This document shows, piece by piece, positions 1-64,000 of a stretch of 64,000 nt of DNA. Location of the stretch: NCBI GenBank assembly GCA_947259215.1, contig CAMYLJ010000017.1, positions 67,878-131,877 on the forward strand. Direction: 5' to 3'. The translations under genes were made by a program, and so were the position numbers. A model generated the notes under the pieces. It was not told the DNA's origin. It made no database searches and was given only the letters and a program-made list of their open reading frames with translations. Origin of the DNA: an uncultured delta proteobacterium (GTDB lineage: Bacteria > Myxococcota_A > UBA9160 > JAFDET01). Positions within the stretch are counted from its first letter, which is position 1; the number at the start of each line of letters is the position of its first letter.

Positions 1-2
1 AG

Positions 3-935
3 CCCGGGTATCGGGGTCTGTGGCGCGATCCCTGGTTCCGCGCAGGCGCCGTGGTCGCCGGGGTGCTGTGCGTCGCTTGGCCGCTGATCCAGACCCTGCT
101 CTACGGCAGCGAGTACCTGGAGCGCTTCTTCGGGCAGCAGATCTGGCAGCGCTTCGTGCCGGGTCCGGCCACGGAGCGGCTGGCCGAGACGGGTCCCTGG
201 CGTTGGCTGCGCTGGCTGCTGGCCGACCGCATCGAGCCCGGGCGCGTGACCAGCGCGCTGGGGCGCGGACTCTCGCTGGTGTGGCTGGCGGGACTGGTGG
301 CCGTGGCGGCGGCGGTCTTCGCTCCGGGCGCGCGGCGCAGGCCGGCCCTCTTTGCGCTGGCCTGCTGGGTGTGCGTGGTGCTGGTCGTCTTCAGCGTGGC
401 CGGAGGCGCGATCTATCCGCGCTACCTCCTCGGCTTGCTGCCGATCCTCGCGATCCTGCTGGCGGCGGCGATCCTGCGGCTCGCGCCGCGTGCGGGCTGG
501 GGGCTCGCGGTCTGCGCGCTGCTGCTGGCGACGCGGCTACCGGCCCTGGCGCCCGTTCCCGAATGGACCCGCGGCGAGCCGGGTGCCTGGCCCGAGATCG
601 CCGCGCGCTTCCGGGCGGAGATCCTGCCCCACGAGACGCCTGTCTACCTGGCACCGCGGGACGACCCGGCGTTCGCGCGCCCGGCCTTCTTCGTCTACGC
701 GGACGTCGGACGTCCGGTGCTCGCGATCAGCGGGCTGCGCTGGAAGACCTTCCGCCGCCGCGCCGACGTCATGGGGCTCGAGCCGCCGTACTTCGGCCTG
801 GTGCGCGCCGACGGCATGGACTTCGTGCACACCCGCCTCGGCCCCGTGGTCGAGGTGGACCGGGTCGGGGACTTCGTGCTCTGGCGCCAGGTCGCGCCGG
901 CGCCCGGCGTCGCCGGGGCAGGGGAGGACCGCTAG
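3..935 (+). CDS. C-terminal part of a polytopic membrane protein whose start lies upstream of the window; possibly an ArnT/PMT-like glycosyltransferase tail
   Basis: The frame stays open back to nt 3 (PGYRGLWRDPWF...). Codons are GC3-rich. Several hydrophobic helices (LSLVWLAGLVAVAAAVF, ALACWVCVVLVVFSVAGG, LLGLLPILAILLAAAIL) precede a soluble tail. The family guess rests on architecture only. Confidence 0.5.
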   Translation, partial: PGYRGLWRDPWFRAGAVVAGVLCVAWPLIQTLLYGSEYLERFFGQQIWQRFVPGPATERLAETGPWRWLRWLLADRIEPGRVTSALGRGLSLVWLAGLVAVAAAVFAPGARRRPALFALACWVCVVLVVFSVAGGAIYPRYLLGLLPILAILLAAAILRLAPRAGWGLAVCALLLATRLPALAPVPEWTRGEPGAWPEIAARFRAEILPHETPVYLAPRDDPAFARPAFFVYADVGRPVLAISGLRWKTFRRRADVMGLEPPYFGLVRADGMDFVHTRLGPVVEVDRVGDFVLWRQVAPAPGVAGAGEDR

Positions 936-953
936 AATGCGCCGCCTTCCCCC

Positions 954-2210
954 ATGATTCCCTCTCCCGACCGTCTCTGCCGCCGCGCCGGCATCCGCAG
1001 CCTCGTTCCGCTGCTCGCGGGTCTGGCGTTGGCGGGTTGCGGCGGCGAGGAGCCCGTCGCCGTGGCACCCGGCGTGGAGGCGGCGCCCACCCTCGACGAC
1101 GGCGGCGCGGCGCGCCTGGCGGCGCTCGGCTACGTGGACTGGCGGGACGCTCCGGACCCCGAGAAGCGCGGCGTCACGATCCACGAGCCCGGCGCGGTTC
1201 CGGACGAGCTGCACCTCTACACCTCGCGCCCGCGGCGCTTCGCGCACCTCATCGATCGCTCCGGCGCGATCGTCCACGAATGGGCGATCCCGGAGGACCC
1301 GGTCTCGTGGCATCACGTGGAGCTCGCGCCCGGCGGCGATCTCTACGTCATCACGAAGGACACGGCGCTCACGCGCCTGGATTGGGATTCCAATCTGCGC
1401 TGGCGGCTGCCGCTGCCCGCCCACCACGATCTGGCCCTGGCCGGCGACGGCACGGCCTACGTGATCACGCGCCAGCGCCGCGAGATCGAGCACGCCGGTC
1501 GCACGATTCCCGTGGTGGACGACCGGATCGTGGAGGTGTCGCCGGACGGCGACGTGCGCCGCAGCGTCTCGCTCTTCGACCGGCTGCGGGATCGCGTCCC
1601 GTCGTCGCGCCTCGATGCCGTCGCCGCCCAGATCGCCGCCGGCACGAACCCGGACGAGCTCGGCCGGGATACGCCCGCGGACGTCTTCCACACGAACTCG
1701 ATCCAGCTCGTGCCCTGGGAAGGCGCGACCGGGCCCGCGGCGCTGCTCTCCGTGCGCGAGCTGAACCGGCTGGTGGTGCTGGACCTGGGCTCCGGCCAGG
1801 TGCTGTGGGAGTGGGGGGATCGGATCCTGGAAGCCCAGCACCACGCCACGCTCCAGCCGGACGGCACGATCCTGGTGTTCGACAACGGCATCGAGCGCGA
1901 GTGGAGCCGCATCCTGAGGCTGGATCCACGCAGCGGCTTCCACGAGACCGTCTACTCCGCGCGCGGCTTCTATTCGGAGCGGCGCGGCGGCGTGGAAGAG
2001 CTGCCCCGGGGCCACCTGCTCATCACCGAGTCGGCTCGCGGGCGGATCTTCGAGGTGGACGCCGACGGCCGCGTCCTGTGGGAGTTCTACAACCCGGACC
2101 TCACGACGTCGCGCAGCGGCAAGCGCAAGCGGGCCCCGGTCTACCGCATGACCCGGGTGGATCCGTCGCTCCTGCCGGCGCGCCTCGACGGCCCCGGTCC
2201 GGGCCGCTAG
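954..2210 (+). CDS. Lipoprotein of the arylsulfotransferase (ASST)-like beta-propeller family
   Basis: 418-aa ORF with a signal peptide and lipobox LALAGC. Motifs HHDLALAGDGTAYVI, FHTNSIQL and HHATLQPDGTILVFDNG recall ASST-type propellers. A TAGAAT -10-like box lies at 933-938. Confidence 0.6.
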   Translation: MIPSPDRLCRRAGIRSLVPLLAGLALAGCGGEEPVAVAPGVEAAPTLDDGGAARLAALGYVDWRDAPDPEKRGVTIHEPGAVPDELHLYTSRPRRFAHLIDRSGAIVHEWAIPEDPVSWHHVELAPGGDLYVITKDTALTRLDWDSNLRWRLPLPAHHDLALAGDGTAYVITRQRREIEHAGRTIPVVDDRIVEVSPDGDVRRSVSLFDRLRDRVPSSRLDAVAAQIAAGTNPDELGRDTPADVFHTNSIQLVPWEGATGPAALLSVRELNRLVVLDLGSGQVLWEWGDRILEAQHHATLQPDGTILVFDNGIEREWSRILRLDPRSGFHETVYSARGFYSERRGGVEELPRGHLLITESARGRIFEVDADGRVLWEFYNPDLTTSRSGKRKRAPVYRMTRVDPSLLPARLDGPGPGR

Positions 2211-2249
2211 CTTCGGCGCCGCCCGAGCCGGGCGAGGGAGGAGTCGGAC

Positions 2250-2384
2250 GTGGCTGAAGAGCGCGAGTCGCGGGGGAAGCTGGACGCGGTGTCGGTGGCG
2301 TACGTGCTGGGGGGCATCCCGGCCATGGCGTTGTTCTTCGTCGTCCTCTTCTTCTTCGCCCACGCCTGCGACATCCGCGCCTGA
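2250..2384 (+). CDS. Small single-pass membrane protein (44 aa), not in the supplied ORF track
   Basis: GTG start lies 6 nt after a strong SD (GGGAGGAG, 2236-2243). Translation is VAEERESRGKLDAVSVAYVLGGIPAMALFFVVLFFFAHACDIRA*. Codons are GC3-rich, and a stem-loop follows the stop directly. Confidence 0.45.
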   Translation: MAEERESRGKLDAVSVAYVLGGIPAMALFFVVLFFFAHACDIRA

Positions 2385-2402
2385 GCCCGGCTGCGGCCGG
2401 GC
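2385..2402 (+). terminator. GC-rich stem-loop immediately after the small ORF (gcccggc-tgcg-gccgggc)
   Basis: Perfect 7-bp stem with a 4-nt loop, read directly. There is no U-tract, so intrinsic-terminator function is uncertain. Confidence 0.3.
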
Positions 2403-2550
2403 TGCGCGCCGCCTGCCGCCTCGGGAGGGCGCAGGGGCGCCTTCCAGGTCCCGGCGCCGGGGCCGGAATCCCGCCCTGCGTATCTGTATTCCCTTTTGGT
2501 TTCAGTGACTTGCCTAAACTCGCTGGCCCGGTGCGCCGAATTTCAAGGCG

Positions 2551-3300
2551 ATGGGCCGGGGGATCACGACAGCGCTTCGCCGAGGAATCTTCGGCGTCGC
2601 GGCAGCCGCCGCGGTGGCGGGCTGCACCACGGGCCTGGCTCCGCAGAGCTACCGCTGGTTCGGGGCGCCCGATCCCCGCGACCCCTGGACCCCCAAGATC
2701 TCCGGCTGGCAATCGCGGGAGGCGCGGGTCGAGCGCGTCGAGTCCCTGCGGGCGCCCGCCTCCGTGTCCGGCTCCGCCGCGGGGCGCGCCGCCAGCCGGG
2801 CCAAGGCCACACCGGACCTGCGCGGCAAGTACGTGCGTTTTCGCAGCGAGCGCAAGCGCGTGCTCGCCCGCCAGGTGGCGAGCTGGATCCAGGACCAGGC
2901 GCGCAGCCACTACATCGAGGACGGGGCCATCGACCACTGGGCCACCCTCGAGGAGACCCTGGCGCGCAACGGGGACGACTGCGACGGGCTGGAGCTGCTC
3001 GTCTACCACGCGCTGCGCGACCTGGGCTTCGCCGGCGACGAGATCTACCGCGCGATCGTGTATCGCCCGGCCGATGGACAGCACCACATGGTGACCCTCT
3101 GGTTCGAAGACCGGGAGGATCCGTGGGTGATCGACCCGACCGGCGCCATGGTGCGCGGCATGCCGCGCATGTCCGACGTGCCGGGCTGGGTTCCGCTCAA
3201 GGTCTTCTCGGAGGATCGGGAGTTCACCGTGCGCCCGTCGTCCGGGCGCGGGATCTCCCTGGCCGCCCAGAGCCGCCCGGGCCACACGCCCCGGCGTTGA
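2551..3300 (+). CDS. Lipoprotein with a possible transglutaminase-like (papain-fold) cysteine peptidase core
   Basis: Lipobox AVAGC. NGDDCDGLELLVYHAL ... QHHMVTLWF ... VIDPTG gives a Cys/His/Asp order reminiscent of transglutaminase-like peptidases. The ORF is well supported; the function is weak. Confidence 0.55.
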   Translation: MGRGITTALRRGIFGVAAAAAVAGCTTGLAPQSYRWFGAPDPRDPWTPKISGWQSREARVERVESLRAPASVSGSAAGRAASRAKATPDLRGKYVRFRSERKRVLARQVASWIQDQARSHYIEDGAIDHWATLEETLARNGDDCDGLELLVYHALRDLGFAGDEIYRAIVYRPADGQHHMVTLWFEDREDPWVIDPTGAMVRGMPRMSDVPGWVPLKVFSEDREFTVRPSSGRGISLAAQSRPGHTPRR

Positions 3301-3333
3301 CGCACCGGGGCCCGGTTCCGATACTCGGCCCCC

Positions 3334-4356
3334 ATGCTCCCGTGTTCATGCCGACGCTCTCCCCGTGTGCTCGCGTTCCTGCTGCTCACCGCCGTGGCCT
3401 GCGGCGCCCAGCAGGAATCCGGGAGCGCCCCGGCCTCCCAGGACGCGTTCCGGGTCGCGCTGCTGACCCCGGGCTCGATCGCGGACGGGGGCTGGAACGC
3501 CTCCGCCTGGGACGGGCTCGAGCGCATCCAGAGCTCCCTCGGCGCCGAGATCTCCCACGTCGAGACCCGCACGCCGGCGGAGTTCGAGGACGGCTTCCGC
3601 GACTACGCGTCGCGGGGCTTCGACCTGGTCTTCGGCCACGGCTTCGAGTACCAGGAAGCCGCGGCGCGGGTCGCAGCCGAGTTCCCCGAGACCGTCTTCG
3701 TCACGACCTCCGGCAGTACCGTGCGCCCCAACGTGGCGCCGATGGTGTTCGAGCTGGAGCAGGCCACCTACCTGTGCGGACTGCTGGCGGCGCGCATGTC
3801 CCAGACGGGCAAGCTGGGCCTGATCGGGGGGATCGACCTGCCGTCGATCCGCAGCACGTTCACCGCCATGGCGGCCGGGGCCCGGCAGGGACGCCGCGAC
3901 ATCAAGCTGCGCGAGGTCTTCCTCGGCAACTTCGACGACGTGGCGGCGGCGCGCGAGGCGGCCCTGGCGCTGCTCGAGGAGGGCGCCGACTTCCTGCTGC
4001 ACCAGGCCAACGACGCCGGGCGCGGCGTGTTCCAGGCCGTCTCCGAGCGAGCCGCCGCGGGCGACACCGTCTACGCCTTCGGCACCAACCGCAACCAGAA
4101 CGAGATGGCGCCCGACGTGGTGCTCGCGTCCGCGGTGCTCGACGTGCCCGGGGCGTTCGAGCAGGTGGCTCGCCGCGTCCAGGAAGGGCGCTTCGAGGCC
4201 AAGATCATGCGCCTGGGGATGGCCGACGGCATCGTGGCGTTCGTCGTGAACCCGGAGCTCCAGGACCGCATCCCGCCCGAGATCGCCGAGGAGGTCGCGC
4301 GGGCCGAGGCGGAGATCCGGTCTGGGGAGCGCACGGTGCCGCGGGGCGACTTCTGA
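3334..4356 (+). CDS. BMP-family (Bmp/PnrA-like) ABC transporter substrate-binding lipoprotein
   Basis: Signal plus TAVAC lipobox. LLTPGSIADGGWNASAWDGL, GFDLVFGHGFEY and the downstream ATPase plus two permeases are typical of BMP/nucleoside-type uptake systems. Confidence 0.85.
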   Translation: MLPCSCRRSPRVLAFLLLTAVACGAQQESGSAPASQDAFRVALLTPGSIADGGWNASAWDGLERIQSSLGAEISHVETRTPAEFEDGFRDYASRGFDLVFGHGFEYQEAAARVAAEFPETVFVTTSGSTVRPNVAPMVFELEQATYLCGLLAARMSQTGKLGLIGGIDLPSIRSTFTAMAAGARQGRRDIKLREVFLGNFDDVAAAREAALALLEEGADFLLHQANDAGRGVFQAVSERAAAGDTVYAFGTNRNQNEMAPDVVLASAVLDVPGAFEQVARRVQEGRFEAKIMRLGMADGIVAFVVNPELQDRIPPEIAEEVARAEAEIRSGERTVPRGDF

Positions 4357-5870
4357 CGGCCGTCGCCGTCCGCCTGGAAGGCATCCGCAAATCGTTCGCC
4401 CGCGGGCGGCGTGCTCTCGACGGGGTCGACCTGGAGGTCCGCGCCGGCGAGGTCCACGCCCTGCTCGGCGAGAACGGCGCCGGCAAGAGCACCCTGATGA
4501 ACGTGCTGGTCGGCCTCGTGCGTCCCGACGGCGGACGGCTCGAGCTGAACGGCGTCCCGCTCGATCTCGCGCGCTGGTCGCCCGCGGCCGCGCTGCACGC
4601 CGGCGTCGGGATGGTGCACCAGCACTCGTCGCTGGTGCCCGCGCTCACCGCCGTCGAGAACCTGTCGTTCGGGGCGCTCGAGCGCGGCTGGCGCTATCGG
4701 CCCTCCCGCGAGCGGAAGCGCGTGGTCGCGCTGGCGGAGCGCTTCGGACTGGAGGCGCCCCTGGACGTGGCGGTCGACGACCTGTCGGTCGGTCAGCGCC
4801 AGCGCGTGGAGATCCTGAGGGCGGAGGCGCGCGGCGCCCGGGTGCTGGTGCTGGACGAGCCGACGGCGGCACTGACGCCGACGGAGACGCGCACGCTGTT
4901 TCCGGCCATCCGCCGCCTGGCGGCCGACGGGCGGGGCGTCGTCTTCATCTCCCACAAGCTCGACGAGATCCGCGACCTGGCGGATCGCGTGACCGTGCTG
5001 CGGCGCGGGCGCACGGTGGGGACGCTCGCCGTGGCGGAGGCGGACGCGGCGCTCCTCGGGCGCTGGATGCTCGGGCGGGACCTGCCCGCGCTCGCCCGGG
5101 AGGCCGCACCCGCCGCCGCGGCCGAGCCGCTGCTGGAGATCCGCGCGCTCTCGGCCCCGGGTCTGCGCGAGGCGAGCCGCCTGCGCGAGGTCGCACTCGA
5201 GGTGCGCCCGGGCGAGATCCTCGGAGTTGCGGGCATCGACGGCAACGGCCAGCGCGAGCTCGAGGAGGTGCTGGCCGGGGTGCGGGCGCCGAGCGCCGGC
5301 GAGCTGCGCGTCGGCGGCCGCCCCGTGGCCTTCGGCGCCCGGGCGCTGCGCACGGCCCGGGTCGCGCACCTGTCCGGCGAGCGCGAGACCGCCGGCCTCG
5401 TCCCCGGCATGAGCGCCTGCGAGAACTGGATCCTCAAGGGCTCCTACGACGACCGGCGCTTCTTCCGGCGCGGCCGGCTCGACCGGAGCGCGGCGCGCCG
5501 GGTGGTGGAGGCGGCATTGCACGAGTTCGACGTGCGGCCCGCCGATCCGGACGCGGACATCGCGACCCTGTCCGGGGGGAACGCCCAGAAGCTGGCCGTC
5601 GGCCGGGAGCTCGAGGGCGAGCCGCCGGTGCTGGTGGCGGTGAACCCCACCCGCGGGCTCGACGTGGGCTCGGCGCGCTTCGTGCACGAGCGCCTGCTCG
5701 CCCGGCGGGCAGCGGGGGGCGCCATCCTGCTGGTCTCGACGGAGCTCGACGAGGTGCTGGCGCTGGCGGACCGCACGGTCGCCCTGGTGCGCGGTCGCGT
5801 CGTCGCGATCCCCGAGGCTGCGGATCGCGCGCAGATCGGAGCGATCCTGCTCGGGCGGGAGGCCGCGTGA
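4353..5870 (+). CDS. ABC transporter ATP-binding protein with duplicated NBDs
   Basis: Walker A GENGAGKST, signature LSVGQRQRVEI, Walker B VLVLDEPT, and a second NBD (LSGGNAQKLAV, LLVSTELDE). The only candidate start next to the upstream stop is CTG 4353, so the start is uncertain. The upstream 1.8 kb of track ORF 2496..5870 is not coding in this frame. Confidence 0.85.
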   Translation: MTAVAVRLEGIRKSFARGRRALDGVDLEVRAGEVHALLGENGAGKSTLMNVLVGLVRPDGGRLELNGVPLDLARWSPAAALHAGVGMVHQHSSLVPALTAVENLSFGALERGWRYRPSRERKRVVALAERFGLEAPLDVAVDDLSVGQRQRVEILRAEARGARVLVLDEPTAALTPTETRTLFPAIRRLAADGRGVVFISHKLDEIRDLADRVTVLRRGRTVGTLAVAEADAALLGRWMLGRDLPALAREAAPAAAAEPLLEIRALSAPGLREASRLREVALEVRPGEILGVAGIDGNGQRELEEVLAGVRAPSAGELRVGGRPVAFGARALRTARVAHLSGERETAGLVPGMSACENWILKGSYDDRRFFRRGRLDRSAARRVVEAALHEFDVRPADPDADIATLSGGNAQKLAVGRELEGEPPVLVAVNPTRGLDVGSARFVHERLLARRAAGGAILLVSTELDEVLALADRTVALVRGRVVAIPEAADRAQIGAILLGREAA

Positions 5871-6925
5871 GGCTGCTGGTCCGGCTCCAGCCGGTGCTGG
5901 CGGCCCTGGGGGCCCTGGCGGTGGCGGCGGGCGTGCTGGTGGCATTCGGCTATCCGGCGCAGCCGGCGCTGCGTGCGCTGGTCGCGGGATCGCTGGGCGG
6001 CGCCGACGCCTGGGTGGCGACCCTGCTGAAGACGGGTCCGCTGCTGCTGGCAGGCCTGGCCGTGGCGCTCTCGTTCCGCTGCGGCGTCTGGAACATCGGC
6101 GCCGAGGGCCAGCTCTACGCCGGAGCGCTCGCCGCCACCTGGGTGGCCACGCGGGCGCTGCCGGGGGCGCCCGCGCTGCTGCTCGTCCCCCTCGTGGTCG
6201 TGGCCGCGGCGGGGGGCGGCCTGGTGTTTGGCGCGCTGGCCGGCGGGCTTCGTGCCGCCCGCGGCGTGAACGAGGTGATCTCGACCCTGATGCTGAACTT
6301 CGTGGCCATCCAGCTGGTGGCGTTGGCCGTGCACGGGCCGCTCCAGGAGCTGGCGGGCGCCTATCCCCAGAGCGACGCGCTGCCTGCGGCGGCGCGCCTC
6401 CCTGCCTGGGGGCGTCTGCACGCGGGCGTCGCGGCGGCGTTCGCGGCGGCGCTGGCCTGCCAGTGGCTCGTCTTCCGCACGCCGACGGGCTTCCGCCTGC
6501 GCGCCGTCGGCCTCTCGCCGCGTGCAGCGCGCTTCGCGGGGATCTCCCCGGAACGCTACGGCGTCCTCGCCCTGGCGCTGGCGGGCGGGCTGGCCGGTCT
6601 CGCCGGCGGCTTCGAGGTGGCGGGCGTGACGGGACGACTCTACGAGGGTCTCTCGCCGGGGCACGGCTACACGGCGATTGCTGTCGCGCTGCTGGCGCGC
6701 CTGCACCCGCTCGGTGTCATCCCGGCCGCGCTCTTCTTCGGTGCCCTCGAGGCCGGCGCCGGCGCCATGCAGCGACAGGCCGGAGTTCCGTCGGTCGCGA
6801 CCGAGATCGTGAAGGGCGTCGTGGTGCTGCTCTCGGTGGGCTTCGCGGTGGCCACGGGGGCGGCCGCGTCCGGCGCCGTGCCCGGCGCGGAAGACGACCC
6901 CGACGCCGCGACGGAGACCGCGTAG
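5867..6925 (+). CDS. ABC transporter permease (BMP-family system)
   Basis: GTGA start/stop overlap with the ATPase. Polytopic hydrophobic protein containing WNIGAEGQLYAGAL. Confidence 0.85.
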   Translation: MRLLVRLQPVLAALGALAVAAGVLVAFGYPAQPALRALVAGSLGGADAWVATLLKTGPLLLAGLAVALSFRCGVWNIGAEGQLYAGALAATWVATRALPGAPALLLVPLVVVAAAGGGLVFGALAGGLRAARGVNEVISTLMLNFVAIQLVALAVHGPLQELAGAYPQSDALPAAARLPAWGRLHAGVAAAFAAALACQWLVFRTPTGFRLRAVGLSPRAARFAGISPERYGVLALALAGGLAGLAGGFEVAGVTGRLYEGLSPGHGYTAIAVALLARLHPLGVIPAALFFGALEAGAGAMQRQAGVPSVATEIVKGVVVLLSVGFAVATGAAASGAVPGAEDDPDAATETA

Positions 6926-7833
6926 TGGAGGAGCTCCTCGCGGCCAGCCTGCGCCTCGGTGCCCCGCTGCTGCTGGCCGCGCTGGGCGAGCTGATCGTGG
7001 AGCGCGCGGGCGTCGTCAACATCGGGATCGAGGGCATGATGCTCGTGGGCGCCTTCGCCGCGTTCGCGGCGGCCGTCGCCACGGGCTCGCCCGGAATCGG
7101 GGTCGGCGCAGCCCTGGCGGCCGGTGCCGCCGTCGGATTGCTGTTCGCGGCCTTCGCGGTCGGCCGGCGCGCGGACCAGATCGTCGTCGGCATGGCGGTG
7201 AACCTGCTGGCCCTCGGCGCCACGGGGCTCGCCGCCCGGGCGCTCTACGCGGGCTCGATTCCGGAAGCTCCCCGCTGGGGCGAGCTCGCCATCCCCGGGC
7301 TCGCAGAGCTGCCCTGGCTGGGGCCGGTGCTCTTCGTCCAGACGCCGTTCGTGTACGTGGGGCTCGTGGGTGCGGCGGGCGTCGGCTGGTTCCTCACCCG
7401 CACCCGCCCGGGTCTGCGGCTGCGCGCCGTCGGCGAGGCCGCCCGGGCGGCGGACGCCGAGGGCGTTTCCGTGGCGCGGGTGCGGGTCGCCGCACTCGCG
7501 TTTGGCGGCGCACTGGCGGGGCTGGCCGGCGCCTCGCTCTCGGTCTCCCAGACGGGCACCTTCACCGAGGGCATGACGGCGGGCCGCGGCTTCATCGCCC
7601 TGGCGATCGTGATCTTCGGCCGCTGGCGCCCCGTCGGAGCGGCGGCCGCCGCGCTCTTCTTCGGCGCCACCACCGCACTCCAGTTCCGCCTGCAAGCCCG
7701 AGGCTACGCCGTCCCATACCCCGTCTTCCTGATGCTCCCCTACGTCGTCACCCTGGCCGTGTTGGCACTAGCCACTGGAGGCGGCCGCGCCCCCGCCGAC
7801 CTGGGCCGCCCCTACGCCCGCGAAGAACGCTGA
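6925..7833 (+). CDS. ABC transporter permease (second subunit)
   Basis: GTG 6925 overlaps the TAG stop of the previous permease by 1 nt. Contains VVNIGIEGMMLVGAF and is polytopic. Confidence 0.85.
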   Translation: MEELLAASLRLGAPLLLAALGELIVERAGVVNIGIEGMMLVGAFAAFAAAVATGSPGIGVGAALAAGAAVGLLFAAFAVGRRADQIVVGMAVNLLALGATGLAARALYAGSIPEAPRWGELAIPGLAELPWLGPVLFVQTPFVYVGLVGAAGVGWFLTRTRPGLRLRAVGEAARAADAEGVSVARVRVAALAFGGALAGLAGASLSVSQTGTFTEGMTAGRGFIALAIVIFGRWRPVGAAAAALFFGATTALQFRLQARGYAVPYPVFLMLPYVVTLAVLALATGGGRAPADLGRPYAREER

Positions 7834-8040
7834 GCCTCCGGGCCCGCGGCCCAACGAGACCGCCCCTTGCCGCAACCAGGGGAAACTGCGCCTCCGGAGG
7901 CCGCGGCCGCAAGCGCCGCGAAGCGGCGCGCGCAGCGAGCCGCAGGCGAGCGAAGGCCGAGCCGCGGGGCGAAGCCCCGCGAAGGCCAAGGATGAAAGCC
8001 GCCCGAGCCCCGCGGACCCTCCGGAGCCCCGCGGCCCCCG
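7834..8040. repeat. GC-rich modular intergenic repeat (copy A) made of short palindromes and GAA-loop hairpins
   Basis: Contains cctccggagg and ggccgcggcc (perfect palindromes), plus hairpins gccgc-gaa-gcggc and cggggc-gaa-gccccg. It shares the blocks cccgcggcc-(n2)-acgagaccgcccc and ccggagg-n-cgcggccgcaagc-hairpin-gcgcgcagcgag with 23687-24099. Confidence 0.7.
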
Positions 8041-10095
8041 CTACTCCGGATCGAGCTCCAGATCCAGCTCCTTGCGCTGGTCGTCGGCCCGGGCCGCGGC
8101 CTCGGCCCGCTCGCGCTCGATCTCCAGGGCCAGCTCGCGGCGCGTCTCCTCCGCCTTGACGCGCTCGGCCTCGAGGCGGCCGCGCCGCAGCTCCACCAGG
8201 CGCGCCTCCAGCAGCTCGTTGCGCTTCATCACCAGCTCTTCCGGCAGGTAGGGGTCGGCGGAGCCCGGGGCGTAGTTCACGGTGACGGTGTCGGTCGCCT
8301 CGGCGCCGTCGCTCGCCACCGCGGTCACCTCGATGCGGTTCTTCCCCGTTTCGAGCGGGACCAGGGCGTCGAAGGACCCGTCGGCGTGGGAGCGGACGTC
8401 GTGGGCCTCCTGGTCGAGGGTCAGGTTCCGCACCCGGACCTCGTCGATGTTGGCAAAGCTCACGCCCTCGATCACCGAGACGAGCCCTCCGGGATGGCGG
8501 ACCGGCGTGAACTTGCCGTCGGTGATGTTGGCCATCTCCACGGGGGCCACGGGACCGATGAGCGCCTCCGGGCCGATGGCGAAGGAGTGGATGCGGATGC
8601 CCGCACGCCGCGCTCGCTGCGCCGCCCGCAGCACCGCGCGGATGTTGTCCGCGTCGAAGCCCTGGTAGGGCAGGGTGGGAGCGCCGTCGGTGAAGAAGAG
8701 CACGATCTTCTCGCTGCTGCGGTCGGTCTCCGACAGGGAGCCCTGGAGGCCCAGCAGCTCGACGGTGGCCTGGTCGACGCCGGCCGCCATGTGGGTCATG
8801 CCGCGCGGGCCGCGCTCGCGCACCCGCACCAGGGCGTGGTCCACCCGCTCGAAGTCCGAGGTCAGGGGCTCGATCGTGAGCGCGGGTGCGATGGTGCTTC
8901 CGCTGCCGATCATGAAGCCCCGGCGCGCCGCCGCGGGCTCGCCGGCGAAGACCACGATCGCGACGCGCGTGTTGCGCGGGTCGAGGCCGCGCAGCAGGCG
9001 CTGCGCCGCGGCGACCTCCGCCGCCAGGATCGAGTCGCCGGGGTCGGTGCTGCCGCCGAACAGGGCGCCCAGGGGACCGAGTGGCGGTGCGCCGATGACG
9101 CCGTCGCCGTCCACGTCCACGCCGGTCGGCGTCGAGGTCGACTGGGAGGTGTCGAGCACCAGCACCACGTCGAAGCGCTTGAACTCGCCCTGGAGCGCCA
9201 GGGCGCGGCCGGCCACGAAGACTCCCGCGCGGTTGCCGACGATGCTGTCGTCCGGCGGCTGCTCGATCTCCATGCGCAGGCGCGTCGGTCCGGCGGCGCG
9301 CTCGGGCGGGTCGCTGGCGGGCTGCGCCGACGGGGGAGAGGTGGGGGTCCGGCCGGTCGCCGCGATCCAGGGTCGGTCTCCCGGCGGGCTGCGGGCGGTG
9401 AAGGGACGCCCCCGGCCCCCGTCCAACGGGCTGGCCAGCGCCGCCACGACGCCCTCGATGGGCGAGGCACCGACGCGCAGGGTGTCGGCGCTCGGCCACG
9501 CGGCCTGGAGCATGCCCACCACCTTGTCTCCCTCGAGCACCGGCGCACCGCCCCAGCCGCGCAGGTCGGCCGGCGAGTCGAGGTCCACCTCCAGGCGCGT
9601 GTGCGACACGCCGGCGACGGTTCCGAAGACCGCGACCTGGTCGCGCGTGCCGTCGCTCGGGATGCCGAGTACCTCCACGCGCGCGCCCAGGCGCGGCGCC
9701 TCGGGGGCGGGCTCGAGCACGCGCATCTCCGCCGGCTTCACGTCGAGGGCGAAGATCACGTAGTCGTCCCGCAGCGTGGCTCCGGGGTCGTGGAAGGGCC
9801 GCCCGGGCTCGCTGAAGTAGCGATTCGACAGCGAGACCCGCTCGCCGGTCCGGGCGAGCCGGAACTCCACCTCGCCCGCCTGCTCCAGCAGCTCGGGCTC
9901 GAAGGAGTGGGCCGCGCTCACCGCCACGGCGCCCACGTCGTCCGAGGCGGGCAGGAAGAACACGATCCCTGCGCCTCGCGTCTCGCCCGGGATCCGGATC
10001 AGCGAGCGCGCCACCGCGGGCTTCTCCGCGCGGGCAGCGCCGGGGACGAGCGCAGCGAGCAGCAGCAGGAGCAGGGCGACGGGGGGTCTTCGCAT
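8041..10095 (-). CDS. Secreted protein with a trypsin-like (apparently Ser-less) domain, a vWA domain and a C-terminal coiled coil
   Basis: ATG at 10095 (MRRPPVALLLLLLAALVPGAARA signal). SAAHS and DDYVIFALD resemble His/Asp protease motifs, but the GDSGGP position reads GWGGAP. vWA MIDAS motif VLVLDTSQS. The Glu/Arg-rich tail is ELALEIERERAEAAARADDQRKELDLELDPE. The longer track ORF (to 11466) is antisense to real genes. Confidence 0.75.
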   Translation of the reverse strand: MRRPPVALLLLLLAALVPGAARAEKPAVARSLIRIPGETRGAGIVFFLPASDDVGAVAVSAAHSFEPELLEQAGEVEFRLARTGERVSLSNRYFSEPGRPFHDPGATLRDDYVIFALDVKPAEMRVLEPAPEAPRLGARVEVLGIPSDGTRDQVAVFGTVAGVSHTRLEVDLDSPADLRGWGGAPVLEGDKVVGMLQAAWPSADTLRVGASPIEGVVAALASPLDGGRGRPFTARSPPGDRPWIAATGRTPTSPPSAQPASDPPERAAGPTRLRMEIEQPPDDSIVGNRAGVFVAGRALALQGEFKRFDVVLVLDTSQSTSTPTGVDVDGDGVIGAPPLGPLGALFGGSTDPGDSILAAEVAAAQRLLRGLDPRNTRVAIVVFAGEPAAARRGFMIGSGSTIAPALTIEPLTSDFERVDHALVRVRERGPRGMTHMAAGVDQATVELLGLQGSLSETDRSSEKIVLFFTDGAPTLPYQGFDADNIRAVLRAAQRARRAGIRIHSFAIGPEALIGPVAPVEMANITDGKFTPVRHPGGLVSVIEGVSFANIDEVRVRNLTLDQEAHDVRSHADGSFDALVPLETGKNRIEVTAVASDGAEATDTVTVNYAPGSADPYLPEELVMKRNELLEARLVELRRGRLEAERVKAEETRRELALEIERERAEAAARADDQRKELDLELDPE

Positions 10096-10104
10096 CCCGA
10101 GGCG

Positions 10105-10133
10105 ACCATACGAGACGCTCCCATGCCTGTCAC
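10105..10133 (-). promoter_or_regulatory. Sigma70-like promoter GTGACA-17-TATGGT for the vWA gene
   Basis: Read on the minus strand. The -10 TATGGT ends 9 nt before ATG 10095, giving a very short or absent leader. Confidence 0.4.
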
Positions 10134-10143
10134 GGCGACGGCG

Positions 10144-10172
10144 TTGACCGCGACGCAGCCCCTGTCTAGGCT
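10144..10172 (+). promoter_or_regulatory. Sigma70-like promoter TTGACC-17-TAGGCT for the dnaQ-like gene
   Basis: Exact TTGACC (10144-10149), 17-nt spacer, then TAGGCT (10167-10172), in the divergent intergenic region. Confidence 0.5.
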
Positions 10173-10224
10173 TCACCCTGCTCCTCCCCGATCCACACAC
10201 CCGTTTCCTCCGGGCGGCCCCTGA

Positions 10225-11079
10225 TTGGACGCAGCTGGCCCCCGTTTCGTTCTGCCCGGCGCCGCCGAGCGGCTCGGTAGCCTGCGCGCAAGGGGGCGTC
10301 CCATCCCCCTGGCCGAGCTGGCGGCGGGCCTCGTGGCGTCCCCGGATCCCGTGGCGCCGGCGCTGGCGCGCCGGGTCGTGGCTGCGGCGCTGGGGCGCCC
10401 GGCAGCCTCGCTGCCGGATCCCCTGCCCCCGGAGGCGCTGCCTTGCCGGCCGGCGGCCACGGTCCGGGAGACGGCGCTTCGCGACGCCTGCTTCACGGTG
10501 GTCGATCTGGAGACCACCGGTCTCTCGCCGCGGCGCGCCGCGATCCTGGAGATCGGGGCGGTGCGGGTGCGGGATCTCTCGCTGGCGGAACGCTTCGAGA
10601 CGCTCGTCGATCCCGGGTCGCCGGTGCCCCCGCGCATCACGGCGCTGACCGGGATCACGACGGCCATGCTGCGCGGGGCGCCGCCGGCCGGCCGCGCCCT
10701 CGCTGACCTGCGGGCGTGGCTCGACGACACGCCCGGAGCGCCCTTCGTGGCCCACAACGCGCCCTTCGACGCGGGCTTCGTGCAACGCGGGCTGGCGCAT
10801 CACGGGCTCGGCCCGCTCGAGGGGCCGGTGCTGTGCACGCGGCGCCTCGCCCGCAGACTCGCGCCCGAGCTGGGTCGCTACGGGCTCGAGCAGCTGACGG
10901 CCGCGTTCGGCATCCGGAACTCCGCCCGCCACCGCGCCCTGGGCGACGCCGTCGCGACCGCCGAGGCGCTCTGTGTGCTCATGGAGCGGGCCGGCGAGCG
11001 CCACGGCGTGCGCGATCTGGGCGCTCTGCTGGATCTCCACGCCACGCCGCCCCGCCGGCTGCGCGCCGCCCAGCCCTGA
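10225..11079 (+). CDS. DnaQ-like 3'-5' exonuclease (DEDDh, DNA pol III epsilon family) with an ~85-aa N-terminal extension
   Basis: FTVVDLETTGL (Exo I), FVAHNAPFDAGF (Exo II) and HRALGDAVATAE (Exo III). TTG 10225 is the first start after an in-frame TGA, so the start is uncertain. Confidence 0.8.
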   Translation: MDAAGPRFVLPGAAERLGSLRARGRPIPLAELAAGLVASPDPVAPALARRVVAAALGRPAASLPDPLPPEALPCRPAATVRETALRDACFTVVDLETTGLSPRRAAILEIGAVRVRDLSLAERFETLVDPGSPVPPRITALTGITTAMLRGAPPAGRALADLRAWLDDTPGAPFVAHNAPFDAGFVQRGLAHHGLGPLEGPVLCTRRLARRLAPELGRYGLEQLTAAFGIRNSARHRALGDAVATAEALCVLMERAGERHGVRDLGALLDLHATPPRRLRAAQP

Positions 11080-11131
11080 CGTGGGCGGCGGGCGTGGTAC
11101 GTTCGGCGTTGCACTGGGGGGTGCAGCGTCC

Positions 11132-11944
11132 ATGGCTCGCGGTCGTCGCTCGGGGCTGGTCTCGGCCCTCGTCGCCTTCGCGTTCGTCTCGGCGCCGGTG
11201 CGCGCCGACGCGCCCGTGGACCCCGATCGCTTCGACACGGTGGTGATCGATCCGGGCCATGGGGGCGAGGACGAGGGCGCTCGCGCCCACGGGCTGATCG
11301 AGAAGGAGCTGGTGCTGGACGTGTCGCAGCGCCTGGCCGCACACCTGCGCCGGTCGGGGCTGCGCGTGGTGCTGACCCGCGAGGCGGACCAGCGCGTGGC
11401 TCTCGAGACGCGCACCTTCCGCGCCAACGACGCGCGCGGCGACCTCTTCATCTCCGTGCACGCCAACTCCGCCGCCGTGCGCAGCGCCCGGGGCGTCGAG
11501 ACCTACTTCATGGCCCTGGAGGCCAGCGACGCCGACGCCGAGCGGGTGGCGGCCCGCGAGAACCGCGCCTTCGCGGGCGAGGCGGCCAGCCCCGCCGCCC
11601 TCGATCCCCTGGCTGCGATCCTCGGGGACATGCGCAGCAACGAGCACCTGCGGGACTCCGACGAGTTCGCTCGCCTGGTCCAGGCGCAGCTCGGCCGGGT
11701 CCCGGATGCCCGCTCGCGCGGGGTGCGCCAGGCGCCGTTCGTGGTGCTGATGAACGTGCAGATGCCGGCCTCGCTGGTGGAGATCGGGTTCATCAGCAAC
11801 CAGGAGGACGCCCGGGACCTGGCCCGCAGCGAGCGGCGGGACGAGATCGCCCAGGCGCTGGCGCGGGCGGTGATCGCCTTCGGCGACCGCTACGATGCCC
11901 GACGAGGGGTGGAGCGCGAGTCGAGCTCACCCGGAGGATCATGA
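11132..11944 (+). CDS. N-acetylmuramoyl-L-alanine amidase (Amidase_3 / AmiC-like), secreted
   Basis: Signal peptide, then VVIDPGHGGEDEGA, FISVHANS and LVEIGFISN motifs. ATG at 11132. Confidence 0.85.
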   Translation: MARGRRSGLVSALVAFAFVSAPVRADAPVDPDRFDTVVIDPGHGGEDEGARAHGLIEKELVLDVSQRLAAHLRRSGLRVVLTREADQRVALETRTFRANDARGDLFISVHANSAAVRSARGVETYFMALEASDADAERVAARENRAFAGEAASPAALDPLAAILGDMRSNEHLRDSDEFARLVQAQLGRVPDARSRGVRQAPFVVLMNVQMPASLVEIGFISNQEDARDLARSERRDEIAQALARAVIAFGDRYDARRGVERESSSPGGS

Positions 11945-12672
11945 TGCGCCAGGATGGCCGCCGCGCCGACGAGCTGCGAACCCTGCGGCTGGTACCGGAC
12001 TTCACCCGCAACCCGCTCGGCTCGATCCTGTGCGAGATGGGCGGGACCATGGTGCTCTGCACGGTCCACGAGGAGCTGACGGTGCCGCGCTTCCTCCAGG
12101 GCACCGGCCGCGGCTGGGTGACCGCCGAGTACTCCATGCTTCCGGGCTCCACCGACCGGCGCGTCGAGCGGGAGGCCACCCGCGGGCGGCTCTCCGGGCG
12201 CACCCAGGAGATCCAGCGCCTGATCGGGCGCAGCTTGCGCGCCGTGACCGACCTCGACGGCCTGGGCGAGCGCACCCTGTGGGTGGATTGCGACGTGCTC
12301 CAGGCGGACGGCGGGACGCGCACTGCGTCCATCACCGGCGCCTATGTGGCGCTGGCCATGGCGCTGCGGCGCGTGGCGGCGCGGGGTGTGATGGATCGCG
12401 TGCCCCTCAGCGACTCGGTCGCCGCCGTCTCCGTGGGCATCGTCGACGGCGAGGTGCGCCTGGACCTGCCGTACGAAGAGGACTCGCGCGCGGAGGTGGA
12501 TCTCAACCTGGTGGCGACCGGCAAGGGTCGGCTGGTCGAGGTGCAGGGCACCGCCGAGGGCGCCACGTTCAGCGCGGACGACCTGGCGCAGATGACGGCC
12601 ACCGCACTGGCGGGGACGGCGGAGCTGACGCGCATCCAGGAGAAGGCCCTGGCCGAAGCCGCGGCGCGATGA
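11941..12672 (+). CDS. rph: Ribonuclease PH
   Basis: MRQDGRRADELR..., GSILCEMGGTMVLC, WVTAEYSMLPGST and DCDVLQADGGTRTASITGAYVAL. ATGA overlap with the amidase stop. Confidence 0.95.
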   Translation: MMRQDGRRADELRTLRLVPDFTRNPLGSILCEMGGTMVLCTVHEELTVPRFLQGTGRGWVTAEYSMLPGSTDRRVEREATRGRLSGRTQEIQRLIGRSLRAVTDLDGLGERTLWVDCDVLQADGGTRTASITGAYVALAMALRRVAARGVMDRVPLSDSVAAVSVGIVDGEVRLDLPYEEDSRAEVDLNLVATGKGRLVEVQGTAEGATFSADDLAQMTATALAGTAELTRIQEKALAEAAAR

Positions 12673-13277
12673 GCCAGCCCGCCATCGCGGCGGCGACCGG
12701 CAACCGCGGCAAGCTGCGCGAGCTCCGGGCGCTCCTGTCCGGTCTCGGCTTCGAGGTACGCGGCCTCGACGCGCTGCCTCCGATCGAGCTTCCCGACGAG
12801 GGCGACGACTACGAGGCCAACGCCGTCGCCAAGGCGCGGGCGGTCGCGGAGGCGAGCGGGCTGCCCGCGCTGGGCGACGACTCGGGCCTCGAGGTGGACG
12901 CCCTGGGCGGCGCGCCCGGTCCGCGCTCGGCGCGCTACGGCGGGCCGGATCTGGACGACCCAGGGCGCGTGGCGCACCTGCTCGAGGCGCTGGCCGAGGT
13001 GGAGCCCGGGCGTCGCGGCGCGCACTTCGTCTGCGTGGCCGCGCTGGTGACTCCTGCCGGCGCGGTGCAGGTGGCGCGGGGCGAGTGGCCAGGCCGGATC
13101 CTGGGGGCCGCTCGCGGCGTCGGCGGCTTCGGCTACGACCCGGTCTTCTGGGTCGACGAGCTGGGTGCGGCGGCCGCGGAGCTGCCCGCCGCGCTCAAGA
13201 ACCGGGTCTCCCACCGGGCGCGTGCGTTGGCCGGGCTGCGCGAGGCGCTCGCCGGCGTGGCCGCCGCACGCGGCTAG
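12669..13277 (+). CDS. rdgB: dITP/XTP pyrophosphatase (RdgB/HAM1 family)
   Basis: ATGNRGKLRE, LGDDSGLEVDALGGAPG, GFGYDPVF and SHRARAL. ATGA overlap with rph, a classic rph-rdgB pair. Confidence 0.9.
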   Translation: MSQPAIAAATGNRGKLRELRALLSGLGFEVRGLDALPPIELPDEGDDYEANAVAKARAVAEASGLPALGDDSGLEVDALGGAPGPRSARYGGPDLDDPGRVAHLLEALAEVEPGRRGAHFVCVAALVTPAGAVQVARGEWPGRILGAARGVGGFGYDPVFWVDELGAAAAELPAALKNRVSHRARALAGLREALAGVAAARG

Positions 13278-13555
13278 AGCCGGGCGAAGACCTCCTCGGG
13301 GGGCGGGTAGCTCGGGTCGAAGCGAGCCAGTCGGCGCCGCAGGCGCCGCTCGGAGCGGGCCGCCAGGCGCAGTCCCAGATCGGCCAGGAAGCGGTGTGCC
13401 GGCCCGTCGATGAAGGCCAGGGCGCCGTCGCGAGAGAGCTCCTCGGGATCGAATCCGGCGTCCCGCAGGGCCGTCCACAGGGCGAAGCGCGGAACGGCCA
13501 GGTCGAGAGCCAGCGAGAGCTCCTGGACCAGATGATCGAAGCGTCGGCGCCGCAT
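13274..13555 (-). CDS. Hypothetical 93-aa protein
   Basis: Strong SD (AAGGAGGGAGG) before the ATG, GC3-rich codons and a non-repetitive sequence. I recognised no family. Confidence 0.6.
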   Translation of the reverse strand: MRRRRFDHLVQELSLALDLAVPRFALWTALRDAGFDPEELSRDGALAFIDGPAHRFLADLGLRLAARSERRLRRRLARFDPSYPPPEEVFARL

Positions 13556-13623
13556 CCTCCCTCCTTGCCACCGGATGGAAGTGGTGTGCGGGCTTCGGAA
13601 GTGTCAGCGCAGCCACGGCCCGC

Positions 13624-13629
13624 TAGCCT
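13624..13629 (+). promoter_or_regulatory. -10 element TAGCCT, 6 nt upstream of GTG 13636 (leaderless candidate)
   Basis: gcTAGCCTgcgcccGTG. There is no SD. GTGTCA lies 17 nt upstream as a weak -35. Confidence 0.45.
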
Positions 13630-13635
13630 GCGCCC

Positions 13636-14973
13636 GTGACCGCGCTCCGCGCAGCGCTCCTCGGCGGGCTGGCGGCTGCCGCCTGCGCGGGCCCGCCGGG
13701 GCGCCCGCTCGACGCGGACTTCCTGGCGCCGTGGATCGAGTGGACCGAGGCGGCTCGCGACGAGCGCTTCCGGGCCCCCGTCGTCGGGCGTGCGCTCGCG
13801 CCCGACGAGCTGGCCGAGGTCGTGGTTCGCGAGCTCGACGCGACCTTCCCCGCGAGGGAGCTCGAGCGCATCGGGTGGGCGGGTCGCTCGATCGGTCTGC
13901 TTCCGCCCGACAGCGACCTGCGCCGCGCGCTGCTCGACTTCGCCAGCGACGGTCTGGCCGGCTTCTACTCGCCGCGGCGCCGCGCGCTGTTCGTGGTGGC
14001 CGAGCCGAGGGGCGGACGCGTGGGCCGGCTCGGCCCGGCCGGGTCGCCGCGTCTGCGCGATCCGACCGTGATGGTTCACGAGCTGACGCACGCCCTCCAG
14101 GCGCAGCGCTCCGAGCTGCTGGATCTGACCGTCGTGCTGCGCGAGCACGACGACCTGGCCTTCGCGCTCGGCGCGGTGCTGGAAGGCGAGGCCGTGTGGA
14201 CGGCCTTCCGCGACCTCGAACGGCGGCAGGGGATCCCTCTGACGGCTCCCGACGCCTACGCGCAGGAGATGAGCCTGGCCTGGGCCGAAGAGGCGTACCC
14301 CGAGATCCCGCGCGCCTTGCGCGACCCGATCCTGCTGCAGTACCCGCTCGGCTACGCCCTCGTGACTCGCTGGGCCGCGCGCGGCGAGCTCGATGCGCTG
14401 CTGGCGCAGCCGCCGCTCTCGAGCGAGGAGCTGCTGCATCCCGAGCGGGACGCCGCGGGGGAGACCGGCGTGCCCTTTCTCGAGCTTCCCGACGAGGCGC
14501 CCCGGGGCTGCGCGCTCCAGCATCGCAACACCCTGGGCGAGCTCGGACTGCGCATCTGGCTGGCGGAACGGCGCGGTCCCGAGAGCTGGATCGCGGAGCC
14601 GGCGGCGGGCTGGGAGGGAGATCGCCTGGCGGTGTACTCCTGCCCGGGGGAGCGCGCGGCCTTCGTCTGGGTGCTTCGCTTCGAGACGCCGGCGGACGCG
14701 CGCGCGTTCGAGGTGGTGGCGAGCGACGGCCTGGTCGACCTGGGCGCCGAGCTGGTGGGGCCGCCGCGCGTGGAGCGGCCGGATGCCACCACGGTCGTGC
14801 TCGCGGCGGGCGTCGACGATGCCTTGCGCGCGCGGTTGCTGGGCGGCATGCGCGCTCGCGCGTACCGGAGCCTGGCGGACTTCCTGGCCGATCGTCCGGA
14901 GCTGCGCGAGGCGCTCGACGCGCTACCCCGGGCCCAGGTTCGCCCGGGGGCGGCCCCCGCTGCGGTACGCTGA
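13636..14973 (+). CDS. Lipoprotein, putative zinc metallopeptidase (HExxH)
   Basis: Lipobox AAAACAG. VMVHELTHALQ carries the HExxH motif. 445 aa. Confidence 0.65.
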   Translation: MTALRAALLGGLAAAACAGPPGRPLDADFLAPWIEWTEAARDERFRAPVVGRALAPDELAEVVVRELDATFPARELERIGWAGRSIGLLPPDSDLRRALLDFASDGLAGFYSPRRRALFVVAEPRGGRVGRLGPAGSPRLRDPTVMVHELTHALQAQRSELLDLTVVLREHDDLAFALGAVLEGEAVWTAFRDLERRQGIPLTAPDAYAQEMSLAWAEEAYPEIPRALRDPILLQYPLGYALVTRWAARGELDALLAQPPLSSEELLHPERDAAGETGVPFLELPDEAPRGCALQHRNTLGELGLRIWLAERRGPESWIAEPAAGWEGDRLAVYSCPGERAAFVWVLRFETPADARAFEVVASDGLVDLGAELVGPPRVERPDATTVVLAAGVDDALRARLLGGMRARAYRSLADFLADRPELREALDALPRAQVRPGAAPAAVR

Positions 14974-15004
14974 ACCGGAGCGCGGGGTCGCGGCATCGAA
15001 GGCC

Positions 15005-15030
15005 GTAACCGGACCGCGGGCGGGGCCGTA
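15005..15030 (+). promoter_or_regulatory. ECF-type promoter candidate GTAACC-N16-CGTA upstream of the ECF sigma gene
   Basis: AAC...CGT spacing is typical of ECF autoregulated promoters. CGTA ends 6 nt before ATG 15037, which would make the sigma mRNA leaderless. Confidence 0.3.
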
Positions 15031-15036
15031 GGATTC

Positions 15037-15603
15037 ATGGGCTGGCTGAGCGACGAGTGCGAGGCCCGGTGCCGGGGCTGGATGATCGCTGCCCAGGGTG
15101 GCGACGGCGAGGCCTACGAGAGGCTGCTGCGAGAGCTCCTGCCGCTGCTGCGCCGCTTCGTGGGAGGCCGGGTTCCGGAGGCGTCGGCCGTGGAAGATGT
15201 GGTGCAGAACGTGCTGCTCTCGGTGCACCGTGCGCGCCACACGTACCGCTCGGAGCGCCCGTTCGGTCCCTGGCTGCGCGCGGTGGCTCGCAATGCCGTG
15301 ATGGACTACCTGCGTTCGCGCCAGCGCCGGGTGCTGCGGGAGCTGCCGTTGGAAGCGGCGGCGGGCGTGGCCGGCGAGCTCGCACTGGAGACCCGCCCGC
15401 GCGGGCTGTCTCCCGAGCTTCGCTCGGCATTGGAACGCCTGCCGAGCGGTCAGCGCGAGGCGGTGGAGCTGATCCAGATCCAGGGCCTGTCGGTCGCCGA
15501 GGCCGCCCGGCGTGCCGGCGTCAAGCCCGGCGCCCTGAAGGTGCGGGCCCACCGCGGCTACCGGGCGTTGCGGGGCCTGCTCGCGGAGCGCGAGGAGCTG
15601 TGA
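15037..15603 (+). CDS. ECF (sigma-70 family) RNA polymerase sigma factor
   Basis: Region 2 (DVVQNVLLSVHRA...FGPWLRAVARNAVMDYLR) and region 4 (LPSGQREAVELIQIQGLSVAEAARRAGVKPGALKVRAHRG). An alternative start is ATG 15082. Confidence 0.85.
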   Translation: MGWLSDECEARCRGWMIAAQGGDGEAYERLLRELLPLLRRFVGGRVPEASAVEDVVQNVLLSVHRARHTYRSERPFGPWLRAVARNAVMDYLRSRQRRVLRELPLEAAAGVAGELALETRPRGLSPELRSALERLPSGQREAVELIQIQGLSVAEAARRAGVKPGALKVRAHRGYRALRGLLAEREEL

Positions 15604-16274
15604 GCGAGCCGACCGAGCGCCTGGTGCAGAGCCTGGCGAGCGACCTCGCCGCGGTGCGCCCACTCCCGCCGCTGCGGCGCATGCTGGCGGGGATCGGGGG
15701 GCTCGGCCTCGTCGCTCTCGGGTTCGCGTTCGGGCTGCGGGGCGCGAGCCTGCAGCCGTTCCAGGTGGCGTCCAGCCATCCGGCCTACCTCTGCATCTGG
15801 ATCGGCTTGTTGGCCGTGGCCGTGGGCGGTCTGGTCGCGGCGCTCGCCGGGGCCGTGCCGGGCCGTCGGGTCGCAGTCCGCACGGGAGTCGCACTGATGA
15901 CGGCGGGCGCGCTGCTGGCGATCGCTGTCGGCGGGCTGCTGGCCTTCACGGGGGCGGAGGCCGGCGGGGCCGCCGCTGCGCCGCGGGCGGCCGGGATCTG
16001 CGCGTCCCTCGCCCTGGCGCTCGGGATTCCCGCGGCCGTCGTGGGTCTCGGCTTCGTGCTCCGGGGCTGGCCGGCGCGCCCCCTGGCGTGCCTGCTGGCC
16101 GCCGCGATGGGAGCCGGCGCCCTCGGCGCCTGCGTGACCCACATGACCTGCGTGCAGGTGGACGCGCTGCACTGGATGCTCGGCCACGTGCTGGGACCGC
16201 TCTTCGGCGCGGCTCTGCTGGCCCTTCCCTTCCAGGTCCTGGCCCGCAGCGGCCGTCGCGCCCGCGCCGCCTGA
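15600..16274 (+). CDS. Membrane anti-sigma factor, NrsF/DUF1109-like
   Basis: GTGA overlap with the sigma gene. The N-terminus TERLVQSLASDLAAVRPLPP followed by about 6 TM helices matches my recollection of DUF1109. Confidence 0.6.
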   Translation: MSEPTERLVQSLASDLAAVRPLPPLRRMLAGIGGLGLVALGFAFGLRGASLQPFQVASSHPAYLCIWIGLLAVAVGGLVAALAGAVPGRRVAVRTGVALMTAGALLAIAVGGLLAFTGAEAGGAAAAPRAAGICASLALALGIPAAVVGLGFVLRGWPARPLACLLAAAMGAGALGACVTHMTCVQVDALHWMLGHVLGPLFGAALLALPFQVLARSGRRARAA

Positions 16275-16305
16275 GGCGCGCCGCCTGCGCTAGGGTGCGG
16301 GCGTC

Positions 16306-16656
16306 GTGCACGTCCGCCGGGCTTCCATCGCCATCCTGCTGGCCACCGCGTGCGCGGCGGCTTTCCCGTCGCGGGCCGACCAGGCCGAGGAGCGCGTCCT
16401 GGTCCACTACCCCGCCGGAGCGTGCGAGACCGGGCAGATCCAGATCGAGGTCTTCGTTCGCGAGACGGCCACGTGGATCGCACATCCGGAGCACCCACTG
16501 GTGGAGGCCGGAAGCTGCCAGCTCGAGATCTCCTACCGGCTCCTGAACGAGCTGCGGATCCGCTGCGTGGACCCCGACGGCCGGCGCGAGCCGTCGGAGT
16601 GGGTCACGGGCGTGGCCCTGCGACCCCGCGAGAGCGCGAGCCCGTGCGCGCCCTGA
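16306..16656 (+). CDS. Small secreted Cys-containing protein (116 aa), unknown function
   Basis: GTG start 9 nt after TAGGGT (16291-16296). Signal peptide ILLATACAAAFPSRA and five further Cys residues. Confidence 0.55.
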   Translation: MHVRRASIAILLATACAAAFPSRADQAEERVLVHYPAGACETGQIQIEVFVRETATWIAHPEHPLVEAGSCQLEISYRLLNELRIRCVDPDGRREPSEWVTGVALRPRESASPCAP

Positions 16657-17234
16657 CCCAGCTGGTGCTCCTGCGCCACGCCGAGACGACGTGGAACGCG
16701 GTCGGTCGCTGGCAGGGACAGGCGGATCCGCCGCTCTCGGAGCGCGGCCACGCCCAGGTGGCGGCGGCGGCGCCGGATCTCGCGAACGGCGGCTATGACG
16801 GGCTCTACACCAGCGACCTGCGTCGGGCGAGCCAGACCGCGGCCATCCTGGGGCGCGCGCTGGGCCTGGTACCCCAGCCGGATCCGAGGCTGCGCGAGTT
16901 CCACGTCGGTCTCTGGTCCGGGCTGACCCATGCCGAGATCGAGGCCGGCTGGCCCGGGCAGTACGCCCGCTTCCGGATGCGCGAGCTGGACTTCCGTCCC
17001 GGCGGCGGCGAGGCACCGCAGGAGCTTCTCGAGCGCATCGAGGCCGCCTTCGACCACATCGCGGAACGCCATCCCGACGGGCGGGTGCTCGTGGTGAGCC
17101 ACGGCGGAGTGGCGCGCAGCCTGGCCGGCGCCGCGCTCGAGAACCTGGAGCCTCTGTCCTTGCGCCGCGGAGCGTCGGGGTGGCACGCCGCGGAAGCGCC
17201 GTCCCGCGCGGGCCGCGTCGCCCCGGCTCTCTGA
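16644..17234 (+). CDS. Histidine phosphatase (phosphoglycerate mutase family)
   Basis: LVLLRHAETTWN (RHG motif), LSERG and VVSHGG. Confidence 0.8.
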   Translation: MRALTQLVLLRHAETTWNAVGRWQGQADPPLSERGHAQVAAAAPDLANGGYDGLYTSDLRRASQTAAILGRALGLVPQPDPRLREFHVGLWSGLTHAEIEAGWPGQYARFRMRELDFRPGGGEAPQELLERIEAAFDHIAERHPDGRVLVVSHGGVARSLAGAALENLEPLSLRRGASGWHAAEAPSRAGRVAPAL

Positions 17235-17285
17235 AGCGTCGCGAGGGCGGAGCGCAGCGAGCCCCCGCTCCGTCCCCGCCCCGGA

Positions 17286-18140
17286 CTACGCGCCGGGCGT
17301 CCGCCCCGCCTCCTCCTCGGCGATGCGCTTGCCCGCGCGGCGGTTGAGCCAGTGGACGAGGCCGGGGGCCAGGCGCTTCAGCCACCAGCCGGCGCGTGCC
17401 TCGGGCGTGATGGGCGCGACGGCCTTGTTCCTGCGGATCGCGTCGAGGATTCCCGCCGCCAGGCGCTCCGGCGGGTAGTTGCGGCGGGTGAACGCCTGCA
17501 CGGCCTGCTGGCGGCTCTCGTGGCCGGCCAGCCCGCGGACGCGCATCTTGCCGACGATGGGGGTGTTGATGATGCCGGGGCAGACGGCGGTGACGCCGAT
17601 GCCGTGGGGAGCCAGCTCGCCGCGCATCGCCTCGGAGAGCCCGCGCACGCCGAACTTGGTGACGTTGTAGGCGCTCATGCTGACCAGGGCGAGGTAGCCC
17701 GCCATGGAGGAGATGTTCACCACGTGACCACCGGCGCCGCGCTCGATCATGCGCGGCACGAAGAAGTGGCAGCCGTGGATCACGCCCATCAGGTTGATCC
17801 CGACGATCCACTCCCAGTCCTCGAGCGTGGTGTCGACGAAGGTCGCCGCGATGGCGACGCCCGCGTTGTTGACGAGGATGTCCACCGCGGGGATCTCCGC
17901 GTGCACCGCCTCGGCGAAGGCGCGCATGGCCTCGCGGTCTGCCACGTCCACCCGCCGGGCGATCGTCTTGCGGCCCAGCGCCTCCACGGCGCTCAGCGTC
18001 TGCGCCATCCCGTCCTCGTCGATGTCGCAGATCGCCAGGTCGGCGCCTCGGCGGGCCAGCGCCAGCGCGGTGGCTCCCCCGATCCCGCTGCCGGCGCCCG
18101 TCACCAGGGCCCAGCGCCCCGAAAGATCCGAGATGTCCAC
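17286..18140 (-). CDS. SDR-family oxidoreductase
   Basis: TGAGSGIG, NNAG and the SxxxxxxxxxxYxxxK pattern (SSMAGYL...YNVTK). Confidence 0.9.
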   Translation of the reverse strand: MDISDLSGRWALVTGAGSGIGGATALALARRGADLAICDIDEDGMAQTLSAVEALGRKTIARRVDVADREAMRAFAEAVHAEIPAVDILVNNAGVAIAATFVDTTLEDWEWIVGINLMGVIHGCHFFVPRMIERGAGGHVVNISSMAGYLALVSMSAYNVTKFGVRGLSEAMRGELAPHGIGVTAVCPGIINTPIVGKMRVRGLAGHESRQQAVQAFTRRNYPPERLAAGILDAIRRNKAVAPITPEARAGWWLKRLAPGLVHWLNRRAGKRIAEEEAGRTPGA

Positions 18141-18149
18141 GTGTCCCTC

Positions 18150-19826
18150 CTAGCTGGCGGTCGCCACGTCGCGGCGCTCGGCGAGCAGGATGCGCCCGCC
18201 CTCGAGCAGCACCCACACGTCCGCGGCCAGGATGATCGAGCCCATGATGGCCAGCAGCCAGCGCTCCTCGAAGTTCGCGAAGTAGCCGCGCAGCTCGCCC
18301 AGCATGGCGGTCACCGTCGCCGCCGCGACGAGCAGCATGGGAATCAGCGTGTACAGGTAGGGTCGGCCCATGCGGCGCAGCCAGACGCTGACCACCAGCA
18401 GGGTCACTCCTGCCACCAGCTGATTGGTGGTGCCGAAGAGCGGCCACAGGAGCAGCCCGCCCTTGCCCCCGGCCTGGGTCACCGCCAGCAGCAGGGCGAG
18501 GCTGATTCCGAGTGCTCCGGCGGCGTAGCGGTTCGTGAGGCTGCGGATGCCGTAGGCCTCGGCCAGCTCCGCGATCACGAGCCGCTGGATGCGCGCGCCG
18601 GTGTCGAGGGAGGTGGCGGCGAAGGCGATCACCATCACGGCGATGAAGGTCTTCGCCGTCGCGAGCGGGATGCCGAGGGCGGCGACGAAGCGGCCGCCTC
18701 CGGTCACGAAGGCGTCGAGCTTGGGGCCGAGGCCCGAGGCCGCCGACCAGCTGGCGTAGTGGCTGGACCACTCCGCGCCGCTGGCGAAGCCCGCCGTCGA
18801 CGCCAGCACCGCCAGCAGGCCGAGGGTCCCCTCGCCGAGCATCCCGCCGTAGCCGATGGGGCGCGCGTCGGTCATGCAGCCGATCTGCTTCGAGGTGGTA
18901 CCCGACGACACCAGGCCGTGAAAGCCCGAGATGGCGCCGCAGGCGATGGTGATGAAGAGGAAGGGGACGAGCGGCGGCGCGCCCTCCGGCCACAGGTTCA
19001 CGGCCGGGGCCTGCACGGTCGGGTGCAGCACCACGAGGCCGCCGGTGAGGAGCGCCAGGCCGGTCAGCAGCTGGTGCGAGTTCAGGTAGTCGCGCGGCTG
19101 GAGCAGCAGCCAGACCGGCAGCACCGACGCCACGAAGGCGTAGCCGAGCAGGATCCAGACCCAGCCCGAGACCGAGATGCGCGTCACGGCGGGGAAGGCC
19201 TCGGCGAAGGCGTCGCCGAAGAAGATGGCTGCCAGCAGCGCCGCGTAGGCCACCAGCGAGGGCGCGAAGATCCCGACGCCGCGCCGGTAGACGAGCCAGC
19301 CCAGGCCGACCGCCACCACGATCTGGACCCAGATCGGGAAGATCGAGCCCGGCGTCTGCACGAAGAGGGTGCCGATGATGAAGGCGAAGACGGCCAGCAC
19401 GATCCAGATCAGGAAGGAGATGATCAGCAGGAAGAGGGTCCGGACGCGTGGGCTCAGCACCCGGCCCGCGATCTCGCCGATGGAGCTGCCGCGGTGGCGC
19501 AGGCTGATCACCAGGGCCGCGAAGTCGTGCACCGCGCCCATCAGGACGGTTCCCACCGTCACCCACAGCAGCGCTGGCAGCCAGCCCCAGATGACCGCCA
19601 GCGCCGGACCCACGATCGGCGCGGCGCCGGCGATCGAGGTGTAGTGGTGGCCCCAGAGGACGTGCTTCGGTGTGGGGACGTAGTCGACGCCGTCTTCCAG
19701 CTCCCGGGCCGGCACCGGCTCCTCGTCGCGCAGGGCGAAGACCGTGCGGGCCAGGAACGACGAGTACCAGCGGTAGCCGACCGCGAAGCAGGCGAAGACC
19801 AGCGCGGCGAGGAGGGCGGCGTTCAC
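18150..19826 (-). CDS. cstA: Carbon starvation protein A (peptide/pyruvate transporter family)
   Basis: VLWGHHYTSIAGAAPIVGPALAVIWGWLPALLW, GAVHDF and a polytopic topology. GTG 19826 overlaps the upstream stop (GTGA). Confidence 0.85.
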   Translation of the reverse strand: MNAALLAALVFACFAVGYRWYSSFLARTVFALRDEEPVPARELEDGVDYVPTPKHVLWGHHYTSIAGAAPIVGPALAVIWGWLPALLWVTVGTVLMGAVHDFAALVISLRHRGSSIGEIAGRVLSPRVRTLFLLIISFLIWIVLAVFAFIIGTLFVQTPGSIFPIWVQIVVAVGLGWLVYRRGVGIFAPSLVAYAALLAAIFFGDAFAEAFPAVTRISVSGWVWILLGYAFVASVLPVWLLLQPRDYLNSHQLLTGLALLTGGLVVLHPTVQAPAVNLWPEGAPPLVPFLFITIACGAISGFHGLVSSGTTSKQIGCMTDARPIGYGGMLGEGTLGLLAVLASTAGFASGAEWSSHYASWSAASGLGPKLDAFVTGGGRFVAALGIPLATAKTFIAVMVIAFAATSLDTGARIQRLVIAELAEAYGIRSLTNRYAAGALGISLALLLAVTQAGGKGGLLLWPLFGTTNQLVAGVTLLVVSVWLRRMGRPYLYTLIPMLLVAAATVTAMLGELRGYFANFEERWLLAIMGSIILAADVWVLLEGGRILLAERRDVATAS

Positions 19827-21532
19827 GAGGCGTCTGTCGTCTCCCCGGCGAAGCGCGAGGCCTCGCCCCGCAGCTCGTTCTTCAGGATCTTGCCGGCAGG
19901 GTTCCGGGGCAGCGGATCCGCGATGAACTCCACGAACTCGGGCACCTTGAAGGAGGCCAGGTGCGCGGCCACGTGGGCGCGGACGGCGTCCGGGTCGAGG
20001 GTCGAGCCGGGAACCCGGCGCACGATGGCCTTCACGCGCTCGCCGAGCTCGGCGTCGGGCACGCCGACGATCGCCGCCTCGTCGATCTCCGGGTGGTCCG
20101 CCAGGCAGTTCTCGATCTCGACGCAGTAGACGTTCTCGCCGCCGCGGATCACCATGTCCTTGGCGCGGTCCACCACGAAGAGGAAGCCTTCCTCGTCCTG
20201 GTAGCCGACGTCGCCGGTGTAGAGCCAGCCGTCGCGCACCGTCTCGTCCGTGGCGTCCGGCCGGTTCCAGTAGCCCGGGGTGATCGTCGGGCCGCGGAAG
20301 CGCACCTCGCCGAGCTGGCCCGCCGGGAGCGGCTTGCCCTGGTCGTCCACCACCTCCACGTCCAGCACCGGGATCGGGCGGCCCGCCGAGGTCTTGCGGC
20401 CGAGCAGGCTCTGGCCGGAGCAGACCGTGGCCACGCCGTGGGTCTCGGTCAGGCCGTAGGCGTTGGCGAAGCTCGGCTCGATGGGGAGCACCTGGCGCGC
20501 CTTCTCGATGGTCTCGGGCGCCGTGGGCGCGCCGCCGAAGGAGACCGCGGTCAGGCTCGAGAGGTCGTAGTCGCCGACCTTCTCGTGGTTCACCAGCCGG
20601 TGCAGCATGGTCGGGATGGCGCCCCAGCTCTGGATCCGCTCGCGTTCGACGAGCTGCATCACCCGCTCCGGATCGAAGCGGCCCTCGAGGAAGACCATCT
20701 TCGCGCCGGCGGTCAGCAGCGCGCAGACGTTCGAGTGCAGCCCGCCCACGTGGAAGAGCGGCGAAGACAACAGGCTCACGGTCTGCTTGCCGCCGCCGGT
20801 CTGCGCCTGGAGGGTTCCGTCCAGGAGTCCGGTGGCCACCCGGTGGAAGAGGATCCCGAGCACCTGCGCGATGGTGCCCCGGTGGGTGGTGATGCAGCCC
20901 TTCGAGCGGCCCGTGGTGCCCGAGGTGTAGAGGATCACCCAGGGGTCGTCTTCGTCGATGGGCTCCGTGGGGACGGCGTCGCAGGGCTCCATCAGCTCGG
21001 CGATCGGGACGGTCCCCGGCGGCGGGTGCTCCCCGATGTAGACCACGCTCTCGAGGGTCGGCACCTGGCGTGCGACCGGCTCGACCCGGGGCCAGAGCCG
21101 CTCGTCCACCACCAGCAGCTTCGAGCCCGAGTCGCGCAGGCCGTAGTCGAGCTCCTCGGCCGACCACCAGCCGTTCAGCCCCACCCCGATCCCGCCGAGG
21201 GAAGTGGCGCCGAAGAGCGCCACGATCCACTCGGGGCAGTTGTAGGAGAGCACCGCCAGGCGGTCGCCGGGCGCGAAGCCGTGGCGCTCGCGCAGGGCCG
21301 CGGCCGCGCCCCAGACGAGGCGCGCGAACTCCGCGTAGGAGATGCGCCGCTCGCCGTGCAGCATGCACTCGGCGTCGCCGCGGGCCGCCGCGTTCGCGAT
21401 CTTCTCGCGCAGCGAGCGCTCGCGGTTCTTGAAGTTCCGCTGGGGCCGGCCGTCGACGGTCTCGGTCACCAGCTCGAAGGGTGCGCCCGGGCCGGTCAGC
21501 TGCTCCACCACCTGCTCGTACGAAAGGGCCAT
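19823..21532 (-). CDS. AMP-dependent acyl-CoA synthetase/ligase
   Basis: ILYTSGTTGRSKG, TYGLTE-like YGLTETHG, YTGDVGY and PRNPAGKILK. Confidence 0.9.
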   Translation of the reverse strand: MALSYEQVVEQLTGPGAPFELVTETVDGRPQRNFKNRERSLREKIANAAARGDAECMLHGERRISYAEFARLVWGAAAALRERHGFAPGDRLAVLSYNCPEWIVALFGATSLGGIGVGLNGWWSAEELDYGLRDSGSKLLVVDERLWPRVEPVARQVPTLESVVYIGEHPPPGTVPIAELMEPCDAVPTEPIDEDDPWVILYTSGTTGRSKGCITTHRGTIAQVLGILFHRVATGLLDGTLQAQTGGGKQTVSLLSSPLFHVGGLHSNVCALLTAGAKMVFLEGRFDPERVMQLVERERIQSWGAIPTMLHRLVNHEKVGDYDLSSLTAVSFGGAPTAPETIEKARQVLPIEPSFANAYGLTETHGVATVCSGQSLLGRKTSAGRPIPVLDVEVVDDQGKPLPAGQLGEVRFRGPTITPGYWNRPDATDETVRDGWLYTGDVGYQDEEGFLFVVDRAKDMVIRGGENVYCVEIENCLADHPEIDEAAIVGVPDAELGERVKAIVRRVPGSTLDPDAVRAHVAAHLASFKVPEFVEFIADPLPRNPAGKILKNELRGEASRFAGETTDAS

Positions 21533-21585
21533 CTCCGCCTCTGCTGCTCCCCCGGCGGCATACCCTACCACGCCCCCGGGAGGGG

Positions 21586-23217
21586 CTAGGGCGCGTAGAC
21601 GAGCGGTCCGGCTGCGCCGAGCTCGAGCCCGAGGCTCATCCAGACCGCCAGCAGCAGGGTCCAGGCCACGAAGAAGACCAGCGTGTACGGCAGCATCAGC
21701 GCCACCAGGGTGCCGATCCCCGCCCGCGGCACGTACTGCCGCATGAAGACCAGGACGATCACCACGTAGGGGTTCAGCGGCGTGATCACGTTGGAGACGG
21801 AGTCGCCGACGCGGTAGGCGGCCTGCGTCAGCTCGGGGCTGATCCCCACCTGCATGAACATGGGCACGAAGACCGGCGCGAAGAAGGCGTACTTGGCGGA
21901 CATGGAGCCGATGAAGAGGTTCGCCACCACGACCACGGCGACGAAGGCGCTGACCAGGAGTGGGCCGGGCAGGGCGGCGCGGGCGAGGGCCTGGCCGCCG
22001 GTGATGGCCAGCATCTCGCCCAGGCCCGAGTGCTGGAAGTAGGCCACGAACTGGGCGGCGAAGAAGGCCAGCACGATGTACGGGCCCATGCCCGCCATGG
22101 TCTCGCCCAGGAGCTTCGCCACGGTCTTGTCGCTGCGGACGGCGCCCGAGGCGATCCCGTAGGCCAGTCCGGGCACGAAGAAGCCCAGGAAGATGAGCGG
22201 CACCACCGCGCGCACCCAGCGCGGGAAGATCCCGTCCAGGCCGTGGAGCGGTGCACCGGGCACGGTCGTGGCCGCGACCAGGACGCCCCCGGTGACGACG
22301 GCCGCCAGCACGCCGGCGCGCAGTCCGCGCCGCTCTTCCGGGGCCAGGGTGCGCGCCGCGCGCGCGTCCTCGCCGGACAGCGGCGTGGCGCCGCCGTCCT
22401 CGGGTTCGAGCGACCGGTAGCGGGGCTCGACCCACCAGGCCGTGACGGCCCAGCCCACCAGGGTCAGCAGCACGGTGGACACCTGGATGAAGCGCAGGTT
22501 GGCGGTGGCGGCGACCTCGTACTCGGGATCGAGGATCTGCGCGGCGGAGGTGCTGAAGCCCGCCAGCAGCGGCTCCAGCCCGGTGGGCAGCAGGTTGGCG
22601 CTGAAGCCCGCCGACACCCCGGCGAAGACCGCCGCCAGTCCCACCAGGGGCGAGCGGCCCGCGGCCTGGAAGAGCGCCATCGCCACCGGCGGCAGCACCA
22701 CGTAGCCCGCGTCGAGGGCCATGGACGACATGACGCCCACGAAGAAGACGGTGGGTGTGAGCAGGGACGCCGGAACCGCCAGCAGGGTGGCCTTCAGGAG
22801 CGCGCCGATGAAGCCCGTGCGCTCGGCCAGGCCGATCCCGAGCATCCCCACCAGCACGATGGCCAGGGGCGGGAAGTTCTTGAAGTTGTCCACAAGGCTC
22901 GAGATCGCCCAGTAGAGGCCGTCGGACGAGAGCAGGCCGACCGGGTGGACGCTCTCCGTCACGCGCTCGCGTCGCGGCACGCCCGTCGCGGGATCGAGCT
23001 CCGCCACGGTCACGACCTGTCCGCTCGCGGGGTCACGCAGTGGCTCGCCGGCGGCGTCCGTCAGCGGCACCCGCACCTCGCGCGTGATCGTCTTCTCCAC
23101 CTGCCAGTCGCAGGCGACGGCCAGCTGGGAGAGGCCCATCACCGCCAGCGCGCCGATCACGAAGAGGGTGGCGGGGTCGGGCAGCGCGTTCCCGATCCGC
23201 TCGATGCGCTCAAGCAC
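21586..23217 (-). CDS. AbgT-family (p-aminobenzoyl-glutamate type) transporter
   Basis: VLERIERIGNALPDPATLF is a typical AbgT N-terminus, and the protein is polytopic. GTG 23217 is preferred (8-nt overlap with VanZ); GTG 23253 is also possible. Confidence 0.8.
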   Translation of the reverse strand: MLERIERIGNALPDPATLFVIGALAVMGLSQLAVACDWQVEKTITREVRVPLTDAAGEPLRDPASGQVVTVAELDPATGVPRRERVTESVHPVGLLSSDGLYWAISSLVDNFKNFPPLAIVLVGMLGIGLAERTGFIGALLKATLLAVPASLLTPTVFFVGVMSSMALDAGYVVLPPVAMALFQAAGRSPLVGLAAVFAGVSAGFSANLLPTGLEPLLAGFSTSAAQILDPEYEVAATANLRFIQVSTVLLTLVGWAVTAWWVEPRYRSLEPEDGGATPLSGEDARAARTLAPEERRGLRAGVLAAVVTGGVLVAATTVPGAPLHGLDGIFPRWVRAVVPLIFLGFFVPGLAYGIASGAVRSDKTVAKLLGETMAGMGPYIVLAFFAAQFVAYFQHSGLGEMLAITGGQALARAALPGPLLVSAFVAVVVVANLFIGSMSAKYAFFAPVFVPMFMQVGISPELTQAAYRVGDSVSNVITPLNPYVVIVLVFMRQYVPRAGIGTLVALMLPYTLVFFVAWTLLLAVWMSLGLELGAAGPLVYAP

Positions 23218-23686
23218 GCGCGGGCTCCGCAGTCCGCCAGCGCCGCGCCACACGCGTCACCCCCGCCAGGGCGGAGAGTCCGATGGCGCCGCCCACGACG
23301 TCGATCCCCACGTCGCCGGCCGACCCGGTGCGGCTCTCGAGCAGCGCCTGGCGGCCCTCGTCGACCGCGGCGACGCCGGCGACCAGCAGCAGCGCCAGCA
23401 GGGCAGGGCGCACGAGGGCCGACGGCGAGTCGAGCGTCATGGCGTGGAACGCCAGCAGGCCGAGCACCCCGTACTCGATCAGGTGCGCGGCCTTGCGGGT
23501 TACGGAGTGGATCGGCTCGAGGCGGCTCGGGTCGAGATCGGGGAAGAGCGCGCGCAGCAGACCCTCGATCCAGCCCCCTGTGGCATCCGCGGAGAAGTCC
23601 TGGCCGCCGAGCGTCAGGATCAGCGCGGCCCAGAGGGCGACGGCAGTCCAGGCTCGGAGCCTCTGTCCGCGGCTGCTCTCCGCCAT
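23210..23686 (-). CDS. VanZ-family membrane protein
   Basis: RKAAHLIEYGVLGLL, DEGRQ and VVGGAIG motifs. ATG lies 6 nt after a TAGCGT box. Confidence 0.75.
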   Translation of the reverse strand: MAESSRGQRLRAWTAVALWAALILTLGGQDFSADATGGWIEGLLRALFPDLDPSRLEPIHSVTRKAAHLIEYGVLGLLAFHAMTLDSPSALVRPALLALLLVAGVAAVDEGRQALLESRTGSAGDVGIDVVGGAIGLSALAGVTRVARRWRTAEPARA

Positions 23687-23692
23687 CGCGGA

Positions 23693-23698
23693 ACGCTA
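23693..23698 (-). promoter_or_regulatory. -10 element TAGCGT, 6 nt upstream of VanZ ATG 23686 (leaderless candidate)
   Basis: The minus strand reads gcTAGCGTtccgcgATG. It is the mirror image of the 24088 box. Confidence 0.45.
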
Positions 23699-24087
23699 GC
23701 GCCTTGGGGCTGCGGGGTGTGCGGGGTGGTCTCGGTGGGCCGCGGGGCTCCGGTGGGTTCGGCGGGCGGGGGTGGCTCTGACTTATCGTGACTCCGCTCG
23801 GCTTCGCCTCGCTGCGCGCGCCGCCCCGAGCGGCGGCGCTTGCGGCCTCTGCCTCCGGTGCGTGTTCGGTCCCGGTCAGGGCTTGGGGAGGCAGCGTCCC
23901 GCGCGGGCATCGCTCGCAAGCCCTGACCGCCCTCGCCAGCATCACCGGAGGTCGCGGCCGCAAGCCCGCCTCTGGCGGGCGCGCAGCGAGGCGAAGCCGA
24001 GCGGAGTCACGATCAATGAGAGCGCACGGCTCTCGCGAACGCCGCGGAGCCCCGCGGCCAGACGAGACCGCCCCACCCCGAAGCCGC

Positions 24088-24093
24088 TAGCTT
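24088..24093 (+). promoter_or_regulatory. -10 element TAGCTT, 6 nt upstream of ATG 24100 (leaderless candidate)
   Basis: gcTAGCTTccccacATG, with no SD. Confidence 0.45.
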
Positions 24094-24099
24094 CCCCAC

Positions 24100-25101
24100 A
24101 TGCTCCGGATCGGCCTCGTCTACGACCTGCTCGGGACGCATCCGCGGCGGCCCGGGGATCCGCCGGATGCGGATGCGGAGTACGAGCCGGAGGAGACCGT
24201 GCTCGCCCTCGAGGCCGCCGTGCGCCGGGCCGGACACGAGCCGGTGCGGATCGGGAACCCCCAGGAGCTGCTGGCGCGGGCCGGGAAGGGGGAGCTCCCG
24301 CCGCTGGATGCGGCCTGGAACATCGCCGAGGGGTACGGCTCGCGGAACCGGGAGGCCTGGGCCCCGGTGCTGCTGGAAATGCTGCATGTTCAGGCACTTG
24401 GATCGGATGCCCTCACACTTTCTCTCAGCCTGGACAAGGCCTGGTGCAACACCCTGGTCGCGGCCGCCGGGGTCCCGGTTCCGCCCCAGGCGGTGTTCGC
24501 CTCGGCGGCGGATGCGGGGGCTGCTGCGCTTCCCGCCGGCTTCCCGCTCTTCGCCAAGCCGCGCTGGGAGGGAACCGCCAAGGGGATCCACCCGGGCTCG
24601 CGCGTGGAAGACGCGGCCGCGCTCGCGCGCGAGGTGGAGCGCATCGTGCGCGACTATGCGCAGCCGGCTCTGGTGCAGCCGTTCCTGCCCGGTGCGGAGT
24701 ACACGGTGAGCGTCGTGGGGCATCGCCCGCCGCGCGCGCTGCCGGTGCTCCAGCGGGCGCTCGAGGCGGAGTCCGGCATCGGTGTGCACGCGCTGGAGCG
24801 TCAGCCGGCGCCGGCCGGAGGCTGGGGGCATCGCGTTCCGGGGGAGCTCTCGCCGGAGCTCGAGACGACACTCGCCGCCCACGCCTTGACGGCCTGCGAG
24901 GCGCTGGCGTGCCGCGACTTCGCGCGAGTGGACTTCCGCCTGGACGCCGACGGGGCCCCGTGGTTCCTGGAGATCAACCCGCTGCCGACGTTCGCGCCCG
25001 ACGGCTCCTTCGGAATCCTGGCGGAGCTCGAGGGCCGCGCCCTGGAAGACCTGCTGGCGGAGGTGCTCCGGGAGGGGCTCGTCCGGCTGGGGCTCGCGTG
25101 A
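24100..25101 (+). CDS. ATP-grasp ligase (Ddl-like family, not canonical D-Ala-D-Ala ligase)
   Basis: The central and C-terminal ATP-grasp pattern is present (DKAWCNTLVAAAGVPVP, LFAKPRWEGTAKGI, ARVDFRLDADGAPWFLEINPLP). The N-terminus lacks the GG-S-EhevS motif of housekeeping Ddl. Confidence 0.75.
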   Translation: MLRIGLVYDLLGTHPRRPGDPPDADAEYEPEETVLALEAAVRRAGHEPVRIGNPQELLARAGKGELPPLDAAWNIAEGYGSRNREAWAPVLLEMLHVQALGSDALTLSLSLDKAWCNTLVAAAGVPVPPQAVFASAADAGAAALPAGFPLFAKPRWEGTAKGIHPGSRVEDAAALAREVERIVRDYAQPALVQPFLPGAEYTVSVVGHRPPRALPVLQRALEAESGIGVHALERQPAPAGGWGHRVPGELSPELETTLAAHALTACEALACRDFARVDFRLDADGAPWFLEINPLPTFAPDGSFGILAELEGRALEDLLAEVLREGLVRLGLA

Positions 25102-26201
25102 GCGCGCCCGCCGCAGCACCGCGCCCGGACGCGATCGACCCCGCGGACTGGCGCGACTGGCGCTGGCAGATGCAGCAGCGGGTGCGCGACGCGGAGGCGC
25201 TCGGCGCCTGGCTGCGCCCCACGGACGACGAGCGCCGGGCCATCGAGCGCCTGGCCGAGCGCTTCCACTTCGTGATCACGCCGTACTACGCGTCGCTCAT
25301 GGACCCGGACGATCCCGGCTGCCCGATCCGCCGCCAGGTGGTACCCGCCTGCGCGGAGCTCGCGGACCCGGCCGGGCTGGCGGACCCGCTGGACGAGGTG
25401 GCCCACTCGCCGGTGAAGAACGTGGTGCGCGTCTACCCGGACCGGATCGCCTTCTGCGTGAACAACGAGTGCGCGCTCTACTGCCGCTTCTGCCTGCGCA
25501 AACGCATGCTGGGCGAGCCCGAGTGGGCCATGAAGAAGCGCGAGCTGGAGGAGGCGCTGGCCTGGATCCGCCGCACCCCGGAGATCCGGGACGTGCTGCT
25601 CACCGGGGGCGATCCCCTGGTCTTCTCCGACGACAAGCTCGACTGGCTGCTGGGCGAGCTGCGCGCGATTCCGCACGTGGAGCTCCTGCGCCTGGGGACG
25701 CGCCTGCCGGTGACCCTGCCGTTCCGCGTGACCGACGAGCTCTGCCGGGTGCTCGAGCGCCATCACCCGGTCTGGCTGAACACGCACTTCAACCATCCCC
25801 GGGAGCTGACGGCGGAGGCGGCCGAGGCCTGCGAGCGGCTGCTCCGGGCCGGCGTTCCGGTGGGCAACCAGAGCGTGCTGCTGGCCGGGATCAACGACGA
25901 TCCCGAGACGATGCGCGCGCTCTGCGAGGGCCTCGTGCGCATGCGGGTGCGCCCGTACTACTGCTACCAGGCCCAGCTGCTCGAGGGCACCGCCCACTTC
26001 CGCGTCCCCGTCGAGCAGGGCATCGCGCTCTTCAAGGCACTGCGCGGGCGCACCAGCGGCTTCGCCATTCCCCAGTACGTGCTCGACACGCCCCACGGCA
26101 AGGTGCCCCTGGCGCATCCCTGGTGGCGCGGGCGAGACGGGGACGACGTGCTGGTGGAGACGCCGGACGGCCGGGTCTGGCGCGAGCCCAATCCCCTATG
26201 A
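25098..26201 (+). CDS. KamA-family radical SAM aminomutase (lysine 2,3-aminomutase / EpmB-like)
   Basis: CALYCRFCLRK (CxxxCxxC), VLLTGGDPL, NTHFNHPRE and GVPVGNQSVLLAGIND. GTGA overlap with the ATP-grasp gene. Confidence 0.85.
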   Translation: MSAPAAAPRPDAIDPADWRDWRWQMQQRVRDAEALGAWLRPTDDERRAIERLAERFHFVITPYYASLMDPDDPGCPIRRQVVPACAELADPAGLADPLDEVAHSPVKNVVRVYPDRIAFCVNNECALYCRFCLRKRMLGEPEWAMKKRELEEALAWIRRTPEIRDVLLTGGDPLVFSDDKLDWLLGELRAIPHVELLRLGTRLPVTLPFRVTDELCRVLERHHPVWLNTHFNHPRELTAEAAEACERLLRAGVPVGNQSVLLAGINDDPETMRALCEGLVRMRVRPYYCYQAQLLEGTAHFRVPVEQGIALFKALRGRTSGFAIPQYVLDTPHGKVPLAHPWWRGRDGDDVLVETPDGRVWREPNPL

Positions 26202-26219
26202 TCCCCGGCGGGGGATCCG

Positions 26220-27770
26220 GTGAGCGAAGACGGGGGAGGCCAAGGGCGCCGGCTCGGTGCCGCGGCGCTGATCCTGGCGGCGAGCGTGGCCCTGTCGCGC
26301 GTCATCGGGTACGTGCGCGAGGCCGTGCTGGCCAAGCAGGTGGGCGCCGGCGCGGCCATGGACGCCTACCGCGCCGCCTTCACCCTGCCGGACCTGCTGA
26401 ACCACCTGCTGGCGGGCGGCGCGCTCGCCATCGCGTTCATCCCCCTCTACACGCGAGCGCGGGAGGAGCGGGGGGAGCCTGCGGCGGAACGGCTGCTGGC
26501 CACGGTGCTCGGCACCCTGGGCGTGCTGGCGGTGCTCTTGACCGCGGCCATGTGGCTGCTGGCGGAGCCGCTGGTGGCGCTCCAGTTCGGCGGCTTCCCG
26601 CCGGAGGTGCAGGCCCTGACGGTGCGGCTCACGCGCATCGTGCTCCCCGCGCAGATCTTCTTCGTGACCGGCGGCATCGTGCGGGCGGCGCTGATGGCGC
26701 ACGGCCGCTTCGGTGCCCAGGCCCTGGCGCCGCTCGTCTACAACGTCTGCATCATCGGCTTCGGTCTCGTCCTGGGCGAGCGCCACGGGGTGGTGGGCTT
26801 CGCCTGGGGAGCGCTGGTGGGAGCCGTGCTCGGGCCGTTCCTGATCGCCCTCCTCGACGCCATGCGGACCCTGAAGATCCGGCTGCGCGTGGCGCCCGCG
26901 GACCGCGAGTTCCTGGCCTATCTGGTGGTGGCGCTGCCGCTGATGATCGGCGTCTCGCTCCTCACGGTGGATGAGTGGTACGAGCGCTGGCTCGGTGACG
27001 CGCTGGGCGAGGGTGTGATCGCGCGCCTGGGCTACGCGCGCCAGCTCATGCTCGTGCCCGTGGCGGTGGTGGGGCAGGCCATCGCGGCGGCGGCGCTGCC
27101 CGCGTTCTCGCGTCTCTTCTCCGCCGGCCGGCGCGAGGAGCTGGACCGGCTGCTGCTGCGCACGCTCCAGATCGCCCTGGCCCTGGCGGTACTTTCGGCG
27201 GCGGCTGCCTTCTCCGTGGCGACGCCGCTGGTGCGGGTCCTGTTCGAGCGCGGCGCCTTCACGCCCGAGGACACGCGGGTCGTGGCGCGCCTGCTCGAGA
27301 TCTTCTGCTTCGCCGTTCCGGCCTGGGTCGTGCAGCAGGTCGCCGCCCGCGCCTTCTTCGCTCGCGGCGACACCTGGCGCCCGATGCTGCTCGGGACCGG
27401 CCTCGCGCTGCTCGCGATTCCCCTCTATCTGACGCTCGGCGATCGCGCCGGGGCCGCGGGACTGGCCGCGGCCGGCGCCCTGGCGATGAGCGCCAACGCG
27501 CTGGCGACCCTGCTGCTGGCTCGGCGTCTGCACGGTGCGCCGGACCTGGGGGCCCTGGCCGGAACCGGGCTGCGCGCCCTCGCGGTGGCTGCGCCCGCGT
27601 GCGTGGCCGCGGTCCTGGCCCAGCTCGGCGCGGGCGGCACCTGGGGCGACCTGGCGGACCTGGCGCTGGCCGGCATCGGCTTCGGTCTGGTAGCGCTCGT
27701 CGGCATCCGGCTCGTCGGGGACGCCGCCATGCGGGAGGCGCTCCGGCGCGTGATACGCTCCCGGGCATGA
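26220..27770 (+). CDS. murJ: Lipid II flippase MurJ (MviN)
   Basis: LSRVIGYVREAVLAKQVGAGAAMDAYRAAFTLPDLL is a typical MurJ N-terminus. About 14 TM helices, 516 aa. Confidence 0.85.
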   Translation: MSEDGGGQGRRLGAAALILAASVALSRVIGYVREAVLAKQVGAGAAMDAYRAAFTLPDLLNHLLAGGALAIAFIPLYTRAREERGEPAAERLLATVLGTLGVLAVLLTAAMWLLAEPLVALQFGGFPPEVQALTVRLTRIVLPAQIFFVTGGIVRAALMAHGRFGAQALAPLVYNVCIIGFGLVLGERHGVVGFAWGALVGAVLGPFLIALLDAMRTLKIRLRVAPADREFLAYLVVALPLMIGVSLLTVDEWYERWLGDALGEGVIARLGYARQLMLVPVAVVGQAIAAAALPAFSRLFSAGRREELDRLLLRTLQIALALAVLSAAAAFSVATPLVRVLFERGAFTPEDTRVVARLLEIFCFAVPAWVVQQVAARAFFARGDTWRPMLLGTGLALLAIPLYLTLGDRAGAAGLAAAGALAMSANALATLLLARRLHGAPDLGALAGTGLRALAVAAPACVAAVLAQLGAGGTWGDLADLALAGIGFGLVALVGIRLVGDAAMREALRRVIRSRA

Positions 27771-29667
27771 GCACCCTCTTCGGACCCGAACGGCTGGCCG
27801 GGCAGGGCCTCGACCCCGATCAGGAGGAGTCGGGCAACCGCGCCATCTACGCCCTGCTGACCGATCCTGGCACCGGCGACAAGGTGGACCTCGTCCTCAC
27901 CTGGCGCGGCGACGCCGAGGGCGGCGCCTACGAAGCCTGGTCGTCCCGGGGCATGCTGCGCTTCCGCCGCAGCCTGGATGCGGACGGCGCCTTCGCGTTC
28001 GAGGTGCTCGAGGTGGTGGGCGAGAACCCGGTGGGCGAGCAGGACGTCTTCGCCCTGGGAAGCCAGGAGGAGGAGCGGGCAGCCGCGCGCGCGGGCGGCT
28101 TCGACGCCGACGACCCGACGAAGCGCTTCATCGCGCCGGCCCAGCAGAGCTACCCCTTCGCGTACGAGCGCATTGCCCAGCTCTTCGACTCGCCGAATGC
28201 GCCGGATCTGGCGGTGTCGCCGGTGGACTGGGCCCAGGGGCCCTACGCGGGCAACCACGGTGCGCTCCACGTGCGTCAGTCGCGGGCGCCGCTCTGGCTG
28301 GCGGGTCCCGGAGTTCGCCCGGGCCGCCACCCGCTCGCGGCGCGCTCCGTCGACATCGCTCCCACGATCCTGGCGGCGTGCGGCTTTCCCGCCATCGACG
28401 GCGCCGACCACAGCGGGCGCAGCGCGAGCGAGCGCGGCGTCTCCCCCGACGTGCTGCTGAAGCGCCAGGACGGCCGCCCGCTGGACGAGGTGCTCGACCG
28501 GGACGCGACGCCGGCCGTGCGCGCCTACCTCTTCCTGCTGGACGGCCTGCACATGACGGAGCTCGAGTCGCGGCTGGCGGAGGAGCCCGAGCGCTACCCG
28601 AACCTGCTGCGCCTGCGCGAGCAGGCGGCGGTGCTGGCGGGCGGCTCCATCGTGAACTTCCCCTCCATCACCTGGCCGAGCCACACGTCCATCGGCACCG
28701 GCAGCTGGTGCGGCCACCACGACGTGGTGAACCCGAGCTACTACCTGCGCGAGAAGCGGGAGACCGTCTCGCCCCAGGGCCAGCAGGTGAAGACCGAGGG
28801 CTTCTCGAGCGAGCGCGTCGAGTCCATCTACGAGGCCTTCCGGCGCGTGCGCGGCAAGGACTCGCTGACCGCGGCCATCTACGCGCCCTTCGGGCGCGGC
28901 GCCGACCACGCCGCCCTGGAGGACCGCAACCTGTGCGAGCGCCCGCGGCTGAAGGCGCTGACGGCCGAGCTCTGAGCTCCGAGGCCGCCAGTCTCGACAA
29001 CCGGGGCGTGGCCCAGGTGATCGAGCTCTTCACCTGTGACGAGCGCCCGCCGCCGGACTTCGTCTACCACGAGCTGATCCTGACCGACGGCGTGGGCCAC
29101 GACTACGGCCCGCACTCGGACGGCCTGGGCGACGCGCTGGAAGAGGGAGACCGCCGCATCGGCCGCGTGCTCGACCTGCTGGAGCAGTGCGGCCTGTACG
29201 ACGAGACCTTCTTCGTCGTCTCCGCCGACCACGGCATGGCCCCCCAGGACCGCGACTCCCAGGAGAACGCCATCCGCAAGATCCGGGACGACGGCCTGGC
29301 CTGCGTGGTGGCGGAGCCGATGCTCTGGCTGCTGGACGTGCGCGTCGAGGTGGAGCGCTCGGCGGACGGCCGCACGGGCCGCGTGCGCGTATGGGAGAAC
29401 GACGCCCTCCCGACCGGCGAGCGCCCCGAGGTGGAGGACGCCGAGGTGCGCGTGGAGCTCCACCGCGAGGGCCAGGAGCCCGAGCTCCTGGCCGCGGGTC
29501 GGACGGGCCCCGGCGGCGTCTACGGCTTCCCGACCCCGCCCGAAGCCGACACCGAGCACATCGCCGTCTCGGTCCGCGCGGAGGGCTTCAATCCCCGCCA
29601 CCTCTTGCTCGACGGCACATCGCTGGCGCTGGACCTGCGCCGGGTCCTCTACGGAGACGGAGCCTGA
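27767..29667 (+). pseudogene. Alkaline-phosphatase-superfamily (NPP-type) phosphodiesterase interrupted by a frame change near 28970
   Basis: ORF A (27767-28975, ATGA overlap with murJ) carries LLDGLHM and FPSITWPSHTSIGTG, the metal Asp and Thr nucleophile. ORF B (a different frame, open from before 28975 to 29667) carries TDGVGHDYGPHS and VVSADHGM. One fold is therefore split over two frames. This could be a real pseudogene or a 1-nt assembly error. Confidence 0.55.
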
Positions 29668-29705
29668 CGAGCTTCGCGGCGGTCCCAGGGGGGCCCCTTC
29701 TCGAA

Positions 29706-30833
29706 ATGAGCCGCGAACTGCGCGAAGAGCCCCTGGAACTCTCGGTCTCCGTGATTCACCGGTTGCGCAGGGCGGCCAGCAGCAACCCGGACGTGGAGAG
29801 TCGCCTGGATCAGGGCTACGTGGCCATCGATCATCACATGCGCCAAGGCCAGCGCACGGTCTCGTGGTACCGGGGCCCGCTGATTTCCGGCGGGCTCGTA
29901 TCGCCACCGGAACAGGAGCTGGCGGTTCCGGTTTCCGACCGGCTTCTCATTTATGATCCGGAAAACGGAATGCTCGACGTGACCTATGCGGCCGCCTGGG
30001 AGATCGGCCGCTTGCTGACGCTGCAGAGCAAGGCGCCGCCGTTCGCTGCCGATGGAATCCAGCTGCCCGAGTATCCGGCGGATGCCAAGCAGTGGTCTGC
30101 CGATCTCATGCTCATGAAGCCGCTGCCGTTCCACTACCTCGTGCCTCACGAAAGGATGCTGCCTCCCGGCTCGATCCGCTTCTTTCGGGTCGATGCACGT
30201 TGGGTCGAGTGCATGCTGGGTGGCGCGTCGAGCGTGGGTCGTGCGACATCGGGCGGTGGTCGACAGGATTCCGGCCATCGCGGAGGGGTCGCAACGAAGC
30301 CGCCGGTTTGCAGCGGTTTCATCCTGCGCTCCCCCGTGGTCACTCGGTGGCCGAACCTGCAGGTTGATGCGTACTCCGAGGCGGTTCCACCAGGCAGCGC
30401 GGCCGACCACGTTCCGGCGCAGCAGACAGCAACCGTTTTGCGCAAGGAACGGCTTGGCGAGGAAGTCCTGATCTGTCTCTTCGAAGGCCAGATTCAGACG
30501 GTCGACATCCACGAGCATGCCGAGGCGATTCCCTTCGGAGTGGAGGTCGACCCGAATCCCGATGACCTTTCGAAGTACTACGGGGCGCTCCGCAAACTGG
30601 ACGGTTCGCTGGGCGGCGTCTACACGAGATTTACCGCCGACAACATCCTCATGCGACGCGCCGCAGGTTCGAGGGAACTGGAGAACGACCCGCAGGAGCT
30701 CGACGTGCAGGCACTGGCGCAGGGGCCGGAGCATCCCCTCGGGAGTTCGGCCGAACCCGGCGTTGCCATGATCGAGGGCGTGGAGAAGGTCCGGTTTCTG
30801 ATCCAGAGCCGGGGGGCGCCGCGCGAGTCGTAG
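29706..30833 (+). CDS. Hypothetical protein (375 aa) in a low-GC island
   Basis: The frame is consistent but codon usage is foreign (GAA, GAT, ATT, TTT and TAT are frequent). Motifs WYRGPL, YAAAWEIGRLLTL, LPFHYLVPHERMLPPGSIRFFRVD and SGFILRSPVVTRWPNLQV look like a conserved family that I cannot name. Confidence 0.6.
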   Translation: MSRELREEPLELSVSVIHRLRRAASSNPDVESRLDQGYVAIDHHMRQGQRTVSWYRGPLISGGLVSPPEQELAVPVSDRLLIYDPENGMLDVTYAAAWEIGRLLTLQSKAPPFAADGIQLPEYPADAKQWSADLMLMKPLPFHYLVPHERMLPPGSIRFFRVDARWVECMLGGASSVGRATSGGGRQDSGHRGGVATKPPVCSGFILRSPVVTRWPNLQVDAYSEAVPPGSAADHVPAQQTATVLRKERLGEEVLICLFEGQIQTVDIHEHAEAIPFGVEVDPNPDDLSKYYGALRKLDGSLGGVYTRFTADNILMRRAAGSRELENDPQELDVQALAQGPEHPLGSSAEPGVAMIEGVEKVRFLIQSRGAPRES

Positions 30834-30853
30834 GCGAGCGAGGCCATGAAGTC

Positions 30854-33800
30854 ATGATCTGGCGCTTCTGGGTCGACCGCGGTGGCACGTTCACCGACTG
30901 CATCGGCCTCGCGCCCGACGGCGTCCTGCACACCGCCAAGGTCCTCTCCTCCGACACGGCACCCGTCGAGGGCATTCGCAGCGTCCTCGAGCGCGCGGAC
31001 GAAGTCGCACCCGGCGCGCGGCTGCCGGCGTCTTCGGTCAAGCTCGGGACCACGGTCGCCACCAACGCCCTGCTCGAGCGCCGCGGGGAGCGCACGCTGC
31101 TGGTGACGAACCGGGGGCTGGCCGACGTGCTGGAGATCGGGACCCAGGAGCGGCCCGCGCTCTTCGAGCTCTGCATCCGGAAGGCGCCGCCGCTCCACGA
31201 GCGGGCGCTCGAGGTGGATGCGAGGGTCGCGGTGGACGGCGAGGTGCTGGCGGAGCTGGACGAGGAGGCACTGCGCGCTGCCCTGCGCGAGGCGCGCGCG
31301 TCGGGAATCGACTCACTGGCCGTCTGCCTGATCCACGCCTACGCCTACCCCGAGGCGGAGGCGCGGATCTGCGCCATCGGGCGCGAGGAGGGCTTCGCGC
31401 ACGTGACGGCCTCCCACGCCGTGGCGCGGGAGATCGGGCTGCTGGCCCGCGGCGAGACGACCACGGCCGACGCCTACCTGACGCCGCTCCTGCGCCGGCA
31501 CGCGGAGCACCTGGACGCCGCGCTCCCGGGCTCGACCTTGCGCTTCATGCAGTCGTCGGGTGGCCTGACCGACGCCGCCCACTTCCGCGGCCCGAACGCC
31601 CTGCTGTCCGGTCCGGCCGGTGGCGTGGTGGGGGCGGCGGAGGTCGCGCGGGGCGCCGGCTTCCCGCGCGCCGTCGGCTTCGACATGGGCGGCACCTCGA
31701 CGGACGTGTCGCTGCTGGTGGAGGGCGAGGTCGAGCGCGGCTTCGAGACCCTGGTGGCGGGCGTGCGCGTGAAGGCGCCCATGCTGCGCATCCACACCGT
31801 GGCGGCGGGCGGGGGCTCTCTCTGCCGCTACGACGGCTTCCGCTTCACGGTCGGCCCCGAGAGCGCCGGCGCCGACCCCGGGCCGCTCTGCTACGGGCGC
31901 CGCGACGCCGACGGTCGCCCCGCGGCCAGCGAGCTGGCGCTGACCGACGTGAACCTCTTCCTCGGCCGGCTGCACGCGGAGCGCTTCCCGTTCCTCCTGG
32001 AGAGCGAGCCCGTGGCGCGCCGCATGCACGAGGTGCAGGCGGAGCTCCGCGCGGCGGGACACGACCTGTCGCCCGAGGCCGTGGCCGCGGGCTTCGTCGA
32101 GGTGGCGAATGCCAGCATGGCTCAGGCCATCCAGGAGGTGTCGGTGGTGCGCGGGGTCGACCCGCGCGAGTGCGCGCTCGTCGGCTTCGGCGGCGCCGGC
32201 GGACAGCACGTCTGCGCCATCGCCCGGCGGCTCGGCATGCGCCAGGTACTGCTCCACCCGCTGGCGGGCCTGCTCTCGGCCTACGGGATCGGGATCGCGC
32301 CCGAGAGCTGGGACGGACAGCGCGACGCGGGCCGGGTGGCGCTGCCCCACCAGGGCGTGCCGGATGCGGTGGAGCGCTCGTTCGGGGCGCTCGAGGCGGA
32401 GGGTCGGGAGGCCCTGGCCACCGTCAGCGTGTCGGGCGACGCGGTCGCCGTGGAGCGCCGGCTCGACCTCCGCTACGCCGGCACCGAGACCGCCCTCGCC
32501 GTGCGAGACCCGGGGGACGGCGACTGGGAGCGCGCCTTCGCGGCCGAGCACGCCGCCCGCTTCGGCTATACGCGTCCCGGCCGGCCCATCGAGATCTCCA
32601 CCGCGCGCGTGCGGGTGCGCGCCGCCAGCGACGTTCCGGCCGCGGCGCCGCCCGATGTGGGACGCGCGCACGCTGCGGCGGACCGCACGGTCCACGCCTG
32701 GTTTCCCGACGTGGGGCGGGTGGACGTGCCGCTCGTCGCGCGCGAGTCGCTGGCTCCGGGCGATCTGCTGGAGGGCCCCGCTGTGGTGCTCGAGGACACG
32801 GGCACGGTGGTCGTCGATCCGGGCTTCCGCGGGCGGGTCCTGGAGGACGGGACGCTGCTCCTCACGGACGAGGCCGGCGCGCCGGCCCACGCCGCCGCGG
32901 CTGGCGATCTGGAGCGCCCCGATCCCATCCGGCTCGAGGTCTTCGGCAACCGCTTCATGTCCATCGCCGAGCAGATGGGCGGCGTGCTCCGCAACACGTC
33001 CGTGTCCACCAACATCAAGGAGCGCCTCGACTACTCGTGTGCGGTCTTCGACGCCGACGGCGGACTGGTGGCCAACGCGCCGCACATCCCGGTGCACCTG
33101 GGCGCCATGGGCGAGACGGTGCGCGCCGTGCGCGCGCGCTTCCCGGACCTGGCGCCGGGCGACGTGGTGGTCACCAACGACCCCTTCGAGGGCGGCTCCC
33201 ACCTGCCCGACGTGACGGTCGTGACGCCAGTCTTCGCGGAGGGCGAGGCGGGGCCCGCGTTCTTCGTCGCGAGCCGCGGCCACCACGCCGACATCGGCGG
33301 CAAGACCCCGGGCTCCATGCCCCCCGACTCGCGCTCCCTGGATGAGGAGGGCGTCGTGATCCGGCCGCGCCGGCTGGTGCAGGAGGGCCGCCTGGACGAC
33401 GCGGGCCTGCGCGCGCTGCTCACGAGCGGCCCGTATCCGGCGCGGAGCCCGGACGACAACCTGGCCGACCTCGAGGCCATGGTGGCCGCCAACCGCGCGG
33501 GCGAGCGCCTGGTGCTGGAGATGTGCCGCGACCAGGGCCTGCGCGCCGTGCAGGTCAGCATGCGCCAGCTCCAGCAGGCCGCCGCGGGCAAGGTGGCGCG
33601 GGAGATCGGCAAGCTCGCCGACGGCGAGCACGTCTTCGAGGATCGCCTGGACGACGGCAGCCCCGTGTGTGTGCGCCTGAGCGTGGCCGGCGAGCGCATG
33701 ACGATCGACTTCGCCGGCACGGGCGCGGCACTGCCGGGCAACCTGAACGCGCCGCGCGCCGTGGTGCACGCCGCGGTGATCTACGTGCTCCGCGCTCTCG

Positions 33801-34447
33801 TGGCCGAGCGCATCCCGCTGAACGGCGGCTGCCTCGAGCCCGTGACGATCCGGATTCCCGAGGGCTCGCTCCTGGATCCGCCGCCGGGCTCGGCGGTGGT
33901 GGGGGGCAACGTGGAGACTTCCCAGCGCGTGGTGGACGTGCTGCTCGGCGCCCTCGGCCGGGTGGCCGCCAGCCAGGGCACCATGAACAATGTCACCTTC
34001 GGCACTCCGCGCTTCGGCTACTACGAGACCCTCGGCGGGGGCGCGGGAGCCGGGGAGGGGTGCCCCGGCGCGTCGGCCGTCCACACCCACATGACCAACA
34101 CGCGCATCACCGACGCCGAGGTGCTGGAGGAGCGCTACCCGGTGCGCCTGGAGACCTTCGCCCTCCGCCGCGGTTCCGGCGGGGCGGGGCGCTTCCCCGG
34201 CGGCGAGGGCCTCGTGCGCCGCTGGCGCTTCCTCGAGCCGGCCACGCTCTCGTTGCTCAGCGAGCGCCGCGTGCGCGCGCCATGGGGCCTCGCGGGCGGC
34301 GCGGACGGCGCGCCCGGCCGCAACGCCGTCGAGCGCGCCGACGGCCGCGTGGAGGAGCTTCCGGGCAAGGCCAGCGCCGAGGTGGCGCCGGGCGACGCGC
34401 TGGTGGTCGAGACACCGGGCGGCGGCGGCTGGGGCGCGCCGACCTGA
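30854..34447 (+). CDS. Fused hydantoinase A/B family enzyme (5-oxoprolinase-like, ATP-hydrolysing)
   Basis: 1197 aa. [14 protein letters not shown] forms the N-terminus. A HyuA-like half is followed by a HyuB-like half ([24 protein letters not shown]). Confidence 0.9.
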
Positions 34448-34459
34448 CGCGGACCGGGC

Positions 34460-35653
34460 TCAGTGCCCGGTGGCGATCGGCAGCCGCACCACGCCCCGGA
34501 TCGGTCCCGAGCACAGGCGCTCGACCTCCTGGTCCAGGAGCCGGTAGTCCGGAATCGCCGGCAGCAGCTCTTCGAACGCCACCCGCGCCTCCAGCCGCGC
34601 CAGGTTGGCGCCCAGGCAGAAGTGCGCGCCGAAGCCGAAGGAGAGGTGGGGGTTCGGGTCGCGGGTCACGTCGAAGCGCTCGGGGTCCGAGAACTTCCGC
34701 TCGTCGCGGTTGGCCGCTGCGAAGAGCAGCAGCACCTTCTTGCCCTCGGGAATGTCGACGCCGTGGAGGCTGACGGGCCGCGTGGTGGTGCGCGCCAGCC
34801 CTTGCACCGGGGGGTCGAAGCGCAGGAACTCCTCCATGGCGCGGGGCAGCAGGCCCGGATCGGCGCTGAGCTTCGCGCGCACCTCGCGGTGCCGGTCCAG
34901 CAGGATGGTGGCGTTGCTGATCAGGTTGGTGGTGGTCTCGTTGCCTGCCACCAGCAGCAGGAACGCGAAGCCCAGCAGCTCCTCCTGGGAGAGGCGCTCC
35001 TCGTCGATCTCGGCCGCCAGCAGCGCGGAGAGCAGGTCGTCGCGCGGCTCGTGCCGCCGCTCCTCGAAGCGCTCGCCCAGGTAGGCCGCCAGCTCGGCTC
35101 CCGCGCCCATGGCGTGGCTGGGATGGACCGCGCGCGCGTTGGCGGGGTCGAACTGCGCCACCGCGTTGGACTTCTCCTTGAACCAGGCCTGGTCCTCGGC
35201 CGGGATCCCCAGCAGCTCGGCGATCACGATGGTCGGCAGCGGCCCCGAGAACTCGCTCACCAGGTCCGCCTCGGGCTTCCGGCACATCTCTTCCAGCAGG
35301 CGGCGCGCCACCGCGCGCACCCGCGGCTCCAGCTCCGCGATGCGCCGCGGCGTGAAGGCTCGGCTCACCAGTCCGCGCAGGCGCGTGTGCCGGCGGCCGT
35401 CCATCATGATCAGCAGCGGGATGAAGCCGGGCCCCCCCACCGCGCCATCGGGACCCTCGGGCACGCCCACCGCGACGCCGCGCCCGGAGCAGAAGGTTCC
35501 GGGATCCAACAGCGCCGCGTGCACGTCCTCGTAGCGGGAGAGGCTGTAGAAGTCTCGCTCGGCCGCGTAGTGGAGCGGAAACTCGTCGCGCAGGCGGCGG
35601 TAGACCGGATAGGGATCGCGGTGCAGGTCGGGGTCGTAGGGGTCGAAGTGCAT
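34460..35653 (-). CDS. Cytochrome P450
   Basis: Heme loop [20 protein letters not shown] (ExxR) and AGNETT (I-helix). Confidence 0.9.
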
Positions 35654-35669
35654 GGGCAGCTGCCTCGCG

Positions 35670-35699
35670 ACGCTACCAGCGGCCCGGGGACGGGGTCAA
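35670..35699 (-). promoter_or_regulatory. Sigma70-like promoter TTGACC-18-TAGCGT for the P450 gene
   Basis: The minus strand reads gcgTTGACCccgtccccgggccgctggTAGCGTcgcgaggcagctgcccATG. Confidence 0.5.
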
Positions 35700-35745
35700 C
35701 GCAGGCATCCGGCGGCAGGCGACCTTCCTGAACGCTGCCGGGGAC

Positions 35746-35773
35746 TTGCGCCGGGAGGGCCAGCCAGTAATCT
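35746..35773 (+). promoter_or_regulatory. Promoter TTGCGC-16-TAATCT for tRNA-Lys
   Basis: The -10 ends 6 nt before the tRNA 5' end at 35780. Confidence 0.45.
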
Positions 35774-35779
35774 CCGTCC

Positions 35780-35855
35780 GGGCGCGTAGCTCAATTGGCA
35801 GAGCAAGGGACTCTTAATCCCTAGGTTCGGGGTTCGACTCCCCGCGCGCTCACCA
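35780..35855 (+). tRNA. tRNA-Lys (anticodon CTT), CCA encoded
   Basis: 76 nt. Acceptor GGGCGCG pairs with CGCGCTC (one G-U). D arm GCTC-AATTGGCA-GAGC. Anticodon arm AGGGA-CTCTTAA-TCCCT. Variable loop AGGTT. T arm CGGGG-TTCGACT-CCCCG. Discriminator A followed by CCA. Confidence 0.95.
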
Positions 35856-35901
35856 TCTCGAATCTTGTGCGACCTCGCCGTGTCTGCGAGCGTGCACCCC
35901 G

Positions 35902-36480
35902 ATGACGGACCGCACGGCGAGCGACGGAATCGCGATCCTGGTCGACGGGTTCTTCGACAACCCCGTGATGGCCTGGATCTTCCAGGACGAATCGACGCGC
36001 GCCGAAGCGCTCGACGCCTGGTTCCGGTTCTGGGTCGAGGTCTACGGAGACGACGGGCTCCTGATCGAGACGGAGGACGGCGACGGAGCGGCGCTGTGGG
36101 CGACCCCGGACGTGTCCCCGCTCGGCGACGACCAGACGGCGGCCCTGGTGGAGCTCGTCCGCGCGCACAACGGCGACCGGACGGGGCTCGTCTTCAGCGG
36201 GCTCGGCGCCGTGCGCCAGCCGACGGAGCGCCACTGGTACCTGGCTGGCATCGCGGCGCGCCGGGGCCAGCGGGGCCGGGGCGTGGGCGCGCGGCTGCTG
36301 GAGCCCTTCCTGGCCCGCTCGGACGCCGAGGGAGTCCCCATCTACCTCGAGTCCTCGAACCCGAGGAACCTGACGTTCTACCGCCGCTACGGATTCGAGG
36401 ACCATGGTCCGCGCGTCGACCTGCCCGAGAACGGGCCCCCGCTCCAGGGGATGTGGAGGTCTCCCTCGACGTCGCGCTGA
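35902..36480 (+). CDS. GNAT-family N-acetyltransferase
   Basis: The acetyl-CoA binding segment is RRGQRGRGVGARLL. C-terminal motifs YLESSNPRNLTFYRRYGF. Confidence 0.8.
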   Translation: MTDRTASDGIAILVDGFFDNPVMAWIFQDESTRAEALDAWFRFWVEVYGDDGLLIETEDGDGAALWATPDVSPLGDDQTAALVELVRAHNGDRTGLVFSGLGAVRQPTERHWYLAGIAARRGQRGRGVGARLLEPFLARSDAEGVPIYLESSNPRNLTFYRRYGFEDHGPRVDLPENGPPLQGMWRSPSTSR

Positions 36481-36538
36481 GGGACGCCGCGGGGATTGGC
36501 TAGGGTCCAGGACGCGGACGAGCAGAAAGGAAGACGGC

Positions 36539-37414
36539 ATGCAGGAGTTTCGAGGTCGGGTGGCGGTCGTGACCGGAGGCGCCAGCGGGGTCGGTCGGGC
36601 GCTGGCGAAGGCGTTCCTCGGCGAAGGCATGAAGGTGGTCATCGCCGACGTGGAAGAGTCCGCCCTGAAGGCGACCTGCGAAGATCTCGGCGGCGAGGTG
36701 ACGGGTGTCGTCACCGACGTTTCCGACCCGGGCTCGGTGCGCGCGCTCGCCGACCGCGTCTTCGACGCCCACGGCGCCTGCCACATCCTGTGCAACAACG
36801 CCGGTGTGGCCGCTCCCAACCTCGACCTGTGGGAGACCGAGCCCTCCGATTTCCAGTGGGTGCACGGCGTCAACGTCGGCGGCGTCGCCCATGGCGTCCA
36901 GGCCTTCGTTCCGCGCATGATCGCGTCCGGCGAAGAGGGCCTGGTGCTGAACACCTCCTCGGGCGACGGGGGGGTCTCGCCGCTGGCCCAGCAGGTCGTC
37001 TACGCGTCCAGCAAGGCGGCGATCTCGATCATGACCGAGTGCCTGGACGCGCAGCTCGTGGGCCGTGGCACCCGGCTGCGCGCCGCGATCTTCTACCCCT
37101 CGGGCGGAATGCTCCATACGGGAATCTGGACGACGAAGCGGAACCGCCCCCAGGAGCTGGCGCGCAAGAACCCGGTGGGCGCGAACCAGGAGACGACCTT
37201 CGAGGCCTTCATGGAAGGCGCCAAGAAGGCCGGGTTCGAGCTCCCGGTGCAGGATCTCGACGCCCTGGCGCAGTTCGCGCTCCAGGGCATCCGCAACGGA
37301 GACTTCGTCATCATGATCGGTCGCGAGACCATCGAGGCCACCTTGAACGAGCGGGCCGCCAAGCTCGCGCGCGGCGAGTGCCCGATCCAGCTCCAGAACC
37401 TCGGGCTCAACTGA
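36539..37414 (+). CDS. SDR-family oxidoreductase
   Basis: ATG after GAAAGGAAG. TGGASGVG, NNAG and YASSK. A TAGGGT box lies at 36501-36506. Confidence 0.85.
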   Translation: MQEFRGRVAVVTGGASGVGRALAKAFLGEGMKVVIADVEESALKATCEDLGGEVTGVVTDVSDPGSVRALADRVFDAHGACHILCNNAGVAAPNLDLWETEPSDFQWVHGVNVGGVAHGVQAFVPRMIASGEEGLVLNTSSGDGGVSPLAQQVVYASSKAAISIMTECLDAQLVGRGTRLRAAIFYPSGGMLHTGIWTTKRNRPQELARKNPVGANQETTFEAFMEGAKKAGFELPVQDLDALAQFALQGIRNGDFVIMIGRETIEATLNERAAKLARGECPIQLQNLGLN

Positions 37415-37431
37415 GTCACCGGAGAGAAGCG

Positions 37432-38262
37432 ATGTCCCATCCCGTGCTCGCCCCCGGCCGCGTGGCCGTCGTGACCGGAGGCGCCAGTGGAATCGGCCTC
37501 GCGGTCTGCAAGCGCTTCGCGGAGCGGGGCATGCGGGTGTGCCTGGCCGACGTGGACGGCGAGACTCTCGCCAAGGCCCGGGATGCCGTGGCCGAGCTCG
37601 CCGCGGGCGGGCCGAAGGACGTGCTCGCCTGCGAGGTCGACGTCAGCCAGCGGGCCGACGTGGAGCGGCTCCACGCCGAGGTCACCGGTGCGTTCGGCGA
37701 GGTGGGCCTGCTCATGAACAACGCGGCGGCCTTCCGTTTCGGGGGCGCCTTCCGGGGCCTCGAGGAATGGGAGACCACGTTCGCCGTGAACCTGATGGGC
37801 GTCGTACACGGATTGCAGGTCTTCGTTCCGAGCATGGTCGAGCAGGGGACGCCGTGCGTCGTGATCAACACCGGCTCGAAGCAGGGCATCACGAACCCGC
37901 CGGGCATGGCCAACTACAACGCGGCCAAGGCGGCCGTGAAGAGCCTCAGCGAGAGCCTCCAGCACGAGCTCCGCAACCTGGAGGGCTGCCGGGTCAGCGC
38001 CCATCTCCTGATACCGGGCTGGACCACGACCGGGACCCGCGAGCACCAGCCGGGCGCCTGGCTTCCGGAGCAGGTCGCCGACTTCATGCTCGCCGCCGTC
38101 GAGCGGGGGGACTTCTACATCCTGTGTCCGGACAACGAGGTGACTCCGGAGATGGATCGCAAGCGCATCCTCTGGGGCGCCATGGACATCACCGAGAACC
38201 GGCCCCCGCTCTCGCGCTGGCATCCGGACTACGCGAAGCAGTTCGAGGCCTTCGAGCCGTGA
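37432..38262 (+). CDS. SDR-family oxidoreductase
   Basis: TGGASGIG, NNAA and YNAAK. ATG after GGAGAG. Confidence 0.85.
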   Translation: MSHPVLAPGRVAVVTGGASGIGLAVCKRFAERGMRVCLADVDGETLAKARDAVAELAAGGPKDVLACEVDVSQRADVERLHAEVTGAFGEVGLLMNNAAAFRFGGAFRGLEEWETTFAVNLMGVVHGLQVFVPSMVEQGTPCVVINTGSKQGITNPPGMANYNAAKAAVKSLSESLQHELRNLEGCRVSAHLLIPGWTTTGTREHQPGAWLPEQVADFMLAAVERGDFYILCPDNEVTPEMDRKRILWGAMDITENRPPLSRWHPDYAKQFEAFEP

Positions 38263-38271
38263 GGAGCGCCC

Positions 38272-39441
38272 ATGGCAGCCGCCTCCCACCACCCCGCCGA
38301 GGATCTGATCGCGCGCGCGTGCGCCTTGGCGCCGCTGCTGGCCGAGCAGGCAGCGGAGGCGGAGCGCCTGCGGCGGCCGACCGACGGCGTGATCGAGGCG
38401 CTACGGGAGTCCGGGGTCTTCCGGCTCATGGTGCCCCGCAAGTACGGGGGTCTCGAGCTCGATCTCGACACGTTCCTGGAGGTGGGGCTCGCCCTGGGCG
38501 AGGGCGACGCGTCACTGGCGTGGGTCACCACCTTCTACATCGAGCACAACTGGATGCTGTGCCAGTTCCCCGAGGCATTTCAGGCCGAGCTGCTGGGGCG
38601 CCAGGGCTACACGCTGGCCCCGGCCGCCATCGCTCCCAACGGGGCAGCCGAGCCCGTCCACGGGGGACTTCGCTTGAACGGCCGCTGGCAGTGGGGCACG
38701 GGGATCATGCACGCCGACCAGGTGATCGTCGGCGCGCGCGTCGCCGAGGGAACCTCGGTCTCCGACTTCCGCTTCCTGGCGCTGCCTCGCGAAGAGGTGA
38801 AGGTCGAGGACACCTGGTTCATCGACGGCATGGCGGGAACGGGCAGCAACGACATCCTGATCGAGGACGTCGTGGTGCCGGACGAGCGCTGCGTCTCGAT
38901 GGCCGAGATGGCCGACGGTCGTGCCCACGGCGCCCGACTGCACGAGGGCCCGCTCTATCGCACGCCGATGCTCCCGATCTTGTGTCTTGCCGCGTCCATG
39001 CCTGCGGTCGGCCAGGCGCGGGCCGGCGTCCGGGCCTTCCGCGAACGCATGCAGGAGCGGATCCGCTACGGCTCGAAGGTCGCGCAGGCCGAGAAGCCCG
39101 CAGCCCAGATGCGGCTTGCGCGCGCGGACCTCGAGGCGGGGCAGGCGGAGGCGCTGCTCCGGGGTGCCGTCGAGGAGGTGATGACGCTGCGCGACGAAGC
39201 GACGATTGCCGACCGGGCGCGCTGGTCGGCGTCCTTTGCCCTGGCGGTGGACCAGAGCAAGCGGGTACTCCAGTCCTTGTCCGAGGCGAGCGGGGCCAGC
39301 GCCCACTTCCTGGACCATCCGTTGCAGCGCGCCGTGCGGGACGTGAACACGATCTCGTGTCACGTGGTCTTCGACCTCGATCAGCGTCTCGAGATGTACG
39401 GCCGCGCACTGCTGGGCCGCGAGCCGGGCGGGCTGGTCTAG
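38272..39441 (+). CDS. Acyl-CoA dehydrogenase-fold flavoenzyme (group D monooxygenase / ACAD type 2-like)
   Basis: N-terminal ERLRRPTDGVIEALRESGVFRLMVPRKYGG, then LNGRWQWGTG, typical of the ACAD-like oxygenase components I remember. Confidence 0.7.
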   Translation: MAAASHHPAEDLIARACALAPLLAEQAAEAERLRRPTDGVIEALRESGVFRLMVPRKYGGLELDLDTFLEVGLALGEGDASLAWVTTFYIEHNWMLCQFPEAFQAELLGRQGYTLAPAAIAPNGAAEPVHGGLRLNGRWQWGTGIMHADQVIVGARVAEGTSVSDFRFLALPREEVKVEDTWFIDGMAGTGSNDILIEDVVVPDERCVSMAEMADGRAHGARLHEGPLYRTPMLPILCLAASMPAVGQARAGVRAFRERMQERIRYGSKVAQAEKPAAQMRLARADLEAGQAEALLRGAVEEVMTLRDEATIADRARWSASFALAVDQSKRVLQSLSEASGASAHFLDHPLQRAVRDVNTISCHVVFDLDQRLEMYGRALLGREPGGLV

Positions 39442-39535
39442 GGGACCCGGCCAGCGAGGCAAGCCGAGCCGCGCCCCCCTGCTCTCGCGCGCGTCGGCTG
39501 CTAGCTTCCGGTGCGCCGGATTCGGGGGGGGAAGC

Positions 39536-41470
39536 TTGGTCTCGGGCTCGTTCGCGCACGCCGTCCGCGCCCGGCTGCCCCGCCGGCCGAGCCGCTTCCG
39601 CTGGCTCCAGCTGCGCCTCGAGCTTCGCCGCATCCGCCGGGCCATCGACGCCGAGGCCTGGGCGGTCGCGAAGCAGCGCCTGGATCGAGTGGCGGCCCGG
39701 ATCCCGGAGCGACTGCCGGTGCCGCTCCGAACCGCCATCGCGAAGAGTGCGCTGGACTTGAGCGAGCTGGAGACGGCCGAGCGGGTTGCCCACGAGTCCC
39801 TGAACCGCTTTCCCGGTCAAGCCCCGCTCTTTCGCCTGTTGGCAGGGATCGCCCGGGACAGCGGTCGTCTGCCGCGCGCCCTGGAGTACGCGCACGCCTT
39901 CCGCCGGACGGCACCCGAGCGGGTGTCGGCCTGGAACCTGGAGGGACGCGTCCTGATCCAGCTCGGACGCTTCGACGAGGCGGAGTCGCTCTACCGGAGC
40001 ATGGCGGAGCGCTGGCCCGACCGGCCCGACGCCTGGATCGGCCTGGCGAATATCTCTCGCAGGCGGGAGCGCTGGGACGAAGACCTCGAGCGCTGGAGCG
40101 CCGTCGCCCGGCGCTTTCCGGATCACCCGGAGGCGGCGCGGGCTTGCGTCAAGGCCTTCGGCGATGTGGGCCGGTCCGACCTGGCCGGGGAGTACCTCGC
40201 CCGCACCGCGCTGCCGCAGGAGACCGTGCGCGACTGCGAGCAGCGCCTCCGACAGGCGCTGGACGCCGCGCAGCCGGAGGATCGACTCCAGGTGCTGGAC
40301 CAGAACCGGCTGCGCTTCCCGCACCGTCACGACGTCGCGATCACGCTCTGCAAGAAGCTGGTCGCGGTGGGGCGGGATGGGGAGGCCGCCGAGAAGATCG
40401 CCGCGCTTCCAGCGCTGCTCGACGCCGACTGGAACGTGGCCCAGCTGAAGGCGTGGGTCGATACCCGGGCGGGTCGCCACGACGCGGCCAAGGAGCGGGT
40501 TCGCAAGGCGCTCGAACAAGGGTACCAGCCGTTCGCCCACGCACCGATCTACAGCCTGGATCGGATTCACTCGCCCGGGGACCGAGGCACGGCCCGGCTC
40601 CGGCTCTTCACGGTCATCCGGAACGAGCTGCCGCTGCTGCCCTGGTTCCTGCACTACTACCGCGGGCTCGGCGTGGAGCGATTCCACGTGGTGGACAACG
40701 ACTCCACCGATGGCTCGCGCGAGTACCTGCGCGCGCAGGACGACGTAGAGCTCCATTGGACGCCCGACAGCTACAGCGAGAGCGGGTACGGCGTGCGCTG
40801 GATCAATCACCTGATGGAGGAGCTCGGCGACGACTCGTGGTGCCTGTACGCCGACGCGGACGAGTACCTCGTGTATCCGGGGATGGACGCCGGCGGACTT
40901 CCGGTCCTGCTGGACTACCTGGAGCAAGGCGGCTTCGACGCGTTCCGCGCCTTCATGTTGGACATGGCTCCGGAGCGCCTGAACGGGAGCTCCGAGTACA
41001 CCCCCGGCACGGATCCGCTGGCCGCCTGCCCGCTGTTCGATCCCGACTACCGCATCCATCGCCATCACGTCTCCCCGTACGTCCGGATCCGGGGAGGGAT
41101 CCGCCAGCGCATGATGAACACGGCGGGCATCTACGGACCCGCCCAGGGCAAGACGCCGATCGTGCGCGCGGGCCGCGGCATCCAGTTCATCGCCAGCAGC
41201 CACTTCACCACGCCGTCCGTCGTGGCCGACGTGACCGGTGCCTGCCTCCACTTCAAGTTCCTGGGCGACTACTCCAGCCGGTACGAAGTGCAGACCAGGC
41301 GGAAGATGCACTGGGCCGCCGGGATCTTCTGTGCCGCCAGCGTGAAGGCACTGGCCCAGGCGGAGGAGGAGGGGATCGACTACCTCGACGCTGCCGTCCG
41401 CTACCGGGGAGTCGACCAGCTCGTCGAGCTGGGTCTGGTGCAGCCAGGGCGGTTCCCGCCGGGGACCTAG
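39536..41470 (+). CDS. TPR-repeat protein fused to a family-2-like glycosyltransferase domain
   Basis: The N-terminal half has TPR-like repeats. The C-terminal half has FTVIRNELPLLPWFLHYYRGLGVERFHVVDNDSTDGS ... CLYADADEYL (a DxD-like motif). TTG start lies directly after a G8 tract, so the start is uncertain. Confidence 0.65.
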   Translation: MVSGSFAHAVRARLPRRPSRFRWLQLRLELRRIRRAIDAEAWAVAKQRLDRVAARIPERLPVPLRTAIAKSALDLSELETAERVAHESLNRFPGQAPLFRLLAGIARDSGRLPRALEYAHAFRRTAPERVSAWNLEGRVLIQLGRFDEAESLYRSMAERWPDRPDAWIGLANISRRRERWDEDLERWSAVARRFPDHPEAARACVKAFGDVGRSDLAGEYLARTALPQETVRDCEQRLRQALDAAQPEDRLQVLDQNRLRFPHRHDVAITLCKKLVAVGRDGEAAEKIAALPALLDADWNVAQLKAWVDTRAGRHDAAKERVRKALEQGYQPFAHAPIYSLDRIHSPGDRGTARLRLFTVIRNELPLLPWFLHYYRGLGVERFHVVDNDSTDGSREYLRAQDDVELHWTPDSYSESGYGVRWINHLMEELGDDSWCLYADADEYLVYPGMDAGGLPVLLDYLEQGGFDAFRAFMLDMAPERLNGSSEYTPGTDPLAACPLFDPDYRIHRHHVSPYVRIRGGIRQRMMNTAGIYGPAQGKTPIVRAGRGIQFIASSHFTTPSVVADVTGACLHFKFLGDYSSRYEVQTRRKMHWAAGIFCAASVKALAQAEEEGIDYLDAAVRYRGVDQLVELGLVQPGRFPPGT

Positions 41471-41486
41471 TGCGACCGGACCCCGG

Positions 41487-41870
41487 TCAGGCTTCGACCG
41501 GGCGACCCTGCTTCAGCCAGGCGTCGAACCCCCCGGCCATGGAGTACACGTTGGCAAAGCCGAGCTCCTGGAGCGTGGCGGCGGCGAGCGCGCTGCGCAC
41601 GCCGCTGCCGCAGTAGGCCAGGATCGGCCGCCGGCGGTCCGCCAGCGCGTCGGCCAGCGCGGGAGAGTCGGCGGCGGCCCGCGGCTCGAGCAGTCCGCGC
41701 GGAATCAGCAACGCCCCCGGGATGTGGCCCTCGGCGAACTCGGTCGGCTCGCGCACGTCGAGGATCAGCGTGTCGGGGCCGGCCTCGATCTCCTCGGCCG
41801 CGACCTGGGGGCTGATCTCGCGGATCCGAGCCCGCGCCTCGTTCAGCAGCTCCTTCATGCCCTTGGCCAT
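41487..41870 (-). CDS. Rhodanese-domain sulfurtransferase
   Basis: LILDVREPTEFAEGHIPGA and the active-site loop AYCGSGVRS. Confidence 0.85.
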   Translation of the reverse strand: MAKGMKELLNEARARIREISPQVAAEEIEAGPDTLILDVREPTEFAEGHIPGALLIPRGLLEPRAAADSPALADALADRRRPILAYCGSGVRSALAAATLQELGFANVYSMAGGFDAWLKQGRPVEA

Positions 41871-41887
41871 GGGTCGTCTCCTCGTGG

Positions 41888-42238
41888 CTAGATACCGGAC
41901 CCCTGGAACTCGTCCAGGTCTTCGGCCAGCTGGTCGGCCAGGCCGGCGCACACCGCCTCGCAGACGTCCACCAGGGTGGGATCGGCGATGCGGAAGAGCG
42001 CACGGTTGCCCTCGCTGCGGCGCTCGACGATGCCCTGCTGTCGCAGGATGCCCAGGTGGCGCGAGAGGTTGGTCTGCGTCAGCCCGGTCTCCTGCAACAG
42101 CTCCTGGACTGCCTGCTCCCCATTCATGAGGCGATTCACGATCTTGAGGCGGGACGGGTCGCCCAGCGCCCGGAAGCGGGCGGCGACCAGCACGAGGGGC
42201 CCATCCGGCAGGGTCGGGTGGCGCTTGCGGCGCGGCAT
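41888..42238 (-). CDS. ArsR/SmtB-family transcriptional regulator
   Basis: FRALGDPSRLKIVNRL and LTQTNLSRHLGILRQQGIV (wHTH). Confidence 0.9.
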   Translation of the reverse strand: MPRRKRHPTLPDGPLVLVAARFRALGDPSRLKIVNRLMNGEQAVQELLQETGLTQTNLSRHLGILRQQGIVERRSEGNRALFRIADPTLVDVCEAVCAGLADQLAEDLDEFQGSGI

Positions 42239-42246
42239 GGGGACGC

Positions 42247-42252
42247 AGCCTA
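42247..42252 (-). promoter_or_regulatory. -10 element TAGGCT, 8 nt upstream of arsR-family ATG 42238 (leaderless candidate)
   Basis: The minus strand reads caataGGCT context: aTAGGCTgcgtccccATG. Confidence 0.4.
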
Positions 42253-42277
42253 TTGACTGTTTTCTTGTCTGTCAATA
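42251..42277. promoter_or_regulatory. Inverted repeat TATTGACtG-N9-CaGTCAATA, a candidate ArsR-family operator
   Basis: 8 of 9 positions match between the arms. It lies in the only AT-rich patch of the region and overlaps both divergent -10 candidates (TAGGCT on the minus strand, TATGAT 42276-42281 on the plus strand). Confidence 0.5.
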
Positions 42278-42348
42278 TGATCATTTCCGAAATCATTCAT
42301 GAGCCCGCGGGGCCGGATGCCCGCCCCTCTCGGACCGGAGCCCTGGCG

Positions 42349-42948
42349 ATGCTCCTGAATCGCGTCGAGACCGCTCTCATGAACAACCCGCTGCGCGCCG
42401 CGATCCAGCGCCACTTCGAGGCGCCGCGGCTCCTGCGCATGGGCGGTCGCCTGGACGGGGGCGCTGCCCTCGAGATCGGCTGCGGGCGGGGGGTGGGGGC
42501 CGAGCTGGTGCTCGAGCGGTTCGGGGCCGACACGGTCGACGCCTTCGACCTGGATCCGCGGATGGTCGCGCAGGCGCGCCAGCGCCTGGCGGCCCGCGCG
42601 CCGCGAGCCCGTTTCTGGGTCGGCGACGCCACGTCCATCGCCGCTCCGGACGAGCACTACGACGCGGTGTTCGACTTCGGCATCGTGCACCACATCCCGC
42701 ACTGGAGAAGTGCGCTCCGGGAGGTACGGAGGGTGCTGAAGCCCGGCGGGCGCTTCTACGCCGAGGAGGTGCTGGCGGCTTTCATCCGGCATCCGCTGAC
42801 CCGGCGGCTGCTGGAGCATCCCCTGGAGGACCGCTTCGACCGCCCGGCGTTCCGCGACGCGCTCGCGCAGGCAGGGCTCGAGCCGCTGGACGACGCCGAG
42901 CTGTGGGGCGGCTTCGCGTGGTTCGTGGCGGAGCGTCCGGAGGCCTGA
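42349..42948 (+). CDS. Class I SAM-dependent methyltransferase
   Basis: Motif I LEIGCGRGVG, DAVFDFGIVHHI and LKPGGRF. ATG 42349 has GGAG 8 nt upstream. ATG 42277 is in frame, but its first codons are AT-rich and atypical for this genome. Confidence 0.8.
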   Translation: MLLNRVETALMNNPLRAAIQRHFEAPRLLRMGGRLDGGAALEIGCGRGVGAELVLERFGADTVDAFDLDPRMVAQARQRLAARAPRARFWVGDATSIAAPDEHYDAVFDFGIVHHIPHWRSALREVRRVLKPGGRFYAEEVLAAFIRHPLTRRLLEHPLEDRFDRPAFRDALAQAGLEPLDDAELWGGFAWFVAERPEA

Positions 42949-43002
42949 CCGAAGACGGGTGCGCGATCCGGGTTGCTAGGCTCCTGCGCCGAGGTCGCTC
43001 GC

Positions 43003-43821
43003 TTGAGCTTCGCCGCCGACACCGCCATCACCCGGGACGACGAGGGGCGCTACCGCGCCGTCATCGCCTCGGGCTGGGACATCGGCGGCAACGCCAACGG
43101 CGGCTACCTGCTCGCCCTGGTGGCGCGGGCGCTGGCCGACGCCAGCGGCCGGCCCGATCCGGTGAGCGTGACGGGGCACTTCCTCGCGCCGGGCAAGCCC
43201 GGCGCGGTCTCGATCGAGAGCGAGGTGGCGCGCGTGGGACGGCGCTTCGCGACCGCCAGCGGGGTGCTGCGCGACGCCTCGGGCAAGCCACTGCTCCAGG
43301 TGCTCGGCAGCTTCGGCCAGCTCGGAGCCAGCGACGCGCCGGAGCGGGTGGACGCGGCGCCGCCGGAGCTCCCGCCGCCGGACGCCTGCGTCGGCATGAC
43401 CGGCGGCGAGATGACGTCGTCCTTCCGGCAGCGGGTCGACCTCCGGCTCCACCCGGAGGACGCCGGCTTCGCCCAGGGCACGCCGAGCGGCGAGCCGCGG
43501 GTGCGCGGCTGGTTTGGGCTCCCGGACGACGAGCCGGTGGACACGCTCGCGCTGCTCCTCGGCACCGATTCCTTCCCGCCCACGGTCTTCAACGTGAAGC
43601 TCCCCATCGGCTGGGTCCCGACGCTCGAGCTGACCACCCACGTGCGCGCGCGTCCCGCACCGGGCTGGCTGCGCTGCGTCTTCACCACCCGCTTCGTCAC
43701 GGGCGGCTTCCTGGAAGAGGACGGCGAGCTGTGGGACGAGACCGGCCGTCTGGTGGCCCAGTCGCGTCAGCTCGCCCTGGTGCCGCGCCCGGCCCAGCCG
43801 CTGAGCGAGTCGTCCTCCTAG
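43003..43821 (+). CDS. Acyl-CoA thioesterase (double hot-dog, TesB-like family)
   Basis: GGNANGGYLLALVARA and the overall pattern. The start is TTG 43003 (GAGG 8 nt upstream) or TTG 42973. A TAGGCT box lies at 42977-42982. Confidence 0.7.
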   Translation: MSFAADTAITRDDEGRYRAVIASGWDIGGNANGGYLLALVARALADASGRPDPVSVTGHFLAPGKPGAVSIESEVARVGRRFATASGVLRDASGKPLLQVLGSFGQLGASDAPERVDAAPPELPPPDACVGMTGGEMTSSFRQRVDLRLHPEDAGFAQGTPSGEPRVRGWFGLPDDEPVDTLALLLGTDSFPPTVFNVKLPIGWVPTLELTTHVRARPAPGWLRCVFTTRFVTGGFLEEDGELWDETGRLVAQSRQLALVPRPAQPLSESSS

Positions 43822-45548
43822 CTGGGGACCGCCGCATCGATCATCCGCTCGCAGCGCTCGATGATCTCCGAGGAGCCGGCGAGGATGCGCTCGGCGCGGC
43901 CCTCCAGGTCGATCATGCGGCGGTCGACCCAGGAGACCGCCACGTCGATGCGGCTCGGATCCGCGTCCGCCTGCCGCAGCAGCTCCGACGACGCGACCAC
44001 GCTGATCACGTTCTCGGCGAGGGATTGGGCCGAGAGCAGCGCGTACCCGATGTCCGAGGCCAGCGCCTCTCCGGCGGAGAGCGCCTGCTGGATGCCGCGC
44101 CGCACGCGGTCGGCGGGCTCCTGGAGCTCGGGGCGTTTCAGGTCTTCGAGCTCGCGCGCCACTTCGTCGAACACCACGTCCAGGGCGCCCTTGCCCACTT
44201 CCTTCAAGGCGAACGAGACCTGGATCTCCGAGGTGCCCTCGTAGATGGTGGTGATGATGCCGTCGTTGTGCAGCTTCCCGGGCTCGGACTCCGCCATGAA
44301 GCCGAGCCCTCCGTGCACCTGGATTGCCGCCCGGGTGATGGCGTCGCAGCTCTCGGTGGCCAGGTACTTGGCCAGTGGGGTCAGGAGCCGGATCCGCACC
44401 TCGTTGTGCTCGCGGACGGCCTCCCACTCTGCGCGCTCGCCCTCCGGGACGCCGCCCCGCGCCAGCATGGCGTCGATGGAGCGGTTCCGATCGACGAGGA
44501 TGCAGGCCCGGTAGAGGAGTGCTCGGCTGCCCTCGAGTTCGGTGACCATCCGGGCCAGGACGTTCTTCATCAGCGGCTGCTGCGCGATCGGCACGCCGAA
44601 CTGCTCGCGCTGGCGCGCGTAGCGGACGGCGCAGTCGAGGGCGGCCTCCGCGATTCCGACGCCCTGGGCGGCGACGCCGAGCCGGGCGTTGTTCATGAGG
44701 GTCAGCATCGCGCGGAAGCCCTTGCCCTTCTCGCCGATCCGCCAGGCCTCGGCCTCGCGGAACCCGACCGCCGCCGTGGGCGAGCCGTGGATCCCGAGCT
44801 TCTCCTCCAGACGCAGTACCTCGACCCCGTTGCGCGAGCCGTCGGGCCGGGTGCGCGGGCAGATGTAGAGCGAGAGGCCGTTCGTCGTGCCCAGGCTCGC
44901 GTCGTAGCTGTCGTCGTCGCGCGCGAGCACCAGGTGGACTTCGCTTCCGCCGTTCGTGATGTAGATCTTCTCGCCGTCCAGCAGGATGCGCCCGTCCTTC
45001 TCCGTCGCCCGGGTGCGGATCGCGCCCAGGTCCGAGCCCGCCTGGGGCTCGGTCAGGTCCATCGCGCCCATCAGCTCGCCGCTCGCCAGCCCGGGCAGAT
45101 AGCGACGCTTCAGCTCCTCGGAGGCGTACATCTGGATGTCGTCGGCCACGCCCGCCTGGAGGCCGATGATGGTCATCAGGCCCGCGTCCGCGCGCGCGAT
45201 CATCTGGAGGATCACGTTCGTCACCCAGGCCGGGAGTCCGTAGCCGCCGTAGGCCTCCTCCACGCCGAAGCTCACGAGGCCCGCCTCGGCCAGGGTCTCG
45301 TAGGCCTTCTGGATGGCCGGCGGGTAGACGACCTTCCCCTTCTCCAGGCGGGCGGCCTCGTGCCAGCCGGCCCGGAGCTCCGGCTCGAGCTCCGTGCAGA
45401 TCTGGGCGGCGGTCTCGAGAACGGTCGCCAGCGTCTCGCGCTCGGCGACCACGTCCGCGCCGGGTCCCGTCCGGAGCGTGTAGAACTCCTCCCAGGGGAT
45501 CAGCTGGTTCAGGTAGAGATCCACGATGGGAGAGCGATAGGGAATCAT
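43818..45548 (-). CDS. Acyl-CoA dehydrogenase (long form, 576 aa)
   Basis: MDLTEPQAGSDL, KIYITNGG, IYEGTSEIQ and QVHGGLGF. Confidence 0.9.
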   Translation of the reverse strand: MIPYRSPIVDLYLNQLIPWEEFYTLRTGPGADVVAERETLATVLETAAQICTELEPELRAGWHEAARLEKGKVVYPPAIQKAYETLAEAGLVSFGVEEAYGGYGLPAWVTNVILQMIARADAGLMTIIGLQAGVADDIQMYASEELKRRYLPGLASGELMGAMDLTEPQAGSDLGAIRTRATEKDGRILLDGEKIYITNGGSEVHLVLARDDDSYDASLGTTNGLSLYICPRTRPDGSRNGVEVLRLEEKLGIHGSPTAAVGFREAEAWRIGEKGKGFRAMLTLMNNARLGVAAQGVGIAEAALDCAVRYARQREQFGVPIAQQPLMKNVLARMVTELEGSRALLYRACILVDRNRSIDAMLARGGVPEGERAEWEAVREHNEVRIRLLTPLAKYLATESCDAITRAAIQVHGGLGFMAESEPGKLHNDGIITTIYEGTSEIQVSFALKEVGKGALDVVFDEVARELEDLKRPELQEPADRVRRGIQQALSAGEALASDIGYALLSAQSLAENVISVVASSELLRQADADPSRIDVAVSWVDRRMIDLEGRAERILAGSSEIIERCERMIDAAVPS

Positions 45549-45564
45549 GGGGCCTCGCGTGCGT

Positions 45565-46548
45565 TCAGCTCGAGTCGGCCCGAGCTGCCGGCAGCACCTT
45601 GCCGGCCAGCAGCTCGAGGGATGGCCAGGCGAGCTCCCGGGGAATCCCGCCCGCGAGGGGCTGGGTCAGGAACACGCCGTGGCTTCGCAGGTGGGACACG
45701 GCCTCTTCGGGCGTGAAGATCCGGTAGTTGCCCTGCTCGGCACGCAGGGCCTCGACGTCGCCGGCGACGGACTTGGTGATCGAGCCGGCGTCGCCCAGCC
45801 ACTCCGCGTACATGAGGGCGTCGTGCAGCAGGTACGGCCCGATCTCCGCCCAGGCGCGGTCCGGATCCTCGGCGACGAAGCACGAAGTGGGCGCGTCGCC
45901 GACGGGGTTGATGAAGAGCCCCGGGGTCGTTCCGGCCTCCTCGCACGCGCTGCGGTAGAGCGCCTCGAGGCTCGGGTCGCCGCCCTGGGTGATCATGCCC
46001 AGCCCGAGGCGCGCCGCGCGGCGCACCGCCGCCGGCGCGTTGCCGCCCATCAGGAGGGTGGGACCCCCCGGCGACGTCGGCGTGGGCGTGACGCACACCG
46101 GGCGGCCTTCGAACTCGAAGGGCTCGCCGCGCCAGGCCGTGCGCAGGGTCTGGATGCACTGCTCCAGCCGCCGGCCTCGGCCCTTCATCTGCCGTCCGAA
46201 CATGGCGTACTCGAGCGGGCGGTAGCCGATGGCGCAGACGTACGAGACGCGGCCGCGAGAGAGCACGTCCAGCACCGCCATCTGCTCGGCCAGCTCGATG
46301 GGATCGTGCAGGGGCACCAGCAGCGCGGCCACCTGGATCGGAACGCGCTGCGTGCGCGCGGCCAGCGCGGAGGCCAGGACCAGGGGCGCCGACAGGTAGC
46401 CGTCGGGTGAGGCGTGGTGCTCCGAGACCTGCACCGCGAGGCAGCCCCGCTCCTCGCCCCAGGCCGCCATCTCGAGCGCGCTGGCGTAGAGGGCCGGTGC
46501 CGAAGCGGGCCCGTCCTTCGCGCGCATGTCGAAGCGCAGGGTGAACAC
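45565..46548 (-). CDS. LLM-class (luciferase-like) flavin-dependent oxidoreductase
   Basis: QVSEHHASPDGYLSAPLVLASALAARTQRVPI and LDVLSRGRV. Confidence 0.8.
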   Translation of the reverse strand: MFTLRFDMRAKDGPASAPALYASALEMAAWGEERGCLAVQVSEHHASPDGYLSAPLVLASALAARTQRVPIQVAALLVPLHDPIELAEQMAVLDVLSRGRVSYVCAIGYRPLEYAMFGRQMKGRGRRLEQCIQTLRTAWRGEPFEFEGRPVCVTPTPTSPGGPTLLMGGNAPAAVRRAARLGLGMITQGGDPSLEALYRSACEEAGTTPGLFINPVGDAPTSCFVAEDPDRAWAEIGPYLLHDALMYAEWLGDAGSITKSVAGDVEALRAEQGNYRIFTPEEAVSHLRSHGVFLTQPLAGGIPRELAWPSLELLAGKVLPAARADSS

Positions 46549-46551
46549 GGC

Positions 46552-47328
46552 TCAGCGCATCAGCTCGCCGCCGTTCACCAGCAGCGACTGCCCCGTGATC
46601 ATGCGCGCCCGGTCCGAGAGCAGGAACGCCACGGCCTGGGCCACGTCCTCGTCGGCGGCCATCTCGCCCAGCGGGATGCCCGCCTGGATCTCCTCGATCA
46701 CCTGCTCCTCCGGGATCTCGCGGGTCCTGGCCGTCATCCGGACGTAGAGCTGGACCGGCGGGCCCCACATCCAGCTCGGGACCACCGTGTTGACGCGGAT
46801 CTTGTCCGCGCCGAGCTCCTTGGCCAGGTAGAACATGCTCGAGAGGAGCGCGCCCTTGGAGGCGGCGTAGCCCATCTGCTCGATCAGCGGCAGGTACATG
46901 GACTGGGAGCCGATCAGCACCACCGAGCCGCCGCCGCCCGCCTTCATGGCCTCGGCGGCCGGACGCAGGAGCTGCATGGTGCCGACCACGTTGGTGTCGA
47001 ACGCCTTGCGCCAGGCCTCGAAGTCGCTCTGGTAGAGGTCGCCCATGGCGTACTCGAAGGCGGCCACCTGCACCAGCCCGTCGAGGCCCCCGAAGCGGGT
47101 CCCGGCCTCGCCCACGATGCGGGCGCAGGCCTCGGGGTCGGTGATGTCGGTGGGGACGACGGCGACGCGTTCGCCGGACGGGTCCGCTTCTGCCGCGACC
47201 GCATCGAGCTGGTCCTTGGTGCGCGCGCCGATCACCACCTTGGCGCCGTCGCGCACGCACTGGCAGGCGACCTCGCGGCCGAGGCCGCTCCCAACGCCCG
47301 TGACGAGGATGGTCTTGCCGTCGAGCAT
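46552..47328 (-). CDS. SDR-family oxidoreductase
   Basis: TGVGSGLG and YAASK. ATG at 47328. Confidence 0.85.
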   Translation of the reverse strand: MLDGKTILVTGVGSGLGREVACQCVRDGAKVVIGARTKDQLDAVAAEADPSGERVAVVPTDITDPEACARIVGEAGTRFGGLDGLVQVAAFEYAMGDLYQSDFEAWRKAFDTNVVGTMQLLRPAAEAMKAGGGGSVVLIGSQSMYLPLIEQMGYAASKGALLSSMFYLAKELGADKIRVNTVVPSWMWGPPVQLYVRMTARTREIPEEQVIEEIQAGIPLGEMAADEDVAQAVAFLLSDRARMITGQSLLVNGGELMR

Positions 47329-47360
47329 CCCACCCAGCGTACGCGAGGCCCGCGCTCCCG

Positions 47361-48062
47361 TCAGCCGTCCTCTCGGCGCGGCGGCGGGGGCATGGCCAGG
47401 CCGCGGATCGGGCAGCGTCCGTTCGAGATCAGGACCAGGTAGGGCGGCCGCTCCAGGTACTCCATGGACGCCGTCTTGCGCCCGAGGACGTTCTCGCACT
47501 CGGGCGCGTTTCGCACCACCGCCACGATGTCGTAGCCGCCGACGACGCCGACGGCGCCTGTCAGTGGGAACCGGCCGCGCAGGAAGGCGAACTCCTCGTC
47601 GGAGTGGATCAGCTGGTAGCGGGCCTGGGCGCGGGGCCGCATGGGGCCGTCGATCCCGGTCCGCGCGTTGCGACGCGAGCGGCGCCACTCCTGGAGGGTG
47701 AGGGTTCCGATGGGGTCGCAGTGGTCGCCCGCGGCGTCGCGGAGCTCGCCGTAGGTGCCCTGGTCCGCCCAGGTGAGCGAGGCCTCGGGCTGGAGCAGAC
47801 GTCGGCAGGTGGGGGTGTCCGGGAAGAGGTAGCGGAGCTGCCCCTCCTCGCCGGAGACGACCCAGCCCTCCAGGTACCCCGCCCGCTCGGACACGGTCTG
47901 CACGGTGGCCGCCGACTTCGTGCCCGGGACGGCGCGCTTGAGCTGGGCTCCCAGGCCTGCGTCGCGGCCTTCCTGGGCGCCCGCGCCGACGGCAATCGCC
48001 AGCGCCGTCGCGAGCGCGAGCGCCGCGGGCGGACGGAGGCTCGAGGGTGTGGACCTAGACAC
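47361..48062 (-). CDS. Secreted hypothetical protein (233 aa, four Cys)
   Basis: GTG start overlaps the upstream stop by 8 nt. Signal peptide ALALATALAIAVGAGA. I recognised no family. Confidence 0.6.
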   Translation of the reverse strand: MSRSTPSSLRPPAALALATALAIAVGAGAQEGRDAGLGAQLKRAVPGTKSAATVQTVSERAGYLEGWVVSGEEGQLRYLFPDTPTCRRLLQPEASLTWADQGTYGELRDAAGDHCDPIGTLTLQEWRRSRRNARTGIDGPMRPRAQARYQLIHSDEEFAFLRGRFPLTGAVGVVGGYDIVAVVRNAPECENVLGRKTASMEYLERPPYLVLISNGRCPIRGLAMPPPPRREDG

Positions 48063-48381
48063 CGCACTCCCGCTTGATCTCGGCGATCTTGGCGTCGAGC
48101 TGCTTGTTGTACTCGCCGACCGCGACCTCGAGCTTGTCGCCCTCCGTCATGGTCAGGATGCCGAGCGCCGCACCCGCCGGGGTGACGGAGGTGGCTCCGA
48201 GGACGACGCGCTCCGCCACGTTCGACTTCTCCTTTTGGAGGATCTTGACGTCCCGCTCGGCCGTGGCGCAGTGCACCGGTGCCTTCAGCTCTTCCTGGCC
48301 CAGCTTCGTCTTTCCGGTGCAGCTGGCAGACAGAGCGCCGACGAGGGCGATGGAGAGCACAGCGACGACGGTTCGAATCAT
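48055..48381 (-). CDS. Small lipoprotein (108 aa), unknown function
   Basis: ATG 48381 after GGAGGA. Lipobox LSASC. Lys-rich mature part. Confidence 0.65.
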   Translation of the reverse strand: MIRTVVAVLSIALVGALSASCTGKTKLGQEELKAPVHCATAERDVKILQKEKSNVAERVVLGATSVTPAGAALGILTMTEGDKLEVAVGEYNKQLDAKIAEIKRECGV

Positions 48382-48518
48382 GGTTCCTCCTTCGGGGTTC
48401 GCCCGGGAAGGATTCTTACGGATCCGGGCCGGGTTCGTCGAGCCGCCAGGCGTGTCGTTGGCGGCGGCCACCCGAGCTGTGGCAGCCTTCCGCCCCGGGG
48501 CGGTGGACGGAGGCTCGC

Positions 48519-49562
<1,044 letters not shown>

Positions 49563-49575
49563 CCACGCTCGGCGG

Positions 49576-50670
49576 CTAGATGCCGTAGACCCCGAGTCCG
49601 CGGCCGAACGGCGCGCTGCCGTCCGGGTCGTGACCCGAGCACGGGGCCTCGGCCTGCCACAAGGGCTCCCAGCAGCCGTGTTTCTCGAGGAGCGCGCGCG
49701 CGTCCGCCGCGGCGCGCTCGTCCAGCGTCTGGAAGTGGGCGCGCAGCCGCTCCAGGCACCAGACCCGGTAGCGCGAGGTCGGGAGCCGGTAGCGCACCCC
49801 CTGGATGTCCACGTCGAAGTGGCGCCGGCCCGCGCGCAGGGCCGCGGCGTTGGCGTTCAGATAGGGCAGGTAGGCCGAGCCGATCTCGCCCAGGATGCGG
49901 GCCCAGTCGGCGGGCACGCCGGCGACCAGCGCGCCGTTGCCGAGCCGGGTGCCCCGCGCGTCCCACGTCCGTCCCAGCCAGGCCCACACCCCCGGCGCAC
50001 GCTCGCGCATGATGGCCGAGGGCGTCGGGTCGAGGCCGAAGTGGCGGAACATCGACGCGAAGAAGCCGAAGTCCGCGAGCGTCGGACGCGCGCCCAGCAG
50101 GAAGGGGCGCGCGTCGAAGATGGTCTCGAGCTGGTCGAGGGCGCGGAAGTAGGCCGCCTCCACGTGCGGGCGGGTGGCGCGGGTCACGCCGTCGCCCCGC
50201 ACGTAGTACGTCCGCTGGCGCAGACGCATGAGGAGGCGCTTCAGCGCGCCGGGCAGCGGCACGCCTGGCGTCAGCTCGTCCACGAGCGCCCGCGAGCGCG
50301 CCATCGCGTCCGGGCGGTAGCTCCAGCGGTAGTGCATGGCGGGGCGCCAGAGCCACTCGTCCGCGTAGTCCTCGACCAGTCGGCTCGTGAAGGCCTGCAC
50401 GGGATCCGCCGGGATCACCGCGGGCTCCGGGCGCCGGGTCTCCAGCCAGTCGATGATCGGCGTGGTGTCGGTCAGCCAGCGTCCGTCGGGCAGCTCGACG
50501 GCCGGCATCTGGGCCGCGCCCGTCTTCTCGGTCACGGTCCTCCAGAAGCGCGGCGTCATGGCGATGCACTCGTAGGGGATCTCCTTGTAGCGGAGGTATG
50601 CCTCGAGCTTGCCCGTGTAGTAGGAGATGCGGGAGCCGTAGACGCGGAGCGGGGCTGCGGGGAAGCTCAT
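49576..50670 (-). CDS. GST-family protein (long form, 364 aa)
   Basis: Thioredoxin-like N-terminus (RISYYTGKLEAYLRYKEIPYE), VEDYADEW...HYRW. Paralogous to the upstream gene. ATG 50670 shares 1 nt with the upstream TGA. Confidence 0.75.
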   Translation of the reverse strand: MSFPAAPLRVYGSRISYYTGKLEAYLRYKEIPYECIAMTPRFWRTVTEKTGAAQMPAVELPDGRWLTDTTPIIDWLETRRPEPAVIPADPVQAFTSRLVEDYADEWLWRPAMHYRWSYRPDAMARSRALVDELTPGVPLPGALKRLLMRLRQRTYYVRGDGVTRATRPHVEAAYFRALDQLETIFDARPFLLGARPTLADFGFFASMFRHFGLDPTPSAIMRERAPGVWAWLGRTWDARGTRLGNGALVAGVPADWARILGEIGSAYLPYLNANAAALRAGRRHFDVDIQGVRYRLPTSRYRVWCLERLRAHFQTLDERAAADARALLEKHGCWEPLWQAEAPCSGHDPDGSAPFGRGLGVYGI

Positions 50671-51695
50671 CACACGGCTCGAGGGAAGAGGGCGTCGCAG
50701 CCGGTTCCGGCCAGGGCTGCGTCCACCGCCGCGCGATCGCCCGGCGCGAGCGCGGCACAGGCCTCGCGCAGCCAGGCGAGGCACTTGCCCTGGTACCGGA
50801 AGGGCTTCTGGGTGTACGGCTTCCCGTCGACCTCACACGCCACCTCGTCCGCCCCGCCGTCCAGCGCGCGCGCGTTGGCCAGCAGGAAGGGCGCGTAGGT
50901 CCGGCCGATCTCGCAGAGCAGCGGGTGCAGGGTCTCGCGCAGCGCCTCGCGCCCGAGCCAGTCGCCGTCGGCCACGTCCAGTCCCGAGAGGTCCTCCACC
51001 ACCTCGCACCAGGCCACCACGCGCGGGGCGATCTCCCGGGCGAGCGCCTGGGAGGTGGGCTCCACCTGGACCAGCTGGGTCAGCTGCCCGTGAAGCGCGA
51101 AGTCCCCGGTCCCGGGACGGTCGCCCATCACGAACTTGTGGGTCTGGAAGTGCGTCTCGAGGATCTCGAGCAGACGCGTGTAGCTGGCCTCGATCAGCGG
51201 TGCGGTGGCCGCATGCGAGCCCACCACGCCGAGCCGTCCGATCTGGCGCTCGGCGAACGTGGTCTCGAACTTCCTCGCCAGCTTCTCGGGCACGGCCAGG
51301 TTCCAGCGCGGGAGCAGGCGGCTCGCCCACTCGGCGTTCTCCGGGATCGCCCAGCGGTAGTGGAACATCAGCTTGGTGACCCACTCGTCGGCGTAGTCCT
51401 CGACCAGGAAGTCGACGAGCGCCACGGCGGGGTCGGCGGGGATGGCGCTGCGCTCGGGGTAGGCCTCCTCCAGGCGGCGGATCTGGAAGGTGGAGTCGCT
51501 GATCGCTTCGTAGCCGTCGGCGACGGGCAGGTAGACCGCCGGCAGCAGCGGCAGGGGCGGCGGGCCGAGCTTCGGGTGCGTCGGCCCGGTGGCCATCACG
51601 AAGTGGTGCGGGATGCGCCGGTAGCGCAGCAGCGCGCGCATCTTGCGCGTGTAGGGAGAGCCCGGAGCTCCCACGATCTCGACGGGTGCGGTCAT
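50670..51695 (-). CDS. GST-family protein (long form, 341 aa)
   Basis: GSPYTRKMRALLRYRRIPH, VEDYADEW...HYRW and the C-terminal helical domain. Confidence 0.75.
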   Translation of the reverse strand: MTAPVEIVGAPGSPYTRKMRALLRYRRIPHHFVMATGPTHPKLGPPPLPLLPAVYLPVADGYEAISDSTFQIRRLEEAYPERSAIPADPAVALVDFLVEDYADEWVTKLMFHYRWAIPENAEWASRLLPRWNLAVPEKLARKFETTFAERQIGRLGVVGSHAATAPLIEASYTRLLEILETHFQTHKFVMGDRPGTGDFALHGQLTQLVQVEPTSQALAREIAPRVVAWCEVVEDLSGLDVADGDWLGREALRETLHPLLCEIGRTYAPFLLANARALDGGADEVACEVDGKPYTQKPFRYQGKCLAWLREACAALAPGDRAAVDAALAGTGCDALFPRAV

Positions 51696-51833
51696 GGCGC
51701 TCCTGTCTCCGGTCGCGTCGGAGGCCCACGCTAGGCGCGACGGTCCCGCCCGGTCAAGGCGGGCCGGAGTTGCCCGGAAGTGAAACGTGTTCTACTCCTG
51801 GGTTCCCGGGAGTCGAACCCGCGAGGAGAGCCC

Positions 51834-52637
51834 ATGGCCGAGCCCGCCGTCGTGATCGAGAAGGAGGGACCCGTCCTCACGCTCACCCTGAACCGCCCCG
51901 CGAAGAAGAACGCCGTCAATTGCGAGGCCCTGTGCCGCCTGTACGACGCCTGGGTCCTGCTCGACGGGGACGACGCGCTGCGCGTGGCGATCCTCACGGG
52001 CCGCGGCGACACCTTCTGCGCCGGGATGGACCTCGCGGAGATCGGCAAGCTGCAGCAGGGCATCGCCGACAACGAGTGGATGCTGCGCGTGCAGAAGGAG
52101 CCCCACGTGATCTTCGGGGGCTGGCTCAAGACCTACCGCCCGACGAAGCCGGTGATCCTGGCGGCCGAGGGCTTCGCGCGCGCCGGCGGGACCGAGATCC
52201 TCCAGGGCACGGACATCCGGGTGGCGGGCGAGAGCGCGATGTTCGGCGTCACCGAGGTGCAGCGCGGCCTGTTTCCGATGGCGGGCTCCGCGGTCCGGCT
52301 GCGGCGGCAGATCGGCTACGCGGTGGCGGCGGAGATGCTCCTCGCCGGCGAGGACCTGCCGGCGCGCCGCGCCTACGAGCTGGGCCTGGTGAACCACGTG
52401 GTGCCCGACGGGCAGGCGCTGGTGAAGGCCCGGGAGATCGCCCAGCGCATCGCCGACAACGGCCCGCTGGCCGTGAAGGCGATCCTCGCCACCCTGCGGG
52501 AGACCGAGACGCTTTCCGAGGAGGAGGCGTTCGTGATCGAGCAGAAGCACGGCATGCAGGTCATGACCTCCAAAGACGCCGTCGAGGGTCCGCGGGCCTT
52601 CCTCGAGAAGCGGAAGCCCGTCTTCCAGGGCCGCTAG
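51834..52637 (+). CDS. Enoyl-CoA hydratase/isomerase (crotonase family)
   Basis: LTLNRPAKKNA and GDTFCAGMDL. SD GAGGAGAG. Confidence 0.9.
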   Translation: MAEPAVVIEKEGPVLTLTLNRPAKKNAVNCEALCRLYDAWVLLDGDDALRVAILTGRGDTFCAGMDLAEIGKLQQGIADNEWMLRVQKEPHVIFGGWLKTYRPTKPVILAAEGFARAGGTEILQGTDIRVAGESAMFGVTEVQRGLFPMAGSAVRLRRQIGYAVAAEMLLAGEDLPARRAYELGLVNHVVPDGQALVKAREIAQRIADNGPLAVKAILATLRETETLSEEEAFVIEQKHGMQVMTSKDAVEGPRAFLEKRKPVFQGR

Positions 52638-52702
52638 ACGACCCCGTTCCCAAAGCTAGCTTCGCGAGGCGCTCGGGAATCCGCCCGAGCAGGAGGCGGC
52701 TC

Positions 52703-53305
52703 GTGAAGATCCATGACTTCGCGCCCGCGCCGAATCCGACCAAGCTGCGCGTCTACCTGAACGAGAAGGGGATCGAGATTCCGCGCGTGGTGGTGAACCT
52801 GGTCGAGGGCCAGCAGAACCAGGAGCCCTTCCTCAGTCTGAACCCGCTCGGGGGGGTGCCGGTGCTGGAGCTCGACGACGGCACCACGCTCTGCGAGTCC
52901 CTGGCGATCATCGAGTACTTCGAGGAGCTCCACCCCGAGCCGCCCATGATCGGAAGCGACCCGCTGGAGCGCGCGAAGGTGCGGGAGATCGAGCGCACCA
53001 TCGATCTCGGCGTGCTGGGACGCCTGGCGCGGATCGTCCACGCCTCGCGTTCGCCGCTGCCGGGCGTGAAGCCGATGCCGGAGCTGGCGGAGCGCGAGCG
53101 GGCCCGCCTGCCGCGGGTCCTCGGCGTGGTGAACGCGCGCATCGGCTCCCAGCCCTTCGTCTGCGGCGAGCGACCGACCATCGCCGACTGCACGCTCTTC
53201 GCCGGGCTTCGCTTCGGCCAGTTCGGCGGCGTCGAGATCCCCGGCGAGTTCGCCAACGTGCACCGCTGGTACGAGTCCTTCTCCGCGCGTCCCAGCACCC
53301 AGTAG
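52703..53305 (+). CDS. Glutathione S-transferase
   Basis: GTG after AGGAGG. PNPTKLRVYLNEKGI, GGVPVLELDDG and ESLAIIEYFEE. Confidence 0.85.
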   Translation: MKIHDFAPAPNPTKLRVYLNEKGIEIPRVVVNLVEGQQNQEPFLSLNPLGGVPVLELDDGTTLCESLAIIEYFEELHPEPPMIGSDPLERAKVREIERTIDLGVLGRLARIVHASRSPLPGVKPMPELAERERARLPRVLGVVNARIGSQPFVCGERPTIADCTLFAGLRFGQFGGVEIPGEFANVHRWYESFSARPSTQ

Positions 53306-53591
53306 GACACGTCGTCGCGCCGCGGCAGGTCGGGGCGAAACGCGACAAGGGCTCGCCCGGATCCGGGGCAGGGCGCCTCACGGATCGCTCCTGCGCCCCC
53401 TCGCTCCGTTCCTGGACCGGCACGCAGCATGCAACTCAGCGACCGAAGATCGCGAAGCCGGCGTTCCGTTCCGGGGACCGGCTGCGGAAGCGCGGGAATT
53501 GCGGAAACGACGACTGCACCGGAATCGACCCCCGGACGGAGCGCCCGGCTGGCGGAGACGGTCGGGCTTCGCCGGGATCGGGGCTGCGCAG

Positions 53592-53597
53592 TACACT
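53592..53597 (+). promoter_or_regulatory. -10 element TACACT, 7 nt upstream of ATG 53605 (leaderless candidate)
   Basis: cagTACACTggggctcATG. Confidence 0.4.
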
Positions 53598-53604
53598 GGG
53601 GCTC

Positions 53605-54153
53605 ATGGGAGATTCCGTGGGCCCCCGCTCTGCGTTCGTCGGCCTCGCTCTGGCGGCCCTGGCTCTGGGGCTTGGATGCGCCACGGCCGCCAAGCCCGAC
53701 GGGATGGTGGCGACCCGGGTCGTTCCCGCGCAGGGCGCCGCCGAGACCGTCAGCATCCGCGTCTGCGGGGGGCGCGCCACCTTCCCCCTGGGCCGCTCGC
53801 AGATCTCGAACGACGGACTCTACGAGGCGGTGGCGCGCTCGCTAGCGGAGTCGGGCCTGCTGCGCCCGGTCTACGACGCCGTGAGCGACTACCACCTGGA
53901 CGTCTGCATCGCGTCCGTGGACCAGCCCCATTGGGCCTTCCCCATGACGGTGGAGCTGGTGACCGACTGGGCCCTCACGCCCAAGGACTGGAGCTCGCCG
54001 CTCTGGGAGGAGACCCTCCACGTGCGTCACAAGGAGCCCTTCGAGCGCGAGTTCTTCGGGATCAAGCGCCTGCGGCTGGCCACCGAGGGCGCGGCCCGGG
54101 AGACGATCGGCGCTGCGCTGGAGGAGATCGGCCGCCAGCTCGACGAGCGCTAG
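53605..54153 (+). CDS. Lipoprotein (182 aa), unknown function
   Basis: Lipobox LGLGC. GC3-rich, with no recognised family. Confidence 0.65.
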   Translation: MGDSVGPRSAFVGLALAALALGLGCATAAKPDGMVATRVVPAQGAAETVSIRVCGGRATFPLGRSQISNDGLYEAVARSLAESGLLRPVYDAVSDYHLDVCIASVDQPHWAFPMTVELVTDWALTPKDWSSPLWEETLHVRHKEPFEREFFGIKRLRLATEGAARETIGAALEEIGRQLDER

Positions 54154-55340
54154 GCCGCCACCCGCACGGGCATCTTCTGGATGCCGGTGATGAAGTTCGA
54201 CGCCCGTCGGGGGAGCGGCGCGTCGCTCACCAGCTCCAGGTCCGGCAGCCCGCGCACCAGCTCCTCGAACATCACCCGCAGCTCGAGCCGCGCCAGGCTG
54301 GCGCCCAGGCAGAAGTGGGTGCCGTAGCCGCCGAAGGCCAGGTGGTCGTTGGGCTCGCGGGTCACGTCGAAGCGGAAGGGATCGTCGAAGACCGTCTCGT
54401 CGCGGTTGCCCGAGGGGTACAGCAGCAGCAGCTTGTCGCCCTCGCGGATCTTCTGGCCCCGGACCTCCACGTCTTCCAGGGCGGTGCGGTTCATGTTCTG
54501 GATGGGCGAGACCCAGCGCAGCATCTCCTCCACCGCCGTCGGGATGCGCCCGGGGTCGTCCAGCAGCAGGCGCAGCTGGTCCGGGTTGCGCAGGAGCTGC
54601 TCCATGCCGCCCGAGATCACGTGGCGCGTCGTCTCGTCGCCGCCCACCAGGATCAGGAGCGACTCGTGCAGGAGCGCCTCTTCGTTAAGGCCCTCGCCGT
54701 CGATCCGTGCGTGCACGAGCACGCTCAGCAGGTCGTCCGTCGGGTTCGTGCGTCGCTCGGCGGCGGTCCGGGTGTGGTAGGCGTGGTACTCGCCGAAGGC
54801 GCGGGCGGCGCGCGCCATCACCTCCGGGTCGGCGGTGGCGGAGGTGCCGTCGATCAGGTCGTCGGACCAGCGCAGCAGCATGTCGTGGTCCTCGGGTGCC
54901 ACGCCGAGCATGTCGCCGATCACGCTCATCGGCAGCGGCGCCGCCACGTCCGCCACGAAGTCGAAGGCGCCCCGGGCCCGGGCGGCCTCGATCAGGTCCG
55001 TGCAGATGGCGCGGATGCGCGGCTCGTGGTCGGCCACGCGGCGCGGTGTGAAGCCGCGGTTCACGAGGTTCCGCCGCTTCATGTGCTCCGGGTCGTCCAT
55101 GTTCACCATGGACGGGATCGGGGGAGAGTCCGGGCGCTGGCCGTGGCGGTTGCAGAAGACTTCGGGCCGCTTCGAGAGCTGCTGGATGTCCGCGTGCAGC
55201 GTGATCCCCCAGACCCCGCTCTTCTCGTCCTGATAGACCGGCGCGTTCGCCCGCATCCAGGCGAAGTGGGAGTGCGGATCGTCGGCGTAGAAACGGCCGT
55301 CGAGGAGATCGATCTCGGGCTTTCGCGGGTGATCGGACAT
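54150..55340 (-). CDS. Cytochrome P450
   Basis: Heme loop FGGYGTHFCLGASLA, EEMLRW and GGDETT. SD GGAGGAG. Confidence 0.9.
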   Translation of the reverse strand: MSDHPRKPEIDLLDGRFYADDPHSHFAWMRANAPVYQDEKSGVWGITLHADIQQLSKRPEVFCNRHGQRPDSPPIPSMVNMDDPEHMKRRNLVNRGFTPRRVADHEPRIRAICTDLIEAARARGAFDFVADVAAPLPMSVIGDMLGVAPEDHDMLLRWSDDLIDGTSATADPEVMARAARAFGEYHAYHTRTAAERRTNPTDDLLSVLVHARIDGEGLNEEALLHESLLILVGGDETTRHVISGGMEQLLRNPDQLRLLLDDPGRIPTAVEEMLRWVSPIQNMNRTALEDVEVRGQKIREGDKLLLLYPSGNRDETVFDDPFRFDVTREPNDHLAFGGYGTHFCLGASLARLELRVMFEELVRGLPDLELVSDAPLPRRASNFITGIQKMPVRVAA

Positions 55341-55497
55341 GACTCCTCCGGGTGCGCAGGGTGCCAGAGGAGCGGTTCGCCGTCGAGCGCGCTTGCGGGA
55401 GCGCTCCGCCGCGGTCTCGATGTGCTTTTGAAGAGTTCTTGAGAGCGCGGCACGCGGGCGTGCCCGATGCTGGCGGCACCCCGTCGCGGAAAGCGGC

Positions 55498-56274
55498 ATG
55501 AGCCCCGAGACGCGCATCGCGATCCAGCTCGTATTCTGGTCGGCCGCCTTCTGGGTGGGCCTGGCTGGCTTCCATCGTCGCGCCGGCGCCCGCGCGCTTC
55601 CGCGCCAGGCCGCAGCCCTCGCGTTGGGAGCGCTGGCCTCCCATGCGGGCGGGCGCCTCCTGCAGCCCTGGACCGCGGCCGCCGGCCCGAGCGTGCTCTT
55701 CGTTCCGCTCGGCGTCCTGCTGCTGGCGCCCCTCCGCACGGGCGAGCGGCGCGCCTTCCTGCCGGCCGGCCTCGCTGCGTTGCCCCCCGCGCTGGCGGTG
55801 GCCCGGCTCGGATGTCTGGCGGGCGGCTGCTGCGGCGCACCCGTGGCGCCGGCCCTCGGCGCGAGCGCGCTGCTGGCGCTGAGTGCGCTCGTCGCGCGCT
55901 TGCCCGAGGCGTGCATTCCCCCGACGGTGCTGGCGGGTGTCGCCGCCGTGCGCGCCGCGTCCGAGCCCCTGCGGCCCGTCGCCGTCTCCGGTCCCGCGTC
56001 GCTTTCCCCGGCCGTGGTCGCCACGGCCTGGATCGTCGCCGCCGCCGCGCCCTGGGCGCGCGCGGGTGGTCCTCGCCCCGCCCGATCGAGGATTCGTCGT
56101 GAACGCAAGAAGCTGGAGGGCTGTAGAAGGTTCGATTCTGGGGATGGCGCTGGCCGCGCTGGTGGCCGGGACGTGTCAGCCGGCGCAGCCGCTGGCGCCG
56201 CTGGCGGGAGTCGTCGAATACCGCGCGCCGGGCCTGGTGCGGCTGCCGGGAGGCCTCTACGACGTGGCGGCTGA
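55498..56274 (+). CDS. Polytopic membrane protein, possibly Lgt-like (prolipoprotein diacylglyceryl transferase family)
   Basis: It has 5-6 hydrophobic helices and GC3-rich codons. The loop ARLGCLAGGCCGAP recalls the G-C-x-x-G-C-C-x-G loop of distant Lgt-like proteins. The last ~60 codons are Arg/Gly-rich and overlap the RHS start region. Confidence 0.45.
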   Translation: MSPETRIAIQLVFWSAAFWVGLAGFHRRAGARALPRQAAALALGALASHAGGRLLQPWTAAAGPSVLFVPLGVLLLAPLRTGERRAFLPAGLAALPPALAVARLGCLAGGCCGAPVAPALGASALLALSALVARLPEACIPPTVLAGVAAVRAASEPLRPVAVSGPASLSPAVVATAWIVAAAAPWARAGGPRPARSRIRRERKKLEGCRRFDSGDGAGRAGGRDVSAGAAAGAAGGSRRIPRAGPGAAAGRPLRRGG

Positions 56275-59200
56275 GAACCTGATCCTGCGGCGCACGGACC
56301 TGGCCATCGACACGCGCCTCGGCGGCTACCGCCTGGACGCCACCTGGAACGACGCCGACGGGGGCTGGCACTGGGCCTTCGAGATGCACTACGACGGTGC
56401 GCTCTTCGTGGACGATACCGGTGCGCGTCACGACCTGGCGGACCTCGCAGCGGGCGATGCGATCCCCGGCACCTGGTGGGTGCGGATCGACGCCGCGAGT
56501 CTCAAGACCAAGGGCGGCCTCGTGCACGAGTTCGACCCGGCCGGACGCCTGGCGGCGGTGCGCTGGGCCAGCGCCAGCTACCCGCGCGTGCGCTACGTCG
56601 GCGCCCTCGTCGCGGGGGCGACCCGCACCGTGGCGGTCGAGCAGTGCACGTCCGCCAGCGCCTGCGCGGCGATCTTCGACCTTGCGTACGACGGCGCCGG
56701 GCGGCTGGTGGCCGTCGACGACCGGGCCGGCCGGCGTGCCGAGTTCGCCTGGGACGCCGCGGGCCAGCTCGCGAGCGCGCGGGACGGGCTCGACGTCGCC
56801 CGGGGCTGGCCCGGGCAGCGCTACACCTACGCGGCCGGGAAGCTCGCCAGCGTCACGAACTCCGAGGGGGAGCGCATCGAGTACCTGCGGACGTCGGGTC
56901 AGCTCGTGGCGCGCCAGATCGGCGCGGGCGATCCCGAGCACCGGATCCGGCGCCTGCCCCCCGTCGGGCCCCTCCTGCACACGGAGGCCGTCGATCCCCT
57001 GGGCCAGCGCACCCTCTACCGCTTCGACCGCGAGCGGCGGATCCGGGAGGTGGAGCGCGAAGCGGTGGGCGAGCTCACGCGCTTCGTGTGGGCGGGCCGC
57101 CGGATCGCGGAATGGCATCGGCCCGATGGGACGATCGTGCTGCGCAGCTACCTCGGCGACGACGTGACGCTCGAGACGCGGCCCTCCGGCAACCAGCTCG
57201 TGTACCAGTACGCCCCGGACGCGGTGGACCGCGGCGCGCCGCTGCGGCGCCCGCTGGCGCGCCTCGACGACAGCCTGGGGCTGGTGGAGCGGCGCGCCTA
57301 CGATGCCAGCGGTCGCCTCGTGGAGGTCGCCAACGGCGCGGACGAGGTCACGCGCTTCAGCTACGCCGCCGACCAGAGCATCGCCACGCGAACCTCCCCA
57401 GCCGGCATCGTCACGAGCTTCTCCCAGGTGGGCGAGCACGGACACCCGACGCACATCAGCACAGACGGCAGCACCCGCGTGCGCGTCTACGACGCGGTCG
57501 GAAACCTGCTGGAGTTCGGCGACGGCGAGGTGGACCTGGGCGGGGTGACGGCCCGCAGCTACGACGAGGACCGCAACGTCATGGGACTGATGCTGGCCGG
57601 CCAGTGGTCCTTCGAGCAGCTGCCTGCCGAGAGCCTGCTGGTGGAGCACCGCAGCGACGGTCAGGTCGAGCGGATCCTGCGCCCGGGGGGTGCGGACGTG
57701 GAGCACGTTCGCGACGCGCTGGGTCGGATCGTCGAGAGCCGGGAGCGCAGCGACGGCGTCTGGCGCACGACCCGCTTCGAGCTCGACGCGCTGGGGCGTG
57801 TCAGCGCGGTCGAGAAGCCGAACGGCATGCGCGAAGAGCGCGATCTCGACGCGCTGGGGCGGCTGGTGGAGCGCCGCCTGGGCCGCGGCTCGCCGCTCCA
57901 GGTGGAGACGAGCGCTTATCTCACCTGGCAGGACGGGCGCGTGGTGCGCGTGGACCACGACGCCGATCCGGACCCCGAAGAGCTCTTCTACGACGCGGCG
58001 GGCCGCATCGCGACGGTGCAGTACCCCGACGGTGAGATCCTGAGCCTCGCCTGGGACGAGCGCAACCGGCTGGTGGCGGCGGTGCCCGCCGACCCGGCGA
58101 CCGGGTTCGCGCGCAGCCTGGGCTTCGGCTACGACGGAGCGGATCGAGAGGTGGCCGTCGTGGATGAGGGAACGCCCGTGGTGACGCGCAGCTACGCCGA
58201 CGGCCGGCTGGTGGAGACCCGCAGCGGCAACGGCGTGGTGCGGAGCTACGGCTACGACCCGGACAGCGGGGGCTATCGCAGCGCCGTGGCGGTCGACGCC
58301 GCGGGAAACGTCATCGAGACCAGCGACGTCGGTTCGGACTGCCCGCCCTTCTTCGGAATGGGCGGCTGCTACGAGATGCACACCGAGAGCTTCGGGGCGC
58401 TCGCGCAGCTGACGCACGAGGAGTACTACTTCGGGCCCGACGAGGTGTACCCGGTGGCGCCCCCGTCCCTCGCGGGTCAGCGCATCGCCGTCGACTACAG
58501 CGGCAACGTCTTCGACTACGACGCCAAGAGCAACGTGACGACAAGACTGCTCGGCGGGGCGCCCGCGACCTTCGTCTACGACCCGGAGGGCACGCGGCTC
58601 CTGCGGATCGAGGACGACAGCGGGGGCGTCGTGCACGACTACGTCTACGACGAGGCGGGCTACGTGGTGCGCCGGGACGGGGTCGATCTCGTCTGGGACG
58701 GCGGCGGCCGCATCGCGGCCCTCGGATCGATGGCGAGCTTCACGTGGGATGCGCTGGATCGCCCGCGGGTCTCGAGCGTGGCCGGCATCGCCGTGCATCG
58801 CCGCTTCGGGGGGATCCTGGAGACCGATGCGCTCGGCCTGGCCCGGGCGCTCGATCTCGGCGAGGTGCGCATCGATCTATCCAGCGGGACGCGGCGCTAC
58901 CGCCATCTGGACCCGCGCGGGAACGTGAAGCTCGAGACCGACGACGCGGGGCAGGTGGTCGCCCACGTCGGCTACTCGACCTACGGCGTGGAGCAGGAGT
59001 GGGGCCAGGTCCTGGAGGGACCGCGCTTCGCCCGCGGCCGCGAGGTCCTCGACGGGCTCGTGCTGCTGGGACAGCGCCTCTACGACCCCGACGCCGCGCG
59101 CTTCCTGGCGCCGGACCCGATCCCCCAGCTCGTGAACGCCCACGCCTACACCCTGGGCAACCCGCTCTGGTACTGGGACCCGACGGGCTTCGAGGGCACC

Positions 59201-59674
59201 CTGAACGGACTGACGGCGCAGCAGTGGGCAGCCTCGGCTGCCTTCACCAGCGCCTGGGCGGCGGCCAACCGGAACGTGCCCGTGGCCGTCGGCTTTGGCC
59301 TGCTCGCCGCGACGTTCGAGGTCATCGCGGCGGCCGGCGGATTTCCGTGGGAGGGAGACCGTCTGAGCTGGGGGGGCCAGCCGCCGGGCGAGGAGCCGCC
59401 GGCGGCGCCGGACCCGAGTCCGGAAGATCCCCCCCCTCCCGCGGTGTTGCAGTCCGAAGGCCCCTCGCCATTCAAGGCGTACGCCGGCCCTCCGCGCGCC
59501 GTCGGCTCCGCCGAGGCTCCGTCGTACTGCCACGGCACCCTGGGCGAGAGCGGAGTCGATCTCAACGCGAGGGTACTGGCCCCAGTGGTCGTCACGAACG
59601 CGTTGCTCGCGCTGGTTGCGCTGCTCGTCGGTCGGCAGGACCGAGGGCGCCGATGTCCGGACAGGAGGAGGTGA
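56099..59674 (+). CDS. RHS/YD-repeat protein with a signal/lipobox-like N-terminus and a membrane-helix C-terminal region
   Basis: Many YD repeats (YDGAGRLVAVDD, YDASGRLVEVAN, FYDAAGRIATVQYPDG, YVYDEAGYVVRRDG). The core ends RLYDPDAARFLAPDPI...WYWDPTGF (59177-59191). The start is GTG 56099 or ATG 56144 (MALAALVAGTC). Confidence 0.85.
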   Translation: MNARSWRAVEGSILGMALAALVAGTCQPAQPLAPLAGVVEYRAPGLVRLPGGLYDVAAENLILRRTDLAIDTRLGGYRLDATWNDADGGWHWAFEMHYDGALFVDDTGARHDLADLAAGDAIPGTWWVRIDAASLKTKGGLVHEFDPAGRLAAVRWASASYPRVRYVGALVAGATRTVAVEQCTSASACAAIFDLAYDGAGRLVAVDDRAGRRAEFAWDAAGQLASARDGLDVARGWPGQRYTYAAGKLASVTNSEGERIEYLRTSGQLVARQIGAGDPEHRIRRLPPVGPLLHTEAVDPLGQRTLYRFDRERRIREVEREAVGELTRFVWAGRRIAEWHRPDGTIVLRSYLGDDVTLETRPSGNQLVYQYAPDAVDRGAPLRRPLARLDDSLGLVERRAYDASGRLVEVANGADEVTRFSYAADQSIATRTSPAGIVTSFSQVGEHGHPTHISTDGSTRVRVYDAVGNLLEFGDGEVDLGGVTARSYDEDRNVMGLMLAGQWSFEQLPAESLLVEHRSDGQVERILRPGGADVEHVRDALGRIVESRERSDGVWRTTRFELDALGRVSAVEKPNGMREERDLDALGRLVERRLGRGSPLQVETSAYLTWQDGRVVRVDHDADPDPEELFYDAAGRIATVQYPDGEILSLAWDERNRLVAAVPADPATGFARSLGFGYDGADREVAVVDEGTPVVTRSYADGRLVETRSGNGVVRSYGYDPDSGGYRSAVAVDAAGNVIETSDVGSDCPPFFGMGGCYEMHTESFGALAQLTHEEYYFGPDEVYPVAPPSLAGQRIAVDYSGNVFDYDAKSNVTTRLLGGAPATFVYDPEGTRLLRIEDDSGGVVHDYVYDEAGYVVRRDGVDLVWDGGGRIAALGSMASFTWDALDRPRVSSVAGIAVHRRFGGILETDALGLARALDLGEVRIDLSSGTRRYRHLDPRGNVKLETDDAGQVVAHVGYSTYGVEQEWGQVLEGPRFARGREVLDGLVLLGQRLYDPDAARFLAPDPIPQLVNAHAYTLGNPLWYWDPTGFEGTLNGLTAQQWAASAAFTSAWAAANRNVPVAVGFGLLAATFEVIAAAGGFPWEGDRLSWGGQPPGEEPPAAPDPSPEDPPPPAVLQSEGPSPFKAYAGPPRAVGSAEAPSYCHGTLGESGVDLNARVLAPVVVTNALLALVALLVGRQDRGRRCPDRRR

Positions 59675-59677
59675 AGC

Positions 59678-59971
59678 ATGCGGGAGCCGGTCGAACCCGT
59701 CACGAGCGTGGAGAGCAGGTCGGAGCGTTGGGTCCTCGGCGCAGGTCGCCGTTCGCGCGGTCGCAGCGCGACGATCTCGATCGCGATCCTCGCCGCCGTG
59801 AGCGGACTCATGCTCGTCATCGCGGTCGTCCAGCGCGACGCGCTGTCGCTCGTGATGTCTGCCCTGTTCATGCTGATCGGCGTGCTCACCTTCGAACGTC
59901 GCGTGTTCGACCGCATCGTCCGCCGCCAGGCCGCGGAGATCGCCCACCTCCGGGGCGGGGGAGGTGACTGA
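59678..59971 (+). CDS. Small 2-TM membrane protein (97 aa) in the immunity-gene position
   Basis: ATG lies 3 nt after the RHS stop, behind AGGAGGAGG. TM helices are ISIAILAAVSGLMLVIAVV and LVMSALFMLIGVLTF. Confidence 0.7.
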   Translation: MREPVEPVTSVESRSERWVLGAGRRSRGRSATISIAILAAVSGLMLVIAVVQRDALSLVMSALFMLIGVLTFERRVFDRIVRRQAAEIAHLRGGGGD

Positions 59972-60560
59972 GCTCCAGCGGGCAACGCTGCTGCTGCTGG
60001 CGGTGCAGACGATCCTGGTCGCCGGCCGGCTGGCGGCCGACGCGTCGGGGATCTCGAGCGCCGTCGCGGCCGCGAGCGGCGCCGGGCTCCTCGCCGCGAC
60101 GCGCCGCCGGGGCCCGCGACTCACCGGGCCCGGTGGCGTGCGGGTGGCCGCCCTCGGGGTGGCGGCAGGGCTGGCGGGGTTCCCGGTCTGCGTCGCCGCG
60201 ATCGCAGCGGTGGGGCTTGGGCTCGGCCTGCGGCTCCCGGCTCCCGAGGCGCTGGCGCACCCCCCTCCGGCTGTCTGGCTGGCGGCCCTCGGGATCGCGC
60301 CCTTCCTGGAGGAGGCGCTATTCCGGGAGCGGCTCCTGCTGGCCCTGCGGGGCCCGCTCGGCCCCGGGTCCGCCGTCCTGATCCAGGGCGCGTGCTTCGC
60401 CGCCCTCCACGGGGGGCACGCCTGGAGCCTGCTCGGGACGTTCCTGGTGGGCCTGCTCCTCGGCGCTGTGGCGCTCGCCACGCGCTCGCTGGCCCTCTGC
60501 GCCGGCCTGCACGCAGGGCTCAACGCGGCCGCCTGGGCACTTCTCCAGCAGTTTCGCTGA
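59964..60560 (+). CDS. CPBP-family (CAAX/Rce1-like, Abi) glutamic intramembrane protease
   Basis: Motifs EEALFRE, FAALHGGH and HAGLNAA occur in the canonical order. The GTG start overlaps the previous ORF by 8 nt. Confidence 0.8.
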   Translation: MTELQRATLLLLAVQTILVAGRLAADASGISSAVAAASGAGLLAATRRRGPRLTGPGGVRVAALGVAAGLAGFPVCVAAIAAVGLGLGLRLPAPEALAHPPPAVWLAALGIAPFLEEALFRERLLLALRGPLGPGSAVLIQGACFAALHGGHAWSLLGTFLVGLLLGAVALATRSLALCAGLHAGLNAAAWALLQQFR

Positions 60561-60669
60561 GTTCGGGTTCTCAGAGTGGGTTCGTCGGTGGTTTTCCCGA
60601 CGCTTCGGTGACGGAAGGGGTTAGAATTGCTGTGCTTTCGAATCCCTGGGCCGCTGGAGGTTGCCGCTG

Positions 60670-63600
60670 ATGACGTCTCGATTCACTCGCCCCGCACTCT
60701 TCCTCATCCTGTTCGGCCTCCTCGGTCTCGGCGCGAATTGTGGGCCCAACGTGACGTGGGTCTTCCCCGTCACCGGGAGCGCGGTCACGACCTTCCGCTT
60801 CCAGGCCGAGCTGACCGTGGGCGACGCCGACCTCGACCCCGCCAGCGCCGAAGTGATCCTCAACGGCGTCGCCGTGCCCTTCACGCTGGCCGGCGGCTCG
60901 ATCCTGGTCTCGATCGACCCGGGCCCCCCGCTGCTCGAGCAGAACGAGCTCGTCGCCCGCGTGCCCTTCCAGACGAACGGCGCGATCACCGCGACCACCG
61001 TCTTCAGCTACGAGCCCCCGGGCAAAGCGCGCGCCTTCGAGATCAGCGACCCCGCGGATCTCCTGACCGGCCCGCTGGCCCACAACCGGATCGGGGACTA
61101 CCAGCTCACCAATGACGTGGCGCGCTTCGTCGTGCAGCGCGCCCTCGTGCGCGACCTGCACAGCGTGGGCCAATTCGGAGGCAACCTGATCGACGCCGAG
61201 CTGCGGGCGAACCCCGGCTCCGACAACTTCTTCGAGATGGCGCCGTCGGTCAACATCGAGACGGTCGTGAACCCCACCAGCATCACGATCCTGAACGACG
61301 GTGCGGACGGGACGGCGGCCATCGTCGAGGCCTGCGGCCCGGACGACCTGATCGACTACATCAACGCCTCGACCCAGGTGGCTCAGTTCGGGGTCACGCT
61401 GCCGGACGGCATCGACGACCAGGACTACGACGTCACCGGCTGCACCCAGTACGTGCTCGAGCCCCGGATGCCCGGCGAGCCCGGCAATCGGGTGTCCATC
61501 ACCACCACGATCACCAACCACGAGACGCAGTTCGTGGACCTGTTTCCGGGTGACTACCTGAACGGCATGGGAGAGCTCGAGCAGTACACGCGCCTCGATC
61601 CCACGAGCAGCATGTTCTTCGACGCCGGCATCGGCGAGCTGACGGCCATTCCCGGGCTGCGTTCCTTCAGCTACTTCGGCTTCGGTCAGGCCACGGGTGT
61701 CTCCTACGGCCGCATCGGGCTGCCGGTCCCCACGTCGCCCTTCGCGGACTCGAGCTTCAGCACCTCCGGCGTCTCCTTCGTGCTGACGGCCAACTCCGTC
61801 ACCAACGTGCTGCTTCCTGGAGATGATCCGCCGACCCTGTCCATCCCGCCTGGCGGGAGCGAGGGCTTCAGCAGGGTCTTCGTGGTGGGCGACGGCGACC
61901 TGGCCGACGTGGTGGAGGCCCAGCTCGACGTCTCCGGGACTCCCCAGGGCACCGTGTCGGGCTGCGTGTTCGTCGATCCCGCCAGTCCGACGCCGGCCCC
62001 CGGCGCCCGGGTGACGGTGGGCGAGCTCAACGCGGGCCAGATCGGAGAGGTCGTGTCCGGCTGGGTGGCCCGTTCCGACGGCTGCTTCTCCGGGAACGTG
62101 CCCGTCGGCACCTGGGGCCTGTCCGCGGCCCGCGACGGAACACCCTACGAGGGAGGAGCCACCACCCCGGTGGTCCACACCATCGTCGTCAGCGACGGCG
62201 GCAGCGTCGCCCAGGACGTGATCCTGGACGCCACGGGCGGCCTCCAGGTGGGCGTCACGGACGGCAGCGGCAGCCCGATCCCCGCCCGCGTCACGGTCGT
62301 GGGCTTCGACCCGAGCCCGGAGCCGGTCATCACCTTCAACTTCCTGGGCTTCTTCATCGACGACGGCGGCACCTTCAACGACATCACCAAGGATCCGCTG
62401 CCGTACGGCATCGCCGCGGCCAAGTACACCGGCGCGGACGGCTCCGTCGCCTTCGACCTCGAGCCCGGCGACTACCAGGTGCTGGTCTCCCGGGGTACGG
62501 AGTACTCGATCTACGAGCAGCTGGTGACGGTCGCGGCGAACACCGTCACCCCGGTGACTGCCCGCATCGCCCGGGTCCTCGACACGCCGGGCTTCGTCTC
62601 GTCGGACTTCCACGTCCACTCGATCAACAGCCCGGACTCCCGCATCAGCCTGCGGAACCGGGTCGAGGGGTTCGCGGGCGAGGGCGTGGAGAACTTCGTC
62701 TCCACGGACCACGACGCCCGCACGGATCCCGACGCGACGATCGAGGAGGAGGATCTGGTGGCCCATCTGGCCGGCACCATCGGCGAGGAGATCACCACCT
62801 TCGACACCGGTCACTACAACGGCTACCCGCTCGGGATCGAGCCGCTGCGTCCCTCCCGCGGCTCCACCGACTGGGGGCGGGCTGAGCTGCCGGGGCGGGA
62901 CTTCCCCTCCTACGGGGCGTACATCCGCACGCCGGCGGAGATCCACGCCGAGGTGCTGAACCAGCTCGACGAGGACGGGCTGCCGCTGAACACGTCGCCC
63001 GACGTCGTGGTCCAGATCAACCACATCGGCAGCCACTTCGTGCCCTTGAAGATCGACACCTCGCTCGAGCCGCCCCGCTCGTTCCTCGGCCCGGGCGAGC
63101 CGGAGGCGTTCCGGCTGGATCCCGCGGTGAGCAACTTCTTCCACCTGTTCCCGGCGCTCGAGCTGTGGAACGGCATGGACCGTGGCCACCAGGCCGAGTT
63201 CACGGACCAGCGGATCGGGATCTGGATGAACCTCCTGAACCAGGGCATGCCCAGCTCGTTCATCGCCGACACCGATACCCACACGTTCCTCAACCTGCGG
63301 CAAGCCGGCGCCCGCACCTGGACGGCCTCGCCGACGGATGCGCCCCGCGCGATCGATTCCGACGACGTCGGCGCTTCGGTGCTGGCGGGCCGCGCGACCG
63401 GAGGCCAGGGGATCTACCTGCAGGCGGCGCTGCGCGAGGCCGACGCGCCCGACAATCTCGCGGACCTCTCGTGGCAGGGCTCCACCACCCTCGTCACCGC
63501 CGGCGACGGCAACGTGGAGCTGGTGATCGACATCCAGGCGCCGCTGTGGGCGGAGTTCGACACCGTGGAGATCTACGCCAACGCCGCCACCCGCGTGGCG

Positions 63601-63990
63601 GGCACGAACGACGGGATCCCGGTGCAATTCAGCGCCGACCCGACGCAGACCCTGGTGGCGGGCAGCGACTTCAGCCTGCCGGCGCCCGTGGTGGTCGATC
63701 CGAGCGTGCCCGGCGCCGAGCGGCGCGAGCTGCAGCTCGTGGTGCCCTTCGCGCTCAGCCAGGACACCTGGTTCGTGGTGCTCGTGAAGGGCAGCGACGG
63801 GGTGTCGCAGCCCATGTTCCCCGTCTATGCCAGCGACCTCGACCCGGCGTCGAACCCGACCCTGGCCGACCTGCTGGACGGGAACCTGGGCCAGGGAGGC
63901 ACCATGGCCCTCGCTGCGACCAACGCCTTGTTTGCCGACGTCGACGGCAACCCGGGCTTCGACCCGCCGGGCGTGCAGCTCGCCCCCTGA
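60670..63990 (+). CDS. Large lipoprotein with a PHP/CehA-like metal-dependent phosphoesterase module
   Basis: Lipobox LGLGANC. DFHVHSINSPDS ... VSTDHD ... INHIG ... ADTDTH give the His/Asp metal-ligand pattern of PHP-type domains. Ig/CarboxypepD_reg-like stretches are present (GTVSGCVFVD..., GTWGLSAARDG). SD CTGGAGG, and a TAGAAT box at 60622-60627. Confidence 0.7.
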   Translation: MTSRFTRPALFLILFGLLGLGANCGPNVTWVFPVTGSAVTTFRFQAELTVGDADLDPASAEVILNGVAVPFTLAGGSILVSIDPGPPLLEQNELVARVPFQTNGAITATTVFSYEPPGKARAFEISDPADLLTGPLAHNRIGDYQLTNDVARFVVQRALVRDLHSVGQFGGNLIDAELRANPGSDNFFEMAPSVNIETVVNPTSITILNDGADGTAAIVEACGPDDLIDYINASTQVAQFGVTLPDGIDDQDYDVTGCTQYVLEPRMPGEPGNRVSITTTITNHETQFVDLFPGDYLNGMGELEQYTRLDPTSSMFFDAGIGELTAIPGLRSFSYFGFGQATGVSYGRIGLPVPTSPFADSSFSTSGVSFVLTANSVTNVLLPGDDPPTLSIPPGGSEGFSRVFVVGDGDLADVVEAQLDVSGTPQGTVSGCVFVDPASPTPAPGARVTVGELNAGQIGEVVSGWVARSDGCFSGNVPVGTWGLSAARDGTPYEGGATTPVVHTIVVSDGGSVAQDVILDATGGLQVGVTDGSGSPIPARVTVVGFDPSPEPVITFNFLGFFIDDGGTFNDITKDPLPYGIAAAKYTGADGSVAFDLEPGDYQVLVSRGTEYSIYEQLVTVAANTVTPVTARIARVLDTPGFVSSDFHVHSINSPDSRISLRNRVEGFAGEGVENFVSTDHDARTDPDATIEEEDLVAHLAGTIGEEITTFDTGHYNGYPLGIEPLRPSRGSTDWGRAELPGRDFPSYGAYIRTPAEIHAEVLNQLDEDGLPLNTSPDVVVQINHIGSHFVPLKIDTSLEPPRSFLGPGEPEAFRLDPAVSNFFHLFPALELWNGMDRGHQAEFTDQRIGIWMNLLNQGMPSSFIADTDTHTFLNLRQAGARTWTASPTDAPRAIDSDDVGASVLAGRATGGQGIYLQAALREADAPDNLADLSWQGSTTLVTAGDGNVELVIDIQAPLWAEFDTVEIYANAATRVAGTNDGIPVQFSADPTQTLVAGSDFSLPAPVVVDPSVPGAERRELQLVVPFALSQDTWFVVLVKGSDGVSQPMFPVYASDLDPASNPTLADLLDGNLGQGGTMALAATNALFADVDGNPGFDPPGVQLAP

Positions 63991-64000
63991 TCGGGAGCGG

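Follow-up and report, generated by a model that had tools for sequence, protein, structure and literature searches.

An ATP-grasp ligase gene and a KamA-family aminomutase gene, adjacent in the 64-kb window (the whole stretch of DNA analysed, 64,000 nucleotides), form a conserved pair that we interpret, with a probability of roughly 0.55, as a two-enzyme module which makes a beta-amino acid and ligates it. The initial annotation had treated these genes as the first half of a translationally coupled four-gene operon, the other members being genes for the lipid II flippase MurJ and a phosphodiesterase. As a functional unit, the four-gene operon is not sustained by the comparison of related genomes, in which MurJ accompanies the pair only within the Myxococcota lineage and the phosphodiesterase gene is present in 9 of 24 MurJ loci. 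Only the genes for the ATP-grasp ligase and KamA make up the functional unit.

Organization of the locus

Analysis of third-position GC by frame indicates same-strand coding from position 24100 onward, and Pfam and NCBIfam models identify Dala_Dala_lig_C, radical SAM/LAM_C (KamA family), MurJ and type I phosphodiesterase. The features of the locus are as follows.

21589-23253, minus strand: AbgT-family transporter (PF03806), behind the VanZ-like gene
23213-23686, minus strand: VanZ-like membrane protein (PF04892), divergent from the ATP-grasp gene
24100-25101, plus strand: Ddl-fold ATP-grasp ligase gene, 333 aa, exact full-length database match; first part of the core
25098-26201, plus strand: KamA-family radical-SAM/PLP 2,3-aminomutase gene, 367 aa, GTG start; second part of the core
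26200-26217, plus strand: small hairpin GATCCCC-GGCG-GGGGATC, read from the sequence, extending over the KamA stop and the KamA-MurJ gap
26220-27770, plus strand: MurJ lipid II flippase gene, 516 aa (TIGR01695, PF03023)
27767-28975, plus strand: type I phosphodiesterase/nucleotide pyrophosphatase-like protein, N-terminal fragment in frame A, 402 aa, ending in TGA (PF01663 positions 3-81)
~28975-29667, plus strand: C-terminal part of the same phosphodiesterase in frame B (PF01663 positions 141-250)
30854-34447, plus strand: fused HyuA/HyuB hydantoinase/5-oxoprolinase-family protein, 1197 aa (Hydant_A_N, Hydantoinase_A, Hydantoinase_B)

The 333-, 367- and 516-aa products of the ATP-grasp, KamA and MurJ genes each match a database protein exactly over the full length. 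The three junctions described initially are all present in the sequence, namely GTGA at 25098-25101, where the GTG start of KamA overlaps the TGA stop of the ATP-grasp gene, the 18-nt gap (26202-26219) following the KamA stop at 26199-26201, and ATGA at 27767-27770, where MurJ and the phosphodiesterase gene overlap. Bacterial genes on the same strand often overlap by 1 or 4 nt at start and stop, which points to an operon and is statistically nothing unusual.

The fourth gene is broken. The interval 27767-29667 comprises 1901 nt, a length not divisible by three, and the frame plot displays a phase switch near 28900-28975, with the frame change near 28973 and the junction located in GAGCTCtGAGCTC (28967-28979). 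Homologues are single ORFs of ~640-673 aa which carry ~15 extra codons exactly at this junction. In the window the PF01663 domain is split over two frames, with ~15 codons deleted relative to the homologues. Pseudogenization, a split gene or an error in the assembly could each account for the two parts. The description of the phosphodiesterase as envelope-type is likewise unfounded, given its patchy occurrence, the frameshift and an N-terminus which, in a translation read by eye, looks unlike a signal peptide.

Conservation and fusion of the gene pair

The neighbourhood survey covered 56 genome loci from Myxococcota, Rhodothermales and Balneolales encoding an ATP-grasp protein at least 45% identical to that of the window. 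KamA is located downstream on the same strand in 48 of them, starting at most ~400 nt from the ATP-grasp stop in 45 pairs and 0.8-2.4 kb away in the other three. Viewed from the aminomutase, the ATP-grasp gene is found at 23 of 26 loci encoding a KamA-family protein with Gln at position 293 (numbering of lysine 2,3-aminomutase, LAM), versus 8 of 50 loci of the Asp293 type (Fisher p = 7e-10, phylogeny ignored); these adjacency counts are from related genomes and hence represent non-independent events. Orthologues of the ATP-grasp gene without an adjacent KamA are encoded in L007 and in L008, L010 and L011, in the last three of which it comes after murB. Neither a riboswitch nor any other informative regulator was detected.

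Furthermore, the two enzymes occur as natural fusions. Locus L091 contains a 701-aa ORF joining PF07478, PF04055 and PF12544, and proteins of 699-770 aa with both the ligase and the aminomutase domains, drawn from JGI, ENA and NCBI, make up at least 18 distinct clusters at 90% identity. These clusters display 48-87% identity and include a Rhodothermales-like form (P0409) as well as a third lineage (P0469), all of them with Gln293. From adjacency across phyla, translational coupling and repeated fusion into one polypeptide, the ligase and the aminomutase are shown, on genomic grounds, to act together; the pairing singled out initially thus represents a real conserved functional unit.

A distinct clade of KamA-family aminomutases

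Membership of the aminomutase in the KamA family is clear from its score against TIGR00238 (332.9 bits, cutoff 199.2) and from its alignment with the LAM of C. subterminale (2A5H; 45% identity, E 5e-110), in which the CxxxCxxC Fe-S cysteines C125/C129/C132, the alpha-carboxylate arginine R134 and the PLP lysine K337 (LAM numbering) are aligned and conserved. Every substrate-specific model, however, gives a score under its cutoff: glutamate 2,3-aminomutase, the best-scoring of them (TIGR04368, 447.6 bits vs 650), AblA/KamA (TIGR03820, 431.1 vs 525.4), arginine 2,3-aminomutase (TIGR04468, 405.5 vs 600) and EpmB (TIGR03821, 241.4 vs 369.3). The phylogenetic position, left to be settled by the initial annotation, is that of a separate clade without clustering with EpmB: in a neighbour-joining tree with EpmB as the outgroup, the clade is monophyletic and set apart from AblA/KamA, BlsG and EpmB. 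All ~55 clade members carry A292-Q293. Collectively, scores, tree and active-site residues place the homologue outside AblA, EpmB, BlsG and glutamate 2,3-aminomutase.

Specific identities were considered and rejected in turn. Lysine 2,3-aminomutase AblA/KamA is disfavoured by the score, the separate clade and the Gln at position 293 (D330 is kept), and EpmB by the score, by being the most distant in the tree and by the lack of efp in the 64-kb window or in any of ~90 loci. Glutamate and arginine 2,3-aminomutases fail on their scores, and BlsG has D293/T330 compared with Q293/D330 in the clade. Since the clade invariably has Gln in place of LAM Asp293, with Asp330 kept, classical binding of lysine is improbable, and the substrate is probably something other than lysine bound in that way. 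The amino acid used may have a side chain that is polar, singly cationic or an amide; the retained Asp330 equivalent would be unfavourable to an acidic one.

A Ddl-fold ligase with a divergent second-substrate region

The initial claim that the ligase lacks the Ddl N-terminal motif is supported: PF07478 is the only Ddl domain detected, PF01820 is absent, and the protein scores under the cutoffs of all Ddl and Van models (best Ddl NCBIfam score 95.3 bits, cutoff 243). An AF2 model (pLDDT 95) has the three-domain ATP-grasp fold, and its top Foldseek matches are the D-alanine-D-alanine ligases DdlB and DdlA (TM 0.77-0.82, 21-25% identity). The ATP, Mg and acyl-phosphate residues expected of a Ddl are in place, as equivalents of E. 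coli DdlB K97, K144, E180, R255, D257, E270 and N272. The D-Ala subsite (the E15/S150/Y216 triad, K215 and S281/L282), in contrast, is retained only in its E15 and S150 equivalents; the omega-loop K215/Y216 is missing and the S281/L282 positions are variable (D/S/G and T/S/D). DdlB His63 and Glu68 are replaced by Glu and Arg, respectively, inside an invariant family-specific RNRE motif. A weak match to Pfam TTL was also recorded (E 1e-4). No second Ddl-like sequence was detected within the 64-kb window. Judged by its motifs and model scores, the ligase is a member of an 'RNRE' subfamily and not an orthologous Ddl. Database sources annotate the family as D-alanine-D-alanine ligase.

Lineage-specific neighbours

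The MurJ of the window scores above the equivalog cutoff of TIGR01695 (269.8 bits vs 235.55; PF03023 E 1.7e-75). Its gene accompanies 27 of 45 pairs, all in the Myxococcota lineage, and none of the 18 Rhodothermales-type pairs; it is missing next to the pair of L121, and 60%-identical orthologues stand alone, without the pair, in L089 and L090. This MurJ is of the housekeeping type, co-transcribed here and outside the conserved core.

The HyuA/HyuB protein is recognized by its three Pfam domains (E down to 1e-202) and scores far under the cutoffs of the caprolactamase and acetophenone-carboxylase models. Its gene lies downstream in 15 of 24 MurJ loci of the Myxococcota lineage, overlaps the MurJ stop in L002 and L091, directly follows KamA, without MurJ, in L121, and is missing from the Rhodothermales pairs. 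MurJ, the broken phosphodiesterase and the oxoprolinase-family enzyme are lineage-specific neighbours and not obligatory parts of the module.

Upstream, a VanZ-like gene is encoded on the opposite strand at a distance of ~400-630 nt in 22 Myxococcota-type loci, and is also found in L091. CstA and AbgT transporters are located upstream as well, AbgT being present in 10 related loci, while an NhaC-family transporter is encoded in 5 Salinibacter-type loci and MscS in L069. The nearby AbgT, NhaC-family and MscS transporters are compatible with a small-molecule product. In relatives, tig-clpP-clpX-lon comes next after the block, an arrangement suggestive of conserved housekeeping synteny. The recurrent VanZ, MurJ and murB neighbours of the Myxococcota lineage are unexplained by a purely cytoplasmic metabolite.

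Proposed function and alternatives

In the favoured reading, the KamA-family enzyme would use its [4Fe-4S] cluster and SAM, the PLP lysine and the alpha-carboxylate arginine to shift the alpha-amino group of a free L-amino acid onto its beta carbon, a step that we infer from family membership and the conserved catalytic residues. The Ddl-fold ligase would then activate a carboxylate as an acyl phosphate and form an amide bond involving this beta-amino acid, yielding a small beta-aminoacyl dipeptide or pseudopeptide. The order could also be reversed, with the ligase acting first and the aminomutase then acting on a side-chain-modified amino acid.

A link of the pair to the cell envelope is possible in view of its VanZ, MurJ and murB neighbours. 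Cell-wall remodelling in the strict sense, in which the ligase makes an alternative dipeptide (such as D-Ala-beta-X, in analogy to VanA) or attaches a beta-amino acid to a peptidoglycan precursor and MurJ flips the modified lipid II, appears unlikely. The ligase does keep the E15, S150 and R255 equivalents of DdlB and is changed exactly at the second-substrate elements K215/Y216 and S281/L282; the 27 loci with downstream MurJ and the 22 with a divergent VanZ-like gene point the same way, as do the orthologues placed straight after murB in L008, L010 and L011, an independent rearrangement, and that of L007, which still adjoins MurJ though KamA is missing. However, the MurJ, VanZ and murB associations all come from one lineage, the 18 Rhodothermales-type pairs and that of L121 dispense with MurJ, and the flippase passes its housekeeping cutoff and has solitary orthologues. 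Moreover, the cluster is devoid of a Mur ligase, transpeptidase or D,D-peptidase, and the tig-clpP-clpX-lon block suggests that synteny here is of the housekeeping kind. A more elaborate version is decidedly doubtful: the Gln293-type mutase would yield a beta-amino acid new as a natural 2,3-aminomutase product, the ligase would build it into an alternative peptidoglycan-precursor dipeptide or side chain in a VanA-like manner, MurJ would export the result, and the divergent VanZ-like protein would belong to the same envelope-protection system.

It is very unlikely that the pair, the oxoprolinase/caprolactamase-family enzyme and the transporters form a salvage or catabolic module processing an imported beta-amino acid, lactam or dipeptide. 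Aminomutases catalyse reversible reactions and take part in lysine fermentation, and the position of the HyuA/HyuB gene (downstream in 15 of 24 loci, directly after the pair in L121) and the AbgT and CstA genes upstream would fit such a role; yet an ATP-consuming ligase is atypical of catabolism, the hydantoinase-family gene is absent from the Rhodothermales pairs, and the vicinity lacks any conserved beta-amino-acid dehydrogenase or transaminase.

Still less probable is protein modification, whereby the ligase would put a beta-amino acid on a protein in the manner of EF-P or of RimK/TTL, replacing EpmA/EpmB. The KamA relative EpmB feeds such a reaction, the ligase has the weak TTL match, and a KamA-family gene of Leptospira lies ~3 kb from efp. 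Against this, the tree separates the homologue of the window widely from EpmB, whose model gives it 241 bits where 369 are required, efp is absent from the window and the ~90 loci, the nearest fold is Ddl, with small-molecule substrates, and not RimK, and no candidate substrate protein is conserved nearby. Finally, we consider it scarcely credible that the ATP-grasp protein is a divergent housekeeping D-Ala-D-Ala ligase whose adjacency to KamA is functionally meaningless: the source annotations, the Ddl fold with its catalytic core and the murB adjacency in three MAGs favour it, but the score of 95 bits against 243, the lack of PF01820, the unconserved K215/Y216 and S281/L282, the restriction of the family to few lineages, and its strong and specific association with Gln293-type KamA tell against it, and the recurrent KamA fusions would be hard to account for in this way.

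Comparison with known systems

The proposed module of aminomutase and ligase shares elements with several known systems, and the initial statement that no characterised pathway of this kind is known was too strong, given that the blasticidin S cluster has a 2,3-aminomutase near an ATP-dependent carboxylate-amine ligase. In that cluster ~1.2 kb and an aminotransferase gene separate the gene of the arginine 2,3-aminomutase BlsG from that of the ligase. In blasticidin S biosynthesis the ligase couples beta-arginine to the nucleoside. BlsG differs from the clade described here in residues 293/330 (D/T vs Q/D) and in its separate tree branch, and bls serves antibiotic production in an actinomycete and includes many tailoring genes, whereas the present module is a minimal two-gene one, found across phyla in a housekeeping-type context. 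Further cases of an aminomutase gene adjacent to that of an ATP-dependent ligase are found on a Thioflavicoccus plasmid and a Rhizobium plasmid.

The N-epsilon-acetyl-beta-lysine pathway (KamA/AblA with AblB) employs an aminomutase of the same family and fold, with the Fe-S cysteines, R134 and PLP K337 in common, and likewise encodes the mutase adjacent to a tailoring enzyme. Its partner, however, is a GNAT rather than an ATP-grasp ligase, and relative to KamA/AblA the homologue studied here has LAM Asp293 replaced by the invariant Gln, Cys292 by Ala and Cys268 by Asp, is ~50 residues shorter and falls in a separate clade. EpmB and EpmA, responsible for EF-P beta-lysylation, also combine a KamA-family mutase with an ATP-dependent ligase which it supplies, although of the relatives examined EpmB is the most remote (34% identity) and EpmA has a LysRS-like fold, as opposed to the ATP-grasp fold of the ligase here, near which no efp is encoded. 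Glutamate 2,3-aminomutase provides the best substrate-specific model, yet one that the homologue misses by far (447.6 bits vs 650); an enzyme of this specificity with Lys at LAM position 293 and Asn at position 330 was reportedly described by Ruzicka and Frey in 2007, and the clade has Gln and Asp there.

Ddl/VanA-type ligases have in common with the present one the three-domain fold, the ATP/Mg and acyl-phosphate residues and the E15/S150/R255 equivalents; they differ in overall sequence (21-25% identity) and in K215/Y216 and S281/L282, which are replaced here. Free dipeptides are the products of two other kinds of ATP-grasp enzyme, carnosine synthase (ATPGD1) and the bacterial L-amino-acid ligases, and the acyl donor of carnosine synthase is itself a beta-amino acid, beta-alanine. 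The abstract of PMC3407494 mentions ATPGD1. The ligase studied here has no specific sequence relationship to these enzymes beyond the ATP-grasp superfamily and, unlike in the carnosine synthase case, its beta-amino acid would come from a dedicated radical-SAM mutase.

Gene organization of the locus

Raw open reading frame lists are unreliable at the G+C content of the window (~73%), and real frames were therefore located by codon-position GC, which traces an unbroken run of plus-strand genes from 24100 onward. The features considered here are the following:

24100-25101, +, ATP-grasp ligase of the Ddl fold, 333 aa (codon-position GC, Pfam, NCBIfam)
25098-26201, +, KamA-family aminomutase, 367 aa; its GTG start and the TGA of the gene before it share GTGA
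26220-27770, +, MurJ, 516 aa, GTG start (Pfam, NCBIfam)
27767-27770, +, start of the phosphodiesterase gene; its ATG overlaps the MurJ stop as ATGA
~29706-30833, +, orfX, 375 aa, with lower third-position GC (~0.8)
30854-34447, +, oxoprolinase-family gene (HyuA/HyuB fusion)

The first three proteins have exact full-length database matches, and the domain assignments of all four products up to the phosphodiesterase are supported by Pfam and NCBIfam. The initial annotation described a translationally coupled chain of four genes; the three junctions are correct, but the fourth gene is broken. The 18-nt gap between the KamA and MurJ genes holds a hairpin (26200-26217; 7-bp stem and 4-nt loop, GATCCCC GGCG GGGGATC) that extends across the stop codon of KamA and the purine-rich segment preceding the MurJ start and might modulate MurJ translation.

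The ligase-aminomutase pair is the conserved unit

Genomes, one per species, were scanned with a nine-sequence alignment of ATP-grasp homologues, and the resulting 80 loci were searched with the window proteins by targeted tblastn and GC3-filtered gene calls. Among the 56 loci with an ATP-grasp protein at least 45% identical and sufficient downstream sequence, 48 carry KamA downstream on the same strand. In 45 of these 48, KamA starts no more than ~400 nt from the ATP-grasp stop, in many cases with an overlap; in the other three the distance is 0.8-2.4 kb. The loci come from uncultured Myxococcota (some bins being labelled otherwise), Rhodothermales (Salinibacter, Rhodothermus, Roseithermus, Longibacter) and Balneolales. 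A MurJ gene lies behind 27 of 45 pairs, all of them in the Myxococcota lineage, and behind none of the 18 Rhodothermales-type pairs; of 24 MurJ-containing loci, 9 also carry the phosphodiesterase gene and 15 the oxoprolinase-family gene. In one metagenomic locus (L121, 2991-8695), the pair is followed directly by the oxoprolinase-family gene without MurJ. MurJ orthologues that reach the 60% identity seen within the cluster occur without the pair in a Binatia MAG and on a further contig of 466 kb, and the window MurJ scores above the NCBI equivalog cutoff for the housekeeping flippase. Since MurJ and the phosphodiesterase vary across loci and MurJ orthologues occur alone, the conserved unit is the pair and not a four-gene operon. 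The unusual partnership reported initially is real; MurJ and the phosphodiesterase are linked to it only locally.

Several loci depart from the common arrangement. In L007 (8001-14172), the order is ATP-grasp-MurJ-oxoprolinase with KamA cleanly absent, so that L007 and L121 represent natural 'deletion variants' of the cluster, KamA-less and MurJ-less, respectively. In five loci, four of them distinct (L001/L068, L004, L006 and L013), the gene at the MurJ position is just 31-33% identical to the window MurJ, and the flanking ATP-grasp and KamA proteins are still 68-82% identical to their window counterparts, which suggests that a different member of the MurJ family has been substituted in place. 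In three soil MAGs labelled Rokubacteria (L008, 6521-9008; L010, 6597-9008; L011), an ATP-grasp orthologue with 67% identity directly follows murB, with KamA absent nearby; the next gene encodes an amidase in L008 and a GNAT in L010. Rhodothermales pairs have a conserved protein with two transmembrane segments downstream, and in Salinibacter an NhaC-family transporter is encoded upstream. A conserved exporter downstream in Rhodothermales was considered and rejected: the 440-506-aa product is the protein with two transmembrane segments, carrying a cytoplasmic domain and having no Pfam match.

A distinct clade of 2,3-aminomutases

The KamA homologue is 45% identical to the crystallised lysine 2,3-aminomutase (LAM) of Clostridium subterminale (2A5H). 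It passes the general KamA-family model (332.9 vs cutoff 199.2) and fails all substrate-specific models (score/cutoff: Glu 447.6/650, AblA 431/525, Arg 405/600, EpmB 241/369). For comparison in LAM numbering, we used reference sequences from annotated records, namely Cytobacillus AblA (adjoining ablB), Kitasatospora BlsG (from the bls cluster), Escherichia coli EpmB (adjoining efp) and Deinococcus radiodurans KamA. The three Fe-S cysteines, Arg134 and the PLP lysine are retained, as is Asp330, whereas Cys292-Asp293 of LAM is replaced by Ala292-Gln293 in all ~55 ligase-linked members. In LAM, Asp293 and Asp330 together bind the lysine epsilon-ammonium group. In a neighbour-joining tree, the Gln293 sequences form one clade, apart from LAM/AblA and BlsG and distant from EpmB, with which no firm clustering was seen. 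The reciprocal scan of metagenome contigs, starting from KamA, placed an ATP-grasp gene next to it in 23 of 26 Gln293-type vs 8 of 50 Asp293-type loci (Fisher p = 7e-10, for loci that are phylogenetically related).

Nor is the homologue an ordinary lysine aminomutase. Retention of Asp330 argues against a substrate with an acidic side chain, and Gln293 suggests a polar group, an amide or a single charge, or else a side chain of lysine or ornithine that is already modified. To our knowledge, KamA-family enzymes with proven substrates are few, the substrates being lysine, arginine and glutamate.

A Ddl-fold ligase with a remodelled second-substrate site

The ligase family comprises 362 clusters at 50% identity (E ≤ 1e-30). 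The Pfam match of the window protein is confined to the C-terminal Ddl domain, and the best Ddl model yields 95 bits vs a cutoff of 243. Its AlphaFold model is confident (pLDDT 95) and superposes over its full length on Ddl structures (TM 0.77-0.82, 21-25% identity). The N-terminal Ddl motif initially described as missing is indeed missing at the Pfam and motif level, but the protein still has an N-terminal domain, including its key Glu. Aligned to E. coli DdlB, the ligase keeps the nucleotide, Mg and acyl-phosphate residues along with the equivalents of Glu15, Ser150 and Arg255, but not the omega-loop Lys215/Tyr216 or Ser281/Leu282; an invariant E-G-x-x-x-R-N-R-E motif (RNRE) takes the place of the His63...Glu68 loop. 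The ligase is not an orthologous Ddl but a paralogue within the Ddl superfamily whose second-substrate site is remodelled. Seven of its positions co-vary with KamA type (E29/D, H230/Y, A231/S, T297/G, F298/L and others) and, because none alters charge, they give no clue to the substrate.

Natural fusions and the proposed pathway

In locus L091, the ATP-grasp, radical-SAM and LAM_C domains reside in a single 701-aa open reading frame. A database search with this fusion recovered at least 18 distinct 90%-identity clusters of 699-770 aa containing both domains, 48-87% identical to the query and originating from JGI, ENA and NCBI assemblies. Among them are Myxococcota-type fusions, one Rhodothermales-like fusion (protein cluster P0409) and a third, linker-less lineage (P0469); P0393 is a further natural fusion. 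Fusions so far diverged are unlikely to be sequencing artefacts, and their existence argues that the two enzymes cooperate, possibly as a complex.

The best-supported reading, to which we assign a probability of roughly 0.55, is a two-step module in which the mutase would generate a beta-amino acid and the ligase would then join it through an amide bond, via an acyl phosphate, to give a small dipeptide-like product. The main rival is the envelope role put forward initially, ligation of a beta-amino acid for the cell envelope. It draws on the Myxococcota lineage, in which a divergent VanZ-like gene lies beside the pair in 22 loci and MurJ lies downstream, on the relocation of the ATP-grasp orthologue to a position directly after murB in three KamA-less MAGs, and on L007, which keeps ATP-grasp-MurJ though KamA is missing. 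However, the VanZ, MurJ and murB associations are limited to one lineage, MurJ is of the housekeeping type, the block carrying the pair and MurJ continues into tig-clpP-clpX-lon, and Rhodothermales pairs instead have the protein with two transmembrane segments downstream and, in Salinibacter, the NhaC-family transporter upstream; we consider this role unlikely. Protein modification is less likely, with no efp nearby and a mutase distant from EpmB, as is the notion that the ATP-grasp protein is merely a divergent Ddl, against which the natural KamA fusions speak. Salvage together with the oxoprolinase/caprolactamase-family enzyme is also less likely. A separate, speculative chemical idea is that the adjoining HyuA/HyuB-family lactam hydrolase could recycle lactams, the by-products that arise when activated gamma-glutamyl or beta-lysyl intermediates cyclise.

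Putative local rearrangements in the window

The span of the phosphodiesterase gene (27767-29667) is not divisible by three, and the codon-position GC frame plot shifts phase at ~28900-28975. The domain is divided between a 402-aa open reading frame ending at the TGA at 28973-28975 and a second frame reaching 29667. Homologues in related loci are single open reading frames of ~640-673 aa, and ~15 codons present in all of them are missing exactly at the break: the homologue in L018, one such locus, has ...RLKALTQERAAEASPRWQADGEKSVIDESVLDGRG... here, and the window sequence gives ...RLKALTAEL* and then, in the other frame, SSEAASLDNRG, the frame change lying at GAGCTCtGAGCTC (28967-28979). The split and the missing codons mark the gene as a pseudogene or a split gene, unless the assembly is in error here; the break at 28960-28985 could reflect a deletion between short repeats or, again, misassembly. 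The designation 'envelope-type' found no support; judged by eye from the translation, the N-terminus does not resemble a signal peptide. Also by eye, the N-terminal ~250 aa (27767-28500) show GNHG...PLWLAGPG...DIAPTIL, motifs characteristic of the C-terminal portion of enzymes with the alkaline-phosphatase fold, before the regular PF01663 core, which suggests a partial duplication or permuted architecture.

Beyond the broken gene, ~1.2 kb (29667-30853) separates the phosphodiesterase and oxoprolinase-family genes. This stretch is not found in related loci, and the two genes are only 26 nt apart in L018. It contains orfX, which has no match in Pfam, NCBIfam, PHROGs or PADLOC, and looks like an insertion beside the broken gene.

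Upstream of the pair, the entire intergenic region between the VanZ-like and ATP-grasp genes (23723-24074) consists of a single nested inverted repeat whose arms measure 45, 39, 23 and 13 nt and which ends 26 nt before the ATP-grasp ATG. It folds as a ~350-nt hairpin (MFE -298.7 kcal/mol vs -207 for shuffled sequence, z = -15.6) and occurs once in the window. Since related loci have merely ~75 nt at this position, it resembles an insertion of a foldback or MITE-like element, which must affect the operon promoter or 5′ UTR. An exact 28-nt arm has no match in metagenome contigs. A substrate-revealing riboswitch or leader was sought in 23500-24200 with no Rfam match at E ≤ 1, and a promoter and terminator scan of this 73% GC DNA gave no informative signal.

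Implications and related systems

The pair forms a two-enzyme module that is widespread and mis-annotated and that stands out by its active-site change and its natural fusions. The pipeline names 'D-alanine-D-alanine ligase' and 'lysine 2,3-aminomutase' are probably both wrong, and the annotation of both genes needs correction. The Asp293-to-Gln replacement, invariant in a monophyletic clade, points to radical-SAM 2,3-aminomutases with a new substrate or a new mode of binding, and the tight coupling and repeated fusion to a dedicated Ddl-fold ligase point to an undescribed beta-amino-acid dipeptide or pseudopeptide. Should the product be part of the cell wall, it would represent a new kind of peptidoglycan chemistry; if it is a soluble metabolite, a new compound class, possibly a stress solute. 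Besides widespread uncultured Myxococcota, the module is present in cultivable Salinibacter, Roseithermus and Rhodothermus relatives and is therefore directly testable. Complete genomes with the pair include CP030158.1, OZ245817.1, OZ245002.1 and AP024675.1.

A full-text literature search returned no characterised pathway combining KamA with a Ddl-like ATP-grasp enzyme, although an earlier in-silico mention may exist. In Leptospira interrogans chromosome II (L094, 548-5041), a KamA-family gene (Asp293/Asp330, His290), with hypothetical genes downstream, lies ~3 kb from efp, possibly representing a non-EpmA EF-P modification system.

Distant orthologues of the ligase (36-40% identity) occur in Omnitrophota, Acidobacteriota, Dehalococcoidales/Chloroflexota and Gemmataceae (e.g., L071, L076-L083), where they adjoin KamA genes with the canonical Asp293/Asp330 lysine signature. 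A second, different ATP-grasp protein without the RNRE motif is usually present, as exemplified by L083 (6659-10473), and five Dehalococcoidales/Chloroflexota loci also encode a small GNAT (161 aa); fused double ATP-grasps of 675-697 aa exist as well (P0126, P0130). This combination of Asp293-type KamA with RNRE and second ATP-grasp proteins is a different cluster, likewise uncharacterised. Plasmid pTHIMO01 of Thioflavicoccus mobilis (L092, 3938-9029) carries a canonical-type KamA gene with a Ddl-like ATP-grasp gene whose product is 30% identical to the window ligase and lacks the RNRE motif; with its ornithine cyclodeaminase/SbnB-like, SbnA and EctB-like/diaminobutyrate transaminase neighbours, the cluster looks like a small diamino-acid peptide pathway. 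On a Rhizobium plasmid, KamA is paired with a biotin-carboxylase-like ATP-grasp protein, and in the blasticidin cluster an ATP-dependent carboxylate-amine ligase is encoded ~1.2 kb downstream of BlsG, with an aminotransferase gene in between. Together, these pairings indicate that '2,3-aminomutase plus ATP-dependent ligase' is a recurring design, of which the Gln293/RNRE pair is one uncharacterised version.

Follow-up and report, generated by a model that had tools for sequence, protein, structure and literature searches.

A conserved RHS gene cassette of uncultured Myxococcota with a candidate Cys-type C-terminal sorting signal

Introduction

Among described systems, those closest to the locus considered here are MYXO-CTERM with its protease MrtX and JDVT-CTERM with MrtJ (Haft 2023, 10.1101/2023.06.07.544157; Guo, Haft & Wall 2025, PMC11980579), in which the substrate has an N-terminal signal peptide and ends in a three-part signal comprising a cysteine, a transmembrane (TM) helix and an arginine cluster, and the cognate enzyme is a CPBP glutamic intramembrane protease. 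MrtX cleaves MYXO-CTERM, the two proposed steps being lipidation of the cysteine and then cleavage, and the lipidating “Lgt-like” enzyme has not been identified there (PMC11980579; 10.1101/2023.06.07.544157). In the JDVT-CTERM system the enzyme is encoded beside a single substrate gene, and in the GlyGly-CTERM/rhombosortase system, which also has a three-part C-terminal signal, a rhomboid gene directly follows that of the substrate.

Other points of comparison come from RHS toxins with hydrophobic, non-enzymatic C-termini. The pore-former Tse5 (RhsP1) of Pseudomonas aeruginosa is an RHS cocoon with such a C-terminus of ~150 aa, encoded adjacent to the small two-TM inner-membrane protein Tsi5 (PMC9637101, PMC10684867). 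Likewise, Tox-WTIP, a two-helix pore-type domain of RHS/PVC polymorphic toxins described in proteobacteria, forms a short, hydrophobic, non-catalytic C-terminus (Zhang et al. 2012, PMC3482391).

Here we describe a four-gene cassette, all on the forward strand, within a 64,000-nucleotide stretch of contig CAMYLJ010000017.1 from an uncultured member of the Myxococcota (the window). The genes encode, in order, an Lgt paralogue, an RHS lipoprotein, a 97-aa membrane protein and a CPBP protease (Table 1), so that, as in the JDVT-CTERM system, a protease accompanies a single substrate gene. A preliminary description had read the last three genes as a polymorphic-toxin cassette; its account of the ORFs, of the motifs and hydrophobic segments and of how tightly the genes are coupled proved correct, and its RHS cocoon, non-enzymatic hydrophobic tail and linked downstream genes stand, whereas CPBP immunity, a polymorphic toxin and a toxin TM helix are not supported.

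Results

Table 1. Features of the cassette and their positions in the window
Feature	Positions	Strand	Landmarks	Basis
Lgt-family paralogue (prolipoprotein diacylglyceryl transferase-like)	55498..56274	+	ARLGCLAGGCC 55801-55833; VRAASEPLR 55948-55974	copies at related loci; profile against 5azb
RHS/YD cocoon lipoprotein, 1191 aa	56099..59674	+	GTG start	Pfam, NCBIfam, AlphaFold, Foldseek
Lipoprotein-type signal peptide ending VAGTC	56099..56176	+	Cys at aa 26	alignment with family lipobox
RHS aspartyl autoproteolysis region, YDPDAARFLAPDP ... NPLWYWDPTGF	59081..59191	+	DPTGF 59177-59191	32-sequence alignment
Subfamily-specific tail module: amphipathic stretch, hydrophobic helix, GGFPWEGD	59192..59380	+	hydrophobic helix 59276-59332; GGFPWEGD 59336-59359	conservation, hydrophobicity
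Pro/Glu-rich low-complexity disordered linker	59381..59521	+	Pro-rich part 59381-59446	identity drop, low pLDDT
Three-part C-terminal signal: Cys, 18-aa spacer, TM helix, Arg cluster	59522..59671	+	Cys 59528-59530, within SYCHG; TM helix with mid-helix Asn 59573-59632; Arg cluster RQDRGRRCPDRRR 59633-59671	homologue tails
97-aa helical-hairpin membrane protein (“MINI”)	59678..59971	+	conserved C-terminal helix FERRVFDRIVRRQ	slot directly after RHS, AlphaFold
CPBP/Rce1-like glutamic intramembrane protease, 198 aa	59964..60560	+	EEALFRE 60309-60329; FAALH 60396-60410; HAGLN 60510-60524	PF02517, motifs

The RHS gene has GAGGA 7 nt upstream of its GTG start, and this start is shared by an orthologue with 86% identity (P0002); the NCBI gene call begins at an ATG at 56144 and gives 1176 aa. 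The protein is a classical YD/RHS shell, as had been proposed: it matches Pfam RHS_repeat (E=1.7e-35) and NCBIfam Rhs_assc_core (43.9 bits, cut-off 32.5, aa 959-1030), and its AlphaFold model (pTM 0.80; shell pLDDT >90) finds as best Foldseek matches the Rhs cocoons 8qja, 7q97, 8uxt and 8cp6, the last of these being the match to Tse5. The N-terminus is likewise of the signal-peptide and lipobox type already suggested for it, with the cysteine aligned to the family lipobox L-x-G-C, although the window's version (AGTC) has an atypical threonine at -1. Whatever their tail class, RHS homologues carry such a lipobox. Tse5 differs in being delivered by a T6SS with PAAR and VgrG; consistent with the earlier claim, T6SS and Tc genes are absent from the ten largest remaining ORFs of the window, which are all housekeeping genes. 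Where shell and tail meet, the DPTGF motif lies as first placed, D991, D1012 and G1015 show little or no variation in the 32-sequence alignment, and the DPxG motif is predicted to direct an autoproteolytic cleavage that probably frees the tail from the shell.

The 160-aa tail contains exactly two hydrophobic segments, the helix of the tail module (KD 1.94) and the terminal TM helix (59573-59629, KD 2.6), separated by the Pro-rich linker, which is the layout recognised at the outset. No enzyme-like motif had been seen there, and searches of Pfam, NCBIfam and the PDB with the tail return no match; AlphaFold assigns it a pLDDT below 30, the last helix excepted. The tail module, whose GGFPWEGD motif is invariant, is 87% identical to that of the orthologue at locus L001, and among 1.84 billion representatives it occurs only at the same position of the same RHS family. 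In contrast, the linker (pLDDT ~22) is only ~45% identical to its orthologue, compared with 87-90% for the flanking parts. The tail has no detected sequence similarity to Tse5-CT, and direct reading shows that the RxxR and Wx[ST]IP motifs that define Tox-WTIP are absent from it.

A tail that is hydrophobic, free of enzyme motifs and unstructured in the model, in a tightly coupled set of genes, could be read in its entirety as a membrane-acting toxin of the pore or ionophore type, with immunity conferred by both downstream products, the 97-aa protein and CPBP/Abi. There is precedent for this in Tse5 with Tsi5 (PMC9637101, PMC10684867) and in Tox-WTIP (PMC3482391), and hence an RHS protein with a pore-type C-terminus and a two-TM immunity protein is not the undescribed combination that it had been taken for. 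However, a polymorphic cassette is difficult to reconcile with the behavior of these tails, which diverge together with the shell without C-terminal swapping: none of the 80 RHS pairs with shells at least 80% identical has unrelated tails, and the module is carried by no other scaffold. Furthermore, with one N-terminal hydrophobic segment and a terminal anchor, the positive-inside rule predicts that the first segment of the tail does not span the producer's membrane.

The last ~50 residues of the RHS protein are arranged in the same three parts as C-terminal sorting signals of the Cys type. Tails of this Cys-TM-Arg form end 99 of 121 RHS homologues (82%), so that the second TM helix and Arg cluster, earlier assigned to the toxin, are instead the anchor of a widely shared signal. 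The signal cysteine occupies a column at least 90% conserved in the family alignment and begins the pattern C-[SA]-P in 93 of the 99 tails, and 37 of 38 anchors have a mid-helix Asn or Gln. This pattern and the mid-helix residue, together with a Cys-to-TM spacer of ~15 aa, set the family apart from the MYXO-CTERM and JDVT-CTERM signals, and the window's own signal is atypical even within the family, having C-H-G and an 18-aa spacer. It also lacks the Gly-Gly motif of GlyGly-CTERM, and none of the curated CTERM and Mrt models reaches its cut-off on the RHS signal or on the CPBP protein. Tse5 has neither a terminal Cys-TM-Arg signal nor linked Lgt or CPBP genes. Some RHS homologues end in other C-terminal sequences, as expected if sorting signals are exchangeable. 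The cysteine before the last helix was absent from the preliminary description.

Comparison of 130 related loci bears out the proposed linkage of the tail to downstream genes and extends it, in that genes for an Lgt paralogue, an orthologous CPBP protein, a rhomboid protease and a membrane protein, X, gather near these RHS genes, and only where the tail is of the Cys-TM-Arg type. Of the 45 RHS genes with such tails, 33 have at least one of the four within 4.5 kb, compared with 2 of the 35 whose tails differ (Fisher p=5e-10, loci counted irrespective of phylogeny); these 2 turn out to have Cys-type tails that were misclassified. No enzyme lies near 12 of the 45 Cys-type loci. The rhomboid neighbours, which usually accompany the CPBP protease and of which at least 90% retain the catalytic Ser and His, occur only with Gln mid-helix anchors (13/25, versus 0/12 for Asn or mixed Asn+Gln). 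Although these relatives recall GlyGly-CTERM in having a rhomboid gene immediately behind that of the substrate, the window has neither a rhomboid nor an X gene, and its cassette is a reduced member of one that is conserved in uncultured Myxococcota. No Lgt paralogue, rhomboid or X has been described for the MYXO-CTERM and JDVT-CTERM systems.

The Lgt paralogue overlaps the RHS start and had gone unremarked in the preliminary description. Its homology to Lgt spans approximately aa 1-200, the last 176 nt of the ORF being those that overlap, and its GC3 is 0.88. The window copy has no Pfam match of its own and lacks the HPTxLYE loop, but it is 38-41% identical to copies at related loci, 6 of 14 of which match PF01790, and the family profile matches E. 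coli Lgt (5azb, E=2e-5, residues 37-287) with equivalents of R143, R239, E243 and R246 aligned. In 19 RHS-seeded loci the paralogue precedes the RHS gene or lies close to it, and an independent search seeded with Lgt recovered RHS and CPBP neighbours again. Given that it usually lies directly upstream of the RHS gene, overlapping its start, and that the N-terminal lipobox is atypical in the window, the paralogue could instead serve that lipobox, leaving the C-terminal cysteine without lipid and the CPBP and rhomboid proteases merely to degrade or recycle a stop-transfer helix. We consider this very improbable: lipoboxes occur in all tail classes whereas the paralogue accompanies only the Cys-tail class, many loci place it with X and CPBP instead of at the RHS start, and nothing would account for the near-invariant tail cysteine.

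The CPBP protein matches PF02517 (E=1.7e-16, 60.7 bits), with matches to MrtJ, MrtS and Mrt_core below their cut-offs, and the EExxxR, FxxxH and HxxxN motifs are invariant in 22 of 22 RHS-linked orthologues. Elsewhere, CPBP/Abi proteins are bacteriocin immunity proteins that also need these conserved motifs, a point that counts against a processing role. Nonetheless, here a single orthologous family spans RHS subfamilies with differing hydrophobic modules, following the Cys-TM-Arg end and not the module, and it is found only beside such tails. Its gene may precede RHS, with Lgt on its other side, or follow it, or run on the opposite strand (8 loci), in company with the Lgt paralogue, rhomboid and X, and this is a poor fit for an immunity gene. 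To judge from its motifs and gene linkage, the protein behaves as a processing enzyme of the Cys-TM-Arg signal and not, as first proposed, as an immunity protein.

The 97-aa ORF starts 3 nt past the RHS stop, behind AGGAGGAGG, and overlaps the CPBP gene by 8 nt, exactly as originally reported; AlphaFold predicts two long helices (pLDDT 70). Its counterparts sit in the same slot in L001, L004, L006, L008, L016, L066 and L132, and variable small membrane proteins, sometimes tandem paralogues, follow RHS genes of all tail classes, enzyme-less loci included. Because they are present even there, these proteins are not enzyme accessories, and it is plausible that the 97-aa protein partners the first hydrophobic module in an immunity-like role, by analogy with Tsi5 and Tse5. 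This family-wide pattern is also what a toxin would lead one to expect, but there are Lgt-CPBP-RHS-rhomboid loci with no small membrane gene after RHS and, with the vertical inheritance of the tails and the placement of CPBP, it is decidedly unlikely that the whole tail is a toxin doubly guarded by its neighbours.

It is also worth considering a non-toxic surface protein, that is, a teneurin-like structural or adhesion RHS lipoprotein tethered or sorted by both termini, with a tail that is simply linker and anchor and a 97-aa protein that helps to assemble or regulate the processing enzymes. The tails are inherited vertically with the shell and contain no recognisable toxin domain, the Cys-CTERM substrates described are proteins of the cell surface (PMC11980579), and conservation of the 97-aa protein is highest in a basic helix predicted to be cytoplasmic and not in its TM helices. 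Nevertheless, we regard this reading as unlikely: the cargo-releasing aspartyl autoprotease motif is invariant, the hydrophobic module and GGFPWEGD are more conserved than a linker requires, and the slot proteins extend to enzyme-less loci.

Discussion

An RHS tail that ends in a Cys-bearing anchor signal and has its own Lgt-like and protease neighbours points to a sorting cassette rather than a doubly guarded toxin. We favor, with some reserve, the view that the locus is mainly a dedicated Cys-CTERM sorting cassette of the myxosortase kind, in which the Lgt paralogue is the candidate lipidating enzyme. It would differ from MYXO-CTERM and JDVT-CTERM in its substrate, an RHS cocoon with an autoproteolytic cargo tail. 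An objection to this sorting interpretation is the route by which the end of the tail would reach the membrane if the cocoon closes around it, as it does around other RHS cargo. The spacer length, the window's atypical signal and reduced gene set, the curated models that stay below their cut-offs and the Cys-type loci with no enzyme nearby also weigh against it.

From the architecture, conservation, catalytic motifs and gene linkage seen here, we infer that such a cassette might operate as follows. The RHS protein would be exported by Sec through its lipoprotein signal peptide and its cocoon would fold in the periplasm, while the extreme C-terminus (cysteine, spacer, TM helix and Arg cluster) would act as a stop-transfer sorting signal. 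Following the precedent of MYXO-CTERM and myxosortase, the tail cysteine may then be lipidated by the Lgt paralogue and the TM/Arg anchor subsequently removed by the CPBP protease, to which relatives add the rhomboid protease and X. The DPxG aspartyl-protease motif probably cuts the tail off the shell, which would yield a hydrophobic, proline-rich fragment of ~110 residues, possibly bearing a C-terminal lipid. Outside this sorting machinery, the 97-aa protein would be specific to the subfamily and pair with the first hydrophobic module, and its most likely role may be to guard the producer's inner membrane, as Tsi5 does against Tse5.

Gene organization of the cassette

The open reading frames called in the window, whose GC content is ~72%, lie where the preliminary description had placed them, including the 3-nt gap between the RHS gene and the 97-aa ORF and the 8-nt overlap between that ORF and the CPBP gene. 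What the earlier gene list had overlooked is a putative Lgt-family ORF on the upstream side of the RHS gene and a Cys codon in the RHS tail. The GTG start of the RHS gene is backed by a GAGGA 7 nt upstream and by the same start in P0002, an 86%-identical orthologue, and AGGAGGAGG does double duty, encoding the final Arg-Arg-Arg of the RHS protein and acting as the ribosome-binding site of the 97-aa ORF. Apart from the cassette, the ten largest ORFs of the window have housekeeping functions, and no PAAR, VgrG or T6SS genes were found among its large ORFs, in agreement with the absence of a T6SS context noted previously.

Two neighboring genes can be mentioned for completeness. Starting 100 nt past the CPBP gene, an ORF cut off by the window end encodes a large secreted protein (>1109 aa) that combines a CehA/McbA-type metallohydrolase region with CarboxypepD_reg-like domains; no tie between it and the cassette was seen in relatives. 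On the other side, a 182-aa ORF has a lipoprotein-like signal (…ALGLGCATA), matches no family and is kept at the same place in the orthologous contig, between GST and P450 genes.

Features of the cassette and its surroundings, with counterparts in related loci (L numbers; L001 is the orthologous contig)
Feature	Position in window	Position in related loci	Remarks
182-aa ORF	53605-54153 (+)	L001 (1434-1982)	lipoprotein-like signal
Lgt-family paralogue	55498-56274		directly upstream, overlaps RHS start
Lgt/RHS overlap	56099-56274	L001:3922-4097	176 nt, other frame
RHS gene	56099-59674		GTG start
DPTGF motif	59177-59191
Tail used alone as query	59192-59671
Tail Cys	59528-59530		18 residues ahead of last helix
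Asn of anchor helix	59591-59593
97-aa ORF	59678-59971		begins 3 nt past RHS stop
CPBP gene	59964-60560		8-nt overlap with 97-aa ORF
Large secreted protein	60661-63990 (+)		off window end
Tandem small two-TM paralogues		L003 (9719-12208)	four, between RHS gene and enzymes
Tandem slot paralogues		L019 (11600-12581)	three, one degenerate
X, polytopic membrane protein		L003:13393-14316, L059:10253-11233, L019:12607-13587, L093:7015-7974	also in about 45 other loci

An RHS cocoon with a predicted lipoprotein N-terminus

The classical YD/RHS shell ending in DPTGF that was described from the sequence is borne out by curated models and by structure prediction. The YD/RHS repeats are matched by PF05593 (E=1.7e-35) and TIGR01643 (76.4 bits against a cut-off of 15.8), the RHS-associated core at aa 959-1030 passes the curated cut-off of TIGR03696 (43.9 bits against 32.5), and the putative autoproteolysis residues D991, D1012 and G1015 are invariant or nearly so in the family alignment. 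For the whole protein, AlphaFold gives a confident model of a closed beta-spiral cocoon (pTM 0.80, shell pLDDT >90), and the Foldseek neighbors of the shell (8qja, 7q97, 8uxt and 8cp6; E 1e-44 to 1e-38) are T6SS Rhs cocoons, among them that of Tse5, a carrier of a pore toxin. Judged from the alignment, in which its Cys falls on the L-x-G-C lipobox of the family, the N-terminus is a predicted lipoprotein signal, and the view that such a signal stands in place of a PAAR or VgrG domain is upheld. RHS homologues of similar length number 853, almost all of them from metagenome-assembled genomes of uncultured Myxococcota or ‘Deltaproteobacteria’; their shells align over the whole length, and what their tails have in common past the invariant autoproteolysis motif is architecture, not sequence.

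The tail ends in a Cys, a transmembrane helix and an Arg cluster

The 160 residues of the window tail comprise two hydrophobic segments, a Pro-rich linker and a terminal Arg cluster, and match no family or solved structure in Pfam, NCBIfam or the PDB; the earlier view of the tail as non-enzymatic is upheld, and no toxin domain is recognizable in it by these searches. AlphaFold models the tail with a pLDDT of 20-30, the last helix excepted. With the ORFs, the RHS core, the lipoprotein N-terminus and the make-up of the tail all as described, the original observation is therefore confirmed.

Homologue tails carry one to three Ala/Gly-rich hydrophobic segments followed by a low-complexity linker, and 99 of 121 end in a Cys, a spacer, a TM helix and an Arg cluster. 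The Cys occupies an alignment column that is at least 90% conserved; in 93 of the 99 the next two residues are Ser-Pro or Ala-Pro (the window reads C-H-G), and the Cys is separated from the TM helix by a median of 15 residues (interquartile range 14-16), the window having 18. Furthermore, an Asn or Gln sits in the middle of 37 of 38 anchor helices. This end recalls the three-part Cys-type C-terminal sorting signals described by Haft (10.1101/2023.06.07.544157): by those criteria the window tail, together with the N-terminal signal, has the layout of Cys, TM helix and Arg-rich end, and its spacer length falls outside them.

Two other endings occur in the family. The first of these, ‘C-G-L-L-G-I-E’-TM-Arg, is found at the RHS C-termini of L032, L033, L037, L042, L048, L051, L078 and L081 and places the Cys directly against the helix; no Lgt, CPBP or rhomboid genes were found near these loci. 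It resembles MYXO-CTERM in layout, yet no curated model matched it. The remaining ending, present in L015, L022, L024 and L025 (proteins P0099, P0108, P0114 and others), consists of C-x-C and a Gly-rich stretch finishing in ...GGGFGGF/W, with neither TM helix nor Arg cluster, and in each case is followed by a gene for the same 188-aa membrane-protein family. Such varied endings would be expected of exchangeable sorting signals. At E<=10, none of the curated MYXO-, JDVT-, Synerg- and CGP-CTERM models came near its cut-off with the RHS protein or the homologue tails; because no CTERM model of NCBIfam matched, the MYXO-CTERM label is given neither to the homologue tails nor to the ‘CGLLGIE’ tails.

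Searched against 1.84 billion representative proteins, the first tail module (78 residues) was found in this RHS family alone, always at this position, and BLAST clustering of the first modules yielded one Ala/Gly-rich cluster. A word-indexed homologue search with the tail alone returned no match, which is a false negative because P0001, P0002, P0008 and other homologues clearly share the tail, and the same database contains identical and 60-87% identical tails (P0001, P0002). Nulls of such searches should not be trusted for low-complexity or hydrophobic queries.

Intramembrane proteases accompany the Cys-type tails

A locus search with the single RHS protein recovered none, whereas one with the RHS alignment worked; we examined the 80 loci that it gave and 48 from an independent search with the Lgt-paralogue alignment. 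The genes found around the RHS gene encode the Lgt paralogue, one orthologous family of CPBP proteins, a rhomboid protease and a membrane protein that we call X, and the recurring arrangements are Lgt-RHS-mini-CPBP(-X), to which the window belongs (mini being the small membrane protein), Lgt-CPBP-RHS-rhomboid and RHS-mini(s)-X-Lgt-CPBP. Of the 45 RHS genes with a Cys..TM..Arg tail, 33 have at least one of the enzymes within 4.5 kb, as against 2 of the 35 whose tails end otherwise (p=5e-10, not corrected for phylogeny), and both of these exceptions are Cys-type tails that the classifier had missed. The co-occurrence of Cys-type tails and intramembrane proteases was seen again in the Lgt-seeded loci. 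Within this family the window cassette is a reduced, atypical member, with its C-H-G, its shortened Lgt loop, and neither X nor a rhomboid gene.

The window CPBP protein matches PF02517 (60.7 bits, cut-off 22.4), and the predicted catalytic motifs EExxxR, FxxxH and HxxxN are kept in 22 of 22 CPBP copies. It scores below the Mrt equivalog cut-offs (MrtJ 27.3 against 75, MrtS 18.2 against 130), the generic ABC_perm_CPBP model scoring higher; matches of the CPBP copies to MrtJ, MrtS and Mrt_core are likewise sub-threshold. The rhomboid neighbors are true rhomboid proteases (PF01694) with conserved catalytic Ser and His, and they adjoin Gln-type anchors only (13 of 25, against 0 of 12 Asn or mixed Asn+Gln anchors). 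The window's own type of cassette, which has no rhomboid gene, carries Asn at the polar position; taken together, the near-universal polar residue and its identity suggest recognition within the membrane.

That the genes downstream of the RHS gene are linked to it in relatives is thus as first supposed. The suggestion that CPBP acts as an immunity protein is not supported: the linkage follows Cys-type tails, and the CPBP gene is on the opposite strand in eight loci. It is also worth noting that in L093, L096, L097 and L121 a CPBP-X-Lgt triad stands among housekeeping genes, and that the fetched flanks of these loci contain no RHS gene. The enzyme module can thus occur apart from its substrate, or else it may have others, and this fits an enzyme module with its substrate better than an immunity gene with its toxin.

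A candidate Lgt paralogue and an uncharacterized membrane protein

The putative Lgt paralogue of the window has no Pfam match of its own. It shares 38-41% identity with its positional counterparts in related loci, 6 of 14 copies from which match PF01790 (Lgt), and a profile of the paralogue family aligns with nearly the whole of E. coli Lgt (5azb; E=2e-5). In this alignment the equivalents of R143, R239, E243 and R246 are matched, and N146 and E151 of the E. coli enzyme are replaced by Cys in the paralogue motif RLGCxxxGCC. The ORF extends far into the RHS gene in the window and in the orthologous contig, and by just 4 nt in L003; this comparison suggests loss of the ancestral stop codon in the window lineage. 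The N-terminal lipobox is present in RHS proteins of every tail class, and therefore the Lgt paralogue goes with the Cys signal at the C-terminus, not with the lipobox.

X is a polytopic membrane protein of ~300 aa, with invariant His, Glu, Asn and Asp in the motifs GYGH, WHxxEND, LYH and YLFWSxLHxxQT, and in nearly all cases its gene immediately precedes that of the Lgt paralogue. Searches of Pfam, NCBIfam and the PDB gave no relative of X, which may be a new enzyme of the pathway. For the same reason, the lack of a match in these databases, a reading of X as an ICMT-like methyltransferase completing a CAAX-like pathway is unsupported.

The polymorphic toxin question and the slot protein

The cassette had been read as a polymorphic toxin with a membrane-acting tail and two membrane immunity candidates. 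If tails were exchanged between shells, close relatives would carry unrelated ones; these make up 0 of 80 pairs at >=80% shell identity and 1 of 245 pairs at 70-80%, and tail divergence keeps step with shell divergence. The lack of tail swapping in the 80 close pairs, the absence of a recognizable toxin domain and the presence of the tail module on no other scaffold among 1.84 billion representatives argue against the classical polymorphic-toxin picture.

The position directly after the RHS gene, which we refer to as the slot, is a different matter. A small membrane protein occupies it in nearly all subfamilies, including those without the enzymes, but none is encoded there when the next gene is a rhomboid; the slot proteins belong to different families in different RHS subfamilies. 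The family of the 97-aa protein is confined to slots behind RHS genes with the GGFPWEGD module in their tail. The 97-aa protein itself is modeled as a helical hairpin, and its best-conserved part is the C-terminal basic helix. A possible immunity-like partnership with the hydrophobic module, as of Tsi5 with Tse5 (PMC9637101), would fit this pattern; of the two proposed immunity proteins, then, the slot protein survives as an immunity-like candidate, a role less likely for CPBP. Separately, the tandem paralogues of L003 and L019 are reminiscent of immunity-gene arrays. In some genomes the 97-aa protein and CPBP seem at first to be fused, but this reading was discarded: the ‘extensions’ are out-of-frame high-GC sequence, with separate small ORFs in the same place.

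Discussion

The architecture, its conservation, the intact catalytic motifs and a gene linkage that depends on tail type are direct observations, and a pathway can be proposed around them. The RHS protein would be exported by Sec and lipidated at its N-terminus, and the C-terminal helix and Arg cluster would hold the tail in the inner membrane. The Lgt paralogue may lipidate the tail Cys and CPBP may remove the anchor, rhomboid contributing in relatives, while RHS autoproteolysis at DPTGF would free the tail fragment. The myxosortase study of 2025 (PMC11980579) described CPBP proteases that sort proteins with Cys-containing C-terminal tags, left the enzyme lipidating the Cys unknown and proposed ‘an Lgt-like acyl-transferase’; its model for MYXO-CTERM follows the same logic as the mechanism proposed here. 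We tentatively put forward the Lgt paralogue, possibly together with X, as this missing enzyme for Cys-type C-terminal signals, while considering it somewhat likelier that the answer lies elsewhere.

Among known systems, the cassette comes nearest to the Cys-CTERM/CPBP sorting pairs, above all to the dedicated JDVT-CTERM/MrtJ pair. It differs from them in having its own signal motif and spacer and reaching no curated cut-off, in its substrate, an RHS cocoon, and in co-encoding the Lgt paralogue and, in relatives, X and rhomboid. An RHS protein with a membrane-acting C-terminus and a two-TM immunity protein, the combination for which novelty had been claimed, is already known from Tse5/Tsi5 and Tox-WTIP. 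The window differs from the former, having no sequence match to Tse5-CT in the PDB, no PAAR, VgrG or T6SS genes and a lipoprotein N-terminus instead, and from the latter in that both the RxxR and Wx[ST]IP motifs are missing from its tail. The part of the literature that was searched contains no description of such a cassette. For annotation, the lesson is that a TM helix after DPxG is not always a toxin and an adjacent CPBP/Abi gene not always an immunity gene.

To our knowledge, this would be the first RHS cocoon with a sorting signal on its cargo tail, and one may ask how such a tail, which begins within the cocoon, comes to end in the membrane. With an Lgt paralogue, a CPBP protein and one substrate side by side, the cassette offers a compact one-substrate system for the lipidation question, and its chief interest is that ‘which enzyme lipidates the Cys’ becomes testable. 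If the proposal is true, these RHS cocoons would mature by a ‘reverse lipoprotein’ pathway, in which an Lgt-like transferase is followed by a CPBP and/or rhomboid protease, and the product would be a cocoon, or a released hydrophobic cargo peptide, with a C-terminal lipid anchor.

Follow-up and report, generated by a model that had tools for sequence, protein, structure and literature searches.

Gene organization of the locus

Four tightly packed genes on the (+) strand occupy positions 55498-60560 of the window, by which we mean the whole 64,000-nucleotide stretch of uncultured delta proteobacterial DNA that was analyzed (GCA_947259215.1, CAMYLJ010000017.1:67878-131877). They encode an Lgt-like protein, an RHS protein, a small protein with 2 transmembrane helices (2-TM), and a CPBP protein. 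The first gene (55498-56274, +) was recognized as a paralogue of the Lgt (prolipoprotein diacylglyceryl transferase-like) family through jackhmmer similarity to a family of neighboring genes; its homologous core covers 55534-56082, and the reading frame stays open to 56274, overlapping the RHS start. The RHS/YD-shell gene (56099-59674, +), identified by Pfam and NCBIfam matches, is followed after a 3-nt gap by the 2-TM gene (59678-59971, +; 97 aa). This in turn overlaps by 8 nt the gene for a CPBP/Rce1-like glutamic intramembrane protease (59964-60560, +; 198 aa), the proposed tail-processing enzyme. The original prediction, made from this DNA alone, had placed a CPBP gene two genes downstream of the RHS gene in a tight operon, and this arrangement is indeed found; it had left out the upstream Lgt-like gene.

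The 2-TM protein has no family match in Pfam or NCBIfam, and its gene is kept directly 3' of the RHS gene in relatives (L005, L007, L009, L017, L062, and L087). At the last of these loci, a syntenic gene of 223 aa is called at the Lgt-like position. TMX, a multi-TM protein rich in His, Glu, and Asp that is encoded near many related RHS genes, is absent from the window. Across the family, the CPBP gene lies upstream of the RHS gene, downstream of it, or divergent from it, and such variable gene order is typical of functional partners rather than of a toxin-immunity cassette.

The RHS protein

The window RHS protein matches Pfam RHS_repeat (E = 6.9e-35) and NCBIfam Rhs_assc_core (43.7 bits against a cut-off of 32.5), and is a member of a family of RHS lipoproteins of uniform length in Myxococcota MAGs, for which more than 600 relatives were found. 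We chose the GTG at 56099 as its start by homology with P0018; the product called by NCBI (P0017) is the identical protein, started there at the ATG at 56144. The GC3 of the reading frame is 0.82-0.88 and is maintained through the tail. At the N-terminus lies a lipoprotein-type signal (VNARSWRAVEGSILGMALAALVAGTC, 56099-56176, +), assigned from lipobox-like matches in the relatives: 76 of 109 have x-x-[G/A/S]-C after a hydrophobic run, most frequently as LLLGC, and the window copy is degenerate.

The end of the RHS core (58841-59191, +; 173 bits to the core-end HMM) contains an autoprotease-type motif (YDPDAARFLAPDP...WYWDPTGF); all 30 sequences of a full-length alignment share the D and G of its DPxG. 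RHS/YD repeats and an Rhs-associated core with DPxG, both criteria for RHS polymorphic toxins, are thus present. A variable globular toxin domain is a further criterion, and the C-terminal region of the window protein returned no domain match and no homologue; nor is a cognate immunity gene fixed immediately downstream, the positions of the partner genes being variable. Just past the core follows an Ala/Gly-rich hydrophobic segment (VPVAVGFGLLAATFEVIAAAGGF, 59276-59344, +; hydropathy 1.94). One or two such segments occur in 90 of 97 relatives, and they complicate the membrane topology of the protein. A low-complexity linker of Pro/Gly/Glu-rich composition (59345-59509, +) leads from there to the tail. 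Family-wide, Gly makes up 21% and Ala 17% of the stretch from the core end to the tail Cys, and the C-terminal region as a whole has a median length of 147 aa.

A conserved Cys-containing C-terminal tail

Translation of 55883-59674 ends with the tail as originally described. Its order is a signature motif (AEAPSYCHGTLG, 59510-59545, +) with the Cys at codon 59528-59530, the spacer ESGVDLNAR, a TM helix of 20 residues (VLAPVVVTNALLALVALLVG, 59573-59632, +), and a predicted cytoplasmic Arg-rich cluster (RQDRGRRCPDRRR, 59633-59671, +) that runs up to the stop codon. Full-length relatives with this tail type (n = 111) share the pattern [G/S/A]-C-[S/A]-P-x2-L-x3-P, followed by a TM helix that carries Q/N at its center and by RRRR. 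The Cys is present in all 111, and is also invariant in the 30-sequence alignment; because of this invariance across relatives, the pattern is not a product of chance. Around it, G/S/A occupies -1 in 86% and S/A occupies +1 in 94%; the further preferred residues are P at +2 (94%), L at +5 (79%), and P at +9 (74%). The window tail aligns with the family at the Cys and the mid-helix Asn, diverges with its S-Y-C-H-G from the lipobox-like G-C-S-P of the family, and has 35 residues between Cys and basic cluster, where the family mode is 31. It appears to be a diverged copy of a conserved Cys-containing C-terminal sorting signal. The gap of about 14 residues between Cys and helix, which had been seen as a weakness of this idea, is itself conserved across the family.

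A search with the NCBIfam sorting-domain models, proposed in the original prediction as a check, matched neither the window tail nor the 40 family tails scanned, while the PEP-CTERM positive control was detected. The MYXO-CTERM model TIGR03901 matched none of them, and a single one of the 40 tails touched a myxosortase-dependent model (E = 0.12). As no named model matched, we place the tail in the sorting-signal class by its architecture, outside any named domain. An exhaustive profile search for the tail on other protein types found none: all 94 hits belong to the RHS family or are fragments, every hit of at least 300 aa being covered for the most part by the RHS-family model and the shorter hits resembling C-terminal fragments. 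Because the tail is confined to one protein family, its portability between unrelated proteins cannot be shown. Its absence from other proteins had been named in advance as counting against a sorting function, but does not refute one, since JDVT-CTERM/MrtJ is a precedent for a single client with an adjacent protease. Within the family, RHS orthologues exchange the Cys tail for other tails.

The CPBP protease and the Lgt-like paralogue

The window CPBP protein matches the Pfam Rce1-like family (E = 1.7e-16), and its catalytic motifs are intact: EExxxR, FAxxH, and HxGxN occur without exception in 26 members of its subfamily. For the AF2 model (pLDDT 90), the best folds in the PDB are SpdC (6u0o_A) and MmRce1 (4cad), both at a TM-score of about 0.5 and with weak Foldseek E-values (0.07 and 1.6). 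The closest function-specific NCBIfam models to the subfamily are MrtJ (24-37 bits against a cut-off of 75), MrtS (18-33 against 130), and Mrt_core (29 against 100), and none of the curated cut-offs of MrtX/C/P, Mrt_core, MrtJ, MrtS, and MrtA was reached. A generic ABC-permease/CPBP fusion model often outscores the Mrt models on this subfamily, also below its cut-off. The subfamily is thus separate from the named Mrt families.

The Lgt-like window copy joins the family of neighboring genes with a jackhmmer E-value of 8.6e-46 and retains every invariant residue of the family alignment. It has itself no hit to Pfam LGT (PF01790) at E ≤ 0.1, a threshold passed by 12 of 17 family members (best E = 4e-13); individual scans of two members gave 33.6 and 38.8 bits, above the PF01790 gathering score of 24.9. 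Against E. coli Lgt (5azb), the family profile reaches E = 0.0047, and its G-x-G-x-x-R-x-x-x-E-x-x-R block (also given in an E-P-x-R form) aligns with GYGAFRIIVEFFR of 5azb, the Arg being invariant. We take R143 and R239 to be the catalytic arginines of the E. coli enzyme; in the A-R-L-G-C...C-C motif, a near-invariant Arg was matched to R143 by inspection only. Housekeeping Lgt orthology is not indicated, the family scoring at most 28 bits against NCBIfam equivalog cut-offs of 334-428. These comparisons point to a short (about 200 aa) diverged paralogue of Lgt.

Linkage of the module genes to the tail type

Among non-redundant orthologous RHS loci, 37 with a Cys tail and 23 with another tail, linkage of the CPBP, Lgt-like, and TMX genes is exclusive to the Cys tail. 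The CPBP subfamily adjoins the RHS gene at 24/37 Cys-tail loci versus 0/23 others (Fisher p = 1e-7), the Lgt-like gene lies nearby at 19/37 versus 0/23 (p = 1e-5), and TMX at 21/37 versus 0/23 (p = 2.5e-6). These counts, together with the conservation of the tail, support the original idea of a tripartite sorting signal served by the CPBP protein, and they show the pattern expected of it among orthologues: those with the CPBP neighbor keep the tail, and those with other tails lack the neighbor. When at least 5 kb is available on both sides, CPBP is found at 15 of 19 Cys-tail loci. About one-third of all Cys-tail loci have no adjoining CPBP gene, and in one large clade (L066, L085, and L086) no module gene lies within 10 kb.

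In the reverse direction, at 56 of 71 metagenome loci of the CPBP subfamily the contig, mostly a short one, also encodes RHS, Lgt-like, or TMX, compared with 0/9 of the more distant CPBP loci. The subfamily hence travels with these genes and does not behave as a generic CPBP group, a behavior that the original prediction had named as evidence against its idea. Some CPBP-TMX-Lgt modules have no RHS gene within 5-10 kb. In a rough NJ tree of the shells, non-Cys tails fall at 7 or more points among Cys-tail loci, and the module is missing each time; in the outgroup RHS loci (L074-L084), the C-termini are globular and no module gene is present.

A proposed C-terminal maturation system

We consider it reasonably likely that the four-gene cluster is a dedicated C-terminal maturation system with the RHS lipoprotein as its single client. 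Maturation would probably be CAAX-like, with an Lgt-like enzyme lipidating the tail Cys and the CPBP protein then removing the TM/Arg anchor. The RHS precursor would leave the cytoplasm by the Sec route, directed by its N-terminal lipoprotein-type signal, while the C-terminal helix would tether it to the inner membrane with the Arg cluster left in the cytoplasm. The Lgt paralogue could then add a diacylglyceryl group to the invariant Cys, which in the family stands in the lipobox-like context [G/S/A]-C-[S/A], and CPBP would cut distal to the Cys, so that helix and Arg cluster are removed. Cutting after lipidation would parallel the CAAX pathway, in which Rce1 acts after prenylation, as well as the model proposed for MYXO-CTERM/MrtX. 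The product would be an RHS shell with a C-terminal lipid anchor besides its N-terminal one or, alternatively, an autoproteolytically released C-terminal fragment of about 110 residues that bears the lipid.

CPBP "Mrt" enzymes have been proposed by Haft for Cys-containing tripartite C-terminal signals (10.1101/2023.06.07.544157), and cleavage of MYXO-CTERM by MrtX was reported by Guo, Haft and Wall in 2025 (PMC11980579), in agreement with what the original prediction had stated about such enzymes. The RHS tail and its CPBP protein may represent a variant of this Mrt/MYXO-CTERM kind. JDVT-CTERM/MrtJ resembles it in having a tripartite signal with a single invariant Cys and conserved residues within the TM helix, in having about one client per genome with the CPBP gene beside it, and in that MrtJ is the function-specific model matching our CPBP subfamily most consistently, although under its cut-off. 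It differs in its DP nine residues after the Cys, where the RHS family has G-C-[S/A]-P...L...P and the mid-helix Q/N, and in that the client here is always an RHS shell. In addition, JDVT-CTERM is reported never to occur in Myxococcota (PMC11980579), where the RHS tail is found, and neither Lgt-like nor TMX genes are among the JDVT neighbor-gene clusters reported (10.1101/2023.06.07.544157).

Co-variation of neighboring genes with the type of C-terminus is also expected of a toxin-immunity system. A hydrophobic C-terminus released by the autoprotease could be a membrane-active toxin, from which 2-TM, CPBP (as a bacteriocin immunity protein of the Abi type), and TMX would protect the producer. 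RHS proteins are classic polymorphic toxins; the window family shares YD/RHS repeats, the Rhs-associated core, and the conserved autoprotease motif with classical RHS/Tc-toxin C proteins; CPBP/Abi proteins occur downstream of bacteriocin genes as proposed immunity factors (10.1101/2023.06.07.544157); and in the window's clade, a small membrane protein is encoded directly 3' of the RHS gene. We nevertheless judge this explanation unlikely, because the short, Gly/Ala-rich, low-complexity C-terminal region has no recognizable toxin domain and ends in a sorting-type tail whose invariant Cys and Arg cluster at the very C-terminus are features of sorting signals. In addition, the lipoprotein-type N-terminus and uniform length set this family apart from classical RHS toxins, the accessory genes are often upstream or divergent rather than immediately downstream, and an Lgt-family transferase has no obvious immunity role.

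It is hardly probable, too, that the tail is a lineage-specific form of MYXO-CTERM processed by a housekeeping myxosortase (MrtX, MrtC, or MrtP), with the CPBP/Lgt-like module acting elsewhere or assisting. The hosts belong to the Myxococcota, in which MYXO-CTERM is universal (PMC11980579), that signal is so divergent that lineage-specific models are needed (10.1101/2023.06.07.544157), and several Cys-tail RHS loci lack the module within 10 kb. The two systems share a disordered linker ahead of the tag and a proposed logic of Sec export, TM/Arg tether, Cys lipidation by an Lgt-like enzyme, and CPBP cleavage. However, besides the failure of the MYXO-CTERM and myxosortase-dependent models on these tails, the RHS tail has a single Cys, Pro at +2, a spacer of about 13 residues, and a helix containing Pro and Gln, whereas Haft describes for MYXO-CTERM a frequent GCGC, near the helix, and a helix without Pro or charge (10.1101/2023.06.07.544157). 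MYXO-CTERM has dozens of clients, an enzyme encoded by an unlinked housekeeping gene, and no genetically linked lipidating enzyme, while here an Lgt paralogue lies in the operon and the module tracks the Cys tail exclusively.

Finally, a tail that is never cleaved, with Lgt-like, CPBP, and TMX as co-regulated membrane partners in, for example, N-terminal lipobox handling or shell assembly, would fit with CPBP members that work non-proteolytically, such as the scaffold SpdC, our best structural match, but is improbable given the invariant catalytic Glu, His, and Asn motifs, the invariant Cys in its small-residue context, and the other-tail orthologues, which also have N-terminal lipoboxes yet lack the module.

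Returning to dedicated maturation, a more tentative extension, to which we give somewhat less than even chances, is a three-enzyme bacterial counterpart of the CAAX pathway, made up of the Lgt paralogue (in reversed topology), the dedicated CPBP, and a third step by TMX in most relatives. The eukaryotic/archaeal pathway (prenyltransferase, Rce1, ICMT) would be alike in lipidating a near-C-terminal Cys and removing the remainder with a CPBP-fold glutamic protease, and the structural model of the window CPBP can be superposed on MmRce1 (4cad, TM-score 0.50). In contrast, a diacylglyceryl transferase of the Lgt type would here supply the lipid instead of a prenyltransferase, about 45 residues including the TM helix would be removed instead of three, and the third step would possibly be carried out by TMX. 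If this is true, the RHS cage would be lipid-anchored at both ends or, alternatively, autoproteolysis would yield a lipid-bearing hydrophobic fragment of about 110 residues that could be cargo.

For Cys lipidation of such signals, the responsible enzyme has been described as unknown, with Lgt named as the top candidate (PMC11980579). The product of the Lgt-like gene is a testable candidate for this enzyme and may attach the lipid to this class of signals; if the three-enzyme reading holds, Lgt-family enzymes would provide the lipidation step that is still missing for every C-terminal sorting signal of the Cys type, MYXO-CTERM among them.

The RHS protein of the window ends in a tripartite tail

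According to the original prediction, the RHS protein carries a tripartite C-terminal tail consisting of a Cys, a TM helix and an Arg cluster, and both translation and re-derived coordinates bear this out. The end of the RHS ORF (55883-59674) translates exactly as in that prediction and contains, all on the plus strand, a signature stretch AEAPSYCHGTLG at 59510-59545 (Cys codon 59528-59530), a C-terminal helix VLAPVVVTNALLALVALLVG at 59573-59632 and a basic cluster RQDRGRRCPDRRR at 59633-59671, with the spacer ESGVDLNAR between signature stretch and helix. The window has a G+C content of 72.7%, and third-position G+C backs the reading frame through the tail. The protein, which is the NCBI-called product P0017, contains RHS/YD repeats and an Rhs-associated core (Pfam, NCBIfam) that ends at 59191 with ...RLYDPDAARFLAPDP...NPLWYWDPTGF. 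Its start is probably the GTG at 56099, which is in line with the orthologue P0018 (86% identity) and would give a lipoprotein-type signal, VNARSWRAVEGSILGMALAALVAGTC. Beyond the core lie 161 residues (a hydrophobic segment rich in Ala and Gly, a linker rich in Pro and Gly, and the tail), which matched neither a toxin domain nor a sorting model in Pfam and NCBIfam; the C-terminal 195 residues found no homologue when 5.8 billion sequences were searched by a word-based method. No second carrier of the tail was found in the window, either by tblastn or by scanning all GC3-supported ORF ends.

The RHS gene lies in an operon with an Lgt-like and a CPBP gene

Directly upstream of the RHS gene, we identified a gene overlooked in the original prediction, which encodes a paralogue of the diacylglyceryl transferase Lgt (Lgt-like; 55498-56274, plus strand; homologous core 55534-56082, jackhmmer E=8.6e-46). 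Its ORF stays open to 56274 and thereby runs 176 nt into the RHS gene, via an Arg/Gly-rich extension without homology, while the overlap in the orthologous contig L087 is only 28 nt. The minus strand carries an ORF of 652 codons (54150-56108) with a Pfam match to cytochrome P450, and because the third codon positions of the two ORFs coincide, GC3 cannot separate them. Homology settled the question of strand: the minus strand encodes P450 as far as about 55440, and the plus strand the Lgt-like gene. As the Pfam match falls within the portion closest to 54150, we place the P450 start near 55440; the gene probably spans about 54150-55440, and the remaining open frame across the Lgt-like gene is probably a spurious antisense extension. 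The arrangement recurs on contig L087, where a minus-strand P450 gene is followed by a 223-aa gene, RHS, a 97-aa gene and the beginning of the next gene, and this, together with the Lgt-like homology, defines the operon of the window as Lgt-like, RHS, a small 2-TM protein and CPBP.

The small 2-TM protein (59678-59971, plus strand, 97 aa) has a conserved C-terminal ERRxFxxIxxRxxxExxxLR motif and occurs only in the sub-clade of the window, in every case immediately behind the stop codon of RHS (L005:13582-13842, L007:12655-12906, L009:8407-8682, L017:6158-6424 and L062:1543-1794). At L007, L017 and L062 it is followed by a gene for a multi-TM protein that we call TMX, with no CPBP gene on the available flank. 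The CPBP gene, placed by the original prediction two genes downstream of RHS, is indeed found there (59964-60560, plus strand, 198 aa; Pfam Rce1-like, E=1.7e-16). TMX was not detectable in the 64-kb window, and a scan of 55000-61000 found no promoters or terminators. The next gene downstream (60661-63990, plus strand) encodes a 1109-aa protein with a signal-like N-terminus, no tripartite tail and weak CarboxypepD_reg matches (27.9 bits, against a cut-off of 32.3).

The tail is conserved across an RHS family and restricted to it

A search with the full-length RHS protein, through which the family was reached, returned 619 relatives. The best 120 of these measured 1109-1273 aa and shared 41-52% identity with the window protein, and the few among them with source names came from Myxococcota or Deltaproteobacteria MAGs. 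Most relatives have a signal peptide with lipobox at the N-terminus, and most end in one common pattern (type A), in which [G/S/A]-C-[S/A]-P-x2-L-x3-P is followed by a TM helix with a central Q/N, often LLPLQLLLG, and then by RRRR. Counted over 111 full-length members, the Cys is present in 100%, preceded by G/S/A in 86% and followed by S/A at +1 (94%), Pro at +2 (94%), Leu at +5 (79%) and Pro at +9 (74%), and no member has a second Cys near it. The basic cluster most often lies at a distance of 31 residues from the Cys. From the end of the core to the Cys, the sequence is short (median 107 residues) and rich in Gly (21%) and Ala (17%), a stretch that cannot accommodate a globular toxin. The window carries a diverged version of the tail (S-Y-C-H-G-T-L-G), which aligns on the Cys and the mid-helix Asn. 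The gap between Cys and helix, which the original prediction had considered a weakness, is thus a family trait.

The original prediction also proposed comparing the tail with sorting-domain HMMs, and here none of 40 tails matched MYXO-CTERM (TIGR03901) or any other NCBIfam sorting model, while a PEP-CTERM tail used as positive control was detected. We then searched 1.84 billion representative proteins exhaustively with HMMER, using a profile of the tail (alignment A3; E<=1e-3). There were 94 matches; every one of at least 300 aa fits the RHS-family model over most of its length, and the short ones resemble C-terminal fragments from short contigs. The tail thus occurs only on the RHS family, both in the window and among these proteins, and is a one-client signal. 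Its absence from other proteins of the genome had been named beforehand as an argument against a sorting signal; we retain that interpretation because JDVT-CTERM likewise has a single client, which adjoins its CPBP protease MrtJ (Haft, bioRxiv 10.1101/2023.06.07.544157).

A far more distant RHS protein (L073:3-1730; 27% identity) also has a Cys tail, GGCDAISTSPSAVATLLALLPFLVLLLGRGARSTARR, and is directly followed by an Lgt-like gene (L073:1778-2365), which hints that the pairing of RHS Cys tail and Lgt-like gene reaches past the family studied here.

RHS orthologues with other tails lack the partner genes

To delimit the 3' ends of RHS genes, we used an HMM of the core end, which revealed several tail types among the orthologues: A, B, C, D and others. 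Type B tails are rich in Gly, with GGGFGGF/W at the end (L016, L021, L023, L024). Type C, a second Cys-containing tripartite tail, consists of CGL(L/T)GIE(P/F), a helix and an Arg cluster (RR) (L029, L032, L037, L039, L045, L048, L071), and type D reads IKQL.I.V...GGFSFDFAL.LGGL.L (L008, L014, L064). None of types B, C and D matched an NCBIfam sorting model, and none had a CPBP, Lgt-like or TMX gene beside it.

The RHS alignment, run against 185,579 species genomes, yielded 67 family loci (L005-L071) and, as an outgroup, 13 more distant RHS loci. When neighbouring ORFs were clustered blindly, the biggest cluster contained the CPBP ORFs, joined with Lgt-like ORFs, and two further partner families, the Lgt-family protein and TMX, emerged from this cluster. 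Among non-redundant loci, CPBP was found beside RHS at 24/37 type A loci and 0/23 non-A loci (Fisher p=1e-7), Lgt-like at 19/37 and 0/23 (p=1e-5), and TMX at 21/37 and 0/23 (p=2.5e-6), in tests that ignore phylogeny. The CPBP-subfamily HMM matches type A loci only, and CPBP is present at 15 of the 19 type A loci whose flanks extend 5 kb or more in each direction. In a rough NJ tree of the shell (tail excluded, without support values), non-A tails are interspersed among type A loci at seven or more distinct points, each time without the module, so that the association does not stem from a single clade. In other words, orthologues that keep CPBP have kept the tail, and orthologues with other tails have no CPBP beside them.

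In the reverse direction, the CPBP alignment detected 80 loci in metagenome contigs. A score of 95 bits or more against the subfamily HMM was reached by 71 of them, of which 56 share their contig, mostly a very short one, with an RHS-family, Lgt-like or TMX gene, while the more distant, lower-scoring loci had none (0/9); the concern that this CPBP might be a generic Abi protein is thereby eased. Five more short contigs open with a truncated Cys-type tail directly upstream of CPBP. The tightest unit is CPBP-TMX-Lgt-like, which RHS adjoins in about half of the longer contigs.

The main rival explanation holds that RHS is a membrane-active toxin and CPBP an Abi-type immunity protein, and it predicts the same co-variation of tail and neighbouring genes. 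We disfavour it: the RHS C-terminus is low-complexity, the features of the tail are of the sorting type, an Lgt-family enzyme is present, and the gene order varies widely, which better fits functional partners than a toxin-immunity cassette. Observed orders include Lgt, CPBP, TMX, RHS; RHS, TMX, Lgt, CPBP; CPBP, a gap, RHS, TMX, Lgt; and Lgt, RHS, small protein, CPBP, TMX, and CPBP may also be transcribed divergently.

About one third of type A loci have no adjacent CPBP. A large "GAGCSPAALTALP" clade (L066, L085, L086) has type A tails and no module gene within 10 kb; at two of these loci (L085:13462-14262 and L086:13504-14277), RHS is followed, with a 4-nt overlap, by a membrane protein of 257-266 aa with a soluble N-terminal and a multi-TM C-terminal part. 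We considered this protein as a rhomboid-like replacement protease and rejected it, as the candidate Ser and His are not conserved between the loci and Pfam gave no match. Conversely, CPBP-TMX-Lgt-like (L091, L095, L145) or Lgt-like and CPBP only (L129) occur with no RHS-family gene or tail-bearing ORF within 5-10 kb, indicating that module and client are unlinked in some genomes.

At about 17 family loci, a conserved protein of about 270 aa with a PEP-CTERM tail (...RFVPEPxxxLLLxxGxxGLxxLxRRR) is encoded directly upstream of RHS (L001:6228-7046 on the minus strand, L020:8219-9946, L029:8839-9879, L035:5322-6746 and about 13 more). It accompanies RHS tails of type A, type C and other types, is missing from the window, and suggests a surface partner of RHS anchored via the exosortase pathway.

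Properties of the CPBP, Lgt-like and TMX proteins

The CPBP motifs EExxxR, FAxxH and HxGxN do not vary among 26 members of the subfamily, of which the window protein is one. An AlphaFold2 model of high confidence (pLDDT 90.3) has as its best PDB matches SpdC (6u0o_A, TM 0.52) and MmRce1 (4cad, TM 0.50), both of the CPBP family. The best function-specific NCBIfam models were MrtJ, MrtS, Mrt_core, MrtP, MrtC, MroQ and pepcterm_CAAX, all below cut-off, and a generic ABC-permease/CPBP fusion model, also below cut-off, often outscores them. The CPBP group of the window is a distinct subfamily.

Two members of the Lgt-like family match Pfam PF01790 with scores of 33.6 and 38.8 bits (gathering score 24.9), and 12/17 members match it at E<=0.1 (best 4e-13). 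The family members score far below the Lgt equivalog cut-offs and therefore represent a diverged paralogue rather than the housekeeping enzyme. Two blocks are invariant, A-R-L-G-C...C-C and G-x-G-x-x-R-x-x-x-E-P-x-R. In E. coli Lgt, we take the block GYGAFRIIVEFFR to hold the essential residues R239 and E243. It is with this block that the second invariant block aligns (5azb, E=0.0047). In the window, the Lgt-like copy and the tail motif are both diverged.

TMX is a multi-TM family of about 330 aa, usually encoded between or beside the CPBP and Lgt-like genes (for example L055:10226-11212, L019:14580-15566 and L017:6438-7412). It has invariant motifs (GYGHL, S.WH..END, LYH, VH and SP..YLFWS.LHV.QT; alignment A6) and no sequence match in Pfam, NCBIfam or PDB, and may be a third enzyme of the proposed maturation pathway.

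A proposed dedicated maturation system for RHS proteins

The architecture and conservation of the tail, its restriction to one client, its genetic linkage to the module and the intact catalytic motifs of CPBP are established. Of the possible readings, a dedicated system for C-terminal maturation of RHS has the best support, with four steps that we infer: the precursor would be exported by Sec, tethered in the inner membrane via its C-terminal helix and Arg cluster, lipidated on the tail Cys by the Lgt paralogue, and released from its anchor through cleavage by CPBP. The residues around the Cys, [G/S/A]-C-[S/A], resemble those of a lipobox at positions -1 and +2. Hydrophobic segments are present beyond the Rhs core, and the conserved autoprotease motif would part the RHS shell from a lipid-bearing C-terminal fragment. 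The reading of the tail as a sorting signal served by the neighbouring CPBP, as originally predicted, is supported by the conservation of the tail and the exclusive linkage of CPBP to type A.

That CPBP enzymes sort proteins with Cys-containing C-terminal signals, which the original prediction had put forward, is established: it was proposed in silico in 2023 (Haft, bioRxiv 10.1101/2023.06.07.544157) and first demonstrated experimentally in 2025 (PMC11980579), with Mrt CPBP enzymes processing tripartite signals of this type. Both papers take lipidation of the Cys to be the earlier step, carried out "by an unknown enzyme", with Lgt offered only as a guess (PMC11980579). Neither mentions RHS proteins, and in Zhang et al. 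(2012) CPBP appears only as a distant relative of PrsW. A full-text literature search found no published account linking an Lgt paralogue, CPBP and an RHS protein. The kind of system, Mrt/Cys-CTERM, is known, while the signal, the CPBP subfamily, the unexpected client (an RHS shell) and the linked Lgt paralogue are new. In dozens of Myxococcota genomes, a diverged Lgt paralogue is genetically tied to CPBP and to a single client, and such a compact system of three or four genes makes the lipidation step directly testable. In addition, a large family of RHS shells seems to be without a toxin domain, apparently comprising cell-envelope proteins with exchangeable C-terminal anchors, which broadens the view of the uses to which RHS cages are put.
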